DNA of 64,000 nucleotides from Escherichia coli (GTDB taxonomy: Bacteria; Pseudomonadota; Gammaproteobacteria; Enterobacterales; Enterobacteriaceae): the NCBI RefSeq assembly GCF_048403405.1, contig NZ_CP183129.1; one strand, written 5' to 3'. The notes beneath the pieces were generated by a model, which ran no database searches, had not been told where the DNA came from, and saw only the letters and a list, made by a program, of their open reading frames with translations. Position numbers and translations under genes: made by a program. This document shows, one piece after another, positions 1-64,000 of the stretch (within the stretch, counting starts at the first letter, position 1; each line of letters starts with the position of its first letter).

Positions 1-2
1 TC

Positions 3-80
3 CAGGCAGAGCATGAGGAATTTGCATTTGATATGAGCGACAGCCACAAAGAGCGACTTGCGGCGTTTGATGGGGTATGA
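3..80 (+). CDS. 3' end of an unidentified ORF entering from upstream of the window (C-terminus ...QAEHEEFAFDMSDSHKERLAAFDGV)
   Basis: Open frame 3 from the window edge to TGA at 78-80; its stop overlaps the ATG of the next ORF (ATGA), suggesting translational coupling. No family recognised. Confidence 0.25.
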   Translation, partial: QAEHEEFAFDMSDSHKERLAAFDGV

Positions 81-367
81 CGAGAATGACTGAAACTGAT
101 CTACTAAAAATAATTCGCCGCATTACCGGAATCAGTCAGCAGCCTGACGAACAGGCTACACAGCCGGACAGCGTGATAGCCGAAAATTACGCGCGTGTGG
201 TGGCTGAGGTGATGCGCCGTGACGGTATTGAGCTTAACGGCGTGGATATGCGCAACATACGAACCAGAGTCCTTGAGTTGCTGGCATACCGTCGCCGTTC
301 TCAACAACGGAGGGAGAGCGCGAAAAATACTTACCAGTGGAAGAAGCCGGAACGACTGCGGCGGTAA
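77..367 (+). CDS. hypothetical protein, 96 aa, basic C-terminus; not recognised
   Basis: ORF-track ORF with E. coli-like codon composition, ATGA-coupled to the upstream frame. It sits where I expect yhdJ downstream of fis; no minus-strand ORF here resembles a methyltransferase. Confidence 0.4.
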   Translation: MTRMTETDLLKIIRRITGISQQPDEQATQPDSVIAENYARVVAEVMRRDGIELNGVDMRNIRTRVLELLAYRRRSQQRRESAKNTYQWKKPERLRR

Positions 368-1086
368 CTTGCTGATATTCCCGATAACGCAAAATTGCGT
401 TGGCTGGCATAGTGCAAATTTGCACGATGACCTAACCCATTGACTTTTCTTCAATCCTCAATTTTGAGGAGGCCGGAAGATAAAAAACTGTCAAAACTTG
501 TCATGCAAAACGTTACCAGCACGGCTATTGATTTATTCGGCCCCTGCAACTGCTCCCAGAATGGTGGGGATCTGAAATCCGACCCTGAAAAAGTGCGCAA
601 AAGTGGTACGCAAAAATTAGCGTCCAGCCACAGCCACCAGCTAGACAGAACGCCCAGAGCATTGTCAGTAACTGGTTGATATTCCCGACAGCCCCAAAAT
701 GGGTTGGCTGGTGGGTGAGTTGCAGATCTGCAACTCGACCATGAAACTACGGAAACTACCCGTAGTTTGGGTAGTAAGAGTAACACCCAGATTCTGGGGC
801 TTACTCGCGATACCCAAATAAAGGGTATCGGTGGACGAAATATTATTTCTCATATGTGAGCACCGAAGGCGGAATTCCGCCCTCGGTTATCTATCATGCA
901 CAGGGAGAAGCAGGGCAAAACTCTTGCCATGGCGTCTTCCGGACCGCTCACCACACCGTTTTTATCCCCATTAAAAATGAAAAAACACATCACTGCGGAG
1001 ACATAACCACTGGCAGGTATCTATTCTATTTATTATTGTTCGGTTTCGTTCGTGCTTATGTGCAGTCAGTGGTGCAGTCATTTTAA

Positions 1087-1125
1087 TAAAAAAGGCGCTT
1101 CCCCATGCCGAGTAGCGCCTTTTTA
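1087..1125. terminator. bidirectional rho-independent terminator downstream of fis
   Basis: A-run, 7-bp stem AGGCGCT/AGCGCCT, T-run; reads as hairpin plus U-tract on both strands, immediately 3' of the fis stop. Confidence 0.6.
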
Positions 1126-1148
1126 ATCAAGCATTTAGCTAACCTGAA

Positions 1149-1445
1149 TTAGTTCATGCCGTATTTTTTCAATTTTTTACGCAGCGTACCACGGTTGATG
1201 CCCATCATCAGCGCAGCACGGGTCTGGTTACCACGGGTGTATTGCATCACCATGTCCAACAGGGGCTGTTCTACTTCAGCCAGTACCAGCTCATAGAGGT
1301 CATTCACATCCTGACCGTTCAGTTGAGCAAAATAGTTCTTCAGTGCCTGTTTAACCGAGTCACGCAGGGGTTTTTGGGTTACCTGATCCTGAGAGTTAAC
1401 GGTAGAAACGGTCAGTACGTCAGAATTTACGCGTTGTTCGAACAT
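1149..1445 (-). CDS. fis: DNA-binding protein Fis (nucleoid-associated global regulator)
   Basis: 98-aa translation [21 protein letters not shown]...[13 protein letters not shown] matches Fis. Confidence 0.98.
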
Positions 1446-1470
1446 AGTTCTGTCAGCTCTTTATTTCTGT

Positions 1471-2436
1471 TTACGCAAAATTTTCGAAGTATGCCTCCAA
1501 CGCCTCCAGCTGTTCGCTGGCATCCTCAATGGCGTTGAATGTGCGCCGAAACTGGTCATTTGGAGCGTGTTCCTGGAGATACCAGGAAACGTGTTTACGT
1601 GCAATTCGGTACCCTTTTGCCGGACCATAAAAGTCATGCAGTTCCCGAACGTGCGCGCAAAGCAAGCGCTTAACCTCTGCCAAAGGCAGCGGGGGCAGCA
1701 ACTCCCCAGTGTCCAGATAATGCTGGATTTCCCGAAAGATCCAGGGTCTTCCCTGAGCTGCGCGGCCTATCATCAGGGCATCCGCCCCTGTATAGTCGAG
1801 CACAGCTCTGGCTTTAAGCGGGTCAGTAATGTCGCCATTCGCGATAACCGGAATGGAAACTTTCTGCTTAACTGCCCGAATACTGTCGTACTCAGCTTCT
1901 CCATTGAACAAACAGGCGCGTGTACGGCCATGAATGGTCAGAGCCTGAATGCCACAGTCTTCAGCCAGTTGGGCAATCTCTTCGCAGTTACGGTGTTCCG
2001 GTGCCCAGCCGGTGCGAATCTTCAGGGTAACAGGAACGTCCACTGCATTGACGACCTCGGTAAGGATCGATTTAACGACATCCGGGTACTGCAAGAGGGC
2101 TGAACCTGCGAGCTTGCGATTCACTTTTTTAGCCGGGCAACCCATATTGATATCAATAATCTGGGCACCGCTTTCCACGTTAATACGTGCTGCATCTGCC
2201 ATTTCTTTCGGATCGCTACCAGCAATTTGCACGGTGCGAATACCGGGTTCATCAATGTGCACCATCCGTAAACGAGATTTGTCGCTTTCCCAAACCTGAG
2301 GGTTAGAAGACATCATCTCGGATACTGTCAATCCGGCTCCCATCTCGTAGCACAACGTCCGAAAAGGTCTGTCTGTAATGCCAGCCATGGGCGCTGCGAT
2401 CAGGCGATTTCTGAGCTGATATTGTCCGATGCGCAT
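1471..2436 (-). CDS. dusB: tRNA-dihydrouridine synthase B
   Basis: 321 aa, Dus family motifs, immediately upstream of fis in the same operon. Confidence 0.95.
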
Positions 2437-2620
2437 GAGTTAAGAAATGACCATACTGTGACTGCAAGGCGGCGTATATTACGCATTTTTTGCACGAGAT
2501 GAAAGGCCAAACTTTGACCAATCCTCTGAGATGGATCAAAGAATTGCATTTAAAATGAGCGTGGCGCGATAATTACTCATAAAAATCATCATATTAGAAA
2601 ATGTTGACTAAAATTTACAC
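2437..2620 (-). promoter_or_regulatory. dusB-fis operon promoter region
   Basis: AT-rich region directly upstream of the dusB start; known to carry the growth-phase regulated fis promoter. Individual sites not mapped here. Confidence 0.4.
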
Positions 2621-2763
2621 TCCAAGAAATTTGAGTAAGTTCTCAATTTTTCTTTATGAATGAAAATTTTGGCACGCAAATTTGCGTAAATAATCAGCAA
2701 ATTTACGTGCCTTTTGTGAGCTTGCTCGCACTTCGGCTTGGTCACCTTACGGTGATGCGAAGG

Positions 2764-3645
2764 TTAATTCTTACGACCGGTAATGCGGCACCACTCTTCT
2801 TTTTCCACGACCGGGTCCAGTGCGAAGCTGTCGGCATAAGCTTCGCAAACGCTCTCTGCCTGGCTTGCCAGAATACCGGAAAGGCCCAGCAAACCGCCTG
2901 AAACCGGCAGGACGCTGATTAACGGTGCCAGTTCACGTAATGGGCCTGCAAGGATGTTAGCGACCACCACGTCGGCTTTCATTTCTTCTGGCTGATCTTT
3001 CGGTAAGTAGAGTTCCAGACGGTCAGAGACGCCATTACGTTCCGCGTTGTCGCGGCTGGCCTGAATCGCCTGCGGATCGATATCAATACCAATGGCTTTT
3101 GCTGCACCCAGTTTCAGCGCCGCGATAGCCAGAATGCCGGAACCACAGCCAAAGTCGATGACTGTTTTACCGGTTAAATCGAGGCTGTCGAGCCATTGCA
3201 GGCACAGAGAGGTAGTTGGATGGGTACCCGTACCAAACGCCAGCCCTGGGTCTAACATTACGTTGACGGCGTTTTCGTCCGGCACATCACGCCAGCTTGG
3301 GCAGATCCACAGTCGTTCACCAAAGCGCATCGGGTGGAAATTATCCATCCATTCGCGCTCCCAGTCTTTATCTTCCAGTTGTTCGATTTTATGCGCGAAG
3401 ACTGCGCCGAGCAGCGGATGGTTTTCCAGAATCGCCACCACGTCGTTCATATCGGTTTCAGCGTCGAACAGACCAATCACATCGGTGTCGCCCCACAGGC
3501 GCGTTTCGCCCGGCAGCGGCTCAAACACAGGCGTATCGTGGGTATCCTGAAAAGTGATAGAAACGGCACCCGCTTCCATCAGCGCATCGCTAAGATCTTC
3601 CGCGTTCGCGCCGGTGGTGTTCAGTTTCAGTTGGATCCAAGGCAT
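2764..3645 (-). CDS. prmA: ribosomal protein L11 methyltransferase
   Basis: 293 aa, [11 protein letters not shown]... N-terminus and SAM-binding motif [13 protein letters not shown]. Confidence 0.95.
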
Positions 3646-3656
3646 GGCAAAACTCT

Positions 3657-5108
3657 TTATTTATCAGTAGTCAAAACGGTAGCTTGCGGGACGGATGTAC
3701 CGAAACGGTTTCCGACCAGGAAAGCCAGCAAACTTAGTAGTAACGAGGGCACGATAGGGTGGAAGCCCAGGTACTGAATATTCAGCGTCGCGAGTACGGC
3801 ATACAGCACGCCGCCAACGATCATCGCACTTAGCGCGCCTTTGGCGTTGGCGCGTTCCCAGTAAAGACCCAGCACCAGCGGCCACAGGAAAACGGCTTCC
3901 AGCCCACCGAAGGCCAGCAAATTCAGCCAGATGATCATTTCTGGCGGCTTCCAGGCGGCAAGCAGCAGCAACGCACCGAGAACTAACGTAATTACCGCCG
4001 ACATCCGCTTCAGACGCGTCTCGTTTTGCATTTGATCCGGACGGATATTCAAATAGAGATCTTTAATGATCGTAGCGGAACTTTGCAGCAACTGGGCATT
4101 GATCGTCGACATGATCGCAGCCATAGGTGCAGCCAGGAAGATCCCGGCAGCAAACGGTGGCAACACTTTTACCATTAACGTCGGGATCACCAGGTCCGGT
4201 ACGGTGAGATCGGGGATCACCGCCCGACCTAACGCTCCGGCCAGGTGCATACCGAACATCAGGATTGCGACCACAATCGTACCGATGATGATCCCCCGAT
4301 GTACGGCTTTGCTGTCTTTATAAGAGATACAGCGCACCGCAGTATGCGGCAGGCCAATCACGCCAAAACACACCAGCACCCAGAACGACGTCATAAACGC
4401 AGGCGACAGAATATCGTCAGCGCCTTGTGGCGTAACCAGTTGCGGATCGATGGTTTGCAGCGTCTCTACCGCATTGCTTAAGCCGCCAGCAGCATGGACC
4501 ACGCCAATAAGCAGCACAATGGTGCCAATCAGCATCACCAGCCCTTGCATGGTGTCGTTCAGCACGCTGGCGCGAAAGCCACCAAAGGCGGTGTAGAGCG
4601 CAATGCTGATGCCAAAAATCAGCAAACCTGTTTCATAAGGAATACCCGCCGCAGTTTCCAGCAGGCGCGCACCGCCGATAAACTGCACGGCCATCGCACC
4701 AACGAACGCAACCAGCAAACTCAAACTCGCCAGCCACACCAGCAGACGACTCTGGTAGCGGGCAAATAGCATATCGTTCAGCGTCACCGCATTGTAGCGG
4801 CGCGCAAGAATCGCGAACTTCTTGCCGAGAATACCGAGCGAAAGCCAGACCGCAGGAAGCTGAATCATCGCCAGCAATACCCAACCCAGGCCGTATTTAT
4901 AAGCAGCGCCAGGCCCGCCGATAAACGAACTGGCACTGATATAGGTCGCGGTGAGCGTCATCGCTAGCACAATACCGCCCATAGAGCGGCTACCGAGGAA
5001 ATACTCATTAAGGAAGGTGCCGGTGCTCCGTTTACGCATCGCATAAACAGAGATACCGAACACCACCACCAGATAGGCGACCAGCGGTAGAATCACTTCA
5101 AGCTGCAT
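3657..5108 (-). CDS. panF: sodium/pantothenate symporter
   Basis: Multi-TM SSS-family translation; start set at MQLEVILPL (483 aa); the track ORF begins 2 codons earlier at 5114. Confidence 0.93.
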
Positions 5109-5340
5109 CGTCATCCTCCAGTGGGATATCGCGATAGATAAATTTCACCATCGCCCAGCACAGTCCAATAAACAGCAGCGGCGTCAGGATGCAGGCCATC
5201 TCAAACCAGCGCGGAAAGCCGGTAAAACCGGGGGCAACGCCAGGTAAGTAAGCGGCTACTAACCATACCGCCAGATACAAAAGGGTCAGCCCCAGCGCCC
5301 AGCGCGCCTCTTTATGGGCCTGAACAAAACGAGTGTCCAT
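5098..5340 (-). CDS. yhdT: small inner-membrane protein YhdT (DUF997)
   Basis: 80 aa with two hydrophobic segments; overlaps the panF start by 11 bp as a coupled pair. Confidence 0.85.
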   Translation of the reverse strand: MDTRFVQAHKEARWALGLTLLYLAVWLVAAYLPGVAPGFTGFPRWFEMACILTPLLFIGLCWAMVKFIYRDIPLEDDDAA

Positions 5341-5448
5341 TTTTTGTCCCTGATGGGTGAAGAAAGCGGGGATTGTACCTTATGGGGGTTGTCGATCCCC
5401 AGTAATAAAAAAGGCCGGAAAATCCGGCCTTTTGACGCTTTTGCAGTC

Positions 5449-6798
5449 TTATTTTTCCTGAAGACCGAGTTTTTTCTCCAGATAGTGGATATTAGTACCA
5501 CCATGCTGGAAGTTCTCGTCATTCATGATGCGGATCTGTAGATCAACGTTGGTTTTGATACCGTCGATGATCAGCTCCTGCAGCGCATTCTTCATGCGGG
5601 CAATCGCCACGTCACGGTTTTCACCGTAGCAAATCAGCTTACCGATCATTGAGTCATAGTACGGCGGTACGGTGTAGCCCGCGTAGATATGAGACTCCCA
5701 ACGTACGCCAAAACCGCCAGGTGCGTGGAAACGGGTAATTTTGCCCGGACTTGGCAGGAAGGTGTTCGGATCTTCGGCGTTGATACGACATTCCACCGCA
5801 TGGCCGCGAACGTGAACTTCTTCTTGCTTGATCGACAGCGGTTGACCAGCAGCGATACGCAGCTGTTCTTTGATCAGGTCAACGCCGGTGATCATTTCAG
5901 TAACCGGGTGTTCTACCTGAATACGGGTGTTCATTTCGATGAAATAGAACTCGCCGTTTTCGAACAGGAACTCGAAAGTACCCGCACCGCGATAGCCGAT
6001 ATCAATACATGCTTTAGCGCAACGTTCGCCGATGTAGCGACGCAGTTCCGGGGTAATGCCTGGTGCTGGTGCTTCTTCGACCACTTTCTGGTGGCGGCGC
6101 TGCATGGAGCAGTCACGTTCCGCCAGATAGATAGCGTTGCCCTGACCGTCAGCCAGTACCTGAATCTCGACGTGGCGAGGATTTTCCAGGTATTTCTCCA
6201 TGTAAACCATATCGTTGCTGAAAGCAGCTTTCGCTTCCGCACGGGTCATGGAGATGGATTGTGCCAGTTCAGCGTCGCCGCGCACTACGCGCATACCGCG
6301 ACCGCCGCCGCCGCCGGAGGCTTTGATAATCACCGGATAACCAATGCGTTTAGCAATGGCGCGGTTTTTATCCATATCGTCGCCCAGCGGGCCGTCAGAA
6401 CCCGGTACGCAAGGAACACCCGCTTTTTTCATCGCCGCGATTGCGGATACTTTGTCGCCCATCAGGCGAATGGTTTCTGCTTTCGGGCCGATGAAGATAA
6501 AGCCGGAGCGTTCAACCTGCTCGGCAAAATTGGCGTTCTCGGAGAGGAAGCCGTAACCCGGATGGATTGCTACTGCGCCGGTGATTTCAGCGGCGCTGAT
6601 GATTGCCGGGATGTTCAGATAACTTTTTACTGACGGAGCAGGGCCGATACAGACCGTTTCATCTGCCAGTAATACGTGTTTTAGATCGCGATCCGCGCTG
6701 GAGTGCACAGCGACAGTCTTGATGCCCAGTTCTTTACAGGCACGAAGAATACGCAATGCAATCTCGCCGCGGTTGGCAATAACAATTTTATCCAGCAT
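5449..6798 (-). CDS. accC: biotin carboxylase subunit of acetyl-CoA carboxylase
   Basis: 449 aa from [16 protein letters not shown]; the track ORF extends 13 codons upstream into the accB-accC spacer. Confidence 0.97.
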
Positions 6799-6808
6799 GT
6801 TCGCCTCG

Positions 6809-7279
6809 TTACTCGATGACGACCAGCGGCTCGTCAAATTCTACCGGTTGTCCACTTTCGACCAGAATTGCTTTCACGGTACCGGATTTGTCCGCTTCGA
6901 TCTGGTTCATCATTTTCATGGCTTCAACGATGCACAGGGTATCGCCCACGTTGACTTTCTGACCCACTTCGATGAACGCTTTCGCGTCCGGGCTTGGGGT
7001 GCGGTAGAAAGTACCAACCATCGGGGAACGTACGATGTGACCACTGATTTCCGCTGCTGCTGGCGCTTCCATGGAAGGAACGGTCGCCGGAGCGGCTGCG
7101 TTAGATTGAGCTGGCTGCTGCATCATTGGTGCAGCGTAAGCTTGTTGCATCACAGGGAAACTTGCGGCAGGAGCTGCACGGCTGATGCGTACTGACTCTT
7201 CGCCTTCGGAGATTTCCAGTTCGGAGATGCCTGATTCTTCAACCAGCTCGATCAGTTTTTTAATCTTACGAATATCCAT
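6809..7279 (-). CDS. accB: biotin carboxyl carrier protein
   Basis: 156 aa, [22 protein letters not shown]..., Ala/Pro-rich linker and biotinylation motif EAMKMMN. Confidence 0.97.
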
Positions 7280-8256
7280 GAGTGGGTTCCGTACTCTTTG
7301 TTTAGTGTGATTGTGACAGGCGTTTCACCGCCGTCTGTAAAGCGTATGCCCCGACAGCTGTATGCATAGCGATAAATTCCAGCAGGCCGGGACGCCGGTC
7401 TATTTTGCCCCAGAGTGTCAATGTTAGACTTGACGGACATTGTGCAGCGATCTGCTGCTATCCTCCGGCAAAAAACAAAATATACCTTCGTTGCGCCAAT
7501 GTCACCTTTTCCGCAGCGCAAAAACTGCGTCAGGGAGGACGAGGTCGCACATTATAACGATTTCGTAGCAATTGGCAGCTAAATACTGGTCTTATCAGGG
7601 AAGATAATCAACAGCTAACATGTAAATAACCTTCAACACCGTGTAATTTGCAACAAGCCGCACAATTCACGAAATTAGCGCCATCATCGACGGAACTTCT
7701 TATAACGTAAGGCTAAAAGCTGTAAAGCCAGCCCTGCGAAGATGAGGGGCTGTAATGAGATAATCTTCACAGACCACAAATAATGTAGGGATGCCAGGAT
7801 CGCGACAAGATAGACGACATTACGCAGCGGTTGCTGAGGATTACGCAATTTTCACTGTATCGTCTGGATAGATGTGAATGCTAAAGCACGCAAAATCAAC
7901 CGTCTGACAATGCTCAGCATCAAATACGTTCGAGTGGTTAATTTGTAGGCAAATAAAATCAGATTATTCACCCCATGGTACCAGAAATCAGTAACAGGTT
8001 AAGCGTAGCGTCGCCCAGGCAAAGCACCATAAACCTAACAGGCGACGGAGGCGTATCAATAATGGCTGTTTAGTGGAGTAACAGTGCGCATCAATTTATG
8101 GTCAGTCGAAATCATGACGTTCCAGTTTGGATGATGTTGTACAACTTCATGACCAAGATGTTCGACGAAAGCTGTCCGGCTAACCGCTTTTCCCGTTAAC
8201 CGATTGAATAATGATTTCAAAATGAGTTCCCTCTCTTATTAATCCTTGCTAAATGG

Positions 8257-9231
8257 TTAGTTAACCTTCACCAGCGTGCGACCCTGGATCTGGTTATTAA
8301 TGATGGCCTCGGCAAACTTCGGTGCCTCTGCCAGAGATATCTCTTGTGCCGCCTGGGTATAGAATGATTCCGGTAAATCGGCGACCAATCGCTGCCAGGC
8401 TTGTGCGCGGCGTGTTGGTGGCGTCATCACTGAATCCACCCCCTGTAAACGGACATTACGCAGAATAAATGGCATGACCGTGGTCGGCAGAGTGAAACCA
8501 CCCGCCAGACCACAGGCCGCCACGCAGCCGCCGTAATTCATTTGCGCCAGCACTTTTGCCAGCACTTTGTCGCCAACGGTGTCAATTGCCCCAGCCCAGA
8601 CTTGTTTTTCCAGAGGACGGGATTCGGCAAACTCATCGCGAGGGAGAATACGGCTGGCTCCTAAACTTTTCAGATATTCATGGGTACTTTCGCGACCAGA
8701 AACGGCAACGACCTGATAACCCAACTTATGCAGCAGCGCCACGGCGGTACTGCCGACGCCACCACTGGCACCCGTCACGACAATCTCCCCATCCTGCGGG
8801 CGAACACCGGCATCTTCCAGCGCCATCACACACAGCATGGCGGTAAAACCGGCAGTACCGATAATCATTGCTTTACGCGCGTCCAGCCCTTGCGGCATGG
8901 CAACCAGCCAGTCACCTTTCACTCGCGCCTGCTCCGCCAGCCCCCCCCAGTGGTTTTCACCAACGCCCCAGCCAGTGAGTAACACCTCCTGACCGGCATG
9001 AAAACGCGGATCTTCGCTGGTGCGTACAGTTCCGGCAAAATCGATCCCAGGAATCATCGGAAAATTACGGATGATTTTTCCCTTACCGGTAATTGCCAGC
9101 GCATCTTTGTAGTTCAGGCTCGACCAATGAACATCAACCGTGACATCGCCCTCCGGCAGGCAACTTTCGTCCAGAGTCTTTACCGATGCGAGAGTTTTGC
9201 CGTCCTGCTGTTCTAAAAGTAACGCCTGCAT
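8257..9231 (-). CDS. acuI: acrylyl-CoA reductase / MDR-family NADPH oxidoreductase
   Basis: 324 aa MDR-family translation (former yhdH); position between accB and csrD. Confidence 0.9.
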   Translation of the reverse strand: MQALLLEQQDGKTLASVKTLDESCLPEGDVTVDVHWSSLNYKDALAITGKGKIIRNFPMIPGIDFAGTVRTSEDPRFHAGQEVLLTGWGVGENHWGGLAEQARVKGDWLVAMPQGLDARKAMIIGTAGFTAMLCVMALEDAGVRPQDGEIVVTGASGGVGSTAVALLHKLGYQVVAVSGRESTHEYLKSLGASRILPRDEFAESRPLEKQVWAGAIDTVGDKVLAKVLAQMNYGGCVAACGLAGGFTLPTTVMPFILRNVRLQGVDSVMTPPTRRAQAWQRLVADLPESFYTQAAQEISLAEAPKFAEAIINNQIQGRTLVKVN

Positions 9232-9382
9232 AAGTGGTCCTCATGTGCATGATGGATTGGAAAATAATTTCTGAAGACTATACTCGCTAATGGAAAAGCA
9301 AAGCCGATGAAGCGCAATAAATTGCGAGATAAATCTGATTTGCTAGTATGCCCGCTTCCTCACTATCGGAGTTAACACAAGG

Positions 9383-11323
9383 ATGAGATTAACGACGAAA
9401 TTTTCGGCCTTTGTTACGCTGCTCACCGGGTTAACAATTTTTGTGACTTTGCTGGGCTGTTCGCTAAGTTTCTACAACGCCATTCAGTATAAGTTTAGTC
9501 ATCGCGTTCAGGCGGTGGCGACGGCGATTGATACCCACCTTGTGTCGAATGACTTCAGCGCATTAAGGCCACAAATTACCGAATTAATGATGTCAGCAGA
9601 TATCGTTCGTGTAGACCTGCTGCATGGTGATAAACAGGTTTATACCCTCGCCAGAAATGGTAGTTATCGTCCGGTTGGCACCAGCGATCTGTTTCGCGAA
9701 CTGAGCGTTCCGTTGATAAAGCATCCGGGGATGTCGCTGCGTCTGGTTTATCAGGATCCGATGGGCAACTATTTCCATTCGTTGATGACCACCGCGCCGC
9801 TCACGGGGGCGATTGGCTTTATCATTCTTATGCTCTTCCTGGCGGTACGCTGGTTACAACGGCAACTTGCCGGGCAAGAATTGCTGGAAACCCGGGCTAC
9901 TCGTATCTTAAACGGTGAGCGTGGCTCTAATGTGTTGGGAACCATCTATGAATGGCCGCCCAGAACCAGCAGTGCGCTGGATACGCTGCTTCGTGAAATT
10001 CAGAACGCACGCGAACAACACAGCCGTCTTGATACGCTGATCCGCTCTTATGCCGCCCAGGACATGAAAACCGGCCTCAATAACCGACTCTTTTTCGATA
10101 ATCAGTTAGCAACGTTACTGGAAGATCAAGAGAAAGTAGGTACCCACGGGATCGTGATGATGATTCGTCTGCCGGATTTCAATATGTTGAGTGATACCTG
10201 GGGGCACAGCCAGGTTGAAGAACAGTTCTTCTCTCTGACGAATCTGCTATCGACATTTATGATGCGCTACCCTGGCGCACTGCTGGCGCGTTACCACCGC
10301 AGTGATTTTGCTGTGCTGTTACCGCACCGGACGTTAAAAGAGGCAGAGAGCATCGCCGGTCAGTTAATCAAAGCCGTCGATACCTTGCCGAACAATAAAA
10401 TGCTCGATCGCGACGATATGATCCACATTGGTATCTGCGCCTGGCGTAGTGGTCAGGATACCGAGCAGGTAATGGAACATGCAGAGTCTGCCACGCGTAA
10501 TGCGGGATTGCAGGGCGGCAATAGCTGGGCTATTTACGATGACTCGTTGCCTGAAAAAGGACGCGGTAATGTTCGCTGGCGTACGCTTATCGAGCAAATG
10601 CTGAGTCGCGGCGGCCCGCGCCTTTATCAAAAACCGGCGGTTACTCGCGAAGGTCAGGTTCATCATCGCGAACTCATGTGCCGCATCTTCGATGGTAACG
10701 AAGAGGTTAGCTCGGCGGAGTATATGCCGATGGTCTTGCAGTTTGGCTTATCGGAAGAGTATGACCGCCTGCAAATCAGCCGTCTTATTCCACTATTGCG
10801 TTACTGGCCTGAGGAAAATCTGGCGATTCAGGTTACCGTTGAGTCGCTGATTCGCCCGCGTTTTCAGCGTTGGCTGCGCGATACGTTAATGCAATGTGAA
10901 AGATCGCAACGAAAACGCATAATTATTGAACTTGCAGAGGCCGATGTAGGTCAACATATCAGTCGTTTACAACCTGTTATTCGTTTAGTGAATGCTTTAG
11001 GGGTACGGGTAGCCGTCAACCAGGCTGGTTTGACGCTGGTAAGCACCAGTTGGATCAAAGAACTTAATGTTGAGTTACTCAAGCTCCATCCGGGGCTGGT
11101 CAGAAACATTGAGAAGCGAACGGAGAACCAGCTGCTGGTTCAAAGCCTGGTGGAAGCCTGCTCCGGGACCAGCACCCAGGTTTACGCCACCGGCGTGCGT
11201 TCGCGAAGCGAGTGGCAGACCCTGATTCAGCGCGGTGTTACAGGTGGGCAAGGGGATTTTTTCGCGTCCTCACAGCCACTTGATACTAACGTGAAAAAAT
11301 ATTCACAAAGATACTCGGTTTAA
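9383..11323 (+). CDS. csrD: RNase E specificity factor CsrD (degenerate GGDEF-EAL protein)
   Basis: 646 aa, N-terminal TM segment, immediately upstream of mreB. Confidence 0.92.
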   Translation: MRLTTKFSAFVTLLTGLTIFVTLLGCSLSFYNAIQYKFSHRVQAVATAIDTHLVSNDFSALRPQITELMMSADIVRVDLLHGDKQVYTLARNGSYRPVGTSDLFRELSVPLIKHPGMSLRLVYQDPMGNYFHSLMTTAPLTGAIGFIILMLFLAVRWLQRQLAGQELLETRATRILNGERGSNVLGTIYEWPPRTSSALDTLLREIQNAREQHSRLDTLIRSYAAQDMKTGLNNRLFFDNQLATLLEDQEKVGTHGIVMMIRLPDFNMLSDTWGHSQVEEQFFSLTNLLSTFMMRYPGALLARYHRSDFAVLLPHRTLKEAESIAGQLIKAVDTLPNNKMLDRDDMIHIGICAWRSGQDTEQVMEHAESATRNAGLQGGNSWAIYDDSLPEKGRGNVRWRTLIEQMLSRGGPRLYQKPAVTREGQVHHRELMCRIFDGNEEVSSAEYMPMVLQFGLSEEYDRLQISRLIPLLRYWPEENLAIQVTVESLIRPRFQRWLRDTLMQCERSQRKRIIIELAEADVGQHISRLQPVIRLVNALGVRVAVNQAGLTLVSTSWIKELNVELLKLHPGLVRNIEKRTENQLLVQSLVEACSGTSTQVYATGVRSRSEWQTLIQRGVTGGQGDFFASSQPLDTNVKKYSQRYSV

Positions 11324-11501
11324 CCTGCCGTTTAATCCGTTTTCACGTAGAATAACGCGCGCTGCGTCTCATGGGAGTGTGCTTGTCTGCTCGCCAGATT
11401 GTTGCAGCACATATGCAGATGAATGACCTTACGCGGTTGCAAACAGGCGAGGAATGCTGCTGATGCATTAAGCCTTTCTGGACTCAGGCAGAGATTTGTA
11501 A

Positions 11502-12671
<1,170 letters not shown>

Positions 12672-12736
12672 TCGGATGCAGGCAGGGGAAATGTCTGTTT
12701 ACCCTGCCTGGTCTGATACGAGAATACGCATAACTT

Positions 12737-14328
<1,592 letters not shown>

Positions 14329-14336
14329 AGGTTTCT

Positions 14337-14930
14337 ATGACTTCTCTGTATTTAGCTTCCGGTTCTCCGCGTCGTCAGGAGTTACTTGCGCAACTTGGCG
14401 TAACCTTTGAACGTATTGTTACGGGCATTGAGGAGCAGCGTCAGCCGCAGGAGAGCGCGCAGCAGTATGTTGTGCGTCTGGCGCGCGAGAAAGCACAGGC
14501 GGGTGTCGCGCAAACGGCGCAGGATCTCCCGGTGCTGGGTGCGGATACTATCGTTATCCTGAACGGAGAAGTGCTGGAGAAACCGCGCGACGCAGAGCAT
14601 GCGGTGCAGATGTTGCGCAAATTATCGGGTCAGACCCATCAGGTAATGACGGCAGTGGCGTTGGCTGACAGCCAGCACATTCTCGATTGCCTGGTGGTCA
14701 CCGATGTGACTTTCAGAACGTTAACAGACGAAGACATCGCGGGCTATGTCGCCAGCGGTGAACCGTTAGATAAAGCAGGTGCATACGGTATTCAGGGGCT
14801 GGGTGGCTGTTTTGTCAGGAAGATAAATGGCAGCTATCACGCCGTAGTCGGCTTACCGCTGGTTGAAACGTATGAATTATTAAGTAATTTTAACGCACTG
14901 CGTGAGAAAAGGGATAAACATGACGGCTGA
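14337..14930 (+). CDS. yhdE: Maf-like nucleotide pyrophosphatase
   Basis: 197 aa, [21 protein letters not shown] (Maf signature). Confidence 0.93.
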
Positions 14931-16389
14931 ATTGTTGGTAAACGTAACGCCTTCGGAAACGCGAGTGGCGTATATTGATGGCGGTATTCTGCAGGAAATT
15001 CATATTGAACGTGAGGCGCGACGCGGAATAGTAGGCAATATCTACAAGGGTCGTGTAAGTCGTGTACTTCCGGGTATGCAGGCGGCTTTTGTAGATATTG
15101 GGCTGGATAAAGCCGCGTTTCTTCATGCATCTGACATCATGCCGCACACCGAATGTGTGGCGGGTGAAGAACAAAAGCAATTCACGGTGCGCGACATCTC
15201 GGAGCTGGTCCGTCAGGGGCAAGATCTGATGGTGCAGGTGGTGAAAGATCCACTTGGCACTAAGGGTGCGCGCCTGACCACGGATATCACGCTGCCTTCT
15301 CGCTATTTGGTATTTATGCCAGGGGCTTCTCACGTTGGGGTTTCCCAACGAATTGAAAGCGAATCAGAACGTGAACGCCTGAAAAAAGTGGTCGCAGAGT
15401 ATTGCGACGAGCAGGGCGGGTTTATCATCCGTACCGCAGCGGAAGGGGTTGGCGAGGCTGAACTGGCCTCCGATGCCGCTTATCTGAAACGCGTCTGGAC
15501 CAAAGTTATGGAGCGTAAAAAGCGCCCGCAGACTCGTTATCAGCTGTACGGCGAACTGGCGCTGGCGCAGCGTGTTCTGCGTGATTTCGCCGACGCCGAA
15601 CTCGACCGCATTCGCGTTGACTCACGCCTGACTTACGAAGCATTGCTGGAGTTTACCTCGGAGTACATTCCCGAGATGACCAGCAAGCTGGAGCATTACA
15701 CCGGACGCCAGCCGATTTTCGATCTCTTTGATGTCGAAAACGAAATTCAGCGAGCGCTGGAACGCAAAGTAGAACTGAAATCCGGTGGCTATCTGATTAT
15801 CGACCAGACCGAAGCGATGACCACCGTAGACATCAATACCGGGGCGTTTGTCGGTCATCGCAATCTGGACGACACCATTTTCAATACCAATATTGAAGCG
15901 ACGCAGGCTATCGCTCGCCAGTTACGGTTGCGTAATCTGGGCGGGATTATCATTATTGATTTCATCGATATGAATAATGAAGATCACCGCCGCCGCGTGC
16001 TGCACTCGCTGGAGCAGGCGTTGAGCAAAGACCGGGTGAAAACCAGCGTTAATGGTTTTTCGGCGCTGGGGCTGGTGGAGATGACGCGTAAACGCACCCG
16101 CGAAAGCATTGAGCACGTACTATGTAACGAATGCCCAACCTGCCACGGTCGCGGAACGGTGAAAACCGTGGAAACGGTATGCTATGAAATCATGCGCGAG
16201 ATTGTTCGTGTACACCATGCTTATGATTCCGACCGTTTCCTGGTCTATGCTTCTCCGGCAGTAGCTGAAGCCTTGAAAGGCGAAGAGTCACACTCGCTGG
16301 CGGAAGTGGAAATTTTCGTTGGCAAACAGGTTAAAGTACAAATTGAACCGCTCTATAACCAGGAGCAGTTTGACGTCGTAATGATGTAA
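14920..16389 (+). CDS. rng: ribonuclease G
   Basis: 489 aa from [17 protein letters not shown]; overlaps the yhdE stop by 11 bp. Confidence 0.95.
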
Positions 16390-16456
16390 ACAGATGCTGG
16401 GCCGCCATCCGGCAAAGGGTTTTTGAGTCACATTTTTAGCAGACAAGGAGTGACGG

Positions 16457-19400
16457 GTGAGGCGATTGCCGGGGATATTACTGCTTACTGGAGCCGCGCT
16501 CGTTGTGATCGCTGCCCTGCTGGTTAGCGGCCTGCGTATTGCTTTACCGCATCTTGATGCCTGGCGTCCGGAAATCCTCAACAAAATAGAATCCGCGACT
16601 GGCATGCCGGTAGAAGCCAGTCAGCTCTCAGCCAGCTGGCAGAATTTTGGCCCGACGCTTGAAGCACACGACATCCGTGCAGAACTAAAGGATGGCGGCG
16701 AATTTTCGGTTAAACGCGTTACTCTTGCGCTAGATGTCTGGCAGAGCCTGTTACATATGCGCTGGCAGTTTCGCGACCTCACTTTCTGGCAGCTGCGCTT
16801 TCGCACCAACACTCCTATCACCAGCGGCGGTGGTAATGATAGCCTGGAAGCCAGTCACATCAGCGATCTGTTTCTTCGTCAGTTCGACCATTTTGATCTC
16901 CGCGACAGTGAAGTCAGTTTCCTGACGCCATCCGGTCAGCGCGCCGAGCTGGCGATCCCACAACTCACCTGGCTGAACGATCCACGTCGACACCGTGCAG
17001 AAGGCCTGGTAAGCCTCTCCAGCCTTACCGGACAGCACGGCGTGATGCAGGTGCGTATGGATTTGCGCGATGATGAGGGGTTGTTAAGCAATGGTCGCGT
17101 CTGGCTCCAGGCGGATGACATCGACCTGAAGCCGTGGCTCGGTAAATGGATGCAGGACAATATTGCGCTGGAAACGGCACAGTTCTCCCTTGAAGGCTGG
17201 ATGACGATCGACAAAGGCGATGTAACCGGTGGCGACGTCTGGCTGAAACAGGGCGGTGCCAGCTGGTTGGGCGAGAAGCAAACGCATACGCTGTCGGTGG
17301 ATAATCTGACCGCGCATATTACGCGTGAAAATCCGGGATGGCAGTTCTCTATTCCCGATACACGGATCACGATGGACGGCAAACCCTGGCCGAGCGGAGC
17401 ATTGACGCTGGCCTGGATACCGGAACAGGACGTTGGCGGCAAAGACAATAAACGCAGTGACGAACTCCGGATTCGCGCCAGTAATCTGGAGCTGGCAGGC
17501 CTGGAGGGCATACGCCCGCTGGCCGCGAAACTTTCACCTGCACTGGGTGATGTTTGGCGCTCCACACAACCGAGCGGCAAGATTAACACTCTGGCGCTGG
17601 ATATCCCGCTTCAGGCGGCAGACAAGACCCGTTTTCAGGCATCGTGGAGCGATCTGGCCTGGAAGCAATGGAAATTATTACCGGGTGCGGAACACTTCTC
17701 CGGGACGCTTTCCGGCAGCGTAGAAAATGGTTTGCTTACCGCGTCGATGAAACAGGCAAAGATGCCTTACGAAACGGTATTCCGTGCGCCACTGGAAATC
17801 GCCGACGGCCAGGCAACGATAAGCTGGCTGAACAATGACAAAGGTTTCCAGCTGGATGGGCGTAATATTGACGTTAAAGCCAAAGCAGTCCATGCGCGCG
17901 GCGGTTTTCGTTACCTGCAACCAGCTAACGATGAACCCTGGCTGGGTATTCTGGCTGGCATCAGTACCGATGATGGTTCACAAGCCTGGCGCTATTTCCC
18001 GGAAAACTTGATGGGTAAAGACCTGGTTGATTACTTAAGTGGCGCGATTCAGGGCGGTGTAGCGGATAACGCGACGCTGGTTTATGGTGGCAATCCGCAA
18101 CTCTTCCCCTATAAACACAACGAAGGTCAGTTTGAAGTGCTGGTGCCGCTGCGCAACGCGAAGTTTGCCTTCCAGCCGGACTGGCCTGCATTAACTAACC
18201 TTGATATTGAACTGGACTTTATTAACGACGGTTTATGGATGAAAACCGATGGCGTTAATCTGGGCGGCGTGCGCGCGAGTAATCTCACCGCAGTGATCCC
18301 TGACTACTCGAAAGAAAAACTGCTGATTGACGCTGACATTAAAGGTCCGGGTAAAGCCGTCGGCCCTTACTTTGATGAGACACCGCTGAAAGATTCTCTG
18401 GGTGCAACCCTGCAAGAACTCCAGCTCGACGGCGATGTGAATGCTCGCTTACATCTCGATATTCCGCTGAACGGCGAACTGGTAACCGCGAAAGGTGAAG
18501 TGACGCTGCGTAATAACAGTCTGTTTATCAAACCACTCGACAGCACCCTGAAAAATTTGAGCGGGAAATTCAGCTTTATTAATGGCGATCTGCAAAGTGA
18601 ACCACTGACAGCAAGCTGGTTTAATCAGCCGTTGAACGTGGATTTTTCCACCAAAGAAGGGGCAAAAGCCTACCAGGTTGCGGTGAATCTCAACGGTAAC
18701 TGGCAACCAGCGAAAACCGGCGTTTTGCCTGAAGCGGTGAACGAAGCATTAAGTGGCAGCGTGGCGTGGGATGGTAAAGTGGGCATTGATCTGCCTTATC
18801 ATGCTGGCGCGACCTATAACGTAGAGCTAAACGGCGATTTGAAGAATGTGAGCAGTCACTTACCTTCACCGTTAGCCAAACCTGCGGGTGAACCACTGCC
18901 GGTAAACGTTAAGGTTGATGGCAATCTCAACAGCTTTGAGTTAACCGGACAGGCTGGTGCAGATAACCATTTCAATAGTCGCTGGTTGCTTGGTCAAAAG
19001 CTGACGCTCGACCGTGCTATTTGGGCGGCAGACAGTAAAACGCTCCCGCCGTTGCCGGAACAAAGTGGCGTTGAACTCAATATGCCGCCGATGAATGGTG
19101 CCGAGTGGCTGGCCCTGTTCCAGAAAGGCGCGGCGGAGAGTGTCGGTGGTGCAGCGAGTTTCCCACAACACATAACGTTACGTACGCCTATGTTGTCGCT
19201 GGGAAATCAGCAATGGAATAACCTGAGCATTGTTTCGCAACCGACGGCAAATGGCACCCTGGTTGAGGCGCAAGGGCGTGAAATCAACGCCACGCTGGCG
19301 ATGCGTAATAACGCGCCGTGGCTGGCGAATATCAAATATCTTTATTACAACCCGAGCGTGGCGAAAACTCGTGGTGATTCAACACAGTCATCACCTTTCC

Positions 19401-20257
19401 CGACAACGGAGCGCATTAACTTCCGTGGCTGGCCGGACGCCCAAATACGATGCGCAGAGTGCTGGTTCTGGGGGCAAAAATTCGGGCGCATTGACAGTGA
19501 TATCACCATTTCTGGCAATACATTAACGCTGACTAATGGACTGATTGATACTGGTTTTTCGCGGCTCACTGCCGATGGTGAATGGGTTAACAATCCGGGA
19601 AATGAACGCACCTCGCTGAAAGGAAAACTGCGTGGGCAGAAAATTGATGCCGCCGCAGAATTTTTTGGTGTCACGACGCCCATACGCCAGTCGTCATTTA
19701 ATGTGGATTACGATTTACACTGGCGCAAAGCACCCTGGCAACCAGATGAGGCGACGTTGAATGGCATCATTCATACTCAACTGGGCAAAGGCGAAATTAC
19801 CGAAATCAATACCGGACATGCCGGGCAATTGCTGCGCTTATTGAGCGTTGATGCACTGATGCGTAAGCTGCGTTTTGATTTCAGAGACACTTTTGGCGAA
19901 GGGTTCTATTTTGACTCCATTCGCAGCACCGCGTGGATTAAAGACGGCGTTATGCACACTGACGACACGCTGGTGGATGGCCTGGAAGCGGATATCGCCA
20001 TGAAAGGGTCGGTAAATCTGGTGCGTCGCGACCTGAATATGGAAGCGGTTGTCGCACCAGAGATTTCTGCGACGGTGGGCGTGGCTGCGGCTTTTGCGGT
20101 TAACCCCATTGTTGGCGCGGCAGTGTTTGCAGCCAGTAAAGTGCTGGGGCCGCTGTGGAGCAAAGTCTCCATTTTGCGCTATCACATTTCGGGTCCGCTG
20201 GACGATCCGCAAATCAACGAAGTGTTGCGCCAACCGCGTAAAGAAAAAGCGCAATGA
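16457..20257 (+). CDS. yhdP: AsmA-like envelope phospholipid-transport protein YhdP
   Basis: 1266-aa ORF, N-terminal TM anchor, GTG start at 16457; size and position match yhdP. Confidence 0.93.
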   Translation: MRRLPGILLLTGAALVVIAALLVSGLRIALPHLDAWRPEILNKIESATGMPVEASQLSASWQNFGPTLEAHDIRAELKDGGEFSVKRVTLALDVWQSLLHMRWQFRDLTFWQLRFRTNTPITSGGGNDSLEASHISDLFLRQFDHFDLRDSEVSFLTPSGQRAELAIPQLTWLNDPRRHRAEGLVSLSSLTGQHGVMQVRMDLRDDEGLLSNGRVWLQADDIDLKPWLGKWMQDNIALETAQFSLEGWMTIDKGDVTGGDVWLKQGGASWLGEKQTHTLSVDNLTAHITRENPGWQFSIPDTRITMDGKPWPSGALTLAWIPEQDVGGKDNKRSDELRIRASNLELAGLEGIRPLAAKLSPALGDVWRSTQPSGKINTLALDIPLQAADKTRFQASWSDLAWKQWKLLPGAEHFSGTLSGSVENGLLTASMKQAKMPYETVFRAPLEIADGQATISWLNNDKGFQLDGRNIDVKAKAVHARGGFRYLQPANDEPWLGILAGISTDDGSQAWRYFPENLMGKDLVDYLSGAIQGGVADNATLVYGGNPQLFPYKHNEGQFEVLVPLRNAKFAFQPDWPALTNLDIELDFINDGLWMKTDGVNLGGVRASNLTAVIPDYSKEKLLIDADIKGPGKAVGPYFDETPLKDSLGATLQELQLDGDVNARLHLDIPLNGELVTAKGEVTLRNNSLFIKPLDSTLKNLSGKFSFINGDLQSEPLTASWFNQPLNVDFSTKEGAKAYQVAVNLNGNWQPAKTGVLPEAVNEALSGSVAWDGKVGIDLPYHAGATYNVELNGDLKNVSSHLPSPLAKPAGEPLPVNVKVDGNLNSFELTGQAGADNHFNSRWLLGQKLTLDRAIWAADSKTLPPLPEQSGVELNMPPMNGAEWLALFQKGAAESVGGAASFPQHITLRTPMLSLGNQQWNNLSIVSQPTANGTLVEAQGREINATLAMRNNAPWLANIKYLYYNPSVAKTRGDSTQSSPFPTTERINFRGWPDAQIRCAECWFWGQKFGRIDSDITISGNTLTLTNGLIDTGFSRLTADGEWVNNPGNERTSLKGKLRGQKIDAAAEFFGVTTPIRQSSFNVDYDLHWRKAPWQPDEATLNGIIHTQLGKGEITEINTGHAGQLLRLLSVDALMRKLRFDFRDTFGEGFYFDSIRSTAWIKDGVMHTDDTLVDGLEADIAMKGSVNLVRRDLNMEAVVAPEISATVGVAAAFAVNPIVGAAVFAASKVLGPLWSKVSILRYHISGPLDDPQINEVLRQPRKEKAQ

Positions 20258-20327
20258 TTTGACGAGGGCGCGTAATTGCCCCAATCTCATATGATAATCG
20301 TTGCCAAAGGCCAACGAGCCGGAACAT

Positions 20328-20372
20328 AACCGTAGGCCGGATAGGGCGTTCACGCCGCATCCGGCAGCCGTA
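20328..20372. repeat. REP (repetitive extragenic palindromic) element
   Basis: GCCGGATAGGGCGTTCACGCCGCATCCGGC matches the E. coli REP consensus; lies in the yhdP-tldD spacer. Confidence 0.85.
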
Positions 20373-20397
20373 AAAAATCCTCTACTGCAGTAACTAA

Positions 20398-21858
<1,461 letters not shown>

Positions 21859-21910
21859 TAATTTCAGTATTTTCAGAAGGATAATTAATCCTTCTACGTG
21901 CACGAACGGT

Positions 21911-21940
21911 CCCCTCCCCCTCTGGGGTTAGGGTGAGGGG
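21911..21940. repeat. GC-rich hairpin element, probable bidirectional terminator (tldD/aaeR convergent)
   Basis: CCCCTCCCCCTCTGGGGTTAGGGTGAGGGG: arms CCCCTC/GAGGGG with an internal sub-hairpin; related to the element at 39760-39791. Confidence 0.5.
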
Positions 21941-21984
21941 AACCCATTGGCACAGGTTTGTACAACGTAACAGTACAATATGAA

Positions 21985-22914
21985 TTACTTCTCTTTCCCG
22001 CGCCCGTGCATTTCCTGAAACAATTTACCGACCTCAACAAAATAATCCGTCAGTGAGTTGATCACGACCTGTACCTTCAGCGGCAGCTTATCTTTTTCGG
22101 TATACAACGCATAAACCGGGCGTGGATCTGACTGGTAACGCGGCAGCAGGATCTCCAGCTCCCCGCGATTGATCTCGTTGATCACCCACATCAGCGGCAC
22201 ATAGGCGATCCCAGCGCCTGCAGTCAGCCAGCGCACCAGCGTCATCGGATCATTAGTCACAAATCTCCCTTGCGGGATCAGGCGAGTCGAGATCCCTTCC
22301 GGTGCGATCAGTTCAAATTCATTGTCGGGTCGCACGCTGTATTCAAGCCATGAATGACTACTTAAATCGGCGGGTTTTTCCGGTATGCCGTATTGTGTGA
22401 GATAGCTTTTCGCGGCGCACACCACCATTGGCATCGCGCCCAGACGGCGGGAAAACAGGCTGGAATCCTGCAACGCGCCGACGCGGATCACCACATCCAG
22501 ACCGTCGGCAATCAGGTCGGGGGCAGGAATTCCGGTAACCAGATTGACGCTCAAACCTGGGTATTCTTTCAGCATTTTTGCTGTCAGCCCGGCGAGAACA
22601 TTTTGTGCCATAGTTGAAGAACAGCCAATGCGCAGCGTCCCGATGGGGGTGTTATTGAAAGCATACAGTTGCTCATGAACATCCTGCACTTCATGAAGCA
22701 TCCGACGGCAGCCCTGGTAGTAAATTCTACCGGCTTCGGTCAGGCCAATGCTGCGTGTGCTACGGTTTAACAGCTTTACCTGCAACTCATCTTCCAGTTT
22801 TGACACCGTCTGACTGATGGACGAAACGCTCATCTGTAGCTGTCTGGCGGCGGCGGTAAAAGAGCCAAATTCAACTACTTTGGCAAACACCGACATGCGT
22901 TTTAGTCGTTCCAT
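21985..22914 (-). CDS. aaeR: LysR-family regulator of aaeXAB
   Basis: 309 aa, N-terminal LysR HTH, divergent from aaeXAB. Confidence 0.93.
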   Translation of the reverse strand: MERLKRMSVFAKVVEFGSFTAAARQLQMSVSSISQTVSKLEDELQVKLLNRSTRSIGLTEAGRIYYQGCRRMLHEVQDVHEQLYAFNNTPIGTLRIGCSSTMAQNVLAGLTAKMLKEYPGLSVNLVTGIPAPDLIADGLDVVIRVGALQDSSLFSRRLGAMPMVVCAAKSYLTQYGIPEKPADLSSHSWLEYSVRPDNEFELIAPEGISTRLIPQGRFVTNDPMTLVRWLTAGAGIAYVPLMWVINEINRGELEILLPRYQSDPRPVYALYTEKDKLPLKVQVVINSLTDYFVEVGKLFQEMHGRGKEK

Positions 22915-23096
22915 TATTCACTCTGACTTAAAAGTGATTTAGATCACATAATATAGATAACAGCATAACAGTTACGCTAATATATTAAATATCAATCTAC
23001 AGCAATGTTGCTCTCGCCCGGCTTTCCATGCCCTTCTCTGCGGCGACAGATGCTGAAAATAATAACGCCTGCTCTCTCTATACAACCAAGGTCAAC

Positions 23097-23300
23097 ATGA
23101 GTCTGTTTCCCGTTATCGTGGTGTTTGGGCTGTCCTTCCCACCGATATTTTTTGAATTGCTTTTATCACTGGCGATTTTCTGGCTGGTGCGCCGGGTACT
23201 TGTGCCAACAGGTATCTACGACTTTGTCTGGCATCCGGCGTTGTTCAACACCGCGCTCTATTGCTGCTTGTTTTATTTGATATCGCGACTGTTCGTTTGA
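23097..23300 (+). CDS. aaeX: small membrane protein AaeX
   Basis: 67 aa from [23 protein letters not shown]; the track ORF has a spurious upstream extension. Confidence 0.9.
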
Positions 23301-23307
23301 GGTTGAA

Positions 23308-24240
23308 GTGAAAACACTAATAAGAAAATTCTCCCGTACGGCCATCACGGTCGTATTAGTCATTCTGGCCTTCATCGCAATTTTTAATGCCTGGGTCTAT
23401 TACACCGAATCCCCGTGGACGCGTGACGCGCGCTTTAGCGCTGACGTCGTTGCGATCGCGCCGGACGTTTCTGGACTTATCACCCAGGTGAATGTTCATG
23501 ATAACCAGCTGGTGAAAAAAGGACAGGTACTGTTCACCATCGACCAGCCGCGCTATCAAAAGGCGCTTGAGGAAGCGCAAGCCGATGTTGCTTATTATCA
23601 GGTACTGGCACAGGAGAAACGCCAGGAGGCCGGACGTCGTAACCGTCTCGGTGTGCAGGCGATGTCTCGCGAAGAGATCGATCAGGCCAACAACGTACTA
23701 CAAACGGTTCTGCATCAGTTAGCGAAAGCGCAGGCGACCCGCGATCTGGCAAAACTGGATCTTGAACGCACGGTGATCCGCGCGCCAGCAGATGGCTGGG
23801 TGACCAACCTCAACGTCTATACCGGTGAGTTTATTACCCGTGGATCAACGGCGGTTGCGCTGGTGAAACAGAACTCCTTCTATGTACTGGCCTATATGGA
23901 AGAAACTAAGCTGGAAGGGGTGCGCCCTGGGTATCGTGCAGAGATCACGCCGCTTGGCAGTAACAAAGTGCTGAAAGGGACTGTTGATAGTGTTGCCGCT
24001 GGGGTCACCAACGCCAGCAGCACGCGTGACGACAAAGGGATGGCGACCATCGACTCTAACCTTGAATGGGTGCGTTTGGCGCAACGTGTTCCGGTTCGTA
24101 TTCGTCTCGACAACCAGCAAGAGAACATCTGGCCTGCGGGCACCACTGCTACAGTGGTGGTCACTGGCAAACAAGATCGCGACGAAAGCCAGGATTCGTT
24201 CTTCCGTAAAATGGCCCATCGCCTGCGTGAGTTTGGTTAA
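23308..24240 (+). CDS. aaeA: aromatic carboxylic acid efflux pump, membrane fusion subunit
   Basis: 310-aa HlyD-family translation, immediately upstream of aaeB. Confidence 0.95.
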
Positions 24241-24245
24241 TCACG

Positions 24246-26213
24246 ATGGGTATTTTCTCCATTGCTAACCAACATATTCGCTTTGCGGTAAAACTGGCGA
24301 CCGCCATTGTACTGGCGCTGTTTGTTGGCTTTCACTTCCAGCTGGAAACGCCACGCTGGGCGGTACTGACAGCGGCGATTGTTGCCGCCGGTCCGGCCTT
24401 TGCTGCGGGAGGTGAACCGTATTCTGGCGCTATTCGCTATCGTGGCTTTTTGCGCATCATCGGCACATTTATTGGCTGTATTGCCGGACTGGTGATCATT
24501 ATTGCGATGATCCGTGCACCATTATTGATGATTCTGGTGTGCTGTATCTGGGCCGGTTTTTGTACCTGGATATCCTCGCTGGTACGAATAGAAAACTCGT
24601 ATGCGTGGGGGCTGGCCGGTTATACCGCGCTGATCATTGTGATCACCATTCAGCCGGAACCATTGCTTACGCCGCAGTTTGCCGTCGAACGTTGTAGCGA
24701 GATCGTTATCGGTATTGTGTGTGCCATTATGGCGGATTTGCTCTTTTCTCCGCGATCGATCAAACAAGAAGTGGATCGAGAGCTGGAAAGTTTGCTGGTC
24801 GCGCAATATCAATTAATGCAACTCTGTATCAAGCATGGCGATGGTGAAGTTGTCGATAAAGCCTGGGGCGATCTGGTGCGACGCACCACGGCGTTACAAG
24901 GTATGCGCAGCAACCTGAATATGGAATCTTCCCGCTGGGCGCGGGCCAATCGACGTTTAAAAGCGATTAATACGCTATCGCTGACGCTGATTACACAATC
25001 CTGCGAAACTTATCTTATTCAGAATACGCGCCCGGAATTGATCACTGATACTTTCCGCGAATTTTTTGACACGCCGGTAGAAACCGCGCAGGACGTCCAC
25101 AAGCAGCTCAAACGCCTGCGGAGAGTTATCGCCTGGACTGGGGAACGGGAAACGCCTGTCACCATTTATAGCTGGGTCGCGGCGGCAACGCGTTATCAGC
25201 TTCTCAAGCGCGGCGTTATCAGTAACACAAAAATCAACGCCACCGAAGAAGAGATCCTGCAAGGCGAACCGGAAGTCAAAGTAGAGTCAGCCGAACGTCA
25301 TCATGCGATGGTTAACTTCTGGCGAACCACACTTTCCTGCATTCTGGGGACGCTTTTCTGGCTGTGGACGGGCTGGACTTCCGGCAGTGGTGCAATGGTG
25401 ATGATTGCGGTAGTGACGTCACTGGCAATGCGTTTGCCGAATCCACGCATGGTGGCGATCGACTTTATCTACGGGACGCTGGCAGCGCTGCCGTTAGGGC
25501 TGCTCTACTTTTTGGTGATTATCCCTAATACTCAACAGAGCATGTTGCTGCTGTGTATTAGCCTGGCAGTGCTGGGATTCTTCCTCGGTATAGAAGTACA
25601 GAAACGGCGACTGGGCTCGATGGGGGCGCTGGCCAGCACCATAAATATTATCGTGCTGGATAACCCGATGACTTTCCATTTCAGTCAGTTTCTCGACAGC
25701 GCATTAGGGCAAATCGTCGGCTGTGTGCTCGCGTTCACCGTTATTTTGCTGGTGCGGGATAAATCGCGCGACAGGACTGGACGTGTACTGCTTAATCAGT
25801 TCGTTTCTGCTGCTGTTTCCGCGATGACTACCAATGTGGCACGTCGTAAAGAGAACCACCTCCCGGCACTTTATCAGCAGCTGTTTTTGCTGATGAATAA
25901 GTTCCCAGGGGATTTGCCGAAATTTCGCCTGGCGCTGACGATGATTATCGCGCACCAGCGCCTGCGTGATGCGCCGATCCCGGTTAACGAGGATTTATCG
26001 GCGTTTCACCGACAAATGCGCCGCACAGCAGACCATGTGATATCTGCCCGTAGCGATGATAAACGTCGTCGGTACTTTGGCCAGTTGCTGGAAGAACTTG
26101 AAATCTACCAGGAAAAGCTACGCATCTGGCAAGCGCCACCGCAGGTGACGGAACCGGTTCATCGGCTGGCGGGGATGCTCCATAAGTATCAACATGCGTT
26201 GACCGATAGTTAA
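24246..26213 (+). CDS. aaeB: aromatic carboxylic acid efflux pump subunit AaeB
   Basis: 655-aa polytopic membrane protein of the aromatic acid exporter family. Confidence 0.95.
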
Positions 26214-26216
26214 GTC

Positions 26217-26246
26217 AAAACCGACGCCAAAAGCGTCGGTTTTTTC
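26217..26246 (+). terminator. rho-independent terminator of aaeXAB
   Basis: AAAACCGACGC-CAAAA-GCGTCGGTTTTTT directly after the aaeB stop. Confidence 0.8.
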
Positions 26247-26304
26247 ATGGCTATACTTAGCGATGAACGGCAGAACTCGCCGCGAAACGTGACGGTGGCA
26301 ACAG

Positions 26305-26577
26305 ATGAATATTTATACCTTTGATTTTGATGAGATTGAGAGTCAGGAGGATTTTTATCGCGACTTCAGCCAAGCCTTTGGTCTGGCGAAAGATAAGGTA
26401 CGCGATCTCGACTCACTATGGGATGTGTTAATGAACGATGTCCTGCCGCTACCACTTGAGATTGAATTTGTTCATCTGGGAGAGAAAACGCGTCGCCGTT
26501 TTGGCGCGTTAATATTGCTGTTTGATGAGGCAGAGGAAGAGTTGGAAGGGCATTTGCGTTTTAATGTTCGTCATTAG
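26305..26577 (+). CDS. yhcO: barstar-like ribonuclease-inhibitor family protein
   Basis: 90 aa, acidic, [27 protein letters not shown]; no barnase-like partner visible nearby. Confidence 0.85.
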
Positions 26578-26632
26578 CGCAAAAAAAAGCCCCCGAACCG
26601 AGGGCAATATCGTCGGACAAGACGATGAGGGT

Positions 26633-26896
26633 TTATTTGTACAGTTCAGCCGTAGCGTGCCAGGTGTCACCGCTACGAGCTTCCGTAATCTGGTAGGCCG
26701 TTGCGCCTTTCTCTTCTGCTTTTTTGTTCAGCATTTCACGCATATCCATTGGCGAAGACGCCACACCACTTACGGATACGGTCCCGATTGCTTCACGATT
26801 TTGTGCTTGTGCAGCATCAATGGAGTCGGCAGCGAATGCACCGAAAGATAGAACAGAAAGTACGCTTAATGCAGCAACAGTGGTTTTGATTTTCAT
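26633..26896 (-). CDS. yhcN: DUF1471 (YhcN/BhsA family) periplasmic stress protein
   Basis: 87 aa from MKIKTTVAALSVLSVLSFGAFA (signal peptide); the track ORF is 17 codons longer. Confidence 0.88.
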   Translation of the reverse strand: MKIKTTVAALSVLSVLSFGAFAADSIDAAQAQNREAIGTVSVSGVASSPMDMREMLNKKAEEKGATAYQITEARSGDTWHATAELYK

Positions 26897-27261
26897 GATT
26901 TTTACCTCGACATAATCTTTTAGCTGGGCCTTTGTTTCGTGACCCATATCACAAAATCAAGTATACACTAATTATTGAACTAATTAATACCACGCTAACT
27001 GTTTCAGTTGATACTAAGTGTTAAAAATGTGAATTTTAATAACAAAAAAGAATTAAAAACACGGTTATTTATTTTTAATTCTAGTATTTTCAATTAGATA
27101 ATGAATTTTGCATAATGTGCTTTTTTTATCGTATGTATTCATTGTGTGAATGACATGTCGCAGTAAAACGCACTATTCGTTAAATTAATCGCAGGGGAAA
27201 GCAGGGGGGTTGAGAGGGATAAGCAACATTTTCCCCGCCGCCAGAAGCGACGGGGCAGAGA

Positions 27262-27735
<474 letters not shown>

Positions 27736-28091
27736 TCACCCGATATGGTGGTTGATACAACATTATTGTGCATACAGATGAATTTTTATGCAAACAGTCA
27801 GCCCTGAAGAAGGCTGAAATAATGTTATGAAAGAGCGGGATTTTATCAAATTTCGTTATTGAGAAACATGCCTGCGTCACGGCATGCAAATTCTGCTTAA
27901 AAGTAAATTAATTGTTATCAAATTGATGTTGTTTTGGCTGAACGGTAGGGTATATTGTCACCACCTGTTGGAATGTTGCGCTAATGCATAAGCGACTGTT
28001 AATTACGTAAGTTAGGTTCCTGATTACGGCAATTAAATGCATAAACGCTAAACTTGCGTGACTACACATTCTTGAGATGTGGTCATTGTAA

Positions 28092-29105
<1,014 letters not shown>

Positions 29106-29122
29106 TTGATTAGCGGATAATA

Positions 29123-29152
29123 AAAAACCGGAGCGCAGACTCCGGTTTTTTG
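29123..29152. terminator. bidirectional rho-independent terminator (mdh / degS convergent)
   Basis: AAAAAACCGGAGCGCAGACTCCGGTTTTTT with A-run and T-run flanking a perfect stem. Confidence 0.85.
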
Positions 29153-29167
29153 TTTTGAGCGCACGAC

Positions 29168-30235
29168 TTAATTGGTTGCCGGATATTCCTGAATGGTGAC
29201 CTGCAGCGTTAACTGCTTATCATCACGCATCACTACAACCGGGATCACCGAGCCAGGGCGAATTTCCGCCACCTGATCCATCGTCTCCAGAGCAGAGATG
29301 GCCGGTTTGTTATCCACCGAAATAATCAAATCGTTGACCTGAATACCCGCATTCGCCGCCGGGCCGTCAGGTGACACTTCATTAACCACGATCCCTTGCA
29401 GTTGATCTATACCACCGCCCTGCGCGTGCAGTGGTGCGATCTCACGTCCGCCGATACCAATGTAGCCGCGGATCACGCGACCATCGCGGATCAGTTTATC
29501 CATAATTTTGGTTGCTAACTGGAAAGGAATCGCAAAGCCGATACCTTCCGGCGTTTCGCCATCGTTACTCTTATCAAACGACAGCGTGTTAATGCCCATC
29601 AGTTCGCCCAGCGAGTTCACCAGCGCGCCGCCAGAGTTACCGTGGTTAATGGAAGCATCGGTTTGCAGGAAGTTTTGCCGCCCGGTCGGGTTCAGACCGA
29701 TTCGACCCGTGGCACTAATAATCCCCTGGGTAATGGTCTGCCCGAGGTTGTACGGGTTACCGATCGCTAGTACCACGTCGCCAATGTGCGGTACGCGACG
29801 TGCATTGATTGGAATGGTAGGTAAACCGCCAGTGGCATTAATTTTAAGTACCGCCAGATCGGTTAGAGAGTCAGATCCCACCAGCAATGCTTCAAATACA
29901 CGCCCATCCTGTAAGGCGACGATGATCTGATCGGCGTCGTTGATGACGTGTTTATTGGTGATGATATAACCGCGTTGATCCATGATTACACCGGATCCCA
30001 GGGTGCGGATCTCAAGCTGGTTGTGAGAGTTGGTGTTCAAACCACGGTTGTAAACGTTAACCACCGCTGGTGCGGCGCGGCGAACCGCCAGATTATAGCT
30101 GGCAGGCGTCTCATCGGTACTGTCAAATTGCGGAGTGGAAAGCGGGTTAAGGCTGCGCAGCGAAGGCATGGCAACCAGCAGAATAGCGCCGACAATTAAT
30201 CCAATCGCAACGGAACGTAAGAGCTTCACAAACAT
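29168..30235 (-). CDS. degS: regulated intramembrane proteolysis serine protease DegS
   Basis: 355 aa, N-terminal TM, trypsin-like fold, single C-terminal PDZ. Confidence 0.95.
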   Translation of the reverse strand: MFVKLLRSVAIGLIVGAILLVAMPSLRSLNPLSTPQFDSTDETPASYNLAVRRAAPAVVNVYNRGLNTNSHNQLEIRTLGSGVIMDQRGYIITNKHVINDADQIIVALQDGRVFEALLVGSDSLTDLAVLKINATGGLPTIPINARRVPHIGDVVLAIGNPYNLGQTITQGIISATGRIGLNPTGRQNFLQTDASINHGNSGGALVNSLGELMGINTLSFDKSNDGETPEGIGFAIPFQLATKIMDKLIRDGRVIRGYIGIGGREIAPLHAQGGGIDQLQGIVVNEVSPDGPAANAGIQVNDLIISVDNKPAISALETMDQVAEIRPGSVIPVVVMRDDKQLTLQVTIQEYPATN

Positions 30236-30324
30236 GATGGAGGCGTCATTAAAAAAGGGAACGGCAGCAGCATACCACGAGTTAACCGGACATCACACGT
30301 CAGCCTGATGCCCGGTTTACGACA

Positions 30325-31692
30325 TTAACGCATCAGCAGATAGATGCTTTCATTGCCGCGTACAATTTGCAGGGCGATGATGGCCGGTTTTGCCGCCAGC
30401 ACTTTACGCATTTCAGCAATCGAGTTCACCCGATCGCGGTTGACGCCAATGATCACATCGTCTTTTTGCAAGCCTGCCTGAGCAGCTGGGCTTCCTTTGA
30501 CAACCTCATCGATCTTAATACCTTTGCCGCCATCTTTTAGCTGACCATCGCTCAACGTTGCACCTTCAAGCGCTGGCGTGATCATTTCAGCGCTGGCCGA
30601 CGAAGAGGTGCTGGTATCGAGCGTCACTTCTACTTCCAGTGGTTTGCCGTTACGCAGCAGGCCAAGCTTCACTTTCGTGCCCGGCTCGGTGGTTGCGATA
30701 CGAGAGCGCAACTCAGCAAAGCTATTCAGCGGTTTGCCGTTGAGGCTGGTAATAATATCGCCCGCTTTGACGCCCGCTTTTGCCGAGCCAGAACCTGGCA
30801 ACACTTCGCTGACAAACGCGCCACGCTGCACGTCAAGGTTGAAGGCTTTGGCGATATCGGCACTCATCTCTGTGCCTTTGATGCCTAACAGACCGCGTTT
30901 GATTTCACCAAAGTCGATAAGCTGCTGCGCCAGTGTTCGCGCCATATTACTGGGGATGGCAAATCCAATCCCGACGCTCCCGCCGCCAGGCGCAAGGATT
31001 GCCGTGTTGATGCCAATTAACTCACCGTTAAGGTTTAACAGTGCACCGCCGGAGTTACCGCGGTTAATGGAAGCATCTGTCTGGATAAAGTTTTCAAGAC
31101 CTTCAAGATTCAACCCACTGCGGCCTAATGCTGACACAATGCCAGAGGTGGCGGTTTGCCCAAGGCCAAATGGGTTACCGACCGCCACGGCAAAATCACC
31201 GACGCGCAATTTATCGGAGTCGGCAATAGCGATTTGCGTTAATTTGCTCGGGTTTTGAATTTGCAACAGGGCGATATCGCTCTGGTCATCGCTACCAATC
31301 AGTTTTGCATCAAACTCGCGCCCATCATTGAGCTGAATACTGATTTTCTGTGCCTGATTAATCACATGGTTGTTAGTCAGCACATAGCCTTTACTGGCGT
31401 TGATGATGACACCGGAGCCTAAACCTTCGAAGGGTTGTGCAGGTTGATCCGGTAAATCATCACCAAAAAACTTTTTGAATTCTTCCGGGATTTTCTGTCC
31501 CTGACTGGCCGTTCCTTCCACCCGTACGCTCACCACTGCCGGAAGCACTTTTTCCAGCATTGGAGCCAGACTGGGGAGAGGGGCCTGATCGGCAACCTGG
31601 CCTGGAATCGACGCAACGGCCTGAAATGACGCCGAGAGAGTTAACCCGACACTTAACGCTAATGCACTCAACAGCTGGGTTTGTTTTTTCAT
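30325..31692 (-). CDS. degQ: periplasmic serine endoprotease DegQ
   Basis: 455 aa from MKKQTQLLSALALSVGLTLSA (signal peptide); HtrA family with two PDZ domains. Confidence 0.95.
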   Translation of the reverse strand: MKKQTQLLSALALSVGLTLSASFQAVASIPGQVADQAPLPSLAPMLEKVLPAVVSVRVEGTASQGQKIPEEFKKFFGDDLPDQPAQPFEGLGSGVIINASKGYVLTNNHVINQAQKISIQLNDGREFDAKLIGSDDQSDIALLQIQNPSKLTQIAIADSDKLRVGDFAVAVGNPFGLGQTATSGIVSALGRSGLNLEGLENFIQTDASINRGNSGGALLNLNGELIGINTAILAPGGGSVGIGFAIPSNMARTLAQQLIDFGEIKRGLLGIKGTEMSADIAKAFNLDVQRGAFVSEVLPGSGSAKAGVKAGDIITSLNGKPLNSFAELRSRIATTEPGTKVKLGLLRNGKPLEVEVTLDTSTSSSASAEMITPALEGATLSDGQLKDGGKGIKIDEVVKGSPAAQAGLQKDDVIIGVNRDRVNSIAEMRKVLAAKPAIIALQIVRGNESIYLLMR

Positions 31693-31845
31693 TATTCCTG
31701 CTCTCGTACCTGAATGATAAGAAAAGAGATTCAAAACAGTTTGATGTTATTGAATTTTCAGACGGCTAACAATGAGACACCAGATTAAATGATAGTCGGG
31801 GAGGGAAAGAAGAGGAGGGCGCAATGGCTGCGCCCGAAAAATAAA

Positions 31846-32244
31846 TTAGTCGCGCTTCGCGCCAGTACGCAGCAGGCCGGACGCGCCTTCAGAATAGTCG
31901 CGAGGCATTTGCACCGGTGCCTGATCGTTGCTGGCTTCAGACTCTGCCAGACGATTACGGAACGGGTTTGCTTCAGCAGACAGTTCCGGCAGCAGGCTGC
32001 TGGAGCTTTTCGCCATGTGCTGATACAGCTGGCGATAGTCGTGCGCCATGGTATCCAGTAATTCCGCGCTGCGGGCAAAGTGGCTAACCAGCTCTTCGCG
32101 ATACTCGTCCAGTTCAGCTTTATTCTTTTCCAGTTCGTACTGCAACGCCTGTTGCTGGCGTAGTTTACGATTACCAAAACGCATGGCCACAGCACCAATA
32201 ATGATGCCGACGACTAACCCAATTAGCGCATATTCCCAGGTCAT
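31846..32244 (-). CDS. zapG: Z-ring associated inner-membrane protein ZapG (YhcB)
   Basis: 132 aa from MTWEYALIGLVVGIIIGAVAMRF. Confidence 0.9.
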   Translation of the reverse strand: MTWEYALIGLVVGIIIGAVAMRFGNRKLRQQQALQYELEKNKAELDEYREELVSHFARSAELLDTMAHDYRQLYQHMAKSSSSLLPELSAEANPFRNRLAESEASNDQAPVQMPRDYSEGASGLLRTGAKRD

Positions 32245-32437
32245 GAACATCTCCCGTTGTCTTTTGTTTCCGTAGGGTGTTGGCTTCAGGCTCCATGCCT
32301 GCGGCTGATTATGCCACTATAACCGTTAATTCCACAGAAGTGGAATCCCGACTGCATATCGCGTAGTGTAGAACGGCCTTTTTTTCGTCAACCGTGAACA
32401 ACGGCGCACCGATTATTCAAGGAATAACAATAAGATC

Positions 32438-33565
32438 ATGCAAAGCATTACCCCAACATCGCAATACCTGAAGGCGCTCAATGAAGGCAGCCATCAACCC
32501 GACGACGTTCAAAAAGAGGCCGTCAGCCGCCTGGAAATTATTTATCAGGAACTCATCAATAGCACGCCTCCAGCCCCCAGGACGAGTGGGCTAATGGCGC
32601 GGGTCGGTAAGCTGTGGGGTAAACGCGAAGACACAAAGCATACGCCAGTGCGTGGCTTATATATGTGGGGCGGTGTAGGACGCGGGAAAACCTGGCTGAT
32701 GGACCTTTTCTATCAAAGCCTGCCGGGAGAGCGGAAACAGCGTCTGCACTTTCACCGTTTTATGCTGCGGGTGCACGAAGAGCTGACCGAATTACAAGGC
32801 CAAAGCGATCCGCTGGAAATTATTGCCGATCGCTTTAAAGCAGAAACTGACGTGCTCTGTTTTGACGAATTTTTTGTTTCTGATATTACCGACGCCATGC
32901 TACTTGGCGGCCTGATGAAAGCCCTGTTCGCTCGCGGAATAACGCTGGTAGCGACGTCAAATATTCCGCCGGACGAACTTTATCGAAATGGCCTGCAACG
33001 TGCGCGTTTTTTGCCTGCAATCGATGCTATTAAACAGCATTGTGATGTAATGAACGTGGACGCTGGTGTTGATTATCGACTGCGTACACTCACTCAGGCG
33101 CATCTGTGGCTTTCGCCCCTCAACGATGAAACCCGGGCGCAAATGGATAAACTATGGTTGGCGCTGGCGGGGGCGAAACGAGAAAATTCACCGACATTAG
33201 AAATCAACCATCGGCCATTGGCGACAATGGGCGTCGAGAACCAGACGCTGGCGGTCTCTTTTACTACGCTGTGCGTCGACGCCCGCAGTCAGCATGACTA
33301 TATTGCGCTCTCACGCCTCTTTCATACGGTCATGTTGTTTGATGTACCAGTTATGACGCGGTTGATGGAGAGCGAAGCGCGACGTTTTATTGCGCTGGTG
33401 GATGAGTTTTACGAGCGCCATGTCAAATTAGTGGTGAGTGCAGAAGTGTCGCTGTATGAAATTTATCAGGGTGAGCGGCTGAAGTTTGAGTTCCAGCGTT
33501 GCCTGTCACGTCTGCAAGAGATGCAAAGCGAAGAGTATCTGAAGCGCGAGCATTTAGCGGGTTAA
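32438..33565 (+). CDS. zapE: cell division ATPase ZapE (YhcM, AFG1-like)
   Basis: 375 aa with Walker A GGVGRGKTWLMD. Confidence 0.93.
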   Translation: MQSITPTSQYLKALNEGSHQPDDVQKEAVSRLEIIYQELINSTPPAPRTSGLMARVGKLWGKREDTKHTPVRGLYMWGGVGRGKTWLMDLFYQSLPGERKQRLHFHRFMLRVHEELTELQGQSDPLEIIADRFKAETDVLCFDEFFVSDITDAMLLGGLMKALFARGITLVATSNIPPDELYRNGLQRARFLPAIDAIKQHCDVMNVDAGVDYRLRTLTQAHLWLSPLNDETRAQMDKLWLALAGAKRENSPTLEINHRPLATMGVENQTLAVSFTTLCVDARSQHDYIALSRLFHTVMLFDVPVMTRLMESEARRFIALVDEFYERHVKLVVSAEVSLYEIYQGERLKFEFQRCLSRLQEMQSEEYLKREHLAG

Positions 33566-33696
33566 AACCTGCCACAAATCACAAAAAGGGGTCGATCTTT
33601 GACCCCGACTTCTCTATAATCCTGCGACCCCACGTTACAAGAAAGTTTTTTTCCCAAAACTTTTTGTGTGCTGGCATAGGCTATTCGAAGGGGTAG

Positions 33697-34212
<516 letters not shown>

Positions 34213-34224
34213 TCGGGATTATAG

Positions 34225-34620
<396 letters not shown>

Positions 34621-34653
34621 TTGGCTTCTGCTCCGGCAGAAAACAATTTGCGA

Positions 34654-34682
34654 AAAAACCCGCTTCGGCGGGTTTTTTTATG
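34654..34682 (+). terminator. rho-independent terminator of rplM-rpsI
   Basis: AAAAAACCCGCTTCGGCGGGTTTTTTTAT after the rpsI stop. Confidence 0.85.
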
Positions 34683-35014
34683 GCTAAATTCTGAATCAGC
34701 GTAAAAAATGGAAAGTTGCTTTTTGCTGCCGTCTGACAGACAGGCAAAACAAAAACCACATCGCCAATAAGGGACTAAGTCAACTATTTCAGACTAAAGC
34801 GCATCTCTTTTTCCCCATTTCCGGCATCGACTCACCACAAAGGTCGCAAAATCTGGTAAACTATCATCCAATTTTCTGCCCAAATGTCGGGTATTGCTCA
34901 TTTTTTGTTTGATTTTCGAACAAAGAGAGTCGTTCCTTACTGGGTAACACAACTTCTGACTGGCCACCTGGTGGCTGGTAGCAGTAAAAATTCTGACTAT
35001 ACCTGGAGGTTTTC

Positions 35015-35653
35015 ATGGCTGTCGCTGCCAACAAACGTTCGGTAATGACGCTGTTTTCCGGTCCTACTGACATCTATAGCCATCAGGTCCGCATTGTGCT
35101 GGCTGAGAAAGGTGTAAGTTTCGAGATCGAACACGTGGAAAAGGACAATCCGCCTCAGGATCTGATTGACCTCAACCCGAATCAGAGCGTTCCGACCCTG
35201 GTGGATCGTGAGCTGACCCTGTGGGAATCTCGCATCATTATGGAATATCTGGATGAGCGTTTCCCGCATCCGCCACTGATGCCTGTTTACCCGGTAGCTC
35301 GCGGTGAAAGCCGTCTGTACATGCATCGCATCGAAAAAGACTGGTACACGCTGATGAACACCATCATCAACGGTTCAGCTTCTGAAGCAGATGCCGCACG
35401 TAAGCAACTGCGCGAAGAACTGCTGGCGATTGCGCCGGTCTTCGGTCAGAAGCCGTACTTCCTGAGCGATGAGTTCAGCCTGGTCGATTGCTACCTTGCT
35501 CCGCTGCTGTGGCGTCTGCCGCAACTGGGCATCGAGTTCAGCGGCCCGGGTGCGAAAGAGCTGAAAGGCTATATGACCCGCGTCTTTGAGCGTGACTCTT
35601 TCCTTGCTTCTTTAACTGAAGCAGAACGTGAAATGCGTCTGGGCCGGAGTTAA
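35015..35653 (+). CDS. sspA: stringent starvation protein A (GST-like)
   Basis: 212 aa, MAVAANKRSVMTLFSGPTDIYSHQVRIVLAEKG... Confidence 0.97.
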   Translation: MAVAANKRSVMTLFSGPTDIYSHQVRIVLAEKGVSFEIEHVEKDNPPQDLIDLNPNQSVPTLVDRELTLWESRIIMEYLDERFPHPPLMPVYPVARGESRLYMHRIEKDWYTLMNTIINGSASEADAARKQLREELLAIAPVFGQKPYFLSDEFSLVDCYLAPLLWRLPQLGIEFSGPGAKELKGYMTRVFERDSFLASLTEAEREMRLGRS

Positions 35654-35658
35654 TCTGT

Positions 35659-36156
35659 ATGGATTTGTCACAGCTAACACCACGTCGTCCCTATCTGCTG
35701 CGTGCATTCTATGAGTGGTTGCTGGATAACCAGCTCACGCCGCACCTGGTGGTGGATGTGACGCTCCCTGGCGTGCAGGTTCCTATGGAATATGCGCGTG
35801 ACGGGCAAATCGTACTCAACATTGCTCCGCGAGCTGTCGGCAATCTGGAACTGGCGAATGATGAGGTGCGCTTTAACGCGCGCTTTGGTGGCATTCCGCG
35901 TCAGGTTTCTGTGCCGCTGGCTGCCGTGCTGGCTATCTACGCCCGTGAAAATGGCGCAGGCACGATGTTTGAACCTGAAGCTGCCTACGATGAAGATGCC
36001 AGCATCATGAATGATGAAGAGGCATCGGCAGACAACGAAACCGTTATGTCGGTTATTGATGGCGACAAGCCAGATCACGATGATGACACTCATCCTGACG
36101 ATGAACCACCGCAGCCACCACGTGGTGGTCGACCAGCATTACGCGTTGTGAAGTAA
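35659..36156 (+). CDS. sspB: ClpXP adaptor stringent starvation protein B
   Basis: 165 aa, MDLSQLTPRRPYLLRAFYEWLLDNQLTPHLVV, acidic tail ending RGGRPALRVVK. Confidence 0.97.
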   Translation: MDLSQLTPRRPYLLRAFYEWLLDNQLTPHLVVDVTLPGVQVPMEYARDGQIVLNIAPRAVGNLELANDEVRFNARFGGIPRQVSVPLAAVLAIYARENGAGTMFEPEAAYDEDASIMNDEEASADNETVMSVIDGDKPDHDDDTHPDDEPPQPPRGGRPALRVVK

Positions 36157-36160
36157 TACT

Positions 36161-36193
36161 AAAACAGGCCCTGGCGGCCTGTTTTGTCTTTTT
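36161..36193. terminator. bidirectional terminator between sspB and dcuD
   Basis: AAAACAGGCC-CTGGC-GGCCTGTTTTGTCTTTTT. Confidence 0.8.
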
Positions 36194-36199
36194 AATGAC

Positions 36200-37567
36200 T
36201 TAATAAAATAGCGTGATTGTGGCAATCATATTCACCACGAAACCGACTGCCATGGGGATCGCTGTCCGCTTCACTACCGCAAAAGGCGAAACGCCTGCAA
36301 TTCCTGACGTAACGACCACCACCGCAGTAATCGGCGAAACAGCGCGCGCTAGCGTCGTGGCAAAATGCATCGGCATAATCATTACAACCGCTGGCACATG
36401 TAGTCCGGCTGCGATATTCGGAATAAGACTGGCAAATGACATAAACGGCGCATTGCCTGAGCCCATCACAATGGCACAAATGGCAATGACCAGCGCCATA
36501 ATAATCATCACGCCAATACCGCCCAGACCAGAATGCTCCGCACCCCTGATAACCGCATCGACAGTGCCAATCGTCGTTAAGCCTTTCGCAAATATTTCAC
36601 CCGCGACCACCAGCGTTACCACGTTGGCAAACTGCGTACCCATGCCGTCAAAAAACGCCTGCACATCATCCATTGTTTCACGCAAGTTATGCTTGCGGAA
36701 GAACTCAACAAACATCGTCACCGTCAAACTCAGTAACATCACCACCACCAGATGCAGTTCTGACTGCATCAGCCCGACGTGGGCAAGGAACAGCGAGCCG
36801 AGCATCAGGATTAACGGCATCACCGGTAAAATGGCGTAATAGAGCGGTGGGACATTATCGAGAGCTTTTTGCTCTGCCTGTTCGTGATTGATATTTTTAT
36901 CTTTTTTGTCGAAAGCGCGTTGCACGAAAAAGTGGGAGATCGCCACCGAGATAATGACGCAAGAGGCGACCGGAAGCTGGTAGTGGAAGAAGTAAGTGGC
37001 AATTTTCATTCCTGCGACCTGGGCAGCAAAAATGGAGTTCGTTTCCAGAATCCCCCACTCAATGGACATCGTGGTTGCGATAACCGCCACCGCAGAGAGG
37101 CGACTTACTCCCAGACTCACCAGCGTCGGAAATAAGGTGACCATCAGCAACATACCCAGACCGGAGGCGCTGGTAATAAACTGCGCCATGATTTGGCCGA
37201 TGACGTAAGTTGCCGACAGAATAATATACGGCGAGCGAATGAGTTTTAACGGGCGGCTTAACAAGCTCACCATCGCGCGACTTGCCCCTATGCGCTCCAT
37301 ATAGCGGGCATAACCGCCCACTGCCATAATCGACAGCCCCAATCCGGCAATGCGGTTGGACAGCATGCGCAGGATTTCATTATAAATATCGACGATCAAG
37401 TAGCCGCTGCTTTTGGCGGGATCGAGCACACCACCGAACCCTAACCAGACACCGCACATCATCAGGAAGATACCTGCGACAGCCAGCACCACCTGAGGTT
37501 TGTAGTTTTTCAGGATCAAATAGCCCATCGTAATTAATACGATGACAGATATAATTATGCCGAACAT
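36200..37567 (-). CDS. dcuD: C4-dicarboxylate transporter DcuD (DcuC family)
   Basis: 455 aa from [25 protein letters not shown]; polytopic membrane protein. Confidence 0.9.
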
Positions 37568-37946
37568 TGTTGAACTCCGTGTCAAAAGAAAACGGTCAAT
37601 CCCATAAACGGCAGATTGAAAACAATGATGTTATATTTTTTGCAAGGCTATTTATGGTGCGGATGTCGTGTTTTTAATTGTAGGTGAGGTGATTTTTCAT
37701 TAAAAAATATGCGCTTATGATTATTTTGTAAGAACACATTCATAATATTCATAATGCTCGTGAATAGTCTTATAAATAATTCAATCGGGATGTTTTTATC
37801 TGCGTTACATTAATTTTTCACAATAGTTAATTATTCCGTTAATTATGGTAATGATGAGGCACAAAGAGAAAACCCTGCCATTTTCCCCTACTTTCAATCC
37901 TGTGATAGGATGTCACTGATGATGTTAATCACACTGACCTTACAGA

Positions 37947-38738
37947 ATGGGCCTTATGAACGCATTTGATTCGCAAACCGAAGATTCTTCACCTGCAATT
38001 GGTCGCAACTTGCGTAGCCGCCCGCTGGCGCGTAAAAAACTCTCCGAAATGGTGGAAGAAGAGCTGGAACAGATGATCCGCCGTCGTGAATTTGGCGAAG
38101 GTGAACAATTACCGTCTGAACGCGAACTGATGGCGTTCTTTAACGTCGGGCGTCCTTCGGTGCGTGAAGCGCTGGCAGCGTTAAAACGCAAAGGTCTGGT
38201 GCAAATAAACAACGGCGAACGCGCTCGCGTCTCACGTCCTTCTGCGGACACCATCATCGGCGAGCTTTCCGGCATGGCGAAAGATTTCCTTTCTCATCCT
38301 GGCGGGATTGCCCATTTCGAACAATTACGTCTGTTCTTTGAATCCAGCCTGGTGCGCTATGCGGCTGAACACGCCACCGATGAACAAATCGATTTGCTGG
38401 CAAAAGCACTGGAAATCAACAGTCAGTCGCTGGATAACAACGCGGCATTCATTCGCTCAGACGTTGATTTCCACCGCGTTCTGGCGGAGATCCCCGGTAA
38501 CCCAATCTTCATGGCGATCCACGTTGCCCTGCTCGACTGGCTGATCGCCGCACGTCCAACCGTGGCTGATCAGGCTCTGCACGAGCATAACAACGTTAGC
38601 TATCAACAGCATATTGCGATCGTTGACGCGATCCGCCGCCACGATCCCGATGAAGCCGATCGCGCGTTGCAATCGCATCTCAACAGCGTCTCTGCTACCT
38701 GGCACGCCTTCGGTCAGACCACCAACAAAAAGAAATAA
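37947..38738 (+). CDS. nanR: GntR/FadR-family repressor of sialic acid catabolism
   Basis: 263 aa with GntR HTH, immediately upstream of nanATEK. Confidence 0.95.
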
Positions 38739-38801
38739 TGCCACTTTAGTGAAGCAGATCGCATTATAAGCTTTCTGTATGGGGTGTTGCTTAATTGATC
38801 T

Positions 38802-38824
38802 GGTATAACAGGTATAAAGGTATA
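38802..38824 (+). promoter_or_regulatory. NanR operator: three GGTATA direct repeats in the nanA promoter
   Basis: GGTATAACAGGTATAAAGGTATA lies between nanR and nanA and matches the published NanR operator architecture. Confidence 0.8.
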
Positions 38825-38859
38825 TCGTTTATCAGACAAGCATCACTTCAGAGGTATTT

Positions 38860-39753
38860 ATGGCAACGAATTTACGTGGCGTAATGGCCGCACTCCTGAC
38901 TCCTTTTGACCAACAACAAGCACTGGATAAAGCGAGTCTGCGCCGCCTGGTTCAGTTCAATATTCAGCAGGGCATCGACGGCTTATACGTGGGTGGTTCG
39001 ACCGGCGAAGCCTTTGTACAAAGCCTTTCCGAGCGTGAACAGGTACTGGAAATCGTCGCCGAAGAGGCGAAAGGCAAGATTAAACTTATCGCCCACGTCG
39101 GTTGCGTCAGCACCGCCGAAAGCCAACAACTTGCGGCATCGGCTAAACGTTATGGCTTCGATGCCGTCTCCGCCGTCACTCCGTTCTACTATCCTTTCAG
39201 CTTTGAAGAACACTGCGATCACTATCGGGCAATTATTGATTCGGCGGATGGTTTGCCGATGGTGGTGTACAACATTCCAGCCCTGAGTGGGGTAAAACTG
39301 ACCCTGGATCAGATCAACACACTTGTTACATTGCCTGGCGTAGGTGCGCTGAAACAGACCTCTGGCGATCTCTATCAGATGGAGCAGATCCGTCGTGAGC
39401 ATCCTGATCTGGTGCTCTATAACGGTTACGACGAAATCTTCGCCTCTGGTCTTCTGGCGGGCGCTGATGGTGGTATCGGTAGTACCTACAACATCATGGG
39501 CTGGCGTTATCAGGGCATTGTTAAGGCGCTGAAAGAAGGCGATATCCAGACCGCGCAGAAACTGCAAACTGAGTGCAATAAAGTCATTGATTTACTGATC
39601 AAAACGGGCGTATTCCGCGGCCTGAAAACGGTCCTGCATTATATGGATGTCGTTTCTGTGCCGCTGTGCCGCAAACCGTTTGGTCCGGTAGATGAAAAAT
39701 ATCTGCCAGAACTGAAGGCGCTGGCCCAGCAGTTGATGCAAGAGCGCGGGTGA
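38860..39753 (+). CDS. nanA: N-acetylneuraminate lyase
   Basis: 297 aa, [27 protein letters not shown]... Confidence 0.97.
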
Positions 39754-39759
39754 GTTTTT

Positions 39760-39791
39760 TCCCCTCGCTCGCCCCTACCGGGTGAGGGGAA
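39760..39791. repeat. GC-rich hairpin element in the nanA-nanT spacer (possible attenuator)
   Basis: CCCCTCGCTCGCCCCTACCGGGTGAGGGGAA; same CCCCTC...GGGTGAGGGGAA architecture as 21911-21940. Confidence 0.45.
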
Positions 39792-39861
39792 ATAAACGCA
39801 TCTGTACCCTACAATTTTCATACCAAAGCGTGTGGGCATCGCCCACCGCGGGAGACTCACA

Positions 39862-41352
39862 ATGAGTACTACAACCCAGAATATCCCGTGGTATCGCCAT
39901 CTCAACCGCGCACAATGGCGGGCATTTTCCGCTGCCTGGTTGGGATATCTGCTTGACGGTTTTGATTTCGTTTTAATCGCCCTGGTACTCACCGAAGTAC
40001 AAGGTGAATTCGGGCTGACGACGGTGCAGGCGGCAAGTCTGATCTCCGCAGCCTTTATCTCTCGCTGGTTCGGCGGCCTGATGCTCGGCGCTATGGGTGA
40101 CCGCTACGGGCGTCGTCTGGCAATGGTCACCAGCATCGTTCTCTTCTCGGCCGGGACGCTGGCCTGCGGCTTTGCGCCAGGCTACATCACCATGTTTATC
40201 GCTCGTCTGGTCATCGGCATGGGGATGGCGGGTGAATACGGTTCCAGCGCCACCTATGTCATTGAAAGCTGGCCAAAACATCTGCGTAATAAAGCCAGTG
40301 GTTTTCTGATTTCCGGCTTCTCTGTGGGGGCCGTCGTTGCCGCTCAGGTCTATAGCCTGGTGGTTCCGGTCTGGGGCTGGCGTGCGCTGTTCTTTATCGG
40401 CATTTTGCCAATCATCTTTGCTCTCTGGCTGCGTAAAAACATCCCGGAAGCGGAAGACTGGAAAGAGAAACATGCTGGTAAAGCACCAGTACGCACGATG
40501 GTAGATATTCTCTACCGTGGTGAACATCGCATTGCCAATATCGTAATGACACTGGCGGCGGCTACTGCGCTGTGGTTTTGCTTCGCCGGTAACCTGCAAA
40601 ATGCCGCGATCGTCGCTGTTCTTGGGCTGTTATGCGCCGCAATCTTTATCAGCTTTATGGTGCAAAGTACGGGCAAACGCTGGCCAACGGGCGTAATGCT
40701 GATGGTGGTCGTGTTGTTTGCTTTCCTCTACTCATGGCCGATTCAGGCGCTGCTGCCAACGTATCTGAAAACCGATCTGGCTTATAACCCGCATACTGTC
40801 GCCAATGTGCTGTTCTTTAGTGGCTTTGGCGCGGCGGTGGGATACTGCGTAGGTGGCTTCCTCGGTGACTGGCTGGGAACCCGCAAAGCGTACGTTTGTA
40901 GCCTGCTGGCCTCGCAGCTGCTGATTATTCCGGTATTTGCGATTGGCGGCGCAAACGTCTGGGTGCTCGGTCTGTTACTGTTCTTCCAGCAAATGCTTGG
41001 ACAAGGGATCGCCGGGATCTTACCGAAACTGATTGGCGGTTATTTCGATACCGACCAGCGTGCAGCGGGCCTGGGCTTTACCTACAACGTCGGCGCATTG
41101 GGCGGTGCACTGGCCCCAATCATCGGCGCGTTGATCGCTCAACGTCTGGATCTGGGTACTGCGCTGGCATCGCTCTCGTTCAGTCTGACATTTGTGGTGA
41201 TCCTGCTGATTGGTCTGGATATGCCTTCCCGCGTTCAGCGTTGGCTGCGCCCGGAAGCATTGCGTACTCATGACGCTATCGACGGCAAACCATTTAGCGG
41301 TGCCGTGCCATTTGGCCGCGCCAAAAACGATTTAGTCAAAACCAAAAGTTAA
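39862..41352 (+). CDS. nanT: sialic acid:H+ symporter (MFS)
   Basis: 496 aa from [22 protein letters not shown]. Confidence 0.95.
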
Positions 41353-41399
41353 TCCTGTTGCCCGGTCTCTATACCGGGCCTTTCGCTAAGGGAAGATGT

Positions 41400-42085
41400 A
41401 TGTCGTTACTTGCACAACTGGATCAAAAAATCGCTGCTAACGGTGGCCTGATTGTCTCCTGCCAGCCGGTTCCGGACAGCCCGCTCGATAAACCCGAAAT
41501 CGTCGCCGCCATGGCATTAGCGGCAGAACAGGCGGGCGCGGTTGCCATTCGCATTGAAGGTGTGGCAAATCTGCAAGCCACGCGTGCGGTGGTGAGCGTG
41601 CCAATTATCGGGATTGTGAAACGCGATCTGGAGGATTCTCCGGTACGCATCACGGCCTATATTGAAGATGTTGATGCGCTGGCGCAGGCGGGCGCGGACA
41701 TTATCGCCATTGACGGCACCGACCGCCCGCGTCCGGTGCCTGTTGAAACGTTGCTGGCACGTATTCACCATCACGGTTTACTGGCGATGACCGACTGCTC
41801 AACGCCGGAAGACGGCCTGGCATGCCAAAAGCTGGGAGCCGAAATTATTGGCACTACGCTTTCTGGCTATACCACGCCTGAAACGCCAGAAGAGCCGGAT
41901 CTGGCGCTGGTGAAAACGTTGAGCGACGCCGGATGTCGGGTGATTGCCGAAGGGCGTTACAACACGCCTGCTCAGGCGGCAGATGCGATGCGCCACGGCG
42001 CGTGGGCGGTGACGGTCGGTTCTGCCATTACGCGTCTTGAACACATTTGTCAGTGGTACAACACAGCGATGAAAAAGGCGGTGCT

Positions 42086-42089
<4 letters not shown>
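41400..42089 (+). CDS. nanE: N-acetylmannosamine-6-phosphate 2-epimerase
   Basis: 229 aa from [23 protein letters not shown]. Confidence 0.95.
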
Positions 42090-43422
<1,333 letters not shown>

Positions 43423-43440
43423 AACTTAGTTCGTTTTAAA

Positions 43441-43468
43441 GATTCTGCAGACACTGTCTGCAGAATTC
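43441..43468. repeat. perfect 11-bp-arm palindrome centred on CAGAC-N3-GTCTG (nanQ/yhcG convergent spacer)
   Basis: ATTCTGCAGAC-ACT-GTCTGCAGAAT; no flanking T-tract; same family as the three units inside yhcG. Confidence 0.7.
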
Positions 43469-43481
43469 GAAACCGCTGAAA

Positions 43482-44609
43482 TTAACGGCGTCTATAGCCT
43501 TCCTCTAGCACCGCCTGTGTTCGAACGAGTTCATCCGCGAGTCGTTTTTCATCAGGTAGTTGCATCTTATATTCGCTCGCCAGAACGGTGTTAGGCAAAC
43601 CAGCCAGTGCATAATACGCTTCGCCGGCTCCTTTCTCTGCACAGAGAACCAGACCGATGGGCGGATTTTCATCCGGTAGTGTCCAGTGCTCTTTGGCGTA
43701 GTTGAGATACATATTCATCTGTCCGGCATCGCTATAGCTGAATTTGCCCACTTTTAGATCGACGATTAGCAGGCAGCGTAAACGGCGGTGGAAAAACAGC
43801 AGATCGACACGAAACCAGTTGTCATCAATGCGTAACCTTCGCTGTCGACCAACAAAGGCAAAATCATCCCCAAGTTCCAGCATGAAATCCATCAGGTGGT
43901 TGATCAGCGCCTCCTCAAAATCAGATTCTGAGTATTCATCTTTCAACTCCAGAAATTCGAGCACAAAGGGATCGCGTATCGCCTGTTGCGGAAGAATATG
44001 CATCTCGGCAGGAGCGTGTTGTTGCAGCATGGCTGATTTATCATGTGACAGTAGTGTTCGCTCATAAAATTGGGTCGCAATTTGCCGCTCTAGCTGGCGG
44101 ACAGACCAACCACAGCGGAGCGTTTCTTTTTCATAAAAGCTGCGGGCGTCAGCGTTTTTAACGGAAAGTAGACGGACGTAGGTGGACCAGGGCAGGGGGA
44201 AAGATTTGGCAGACAGCGTCTGCCAAATCTTTGCCGATGGGAATTCTGCAGACGGTGTCTGCGGCATTCCCAATGGTGTTAATTCGCCAGACACTGTCTG
44301 GCGAATTTCAACATGTTGAAAAAAGAGGTAAAAAAGCCTCATTTGGCGTAAGTTTTTTGCAGAGAACCCACGCTTATACCTTAGACTTAAATCCTTTGAT
44401 AGTCGCTTGATTAGCTGCGCACCATACGCAGCCCTGGCCTCGCCACCTTGTTCAAATTCGACAATTCGTCGGCCAATTTCCCAGTATGTCGCGGTCATCA
44501 GCGCGTTAACGCTACGTACCGTTTCCGTCCGGGCGCTATCGACCAGGTGAATAATACCGTCGTGGATTTGCTGGTAGCCTGTTGAGGTTCTCTCTGAGAG
44601 CGATTCCAT
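43482..44609 (-). CDS. yhcG: DUF1016 (YhcG-family) protein with predicted PD-(D/E)XK nuclease fold
   Basis: 375-aa ORF, N-terminus MESLSERTSTGYQQIHDGIIHLVDSARTE; C-terminal region has nuclease-like D...ELK motifs (IVDLKVGK). Confidence 0.85.
   Translation of the reverse strand: MESLSERTSTGYQQIHDGIIHLVDSARTETVRSVNALMTATYWEIGRRIVEFEQGGEARAAYGAQLIKRLSKDLSLRYKRGFSAKNLRQMRLFYLFFQHVEIRQTVSGELTPLGMPQTPSAEFPSAKIWQTLSAKSFPLPWSTYVRLLSVKNADARSFYEKETLRCGWSVRQLERQIATQFYERTLLSHDKSAMLQQHAPAEMHILPQQAIRDPFVLEFLELKDEYSESDFEEALINHLMDFMLELGDDFAFVGRQRRLRIDDNWFRVDLLFFHRRLRCLLIVDLKVGKFSYSDAGQMNMYLNYAKEHWTLPDENPPIGLVLCAEKGAGEAYYALAGLPNTVLASEYKMQLPDEKRLADELVRTQAVLEEGYRRR
44200..44307. repeat. three tandem hairpin-forming palindromic units inside the yhcG coding sequence
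   Basis: Units at 44200-44232, 44234-44276 and 44281-44307, each with arms ending in CAGAC, a 3-nt centre, and GTCTG; arms differ between units but stay self-complementary. Confidence 0.7.
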
Positions 44610-44792
44610 TATCTGTCCCTTTATATGGCGCTGTGTTGAATAATGGAATCAGCTATACGCCGGGCATCTGCCGGTAACAATCCAGATGTGCGTATTACAT
44701 TGGTTTTCTTCAGATTATGCGAGGCGCTTTCCAGTACGAAAGGAGAATTTCAGCGCCGACTCTTTTCTGAGGAGGCGGCGCTGGGACAGAGC

Positions 44793-46223
<1,431 letters not shown>

Positions 46224-49200
46224 TTACTGCGCCTGCACGCGCAACTCTGCTGCGCTACGACTACGGTGACCCAGCAGTGCTTTTACATCACTGGACTTCG
46301 GTTTAACCAGCGCAAATTTAGTGGCGAAGGTTGACCAGTTCGCCAGAATCTCTTCACCGCGCTGAGAACCGGTATGCTGAACATGCTCGGTGATAAGACC
46401 GCGCAGATGCTCTTCATGGATCGCCAGATCGTCAACGCTTAAGACCTCGACCAGTTCCGGGTTAACGCGTTTGCGGAAATCGCCGCTTTCATCGAGAACG
46501 TAAGCGAAGCCGCCGGTCATGCCCGCGCCGAAGTTAACGCCGGTTTTACCCAGAATACAGACAATACCGCCCGTCATATATTCACAGCCGTTGTCGCCAA
46601 TGCCTTCTACCACGGTGATAGCACCGGAGTTACGCACGCCGAAACGTTCACCCGCGCGGCCTGCGGCATACAGACGACCTCCGGTCGCGCCATACAGGCA
46701 GGTGTTGCCGATAATGCTTGCTTCATGGCTGCGGAAGGCTGAGCCAACCGGAGGACGAATGGCGATTAAGCCGCCCGCCATGCCTTTACCGACATAGTCG
46801 TTGGCATCACCGGTCAGGTACAGTTCCACGCCGCCCGCGTTCCACACACCGAAGCTCTGGCCTGCGGTGCCGTTGAAGTACGCTTTGATCGGATCGGCTG
46901 CCAGACCCTGATCGCCGTGCGTCTGGGCGATATAGCCTGAAAGCGACGCGCCGACAGAACGGTCGGTGTTGCGAATATCGAACCAGAAGGTTTTGCTCTG
47001 ACGCTCATCGACAAACGGTTTTGCCTGTTGCAGCAACTGTGCGTTCAGCAGGCCGTTATCAAACGGCGGGTTGTTTTCGGTACAGTAGAGCGCCTTACCT
47101 GGATGCGGCTCAGCGGTCTCCAGCAGTTTCGACAGCGCCAGTTTCTGCTGTTTGGCGGTGAAACCGTCCAGCTCTTTCAGCAGGTCGGTGCGACCAATCA
47201 GATCCACCAGACGCGTTACCCCCAGCTGTGCCATCAGCTCGCGGGTTTCACGGGCGATAAACTCAAAGTAATTAGTCACCTTGAACGGCAGGCCGTGATA
47301 GTGATTCTTACGCAGTTTGTCATCCTGAGTTGCTACACCCGTCGCGCAGTTGTTCAGGTGGCAAATACGCAGATATTTACAGCCGAGCGCCACCATCGGA
47401 CCGGTGCCGAAGCCGAAGCTTTCTGCGCCGAGAATCGCCGCTTTGATGATATCGACACCCGTTTTCAGGCCGCCATCGACCTGCAAACGAATTTTATGAC
47501 GCAAGCCGTTGGCAACCAGCGCCTGCTGGGTTTCCACCAGACCGAGTTCCCACGGACAGCCTGCGTATTTCACCGATGAAAGCGGGCTTGCGCCGGTGCC
47601 GCCGTCATAGCCTGCGATGGTGATTAAATCGGCATAAGCTTTCGCCACACCGGTCGCGATGGTGCCTACTCCCGGTTCGGACACCAGCTTCACGGAGATC
47701 ATCGCTTTCGGGTTAACCTGCTTGAGGTCGAAAATCAGCTGCGCTAAGTCCTCGATAGAGTAGATATCGTGGTGCGGCGGCGGGGAGATCAGCGTCACTC
47801 CGGGCACCGAATAGCGCAGTTTGGCGATGTAAGGCGTGACTTTATCGCCCGGTAACTGACCGCCTTCGCCCGGCTTCGCGCCCTGGGCGACTTTAATCTG
47901 AATGACGTCGGCATTGACCAGATACGCCGGAGTAACCCCAAAGCGACCAGAAGCCACCTGCTTGATGCGCGACACTTTGTTAGTGCCATAGCGCGCCGGA
48001 TCTTCGCCGCCTTCACCGGAGTTAGAGTTGCCGCCGATGCTGTTCATCGCTTCCGCCAGCGCCTCGTGGGCTTCCGGGCTTAACGCGCCGATAGACATCG
48101 CAGCGGTATCGAAGCGTTTAAACAGTTCGCTTGCCGGTTCAACATCCGCAATGTTGACCGCGTTTTCACCCGGCGTAATTGCCAGCAGATCGCGCAGCGT
48201 GGTTGCCGGACGCTCATTAACCAGCTTCGCGTATTCCTGATAGTCGCTGTACTCGCCGCTTTGTACCGCCTGTTGCAGCGTGCGCACCACGTCCGGGTTG
48301 TAGGCATGGTATTCGCCGCCGTGGACGTATTTCAGCAGGCCGCCCTGGCTGATGGGCTTACGCGCCAGCCAGGCACGTTTCGACAGATTCAGCAGATCCT
48401 GCTGGAAGTCTTCAAAGCTCGCCCCACCAATGCGACTGACCGCCCCCTGGAAGCACAGGCCCACGACATCATCGTGTAGACCGACCGCTTCAAACAGTTT
48501 CGAGCAGCGGTAAGAGGCGATGGTGGAAATGCCCATTTTGGACATGATTTTGTACAAGCCTTTGTTGATGCCGTTACGGTAGTTGAGCATCACGGTACGA
48601 TAATCTTTGGCAATCGCGTGGGTGTCTACCAGGCGGCCCAGCGTTTCATAGGCAAGGTACGGATAAATAGCCGTCGCACCGAAGCCCAGCAACACGGCGA
48701 AATGGTGCGGATCGCGGGCGCTGGCGGTTTCGACGATGATGTTGGCATCGCAACGCAAGCTTTGATCGACCAGACGGGTCTGGATCGCGCCAACCGCCAT
48801 CGGGGCTGGAACCGGCAGGCGATCTTTAGCGATATTCCTGTCGGAGAGCACCAGCAACACGGTGCCGCTACGTACCATTTTTTCAGCTTTGTCGCACAGC
48901 TCTTTGACCGTCGCTTCGAGCGTGGTTTTGGTGACGTCAAAGGTGATATCCAGTGTATCTGCGCGGTAGTGCTCCTCTTTCATCGTCGTGAGCTGTTTGA
49001 AATCGGAGTAGAGCAGAATCGGCGATTTAAAACTTAAACGGTGCGCCTGGCCCTCTGCTTCACAGAAGACGTTCATTTCACGACCAATGCTGGTGGCGAG
49101 CGACATAACATGCGCTTCACGCAGCGGGTCGATTGGCGGGTTAGTCACCTGGGCAAACTGCTGGCGGAAGTAGTCGTAAATAATGCGCGGCTGACTGGAG

Positions 49201-50684
49201 AGCACGGCGAATGGGGTGTCGTCGCCCATCGAACCGACCGCTTCCTGACCGTTTTCGCCCAGTACGCGAATTACGGAGTCCAGCTCTTCCGCGCTGTAGT
49301 TAAACTGTTTCTGGTAACTGGCAAGTGTGTCGTCGTCCAGTTCGCGGCTACCTACTTCTTCATCGGGCAGATCTTCAAACGGTACCAGTCGGCGGACGTT
49401 TTTCTCCATCCACTCTTTATATGGATGGCGGCTTTTCAGATCGTCATCGGTTTCTGCCGAGTGCAGAATACGCCCACTGCGGGTGTCGATAACCATCAGT
49501 TCGCCTGGCCCGACGCGGCCTTTTTCGACCACTTCGTCAGGCTGGTAATCCCAGATACCGACTTCAGAGGCGCAGGTGATGAGCTTATCTTTGGTGATGA
49601 CGTAGCGCGCCGGACGCAGACCGTTACGGTCGAGGTTACAGGCGGCAAAACGACCGTCAGACATCACGATGCCTGCCGGGCCATCCCACGGCTCCATATG
49701 CATGGAGTTAAAGTCAAAGAAGGCGCGCAGTTCCGGGTCCATATCCGGGTTGTTCTGCCAGGCAGGTGGGACTAATAGACGCATGGCACGGATGATATCC
49801 ATCCCGCCTGCCAGCAGGAGTTCCAGCATGTTATCCATCGAACTGGAGTCAGAGCCGGTTTCGTTGACGAACGGCGCGGCGTCGTGCAGGTCAGGGATCA
49901 GCGGCGTCTGGAATTTATAGGTACGCGCACGCGCCCATTGGCGGTTACCGGTGATGGTGTTGATTTCACCGTTATGCGCCAGGTAGCGGAACGGCTGCGC
50001 CAGCGGCCAGCGCGGTACGGTGTTAGTGGAGAAGCGCTGGTGGAACAGGCAAATGGCCGATTCCAGACGCAGGTCCGCAAGATCCAGATAAAAGCGCGGC
50101 AGATCCGCCGGCATACACAGACCTTTATAAATATTGACCAGATTCGACAGGCTACAGACGTAGAAGTCTTTGTCGGCTTCGAGACGCTTTTCAATGCGGC
50201 GGCGGGCGATAAACAGACGGCGCTCCATATCGCGCGGACGCCAGCCTGCCGGGGCGTTCACAAAAATTTGCTCAATGCGTGGCAGAGAGGAGAGGGCGAT
50301 TTCACCCAGCACGCCTTCGTTAGTGGGGACATCACGCCAGCCCACAATCGACAACGTTTCGCGTTGCAGCTCTTCTTCAACGATGCGGCGTGCGGCAGCA
50401 GCGAGTTCAGGATCTTTATTCAGGAAGAGCATCCCGACAGCGTAGTTTTTTGCTAAACGCCATCCGCGCTCCTGCGCAACGATGCGAAAAAAGCGATCCG
50501 GTTTTTGTAACAGCAAGCCGCAACCGTCACCGGTTTTACCATCGGCGAGAATCGCGCCACGGTGCTGCATGCGGGCCAGTGCGTGTATAGCAGTACGCAC
50601 TACCTTGTGGCTAGGTTCGCCTTCTATGTGGGCGATCAGGCCGAAACCACAGTTATCCCTCTCAAGGGATTTATCGTACAACAT
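46224..50684 (-). CDS. gltB: glutamate synthase (NADPH) large subunit
   Basis: Start set at [19 protein letters not shown] (short propeptide before the catalytic Cys; 1486 aa). The track ORF continues in frame 36 codons further upstream, to 50792. Confidence 0.93.
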
Positions 50685-51358
50685 ATCGTGAACCTCCCCC
50701 AGGCTCTGCGGGAACCCCACTTCCGAACCGCTGCGCACGGGCACAGAAAGAGCGTGGCGACGGGGTTTGCGTGTCATACGCGCGCCTCGCATTCGCCCCC
50801 TTGTTGTCCTTTTCGCATCGGTTAATACGGTGAAGAGGGGATCTCAATTACTGCATAAATATGATGAGCAGGCTGCTCATCCAGAAAGCTTCCAGCGGAT
50901 TTCCAACTTATCGGGAAAGCTGATACAGGTCAAATGGCAAGCTTATTGGTACAGAAATGTGCTTTAGCGCAAAATTCTTTATTAATTAGCTGAAATTAAA
51001 ATGGATTTTCTCTTTAAGGCTAAAAGGGGAGTCGTTAGAGAAACTGCCAATTCCTGACTGTCATAAAGGCGTGTTAACCCTTATCCTGCCTTGAACTGAC
51101 GAGAAAACCAGCATTTTATACTGCCTTAATTGTTAATGGCATTTTATGCTACTGTTTTTGCCTAAAATCTATAAGGAGATAAAAAAATCTGACACAAGAT
51201 AAGCAAAAATGATTTATGTGATCATGCATGAAATTTCGGTAATTTTGATTGATTATGCAGTTGATAAAAGCAGGCCGGGACGATTGATCCAGGTCATCGC
51301 CGAATTGAGCTAAAAATGGCAGGCTTTGGCCTCTTTTCAAGGCGCGGTCTATCAGATT
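50685..51358. promoter_or_regulatory. gltB upstream regulatory region and divergent yhcC promoter
   Basis: About 670 bp of AT-rich non-coding DNA between divergent gltB and yhcC; the gltBD promoter is known to have an extended upstream regulatory region. Sites not mapped here. Confidence 0.4.
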
Positions 51359-52288
51359 ATGCAGTTACAGAAATTAGTCAATATGTTTGGTGGTGATCTC
51401 ACCCGTCGTTATGGGCAAAAGGTGCATAAGCTGACGCTGCACGGCGGTTTTAGCTGCCCTAACCGTGACGGTACCATCGGGCGTGGCGGCTGCACATTCT
51501 GTAATGTTGCCTCGTTTGCCGATGAAGCGCAGCAACATCGTTCTATTGCCGAACAACTGGCGCACCAGGCGAATTTAGTTAACCGCGCTAAACGCTATCT
51601 GGCCTACTTTCAGGCGTATACCAGCACCTTTGCGGAAGTTCAGGTGCTGCGTTCTATGTATCAGCAGGCGGTGAGCCAGGCCAATATTGTTGGTTTGTGT
51701 GTTGGTACCCGCCCGGACTGCGTGCCGGATGCGGTGCTGGATCTGCTTTGCGAATATAAGGACCAGGGTTACGAAGTGTGGCTGGAGCTGGGGCTACAAA
51801 CCGCCCACGACAAAACGCTGCATCGCATCAATCGCGGTCATGATTTTGCCTGCTATCAGCGCACGACGCAGTTGGCGCGTGAGCGCGGGCTGAAGGTGTG
51901 TTCTCACTTAATTGTCGGCCTGCCTGGCGAAGGGAAGGCTGAATGTTTGCAAACGCTGGAGCGAGTGGTTGAAACCGGCGTGGACGGCATAAAGCTGCAT
52001 CCGCTGCATATAGTAAAAGGCAGCATTATGGCGAAAGCCTGGGAAGCGGGGCGTTTGAACGGTATTGAACTGGAGGATTACACGCTCACTGCCGGAGAAA
52101 TGATTCGCCATACGCCACCGGAAGTGATCTACCACCGCATTTCCGCCAGCGCCCGTCGCCCGACGTTGCTTGCTCCGCTGTGGTGCGAAAATCGATGGAC
52201 GGGAATGGTCGAGCTGGATCGTTATCTGAATGAACATGGCGTACAGGGATCGGCGCTGGGACGTCCGTGGCTACCTCCAACGGCGTAG
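51359..52288 (+). CDS. yhcC: radical SAM protein YhcC
   Basis: 309 aa from MQLQKLVNMFGG; the Cys cluster is CPNRDGTIGRGGCTFC. Confidence 0.88.
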   Translation: MQLQKLVNMFGGDLTRRYGQKVHKLTLHGGFSCPNRDGTIGRGGCTFCNVASFADEAQQHRSIAEQLAHQANLVNRAKRYLAYFQAYTSTFAEVQVLRSMYQQAVSQANIVGLCVGTRPDCVPDAVLDLLCEYKDQGYEVWLELGLQTAHDKTLHRINRGHDFACYQRTTQLARERGLKVCSHLIVGLPGEGKAECLQTLERVVETGVDGIKLHPLHIVKGSIMAKAWEAGRLNGIELEDYTLTAGEMIRHTPPEVIYHRISASARRPTLLAPLWCENRWTGMVELDRYLNEHGVQGSALGRPWLPPTA

Positions 52289-52383
52289 GCCATTGAGGGG
52301 AATTCCGCATTTCTCACACAATTTATAACGTAACTGTCAGAATTGGGTATTATTGGGGCAGGTTGTCGTGAAGGAATTCCCTA

Positions 52384-54720
52384 ATGAAGCAAATTCGTCT
52401 GCTGGCGCAGTATTATGTTGACCTGATGATGAAGTTAGGTCTGGTGCGCTTCTCAATGTTGCTGGCGCTGGCCCTCGTCGTTCTTGCCATTGTGGTACAA
52501 ATGGCGGTAACCATGGTGCTGCATGGTCAGGTCGAAAGCATTGATGTTATTCGTTCTATCTTCTTTGGTTTGCTGATTACGCCGTGGGCGGTCTACTTTC
52601 TATCGGTGGTCGTCGAGCAACTGGAGGAGTCACGACAACGTCTGTCACGACTGGTGCAAAAACTGGAGGAGATGCGCGAGCGCGATTTGAGCCTCAACGT
52701 TCAGTTAAAAGATAATATTGCCCAGCTAAATCAGGAAATCGCCGTTCGTGAAAAAGCGGAAGCAGAACTGCAGGAAACCTTCGGCCAACTGAAAATTGAA
52801 ATTAAAGAGCGCGAAGAGACACAAATTCAGCTCGAACAGCAATCCTCATTCTTACGTTCCTTCCTTGATGCTTCACCCGACCTGGTTTTTTATCGTAACG
52901 AAGATAAAGAGTTTTCCGGCTGTAACCGCGCGATGGAGCTGCTGACCGGAAAAAGCGAAAAACAACTGGTTCACCTGAAACCTGCTGATGTTTACTCACC
53001 GGAAGCCGCTGCGAAAGTCATTGAAACCGATGAAAAGGTGTTCCGTCATAATGTGTCACTGACCTATGAGCAGTGGCTGGATTATCCCGACGGGCGCAAA
53101 GCCTGTTTTGAAATCCGTAAAGTGCCGTACTACGACCGCGTGGGTAAACGTCACGGTTTGATGGGTTTTGGTCGCGACATTACCGAGCGTAAGCGGTATC
53201 AGGATGCGCTTGAACGCGCCAGCCGCGACAAAACGACGTTTATTTCCACCATCAGTCACGAATTGCGTACACCGCTGAATGGTATCGTCGGCCTGAGCCG
53301 CATTCTGCTGGATACCGAACTCACCGCCGAGCAGGAAAAATATCTCAAAACCATCCATGTTTCGGCCGTCACGCTCGGGAATATCTTCAACGATATTATC
53401 GACATGGATAAGATGGAACGGCGTAAGGTCCAGCTTGATAATCAGCCGGTTGATTTCACCAGCTTCCTTGCCGATCTGGAAAATCTCTCCGCATTGCAGG
53501 CGCAACAAAAAGGATTGCGCTTTAATCTGGAGCCTACGCTGCCATTACCGCATCAGGTCATTACCGACGGGACGCGTTTACGGCAGATCCTGTGGAATCT
53601 CATCAGTAACGCCGTCAAATTCACCCAGCAAGGCCAGGTTACCGTGCGCGTGCGCTACGATGAAGGCGATATGCTGCATTTTGAAGTGGAAGACTCTGGT
53701 ATCGGCATTCCGCAAGATGAGCTGGATAAAATCTTCGCCATGTATTACCAGGTGAAAGACAGTCATGGCGGTAAACCTGCCACTGGCACCGGTATTGGTC
53801 TGGCCGTTTCTCGTCGTCTGGCGAAAAATATGGGCGGCGATATTACGGTTACCAGCGAACAGGGCAAAGGTTCAACCTTTACGTTGACGATCCACGCACC
53901 GTCGGTAGCAGAAGAGGTCGATGATGCGTTTGATGAAGACGATATGCCTTTACCGGCGCTGAATGTGCTGCTGGTGGAAGACATTGAACTGAACGTGATT
54001 GTCGCGCGTTCTGTGCTGGAAAAATTAGGTAACAGCGTTGATGTCGCCATGACCGGCAAGGCGGCGCTGGAGATGTTTAAACCGGGCGAATACGACCTGG
54101 TATTGCTGGATATTCAGTTGCCAGATATGACCGGGCTGGATATCTCTCGTGAACTGACGAAGCGTTATCCGCGCGAGGATTTACCGCCGCTGGTGGCCTT
54201 AACCGCTAACGTGCTGAAAGACAAGCAAGAGTACCTCAATGCTGGAATGGATGATGTGCTGAGTAAGCCGCTTTCTGTTCCGGCGCTAACCGCGATGATC
54301 AAGAAATTCTGGGATACCCAGGATGATGAGGAGAGTACGGTGACGACAGAAGAGAACAGTAAATCAGAAGCATTGCTCGATATTCCCATGCTGGAACAGT
54401 ATCTCGAACTTGTAGGACCGAAGCTGATCACCGACGGGTTAGCGGTGTTTGAGAAGATGATGCCGGGCTATGTCAGCGTGCTGGAGTCGAATCTGACGGC
54501 GCAGGATAAAAAAGGCATTGTTGAGGAAGGACATAAAATTAAAGGTGCGGCGGGGTCAGTGGGGTTACGCCATCTGCAACAGCTGGGTCAGCAAATTCAG
54601 TCTCCTGACCTTCCCGCCTGGGAAGATAACGTCGGTGAATGGATTGAAGAGATGAAAGAAGAGTGGCGTCACGACGTAGAAGTACTGAAAGCGTGGGTGG
54701 CAAAAGCCACTAAAAAATGA
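52384..54720 (+). CDS. arcB: aerobic respiration control sensor kinase ArcB
   Basis: 778 aa: two N-terminal TM segments, PAS, HisKA (SHELRTPLNG), receiver and HPt domains. Confidence 0.97.
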   Translation: MKQIRLLAQYYVDLMMKLGLVRFSMLLALALVVLAIVVQMAVTMVLHGQVESIDVIRSIFFGLLITPWAVYFLSVVVEQLEESRQRLSRLVQKLEEMRERDLSLNVQLKDNIAQLNQEIAVREKAEAELQETFGQLKIEIKEREETQIQLEQQSSFLRSFLDASPDLVFYRNEDKEFSGCNRAMELLTGKSEKQLVHLKPADVYSPEAAAKVIETDEKVFRHNVSLTYEQWLDYPDGRKACFEIRKVPYYDRVGKRHGLMGFGRDITERKRYQDALERASRDKTTFISTISHELRTPLNGIVGLSRILLDTELTAEQEKYLKTIHVSAVTLGNIFNDIIDMDKMERRKVQLDNQPVDFTSFLADLENLSALQAQQKGLRFNLEPTLPLPHQVITDGTRLRQILWNLISNAVKFTQQGQVTVRVRYDEGDMLHFEVEDSGIGIPQDELDKIFAMYYQVKDSHGGKPATGTGIGLAVSRRLAKNMGGDITVTSEQGKGSTFTLTIHAPSVAEEVDDAFDEDDMPLPALNVLLVEDIELNVIVARSVLEKLGNSVDVAMTGKAALEMFKPGEYDLVLLDIQLPDMTGLDISRELTKRYPREDLPPLVALTANVLKDKQEYLNAGMDDVLSKPLSVPALTAMIKKFWDTQDDEESTVTTEENSKSEALLDIPMLEQYLELVGPKLITDGLAVFEKMMPGYVSVLESNLTAQDKKGIVEEGHKIKGAAGSVGLRHLQQLGQQIQSPDLPAWEDNVGEWIEEMKEEWRHDVEVLKAWVAKATKK

Positions 54721-54832
54721 CCCCGGCTAGACCGGGGTGCGCGAATACTGCGCCAACACCAGGGAAATCTTGGCTGCGCCGTAAATTATTATGATGAGTT
54801 ACAAGGGCACAGCACTGTTTTTCAGGCTGCAC
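54712..54832 (-). ncRNA. arcZ: ArcZ small RNA (RyhA/SraH), Hfq-dependent
   Basis: The minus strand reads GTGCAGCCTGAAAAACAGTGCTGTGCCCTTGTAACTCATC...CACCCCGGTCTAGCCGGGGTCATTTTTT, matching ArcZ as I recall it (one possible mismatch near the 5' end). The terminator U-tract overlaps the arcB stop codon. Confidence 0.85.
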
Positions 54833-54949
54833 GCAGTTAAGATAGCAAAACTTAAATGATTTGTTACATGAATCAGTTAAATGTGTGATGCGTAGCATTT
54901 TTATTAAAAAAATTAATGTGTTTCAGTCAATTGCGAAAGGATGATCACA

Positions 54950-55603
54950 ATGAAGAAAATTGGCGTAATTCTGAGCGGATGCGGCGTCTATGACGGTTCT
55001 GAAATTCATGAAGCGGTGTTGACGTTGTTAGCTATTTCACGCAGCGGTGCGCAGGCGGTCTGCTTTGCACCGGATAAGCAGCAGGTTGATGTTATCAACC
55101 ATTTAACGGGCGAAGCGATGACGGAAACGCGCAATGTGCTGATTGAAGCGGCACGAATAACGCGCGGTGAAATCCGTCCTCTGGCCCAGGCCGATGCCGC
55201 TGAACTGGATGCGTTGATTGTGCCGGGGGGTTTTGGCGCGGCGAAGAATTTAAGCAATTTTGCCAGTCTTGGTAGCGAATGCACCGTTGACCGTGAATTA
55301 AAGGCGCTGGCACAAGCGATGCATCAGGCCGGAAAACCGCTTGGTTTTATGTGTATTGCCCCGGCGATGCTGCCGAAAATTTTCGATTTCCCGCTGCGTT
55401 TGACCATCGGTACTGATATCGATACCGCAGAAGTGCTGGAAGAGATGGGCGCGGAGCATGTGCCGTGTCCTGTCGATGATATCGTGGTTGATGAAGACAA
55501 TAAGATTGTCACCACCCCGGCATATATGCTGGCGCAGAACATTGCAGAAGCGGCGAGCGGCATTGATAAGCTGGTTTCCCGCGTGCTGGTCCTGGCGGAA
55601 TGA
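54950..55603 (+). CDS. elbB: DJ-1/PfpI-family glyoxalase ElbB
   Basis: 217 aa from [24 protein letters not shown]. Confidence 0.92.
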
Positions 55604-56328
55604 GTAAAAGCCGCTTAACGGTGTTTAGTTTCGTTCGCCGTTTTCTTCTGCGGTTAATGGTTGTCCTCGCCGTTTTCTGGGGCGGGGGCATTGCGTTGTT
55701 TAGCGTTGCGCCTGTTCCTTTCTCTGCGGTAATGGTCGAGCGGCAAGTCAGCGCCTGGCTGCATGGCAATTTTCGTTACGTGGCACATTCTGACTGGGTC
55801 AACATGGATCAAATCTCGCCGTGGATGGGACTGGCGGTGATTGCCGCAGAAGATCAGAAGTTTCCTGAGCACTGGGGCTTTGATGTCGCTTCCATTGAGC
55901 AAGCCCTGGCGCACAACGAACGCAATGAAAACCGTATTCGCGGTGCGTCGACGATTTCTCAGCAGACAGCCAAAAATCTCTTTTTATGGGATGGGCGCAG
56001 CTGGGTTCGAAAAGGGCTGGAAGCCGGATTAACGCTGGGGATAGAAACTGTCTGGAGCAAAAAGCGTATCCTGACGGTTTACCTGAATATCGCCGAATTT
56101 GGCGACGGTGTGTTTGGCGTCGAAGCTGCGGCACAACGTTATTTCCACAAACCCGCGAGCAAACTTACCCGCTCGGAAGCTGCATTACTGGCAGCTGTAT
56201 TACCTAATCCACTTCGTTTCAAAGTCTCCGCGCCATCGGGCTACGTGCGTGGCCGTCAGGCGTGGATTTTACGGCAGATGTATCAGTTAGGCGGTGAGTT
56301 GTTTATGCAACAGCACCAGCTTGATTAA
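55600..56328 (+). CDS. mtgA: monofunctional peptidoglycan glycosyltransferase
   Basis: 242 aa, N-terminal TM, transglycosylase motifs ([19 protein letters not shown]). Confidence 0.95.
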
Positions 56329-56957
56329 GCTTCGCGCGAAGTGAGGGCCAGCATTTTGCTCTCACGAGGTTGCAGATCTTTCTGCAGGGCAATAGCCAGC
56401 GCCGGTTGGGTGATAAATCGTTTCCATAACCGCTCTTGCTTACGCAGACAACACCACTTCGACCAGGTTGCCAGTGGAATCAATGTGCTTTCACCAATGT
56501 TGTCGCAGACGACGGGGATAACCTCTGACTCACTGATGCGATGACAGAGGATATTCTGCGGCTTCAGCGACATCGTCACGATACGGTTATCCTGCAAATA
56601 ACGCTTCAGCTGTTTCAGTAACTGGCGCAGTTGTGCAACGTCTTCTTCGTAACGGCATTGTTCAGCAAATTCGGTCAGCGTAATGGAGGGCTTGCCGTCA
56701 AAATCTGCAATCACATCGTAGACATAACCGGTTCCGCAATCCGTCTCAACGGTACCGTGATAGCGCGGTATTCCACTCCAGTCTTTTAACCGGCGACCAA
56801 GATGCGCGTAGTACTTTAACTCACGGCGGATCTCTTTATCGCCACCATCGCCACGATGGTAGACAATCTTGATACAGCGTTGGGCATCTTCCGGATGCGC
56901 ATAACATTTCCGATGTCTTCCGGTGCCCAGGGGACTTTGTTCAGATAAGCGAATCAT
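56325..56957 (-). CDS. yrbL: PhoP-regulated protein YrbL
   Basis: 210 aa from [24 protein letters not shown]; the track's longer ORF would overlap the PhoP box at 57008-57024. Confidence 0.85.
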
Positions 56958-57007
56958 GCCATCTCCTGGAAATATTTTCTGATGATCTCCAGTATGGTCG
57001 ATTAACT

Positions 57008-57024
57008 TAAACAAAACCTAAACA
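57008..57024 (-). promoter_or_regulatory. PhoP box upstream of yrbL
   Basis: Minus strand reads TGTTTA-GGTTT-TGTTTA, a perfect match to the (T/G)GTTTA-N5-(T/G)GTTTA PhoP direct repeat, about 50-65 bp upstream of the yrbL start. Confidence 0.75.
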
Positions 57025-57170
57025 ATGCCTCTTAAGGTTTTCTTAAGGTTCTTCTGAAAGTGAAAAGCGCACAAAATGTACAAATGACGTTGATTGAGAA
57101 CGATTTGAGTACGTGATTTTCTTATTGTCGGGGGGAGTTTGAAGGGAGTTGTATGTCAAAGTGATGAAGA

Positions 57171-57443
57171 TTAATCTTCATCAAAACCAGAATTAAAGAG
57201 GGCGATAACGGCGGCCAGTGCTTCCTCTTCCTGTGGACCGGTCGCTTCAACTTCAATCTGCCGTCCTTTGGCAGAATCCAACATCAGCAGCGCAATAACG
57301 CTGTTGGCTTCAGCCTCGGTGCCTTCGTCATTACGTAACAGCACTTCAGCGTCAAAACCCTGCATTAATTCAAACAGCTTCATTGCAGGCCGGGCATGCA
57401 TGCCCAGCTTGTTTGTGATTTCAACAGTTTGCTTGACGGTCAT
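57171..57443 (-). CDS. npr: phosphocarrier protein NPr (nitrogen-related HPr)
   Basis: 90 aa, [26 protein letters not shown]... Confidence 0.95.
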
Positions 57444-58294
57444 GGTTTACGTTTTTCCAGCGTACGATGGCGTGACTGGACGTTTTTACCGCGCGAGCGG
57501 AAGTAGTCTGCCAGTTGCTCTGCAATATACACCGAACGGTGCTTCCCGCCGGTACAACCAATGGCGACCGTCAAGTAGCTACGGTTGTTGGTTTCCAGCA
57601 TAGGCAACCATAGCTCAAGATAGCTTCGCGTCTGGTAGATAAAATTGTGTACTTCTGTGTGGCGGTCGAGAAACGCGGCGACGGGTTTATCAAGACCTGT
57701 CATTGGACGCAGTTTCGGATCCCAGTGCGGGTTCGGCAAGAAGCGCACGTCAAAGACGTAATCTGCATCGATAGGGATACCGTGTTTGAAGCCGAAAGAC
57801 TCAAAGACCATGGTCAGTTCGCGTTCACGTTTACCCAGCAGACGGGTACGCAGCATTTCAGCCAGCTCGTGAACGGACATTTCTGAGGTATCGACAATCA
57901 GATCCGCTCGCGAACGCAGAGGTTCCAGCAAATCGCTTTCTTTGTCGATAGCACTTTCCAGCGACAGGTTTTTGCTTGAAAGCGGATGCAGTCGGCGCGT
58001 GTCACTGTAACGACGAATTAAGGTATTACGGTCGGCATCCAGGAACAGTAGTTGCGGTGAGAAAGCGTCAGGCAGGTTACTCATCGCCTGTTCGAATATT
58101 TCTGGTGACTCCGGCATATTACGAACATCAATGCTGACGGCGGCAGAAATCTCGCGATCGGCCAGAGTTCGAGCCAGATCGGGTAACAACACTACGGGAA
58201 GGTTATCCACGCAGTAAAAACCCATATCTTCCAGCGCACGCAGGGCGACAGATTTACCTGAACCTGAACGTCCGCTGACGATCATCAGTACCAT
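57440..58294 (-). CDS. rapZ: RNase adaptor protein RapZ
   Basis: 284 aa with Walker A GRSGSGKS; stop overlaps the npr start. Confidence 0.95.
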
Positions 58295-58339
58295 GTACTG
58301 TTTCTCCTCACAACGTCTAAAAGAGACATTACCGAATAA

Positions 58340-58831
58340 CTACGCTTCATCCGGAGTACCTTCGGTATCCGTAATGATTTGATACAGCTCTTCATCGCTC
58401 TGGGCTGCGCGTAAACGGCGGCAGATGGTTTTGTCCGCCAGACGTTTCGCCACCAGCGACAGAGTATGCAGGTGCGTTTTAGTTTGGTCTGCCGGCACCA
58501 GCAGGGCAAAAAGTAAGTCCACCGGTTGGTTGTCGATGGCATCGAAAGCTATAGGCGTTTCGAGCTGAACGAAAACGCCAACGGCGCGCAGAGTATCTTC
58601 TTCCAGTTTGCCATGCGGAATGGCAATACCATTGCCGATACCGGTACTGCCCATTTTTTCCCGCGTCAGGATAGCTTCAAAAACCACCTGAGGCGGTAGG
58701 CTAAGTTGTTTCGCCGCCAGCTCGCTGATGATTTCCAGGGCGCGTTTTTTGCTCTGACAGTGGACGCGGCTTCGCGTACATTCCCTGTTAAGAACACTGC
58801 TAAGCTGTAGAGTTGTATCATTATTTGTCAT
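58340..58831 (-). CDS. ptsN: nitrogen-related PTS IIA protein
   Basis: 163 aa from MTNNDTTLQLSSVLNRE. Confidence 0.95.
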   Translation of the reverse strand: MTNNDTTLQLSSVLNRECTRSRVHCQSKKRALEIISELAAKQLSLPPQVVFEAILTREKMGSTGIGNGIAIPHGKLEEDTLRAVGVFVQLETPIAFDAIDNQPVDLLFALLVPADQTKTHLHTLSLVAKRLADKTICRRLRAAQSDEELYQIITDTEGTPDEA

Positions 58832-58948
58832 AATTTCACCTAAGAACCTGCCCACTCAAACAGTGGAACAGGCTCGGAGCATTAACCGTACAAATGGCCC
58901 GTTGTGCCGCACAACAGGCCGCCATGCACATGCTAATTGCCCGGACAA

Positions 58949-59236
58949 TTAGTGTTGTTTCAGTTTATCTTTATGTTTGGTCAACTGGCGTGCCAGCTTA
59001 TCAATTAAGCCATCAATGGCAGCGTACATGTCCTGACCTTCCGCGCTGGCATGAATTTCACCACCGTTTACATGCAGTGTTGCATCTGAGGTGTGGGTGA
59101 CTTTCTCCACTTTCAGAACAACATAGACCTGGTTGATTCGGTCAAAATATTGCTCAAGTTTGGCAAATTTGGCTGTAACAAATTCGCGCAGTGCCTCGGT
59201 GATCTCGACGTTATTTCCGGTAATGTTGAGCTGCAT
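58949..59236 (-). CDS. hpf: ribosome hibernation promoting factor
   Basis: 95 aa from MQLNITGNNVEITEALREFV; the track ORF has a 28-codon spurious extension. Confidence 0.95.
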   Translation of the reverse strand: MQLNITGNNVEITEALREFVTAKFAKLEQYFDRINQVYVVLKVEKVTHTSDATLHVNGGEIHASAEGQDMYAAIDGLIDKLARQLTKHKDKLKQH

Positions 59237-59258
59237 AGTGTCTTCCTTATCGGTTGGG

Positions 59259-60692
59259 TCAAACGAGCTGTTTACGCTGGTTTGACGGCGGAATGGATAA
59301 AGACTCTCGGTACTTCGCAACAGTGCGGCGTGCCACCATGATACCTTGTTCCGACAGCAAAGAGGTTAACTTGCTGTCGCTCAACGGTTTCGCTGGGTTT
59401 TCCGCCGCGATTAATTTCTTCACCAGCGCACGAATCGCCGTGGAGGAAGCTTCGCCGCCGCCCTCGGTATTGACGTGACTGGAAAAGAAATACTTCAGTT
59501 CAAAAATGCCTCGTGGACTATGCAGGTATTTTTGCGTGGTCACGCGAGATATCGTCGATTCATGCATTTCGACAGCCTGGGCGATATCGGCCAGTACCAT
59601 CGGTTTCATATATTCTTCGCCTTGCTCAAAGAAGGCTTGCTGCTGTTCAACGATACAGCGACTCACGCGCAGTAGCGTATCGTTACGGCTTTCCAGACTC
59701 TTGATCAACCATTTGGCATCCTGCAGATTGCTGCGGATAAACTGGCTGTCACCATCGTTACGCGCGTTATTGCACATCGAGGCGTAGTGCTGGTTGATTT
59801 GCAGACGCGGAATGCTGTCACTGTTGAGTTCTACCGTCCAGTGACCGTTATGCTTACGCACCAGCACATCTGGAATGACATACTCAGGTTCGCCAGTCTG
59901 GATCGACTGCCCGGGGCGCGGATCGAGCGACTGGATCAGATTGACGGCTTCTTTCAGCACATCTTCTTTCAGACGCGTGACGCGCATTAAAGTGCGGAAG
60001 TCGTGATTGGCTAACAGATCGAGATGATCGCTAATGATCAGTCTGGCCTCTTCCAGCCACGGCGTGGTCTTATCGAATTGGGAGAGTTGGATCAGCAGAC
60101 AGTCACGCAGATCTTTTGCCGCCACACCGACCGGATCAAACCGTTGGATCCGCTTAAGGACGGCTTCAACTTCGTCGATGTCGATCTCTTCATCGCCCAT
60201 ACTTTCGAGAATATCTTCCAGCGGGACAGTCAGATAACCGGTGTCATCAACGGCATCGACGATAGAGGTAGCAATGGCGCGGTCAGTATCGGAAAACGGT
60301 GTCAGCTCGACCTGCCACATCAGGTAATCCTGCAAGGTCTGCGTCGTTTCGCCCTGATAGACCGGCAGCTCGTCGTCAATGTAGTCACCGCTGGTGCCGG
60401 ATGGTGTACCAGCGGTGTAAATGGTGTCCCAACTGGCATCGAGCGGCAGCTCTTCCGGCATCTCTTTTTGTTCGAGCGCGTCGGCGGTGTCCAGAGTTTC
60501 ACTGTCTTGCGTTTCGCGGGTGTCGATTTCTTCATGAGTGTCGATTTGCTCAAGCAGCGGATTACTCTCCAGCGCCTGCTGTAGCTCCTGCTGAAGTTCC
60601 AGCGTCGACAACTGCAACAGACGAATTGCCTGTTGGAGCTGTGGCGTCATCGCCAGTTGTTGGCTAAGCCTGAGTTGCAAACCTTGCTTCAT
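59259..60692 (-). CDS. rpoN: RNA polymerase sigma-54 factor
   Basis: 477 aa, [33 protein letters not shown], acidic region II, C-terminal RpoN box. Confidence 0.98.
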
Positions 60693-60739
60693 GTTCAGAA
60701 TCGTACTCTCCTGCTAAAACGTCGCAAACTTCTACCCTA

Positions 60740-61465
60740 TCAGAGTCTGAAGTCTTCCCCAAGGTATACACGCTTAACGTGTTCGTCTTGTAAGATTTCT
60801 GTAGGCGTGCCGTGGGCGATCAAATGCCCCTGACTGACGATATAAGCGCGTTCACAAACCGCCAGTGTTTCACGCACGTTGTGGTCAGTGATCAGTACGC
60901 CCAGGCCGCTGTCGCGCAGGTGCTCAATGATGCGTTTAATGTCGATAACCGAGATCGGGTCAACCCCGGCAAACGGTTCGTCGAGCAGAATAAATTTCGG
61001 ATTCGCAGCCAGTGCGCGGGCAATTTCTACACGGCGACGTTCACCCCCGGAGAGTGACTGCCCCATGCTGTCACGCAGGTGCTCAATGTGAAACTCTTCC
61101 ATCAGCTCGTTCGCGCGGTCTTCACGTTGTTCAGCAGACAAGTCGTCACGAATTTGCAGTACCGCCATCAGGTTATCGTAAACGCTGAGGCGACGGAAAA
61201 TGGAGGCTTCCTGCGGCAGATAGCCGATACCGCGGCGCGCGCGTGCATGCAGAGGCAGCAGACTGATATCGTCATCATCAATAATGATGTTGCCCGCATC
61301 GCGCGGCACAATGCCTACAACCATGTAGAAAATGGTGGTCTTACCGGCACCGTTTGGCCCCAGCAGACCGACAATTTCCCCGGAGTTGACGGTCAGGCTG
61401 ACGTCTTCTACCACGCGACGGCCTTTATAGGCTTTTGCAAGGTTCTTTGCAGTTAATGTTGCCAT
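60740..61465 (-). CDS. lptB: LPS export ABC transporter ATP-binding protein
   Basis: 241 aa, Walker [10 protein letters not shown] and ABC signature LSGGERRR. Confidence 0.97.
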
Positions 61466-61471
61466 AACGAA

Positions 61472-62029
61472 TTAATTACCCTTCTTCTGTGCCGGGGTCT
61501 GGCCTTTGTTGTTTTTGTCCTGCAGCTGCGACGGCACCAGAACGGTGGTTACGCGCTTACCTTTGTCGCTGAAAGCCTGCATTTTCTGCTCTTTCACCAG
61601 GTAAGTGATCTTATCGCCCTTAATGTTGCTATCGACCTGCTGCAGATAAGCATTACCCGTCAGAACGACAAAATCTTTTGCCAGTTCGTAGTGCATCTGG
61701 GAAGCGTGACCTTCAACGGGTTTACCATTGTCCTGCATCTGGTAGAACGTTGCCGGTTTACCGTAGCCGTCAATCACTTCTTTACCTTGTTCGCCGCCCG
61801 GACGGGTAACGACCACTTTGTCGGCATTAATTTTGATGGTGCCCTGGGTGACGATGACATTACCGGTAAAGGTAACCACGTTGCCTTGCATATCAAGAGA
61901 TTGCTGGTCCGATTCAATATGGATCGGCTGATCAGTGTCTCCGGTTACGGCAAATGCCGGAATGCTGGCGGCCAGAAGTGAGCTGGCAAGCACAAGATTA
62001 AGGCTGAGTTTGTTTGTTTTGAATTTCAT
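61472..62029 (-). CDS. lptA: LPS transport periplasmic protein LptA
   Basis: 185 aa from MKFKTNKLSLNLVLASSLLAASIPAFA (signal peptide). Confidence 0.95.
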   Translation of the reverse strand: MKFKTNKLSLNLVLASSLLAASIPAFAVTGDTDQPIHIESDQQSLDMQGNVVTFTGNVIVTQGTIKINADKVVVTRPGGEQGKEVIDGYGKPATFYQMQDNGKPVEGHASQMHYELAKDFVVLTGNAYLQQVDSNIKGDKITYLVKEQKMQAFSDKGKRVTTVLVPSQLQDKNNKGQTPAQKKGN

Positions 62030-62573
62030 AGGATGTTCTAACCTTTTCAATCAGCTCGGCGTTCTTGCTGCGTAAGTTGCCGCGCATTTTCAGACCGCTG
62101 GAGTTAAATGTTGTTCCGTATAACGTGACGAGGTCTTCAGAGGTAACATCCTGCGTCACCAGATTGATCTGCGCGTTATCCGTCGTGATTCTGCGAAGTT
62201 GAGAGTCCGGCACAAGTGCGTTGACTTCAACGTGTCCATATAAATAGAGCATCCGGTCATTGGTCAGCTTGGCTTTATCTGCTTTTACGGACCATGTCGG
62301 GATTTTATCCTTATCAAACGTGGTAAGTACCGGCTGCGTAAACCACGAAACGGCCTGATCGGAATAATATTCAACGTGTTGAGCAATCAATCGATAGCTT
62401 AGTGCCCCTTCTGGGTTATAGACGAGCGTGTCCGTATGCTCGCTTTTATAGGTGGGATCATTGTTGTTGACGACCACCTGGGCGGTATCGTCTTTTTCGG
62501 CCATATTAATGCCGATCATCACCAGAACCGCCAGTGATAGCACAATGATAACCCAACGTCTGGCTTTACTCAT
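61998..62573 (-). CDS. lptC: LPS export protein LptC
   Basis: 191 aa, N-terminal TM anchor; 3' end overlaps the lptA start by 32 bp. Confidence 0.95.
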   Translation of the reverse strand: MSKARRWVIIVLSLAVLVMIGINMAEKDDTAQVVVNNNDPTYKSEHTDTLVYNPEGALSYRLIAQHVEYYSDQAVSWFTQPVLTTFDKDKIPTWSVKADKAKLTNDRMLYLYGHVEVNALVPDSQLRRITTDNAQINLVTQDVTSEDLVTLYGTTFNSSGLKMRGNLRSKNAELIEKVRTSYEIQNKQTQP

Positions 62574-63136
62574 ATCGATTGCCCTTTGGCTTCATCCAGT
62601 TTGCCCTGCGCCAGGAGTAATAAGTCGCAAACTTCTCGCACTGCGCCACGACCGCCAGCAATGCGCGTCACGTAATCGGCGCGCGGGATCAACAGTGGAT
62701 GCGCATCGGCCACGGCGACGCTTAAACCCACTTTTTCCATTACCGGCCAGTCGATGAGATCATCGCCGACATAAGCCACATTTTCCGGGGCAATCGCCAG
62801 TTTTTCCAGCAGATCGCTAAAGGCGATCAGTTTGTTTGACTGCCCCTGATACAAGTGAGTGATCCCCAATGTGGCACAACGATCTTCTACCAGTTTAGCC
62901 TTTCGCCCGGTAATGATAGCGACTTCAATATCAGAGGTGAGCGCACAACGAATGCCATAACCGTCACGAACATTGAACGCTTTCAGCTCTTCGCCATTAT
63001 TGCCCATATAAATCAGGCCATCTGACAGTACGCCATCGACATCGAGGATCAGCAGACGAATGTTCTCTGCTTTTGCCATAACGTCGGCGCTGACAGGGCC
63101 GTAACAGGTCGCAAGCGACGCACCTGCTTTGCTCAT
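62570..63136 (-). CDS. kdsC: KDO 8-phosphate phosphatase
   Basis: 188 aa, HAD-family motif LILDVDGVLSDG; stop overlaps the lptC start. Confidence 0.95.
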   Translation of the reverse strand: MSKAGASLATCYGPVSADVMAKAENIRLLILDVDGVLSDGLIYMGNNGEELKAFNVRDGYGIRCALTSDIEVAIITGRKAKLVEDRCATLGITHLYQGQSNKLIAFSDLLEKLAIAPENVAYVGDDLIDWPVMEKVGLSVAVADAHPLLIPRADYVTRIAGGRGAVREVCDLLLLAQGKLDEAKGQSI

Positions 63137-63156
63137 TGTTGTTTATCCTTGAATCT

Positions 63157-64000
63157 TTACACTACGCCTGCACGCAGTAAATCATGCATATGTAACACAC
63201 CGAGTAAATGGTCGCCATCGGCAACCATCACGGAGGTGATATGGCGGGACTGCATTAAGTTCAGTGCCTCAACGGCCAGAATGCCAGGGCGCACACGTAT
63301 TCCCCCCGGCGTCATCACATCGGCAATACTTAACTGACGAACATCCACGCCCATATCGAAGACACGGCGTAAATCACCGTCGGTAAAGATGCCTTCAATC
63401 ATCATATTGTCATCGCAAATGACAGTCATACCAAGATTTTTGCGGGTAACTTCCAGCAATGCGTCACGCAGACTGGCCGTTTTCTTAACATGCGGGATCT
63501 CATCGCCCGTATGCATAATATCGTTTACGCGCAGCAGAAGTTTACGACCCAGTGCGCCGCCTGGGTGTGAGAGCGCAAAATCTTCAGCAGTAAAGCCGCG
63601 TGCTTTTAACAGAGCGACAGCGAGGGCATCGCCCATAACCAGCGTGGCGGTGGTGCTGCTGGTCGGTGCCAGCCCTAACGGACAGGCTTCTTTCGCTACT
63701 TTAACACACAGATGCACATCTGCGGCGCGCGCCATGCTGCTCTCCGGACGACCGGTGATGCAGATTAACGGTACGTGAAGACGCTTAAGCACTGGAATTA
63801 AGGCCGTGATTTCGCTGGATTCACCTGAGTTAGAGATAGCAATCACCACATCCTGTGGGGTGACCATGCCTAAATCACCATGCGCGGCTTCACCAGGATG
63901 GACGAAAAATGAAGGTGTACCGGTGCTGGCAAACGTTGCCGCCATTTTGCGCCCAATATGCCCCGATTTCCCCATCCCCATGACGACAACTTTCCCTTTA
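63157..64000 (-). CDS. kdsD: arabinose-5-phosphate isomerase KdsD (5' end beyond the window)
   Basis: C-terminal ~280 aa with SIS and tandem CBS domains; the N-terminus lies past position 64000. Confidence 0.9.
   Translation of the reverse strand, partial: KGKVVVMGMGKSGHIGRKMAATFASTGTPSFFVHPGEAAHGDLGMVTPQDVVIAISNSGESSEITALIPVLKRLHVPLICITGRPESSMARAADVHLCVKVAKEACPLGLAPTSSTTATLVMGDALAVALLKARGFTAEDFALSHPGGALGRKLLLRVNDIMHTGDEIPHVKKTASLRDALLEVTRKNLGMTVICDDNMMIEGIFTDGDLRRVFDMGVDVRQLSIADVMTPGGIRVRPGILAVEALNLMQSRHITSVMVADGDHLLGVLHMHDLLRAGVV

Follow-up and report, generated by a model that had tools for sequence, protein, structure and literature searches.

The minus-strand feature at the 3' end of arcB is almost certainly arcZ, the gene of the Hfq-dependent small RNA ArcZ, which runs convergently with arcB and overlaps its last 9 coding bases. 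The arcZ/arcB locus found in the window (the whole 64,000-nt stretch of Escherichia coli DNA that was analysed) is an already known arrangement, so that its reading as such is correct but ordinary and adds nothing new. There is no evidence contradicting the ArcZ identity. The coordinates of the features discussed below are collected in Table 1.

Identity and extent of arcZ

A search of the 64-kb window with cmscan (Rfam 15) resulted in a match to RF00081 (ArcZ) running from 54832 to 54725 on the minus strand, with a score of 120.1 bits (E = 6.2e-27; gathering cut-off of the family, 66 bits). The match was untruncated and spanned model positions 1-106 of 106, i.e. the full model, which ends ahead of the 3' half of the terminator and leaves out the last 15 nt of ArcZ. 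The K-12 arcZ gene (b4450, 121 nt) mapped exactly to positions 54832 to 54712, with an identity of 120/121. The alignment to a curated sequence that the sequence-only reading had proposed as a check thus revealed no substantial divergence from ArcZ. Its further statement that the non-coding RNA content of the window is as expected also held, given that ArcZ was the sole gathering-level Rfam match across the 64 kb; apart from such quality control of the non-coding RNA content, the arcZ result matters little.

The gene order, with arcB (+) followed by arcZ (-) and by elbB from position 54950 (+), matched that of K-12, and the arcZ locus was found in 5,416 of 5,426 complete E. coli genomes. The 778-aa open reading frame contained the Pfam domains ArcB_TM, PAS, HisKA, HATPase_c, Response_reg and Hpt, and is named arcB by RefSeq in a virtually identical genome (a single mismatch in 22 kb). 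Its 3' end reads ...ACT AAA AAA TGA, with the TGA at 54718-54720. The RefSeq automatic annotation of that same genome shows no arcZ feature; together with the absence of the last 15 nt from RF00081, this makes the arcB overlap invisible in routine annotation.

Table 1. Features of the arcZ/arcB locus (window positions; ArcZ nucleotides numbered from its 5' end).
Feature	Position	Strand	Basis
arcB coding sequence, 778-aa sensor kinase	52384..54720	+	ORF list, Pfam domains, RefSeq name
arcZ gene, 121-nt primary ArcZ (SraH/RyhA) transcript	54712..54832 (5' end 54832, 3' end 54712)	-	RF00081 match and K-12 b4450 identity
Probable mature 56-nt ArcZ (nt 66-121), the active, Hfq-bound form after RNase E cleavage	54712..54767	-	Motif and PMC5222698
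Conserved seed core CCCUGGUGUUGGCGCA (ArcZ nt 69-84)	54749..54764	-	Alignment of 30 sequences and PMC11331407
arcZ intrinsic terminator stem-loop (ACCCCGG-UCU-AGCCGGGGU)	54720..54738	-	Terminator scan, invariant stem pairs
9-nt arcZ/arcB overlap: plus strand AAAAAATGA, the Lys-Lys-stop of ArcB; minus strand UCAUUUUUU, the 3' tail of ArcZ	54712..54720		Read directly
SNP G5A in ArcZ (A in RNA, T on plus strand), derived minority allele	54828	-	K-12 comparison and genome counts
Putative arcZ promoter: -35-like GTAACA (54862-54867), 17-nt spacer, extended -10 TGCTATCTT (54839-54847), TSS 54832	54839..54867	-	

Terminator and overlap with the arcB stop codon

The only terminator-like site detected within positions 54500-55100 was located on the minus strand, with its stem at 54738..54720 followed by CATTTTTT. 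It comprises 8 pairs (6 of them G-C) and a 3-nt loop, and the stem pairs were invariant across 30 species. In ArcZ, a Rho-independent terminator of this kind and its U-tail form the Hfq-binding module. The 3' end of ArcZ therefore consists of a G+C-rich hairpin followed by UCAUUUUUU, and the final base of the stem is the complement of the last A in the arcB TGA. Within the tail, the UCA complements the TGA stop, while the six U's are templated by the two terminal lysine codons of ArcB. The K-12 annotation contains the same 9-nt overlap (arcZ 3350577-3350697, arcB 3350689-3353025).

The sequence-only reading had placed the arcZ terminator over the arcB stop codon, and the overlap was indeed present, 9 nt long and as in K-12; it had also described the U-tract as complementary to the closing bases of arcB, which was borne out, positions 54712-54720 being the complement of UCAUUUUUU. 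Its claim that the two transcripts necessarily overlap could be retained in part: the overlap of the arcZ gene with the arcB coding sequence is present in the DNA, whereas that of the transcripts is conditional, and would follow from an arcB mRNA that includes the stop codon and an ArcZ that terminates in the U-tract. No plus-strand terminator was detected between arcB and elbB in the scanned interval (54500-55100), and consequently the extent of the arcB mRNA into the arcZ antisense region is not readable from the sequence.

Processing site, seed, internal helix and promoter

An RNase E motif (GA/UUU, the slash marking the cut) was read at ArcZ nt 64-68 (window 54765-54769), immediately followed by the seed. 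Both this cleavage site and the 56-nt active product have been described (Chao et al. 2017, PMC5222698), and ArcZ expression, Hfq binding and processing to ~56 nt are known for K-12 and Salmonella (PMC11331407, PMC5222698). The seed core, which did not vary among the 30 aligned Enterobacteriaceae sequences, has been named as the ArcZ conserved sequence (PMC11331407). In the cmscan alignment, all 8 pairs of the internal Rfam helix (nt 20-27 with nt 53-60) formed in the ArcZ of the window; over 30 species, 92.9% of the cells of this helix were paired, and 2 pairs had changed on both sides.

A simple sigma-70 scan called no arcZ promoter, as the arrangement GTAACA-17-TGCTATCTT matches just 8 of 12 positions. 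The promoter given in Table 1 was instead placed from conservation, the -35-like and extended -10 blocks being kept across 19 aligned Enterobacteriaceae upstream regions, and from the transcription start, which was taken from the K-12 annotation. In this upstream region K-12 differs by one base, at -63, from the window and from 17 other aligned species, suggesting that the K-12 base is the derived one.

Overlap across species and the feedback loop

Hfq binds the primary ArcZ transcript, from which cleavage by RNase E yields the 56-nt 3' species; this form alone regulates targets such as rpoS, flhDC, mutS, tpx and sdaC; at low oxygen ArcB/ArcA represses arcZ, and ArcZ in turn lowers arcB expression (PMC11331407, PMC5222698, PMC4152358). 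In this mutual-repression loop, the 3'-end overlap would make ArcZ a cis-antisense partner of the arcB mRNA. The sequence-only reading had called the locus the established ArcZ/arcB feedback locus. This is accurate for the arrangement, which is documented in PMC11331407, PMC4152358 and K-12, whereas the mechanism is partly established: an overlap of ~10 bases, a Rho-independent terminator, repression by ArcAB and repression of arcB by ArcZ are reported (PMC11331407), but the role of the arcB mRNA as an antisense RNA is 'speculated' in the same review. ArcA-P binds the arcZ promoter region according to that review (PMC11331407), contrary to the ChIP study of Park et al., where no ArcA site was found upstream of arcZ. 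In a plain consensus search near 54833-54950, an ArcA 15-mer gave no match with three or fewer mismatches.

One genome per species was scanned with a pattern made of the seed core CCCUGGUGUUGGCGCA and 3 upstream bases. This resulted in 120 loci, 115 of which had a convergent arcB; overlaps were computed from the first in-frame arcB stop (the true stop of Pluralibacter gergoviae is TAG). An overlap of 9-11 nt was present in 87 of the 115 loci, all of them with ArcB ending in Lys-Lys-stop, and in these species the complement of the stop codon is wedged between the ArcZ stem and the U-tract. The count over 115 species thus quantifies a dual constraint, the Lys-Lys-stop of ArcB and the tail of the ArcZ terminator being the same nine to eleven bases. 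Overlap was absent in 18 of the 115 species, among them Pectobacterium (-184 and -155 nt), Brenneria, Symbiopectobacterium, several Pantoea, Tatumella and Rosenbergiella. Loss of the overlap in Pectobacterium and some Erwiniaceae agrees with the literature.

Among the alternatives considered, the one with most weight, though still rather unlikely, is that the 9-nt overlap does not mediate the feedback and is incidental to closely packed genes or to a hairpin common to both; the effect on arcB would then arise from a longer 3' read-through pairing with all of ArcZ, from transcriptional interference or from indirect effects. The species without overlap are consistent with it, as are the 23 of 27 loci with an overlap of 2 nt or less that keep the UCA ahead of the U-tract: ArcZ and its UCA-U tail remain unchanged in most overlap-less species, and ArcZ itself thus does not require the overlap. 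With no plus-strand terminator after arcB, read-through across the whole of arcZ is also plausible, and the word 'speculated', used in the review (PMC11331407) for the antisense role of the arcB mRNA, points the same way. Against an incidental overlap stand the 87 species that keep the stop complement in place with ArcB ending in Lys-Lys-stop, and the treatment of ArcZ in the literature as a cis 3'-end antisense RNA of arcB (PMC4152358).

The G5A polymorphism in the 5' half of ArcZ

Comparison of the 121 nt with K-12 yielded G5A as the sole difference in ArcZ. The sequence-only reading had noted a 5' end different from the usual one (GTGCAGCC vs. GTGCGGCC) as a possible strain SNP, and the difference proved to be real. 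An exact 45-mer with A was found in 125 complete E. coli genomes and the corresponding one with G in 4,949, out of about 5,400 genomes. Other Escherichia, Salmonella, Citrobacter and Enterobacter carry G at this position, and on this comparative basis G is ancestral and A derived. Nucleotide 5 is not part of the mature RNA but of the 5' half cut off by RNase E (PMC5222698).

Comparative pair counts suggest that G5A, situated in the half of ArcZ that is discarded, is a neutral polymorphism of the lineage. The position is unpaired in the Rfam structure, and in a covarying local 5' hairpin, with compensatory changes in 7 of its 10 pairs, the substitution converts a G·U into an A-U; the resulting A5-U22 is a standard pair, and 7 other species share A-U there with the window, giving 8 of the 30 aligned sequences.

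That G5A is instead functionally different, breaking a pairing between the 5' end and nt 89-94 and thereby altering the fold of pre-ArcZ in ~2% of E. coli, seems improbable. According to this alternative, Hfq and RNase E would release the 56-nt form with a different efficiency, or the seed would be exposed to a different degree within the precursor. Thermodynamic folding does predict such effects: the minimum-free-energy structure takes on another architecture, at -39.7 instead of -42.3 kcal/mol, the probability of pair 5-90 falls from 0.97 to 0.00, abolishing the predicted 5'-3' helix, and nt 79-85 become more often unpaired (probability 0.38, up from 0.18). In addition, GUGCGGCC is kept across several genera although the adjoining 5' sequence varies, and in Dickeya solani a naturally occurring point mutation, located in the 3' part of ArcZ, prevents processing (PMC11331407). 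However, the same energy model assigns a probability of 0.00 to the Rfam helix despite its 92.9% conservation, indicating that the predicted ArcZ fold is unreliable. For the K-12 allele a long-range 5'-3' helix was predicted, but it was rejected as unsupported, as it showed no compensatory change and pair 5-90 was missing in 14 of the 30 species. The location of the SNP outside the mature RNA, the change from G·U to A-U in the covarying hairpin and the presence of A at position 5 in several other genera also argue against a functional difference.

A specific form of this effect has an even slighter chance of being correct, namely that G5A could re-fold the ArcZ precursor, through a modelled loss of the pairing between the 5' end and nt 89-94 together with a tighter local 5' hairpin, and so alter the rate of maturation by RNase E and Hfq or the exposure of the seed, amounting to a lineage-specific shift in the ArcZ-RpoS-ArcB set-point. 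If true, this would be a natural set-point shift in ~2% of sequenced E. coli, including the lineage of this strain. Neutrality of G5A is the reading preferred here.

Coding potential of the minus strand

The possibility that the minus-strand stretch encodes a small protein is practically negligible: a 62-aa open reading frame (54898 to 54710) does cross all of ArcZ, in frame with a GUG at +1 and with no stop within ArcZ, but it was rejected as a protein gene because it would start from an ATG 66 nt ahead of the annotated transcription start, no ribosome-binding site precedes the +1 GUG, and the locus is annotated as ncRNA in K-12. In addition, the 5' half of ArcZ varies freely from genus to genus and contains indels, whereas RNA structure and seed are preserved in the 3' half, which is the opposite of a coding pattern.

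Comparison with known systems

The closest known counterpart is ArcZ of K-12 (SraH/RyhA; RF00081; b4450), which is like that of the window in length, in its neighbours (arcB convergent, elbB downstream) and in the 9-nt overlap with the arcB stop, and has the same RNase E motif, seed and terminator; the single base that differs, G5A, falls in the portion lost from the 5' side during maturation. In other Enterobacterales (Salmonella, Citrobacter, Enterobacter, Yersinia, Serratia, Photorhabdus, Dickeya and others) the 3' half of ArcZ is invariant, as here, and ends in the hairpin, then UCA or UUA, then the U-tract, with the arcB stop inside the tail in the 87 of 115 species mentioned above. The overlap in these relatives is 10-11 nt where the T-run has 7-8 bases, vs. 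9 nt with the six T's found here, and the 5' halves of ArcZ outside Enterobacteriaceae are not alignable.

The locus also resembles convergent genes with a common terminator hairpin, as well as cis-antisense pairs that meet at their 3' ends, in that two convergent units share a palindromic hairpin region. Unlike symmetric bidirectional terminators, the arcZ/arcB hairpin is followed by a U-tract only in the arcZ direction. As in cis-antisense pairs of a small RNA and an mRNA, ArcZ is perfectly complementary to the 3' end of its partner, arcB; in contrast to such pairs in general, ArcZ acts mainly in trans, via its seed.

Identity and extent of arcZ

In the Rfam 15 scan, the sole gathering-level match in the 64-kb window was RF00081 (ArcZ), located on the minus strand from 54832 to 54725 (120.1 bits, cut-off 66; E = 6.2e-27) and spanning model positions 1-106 of 106; no tRNA or tmRNA genes were found across the window. 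The model represents nt 1-106 of the 121-nt sRNA, so the match (54725-54832) takes in neither the terminator's 3' half nor the arcB overlap. The curated K-12 gene (b4450, 121 nt, 3350577-3350697) aligned to 54832-54712 with a single difference, G5A, corresponding to A instead of G at ArcZ nt 5 (window 54828). Based on the Rfam match and this alignment, the coordinates and strand assigned to ArcZ in the sequence-only reading were correct, and the 5' SNP that it had suggested as possible is real.

The RefSeq automatic annotation of a genome that is one base off over 22 kb (L002) has no feature between arcB and the next gene, elbB (window 54721-54949; L002 12722-12950), so arcZ is unannotated in that near-identical genome. 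A mechanical 62-aa ORF (54710-54898, minus strand) reads through ArcZ from end to end, in the frame of the sRNA's +1 GUG, yet it was not regarded as coding, given that its ATG precedes the transcription start and that the conservation pattern is of the RNA type. The stop codon of this ORF reaches just beyond the ArcZ 3' end.

Coordinates of features in the window
Feature	Coordinates	Strand	Details	Evidence
Terminase large subunit gene	window start		last ~80 bases	
Hypothetical ORF	86-367		93 aa	
fis	1149-1445	-		
yhcG	43482-44609	-		
gltD	44793-46211	-		
arcB	52384-54720	+	778-aa ORF	
arcZ terminator	stem 54738-54720, then CATTTTTT	-	8 pairs (6 G-C), 3-nt loop	
ArcZ seed CCCUGGUGUUGGCGCA	54764-54749	-	directly after RNase E motif	sequence
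RNase E motif GAUUU	54765-54769	-	ArcZ nt 64-68; cut after GA	sequence
Candidate arcZ promoter	GTAACA 54862-54867, 17-nt spacer, TGCTATCTT 54839-54847	-		conservation, 19 aligned Enterobacteriaceae

Overlap with arcB

The ArcB domain set was complete (ArcB transmembrane domain, PAS, HisKA, HATPase_c, receiver and Hpt), and the gene is named arcB by RefSeq in the genome with a single-base difference from the 22-kb stretch of the window. Direct reading of the plus strand within 54700-54840 gave ...GCC ACT AAA AAA TGA CCCCGGCTAGACCGGGGTGCGCGAATACTGCGCCAACACCAGGGAAATC..., where the ArcZ 3' tail, UCAUUUUUU, is the reverse complement of the last arcB codons, AAA AAA TGA (54712-54720), and the last A of the stop codon is complementary to the final stem base of the terminator. 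An identical 9-nt overlap is present in the K-12 annotation (arcB 3350689-3353025). The claim that the arcZ terminator overlaps the arcB stop codon was therefore borne out, and the earlier interpretation of the feature as the already known arcZ/arcB convergent overlap is supported. This was the only terminator-like site in 54500-55100, so the arcB-elbB interval has none for plus-strand transcripts; the 9 nt represent an overlap at the gene level.

Conservation of the arrangement

A scan for the 19-nt ArcZ core TTTCCCTGGTGTTGGCGCA in one genome per species (GTDB r220) yielded at least 120 loci, and among the matches listed a convergent ArcB C-terminus was found just downstream of the core in 115 of 120. 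The other five listed were three evidently chance matches in unrelated phyla (Lentzea, Chitinophagaceae and Bradyrhizobium), one locus with a short contig flank, and a second Serratia oryzae site. Overlap length was the distance between the end of the T-run and the first stop codon in the arcB frame. Among the matches listed, it was 9-11 nt at 87 loci (15 + 27 + 45), with ArcB ending in Lys-Lys-stop in all 87, and 1-2 nt at nine, while 18 had 0 nt or a gap, including Pectobacterium (-184 and -155), Brenneria (-85), Symbiopectobacterium (-80) and Chimaeribacter (-58), as well as several Pantoea, Tatumella, Rosenbergiella and Mixta. At one listed locus, from Pantoea sp. 1.19 (L044), the arcB frame enters arcZ by 23 nt and ends with TAG, within the terminator loop, instead of the usual TGA; this length depends on a T7 homopolymer and may thus be a sequencing artefact. 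Judged by these sequence comparisons, the window has the arrangement that is common among enterobacteria.

The triplet ahead of the T-run was TCA at 82, TTA at 31 and TAA at two of the 115 listed loci, and TCA was retained in 23 of the 27 listed loci with an overlap of ≤2 nt (L060, L064, L102, L116, L112 and others). At the RNA level, UCA between stem and U-tract was retained despite the lost overlap in Pectobacterium, Brenneria, Symbiopectobacterium, Chimaeribacter and several Pantoea, and its U pairs with A95 in 30/30 aligned sequences. Since UCA is kept where it is no longer the complement of a stop codon, the ArcZ terminator probably accounts for part of its constraint, which would then stem from ArcZ itself and not from the arcB stop codon.

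The second site in Serratia oryzae J11-6 (NZ_MOXD01000004.1) is an exact copy of the core (L023, 1259-1277), about 150 kb away from the genuine arcZ locus (L022) and with no terminator after it. On the opposite strand, all 19 nt are complementary to the ArcZ seed and the stretch ends 9 nt before the ATG of a gene for an ADP-ribosylglycohydrolase (PF03747, E = 4e-64); the site could be an ArcZ target with unusually long pairing. It could also be a chance match, as are the three clear cases in unrelated phyla. A divergently transcribed 260-aa ORF, resembling a transcriptional regulator, lies beside the gene.

Processing, promoter and regulation

RNase E, with Hfq, cuts ArcZ at the motif listed in the table to give a 56-nt 3' species, to which target activity is confined (Chao et al. 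2017, PMC5222698); in the window this species would map to 54767-54712. From its position upstream of the K-12 transcription start, we infer that the conserved candidate element is the arcZ promoter, which was not called by a simple sigma-70 scan. Phosphorylated ArcA represses arcZ, and ArcZ represses arcB (2024 review, PMC11331407). As caveats, an ArcA site upstream of arcZ was not found by ChIP (Park et al., PMC3798270), and a 15-mer ArcA consensus had no match at ≤3 mismatches within the arcZ promoter.

Distribution and probable neutrality of G5A

The 121-nt ArcZ query (window 54712-54832) was matched in 5,416 of 5,426 complete E. coli genomes and had no match in the remaining 10; one complete genome carried a second, plasmid-borne copy. 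With an exact 45-mer spanning -10 to +35, G5 was found in 4,949 genomes and A5 in 125 (124 with a 61-mer carrying A). Identity to the window over 22 kb reached ≥99% in only six genomes, MS 69-1 and TUM14771 among them; other A-allele genomes are less similar, such as PCN033 (98.9%), so the A allele is older than the clone of the window. Position 5 is G in E. albertii, other Escherichia species, Salmonella, Citrobacter, Enterobacter, Leclercia and Lelliottia, and A in Pluralibacter, Phytobacter and Pseudocitrobacter, among others; on cross-species comparison, A5 is the derived state. A second arcB-elbB intergenic difference was observed at window 54895, 63 nt upstream of the arcZ start (C in arcZ sense vs. 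G in K-12), where the base of the window is common to 17/17 other aligned species and K-12 is the odd one out.

Under the thermodynamic model, the K-12 allele folds at -42.3 kcal/mol with nt 1-6/89-94 and 18-27/79-88 paired, and the window allele at -39.7 kcal/mol with a local 5' hairpin in place of this long-range pairing (P(5-90) from 0.97 to 0.00; P(5-22) from 0.01 to 0.64). The same model gave the Rfam helix (nt 20-27/53-60) a probability of 0.00, which bears on its reliability. The three candidate structures were compared on an alignment of 30 Enterobacteriaceae sequences of the full-length precursor (pre-ArcZ), with 5' ends inferred from the conserved -10 block. The Rfam helix, which leaves position 5 unpaired, was paired in 92.9% of cells, with two pairs changed on both sides. 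For the local hairpin (nt 1-10/16-26), 76% of cells were paired and 7/10 pairs had changed on both sides, with a covariation of 0.151 vs. 0.125 in shuffles (2/500 reaching 0.151) and 0.02-0.08 when slid; its pair 5-22 was G·U in 14 sequences, A-U in eight and non-standard in eight. The long-range helices (82-86% of cells paired) had no compensatory support, and pair 5-90 was formed in 16/30 sequences. Given this comparison, the presence of A in other genera, and the location of G5A within the part of ArcZ discarded on maturation, the substitution is most likely neutral, and a functional change in precursor folding or processing appears very improbable.

Other features of the window

A phage-like element (1-1148) adjoins fis, and the window start falls inside it. 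The hypothetical ORF is followed by ~780 bp of non-coding DNA, and this stretch before fis contains two similar ~38-nt motifs, TTGCTGATATTCCCGATAACGCAAAATTGCGTTGGCTGG and GGTTGATATTCCCGACAGCCCCAAAATGGGTTGGCTGG.

The genes gltD and yhcG are 183 bp apart (44610-44792). In K-12, they are separated by a ~7.2-kb block, gltF-yhcA-yhcD-yhcE::IS5-yhcF, of which yhcA-yhcD-yhcE::IS5-yhcF is a chaperone-usher fimbrial cluster, whereas the strain of the window is without the entire block.
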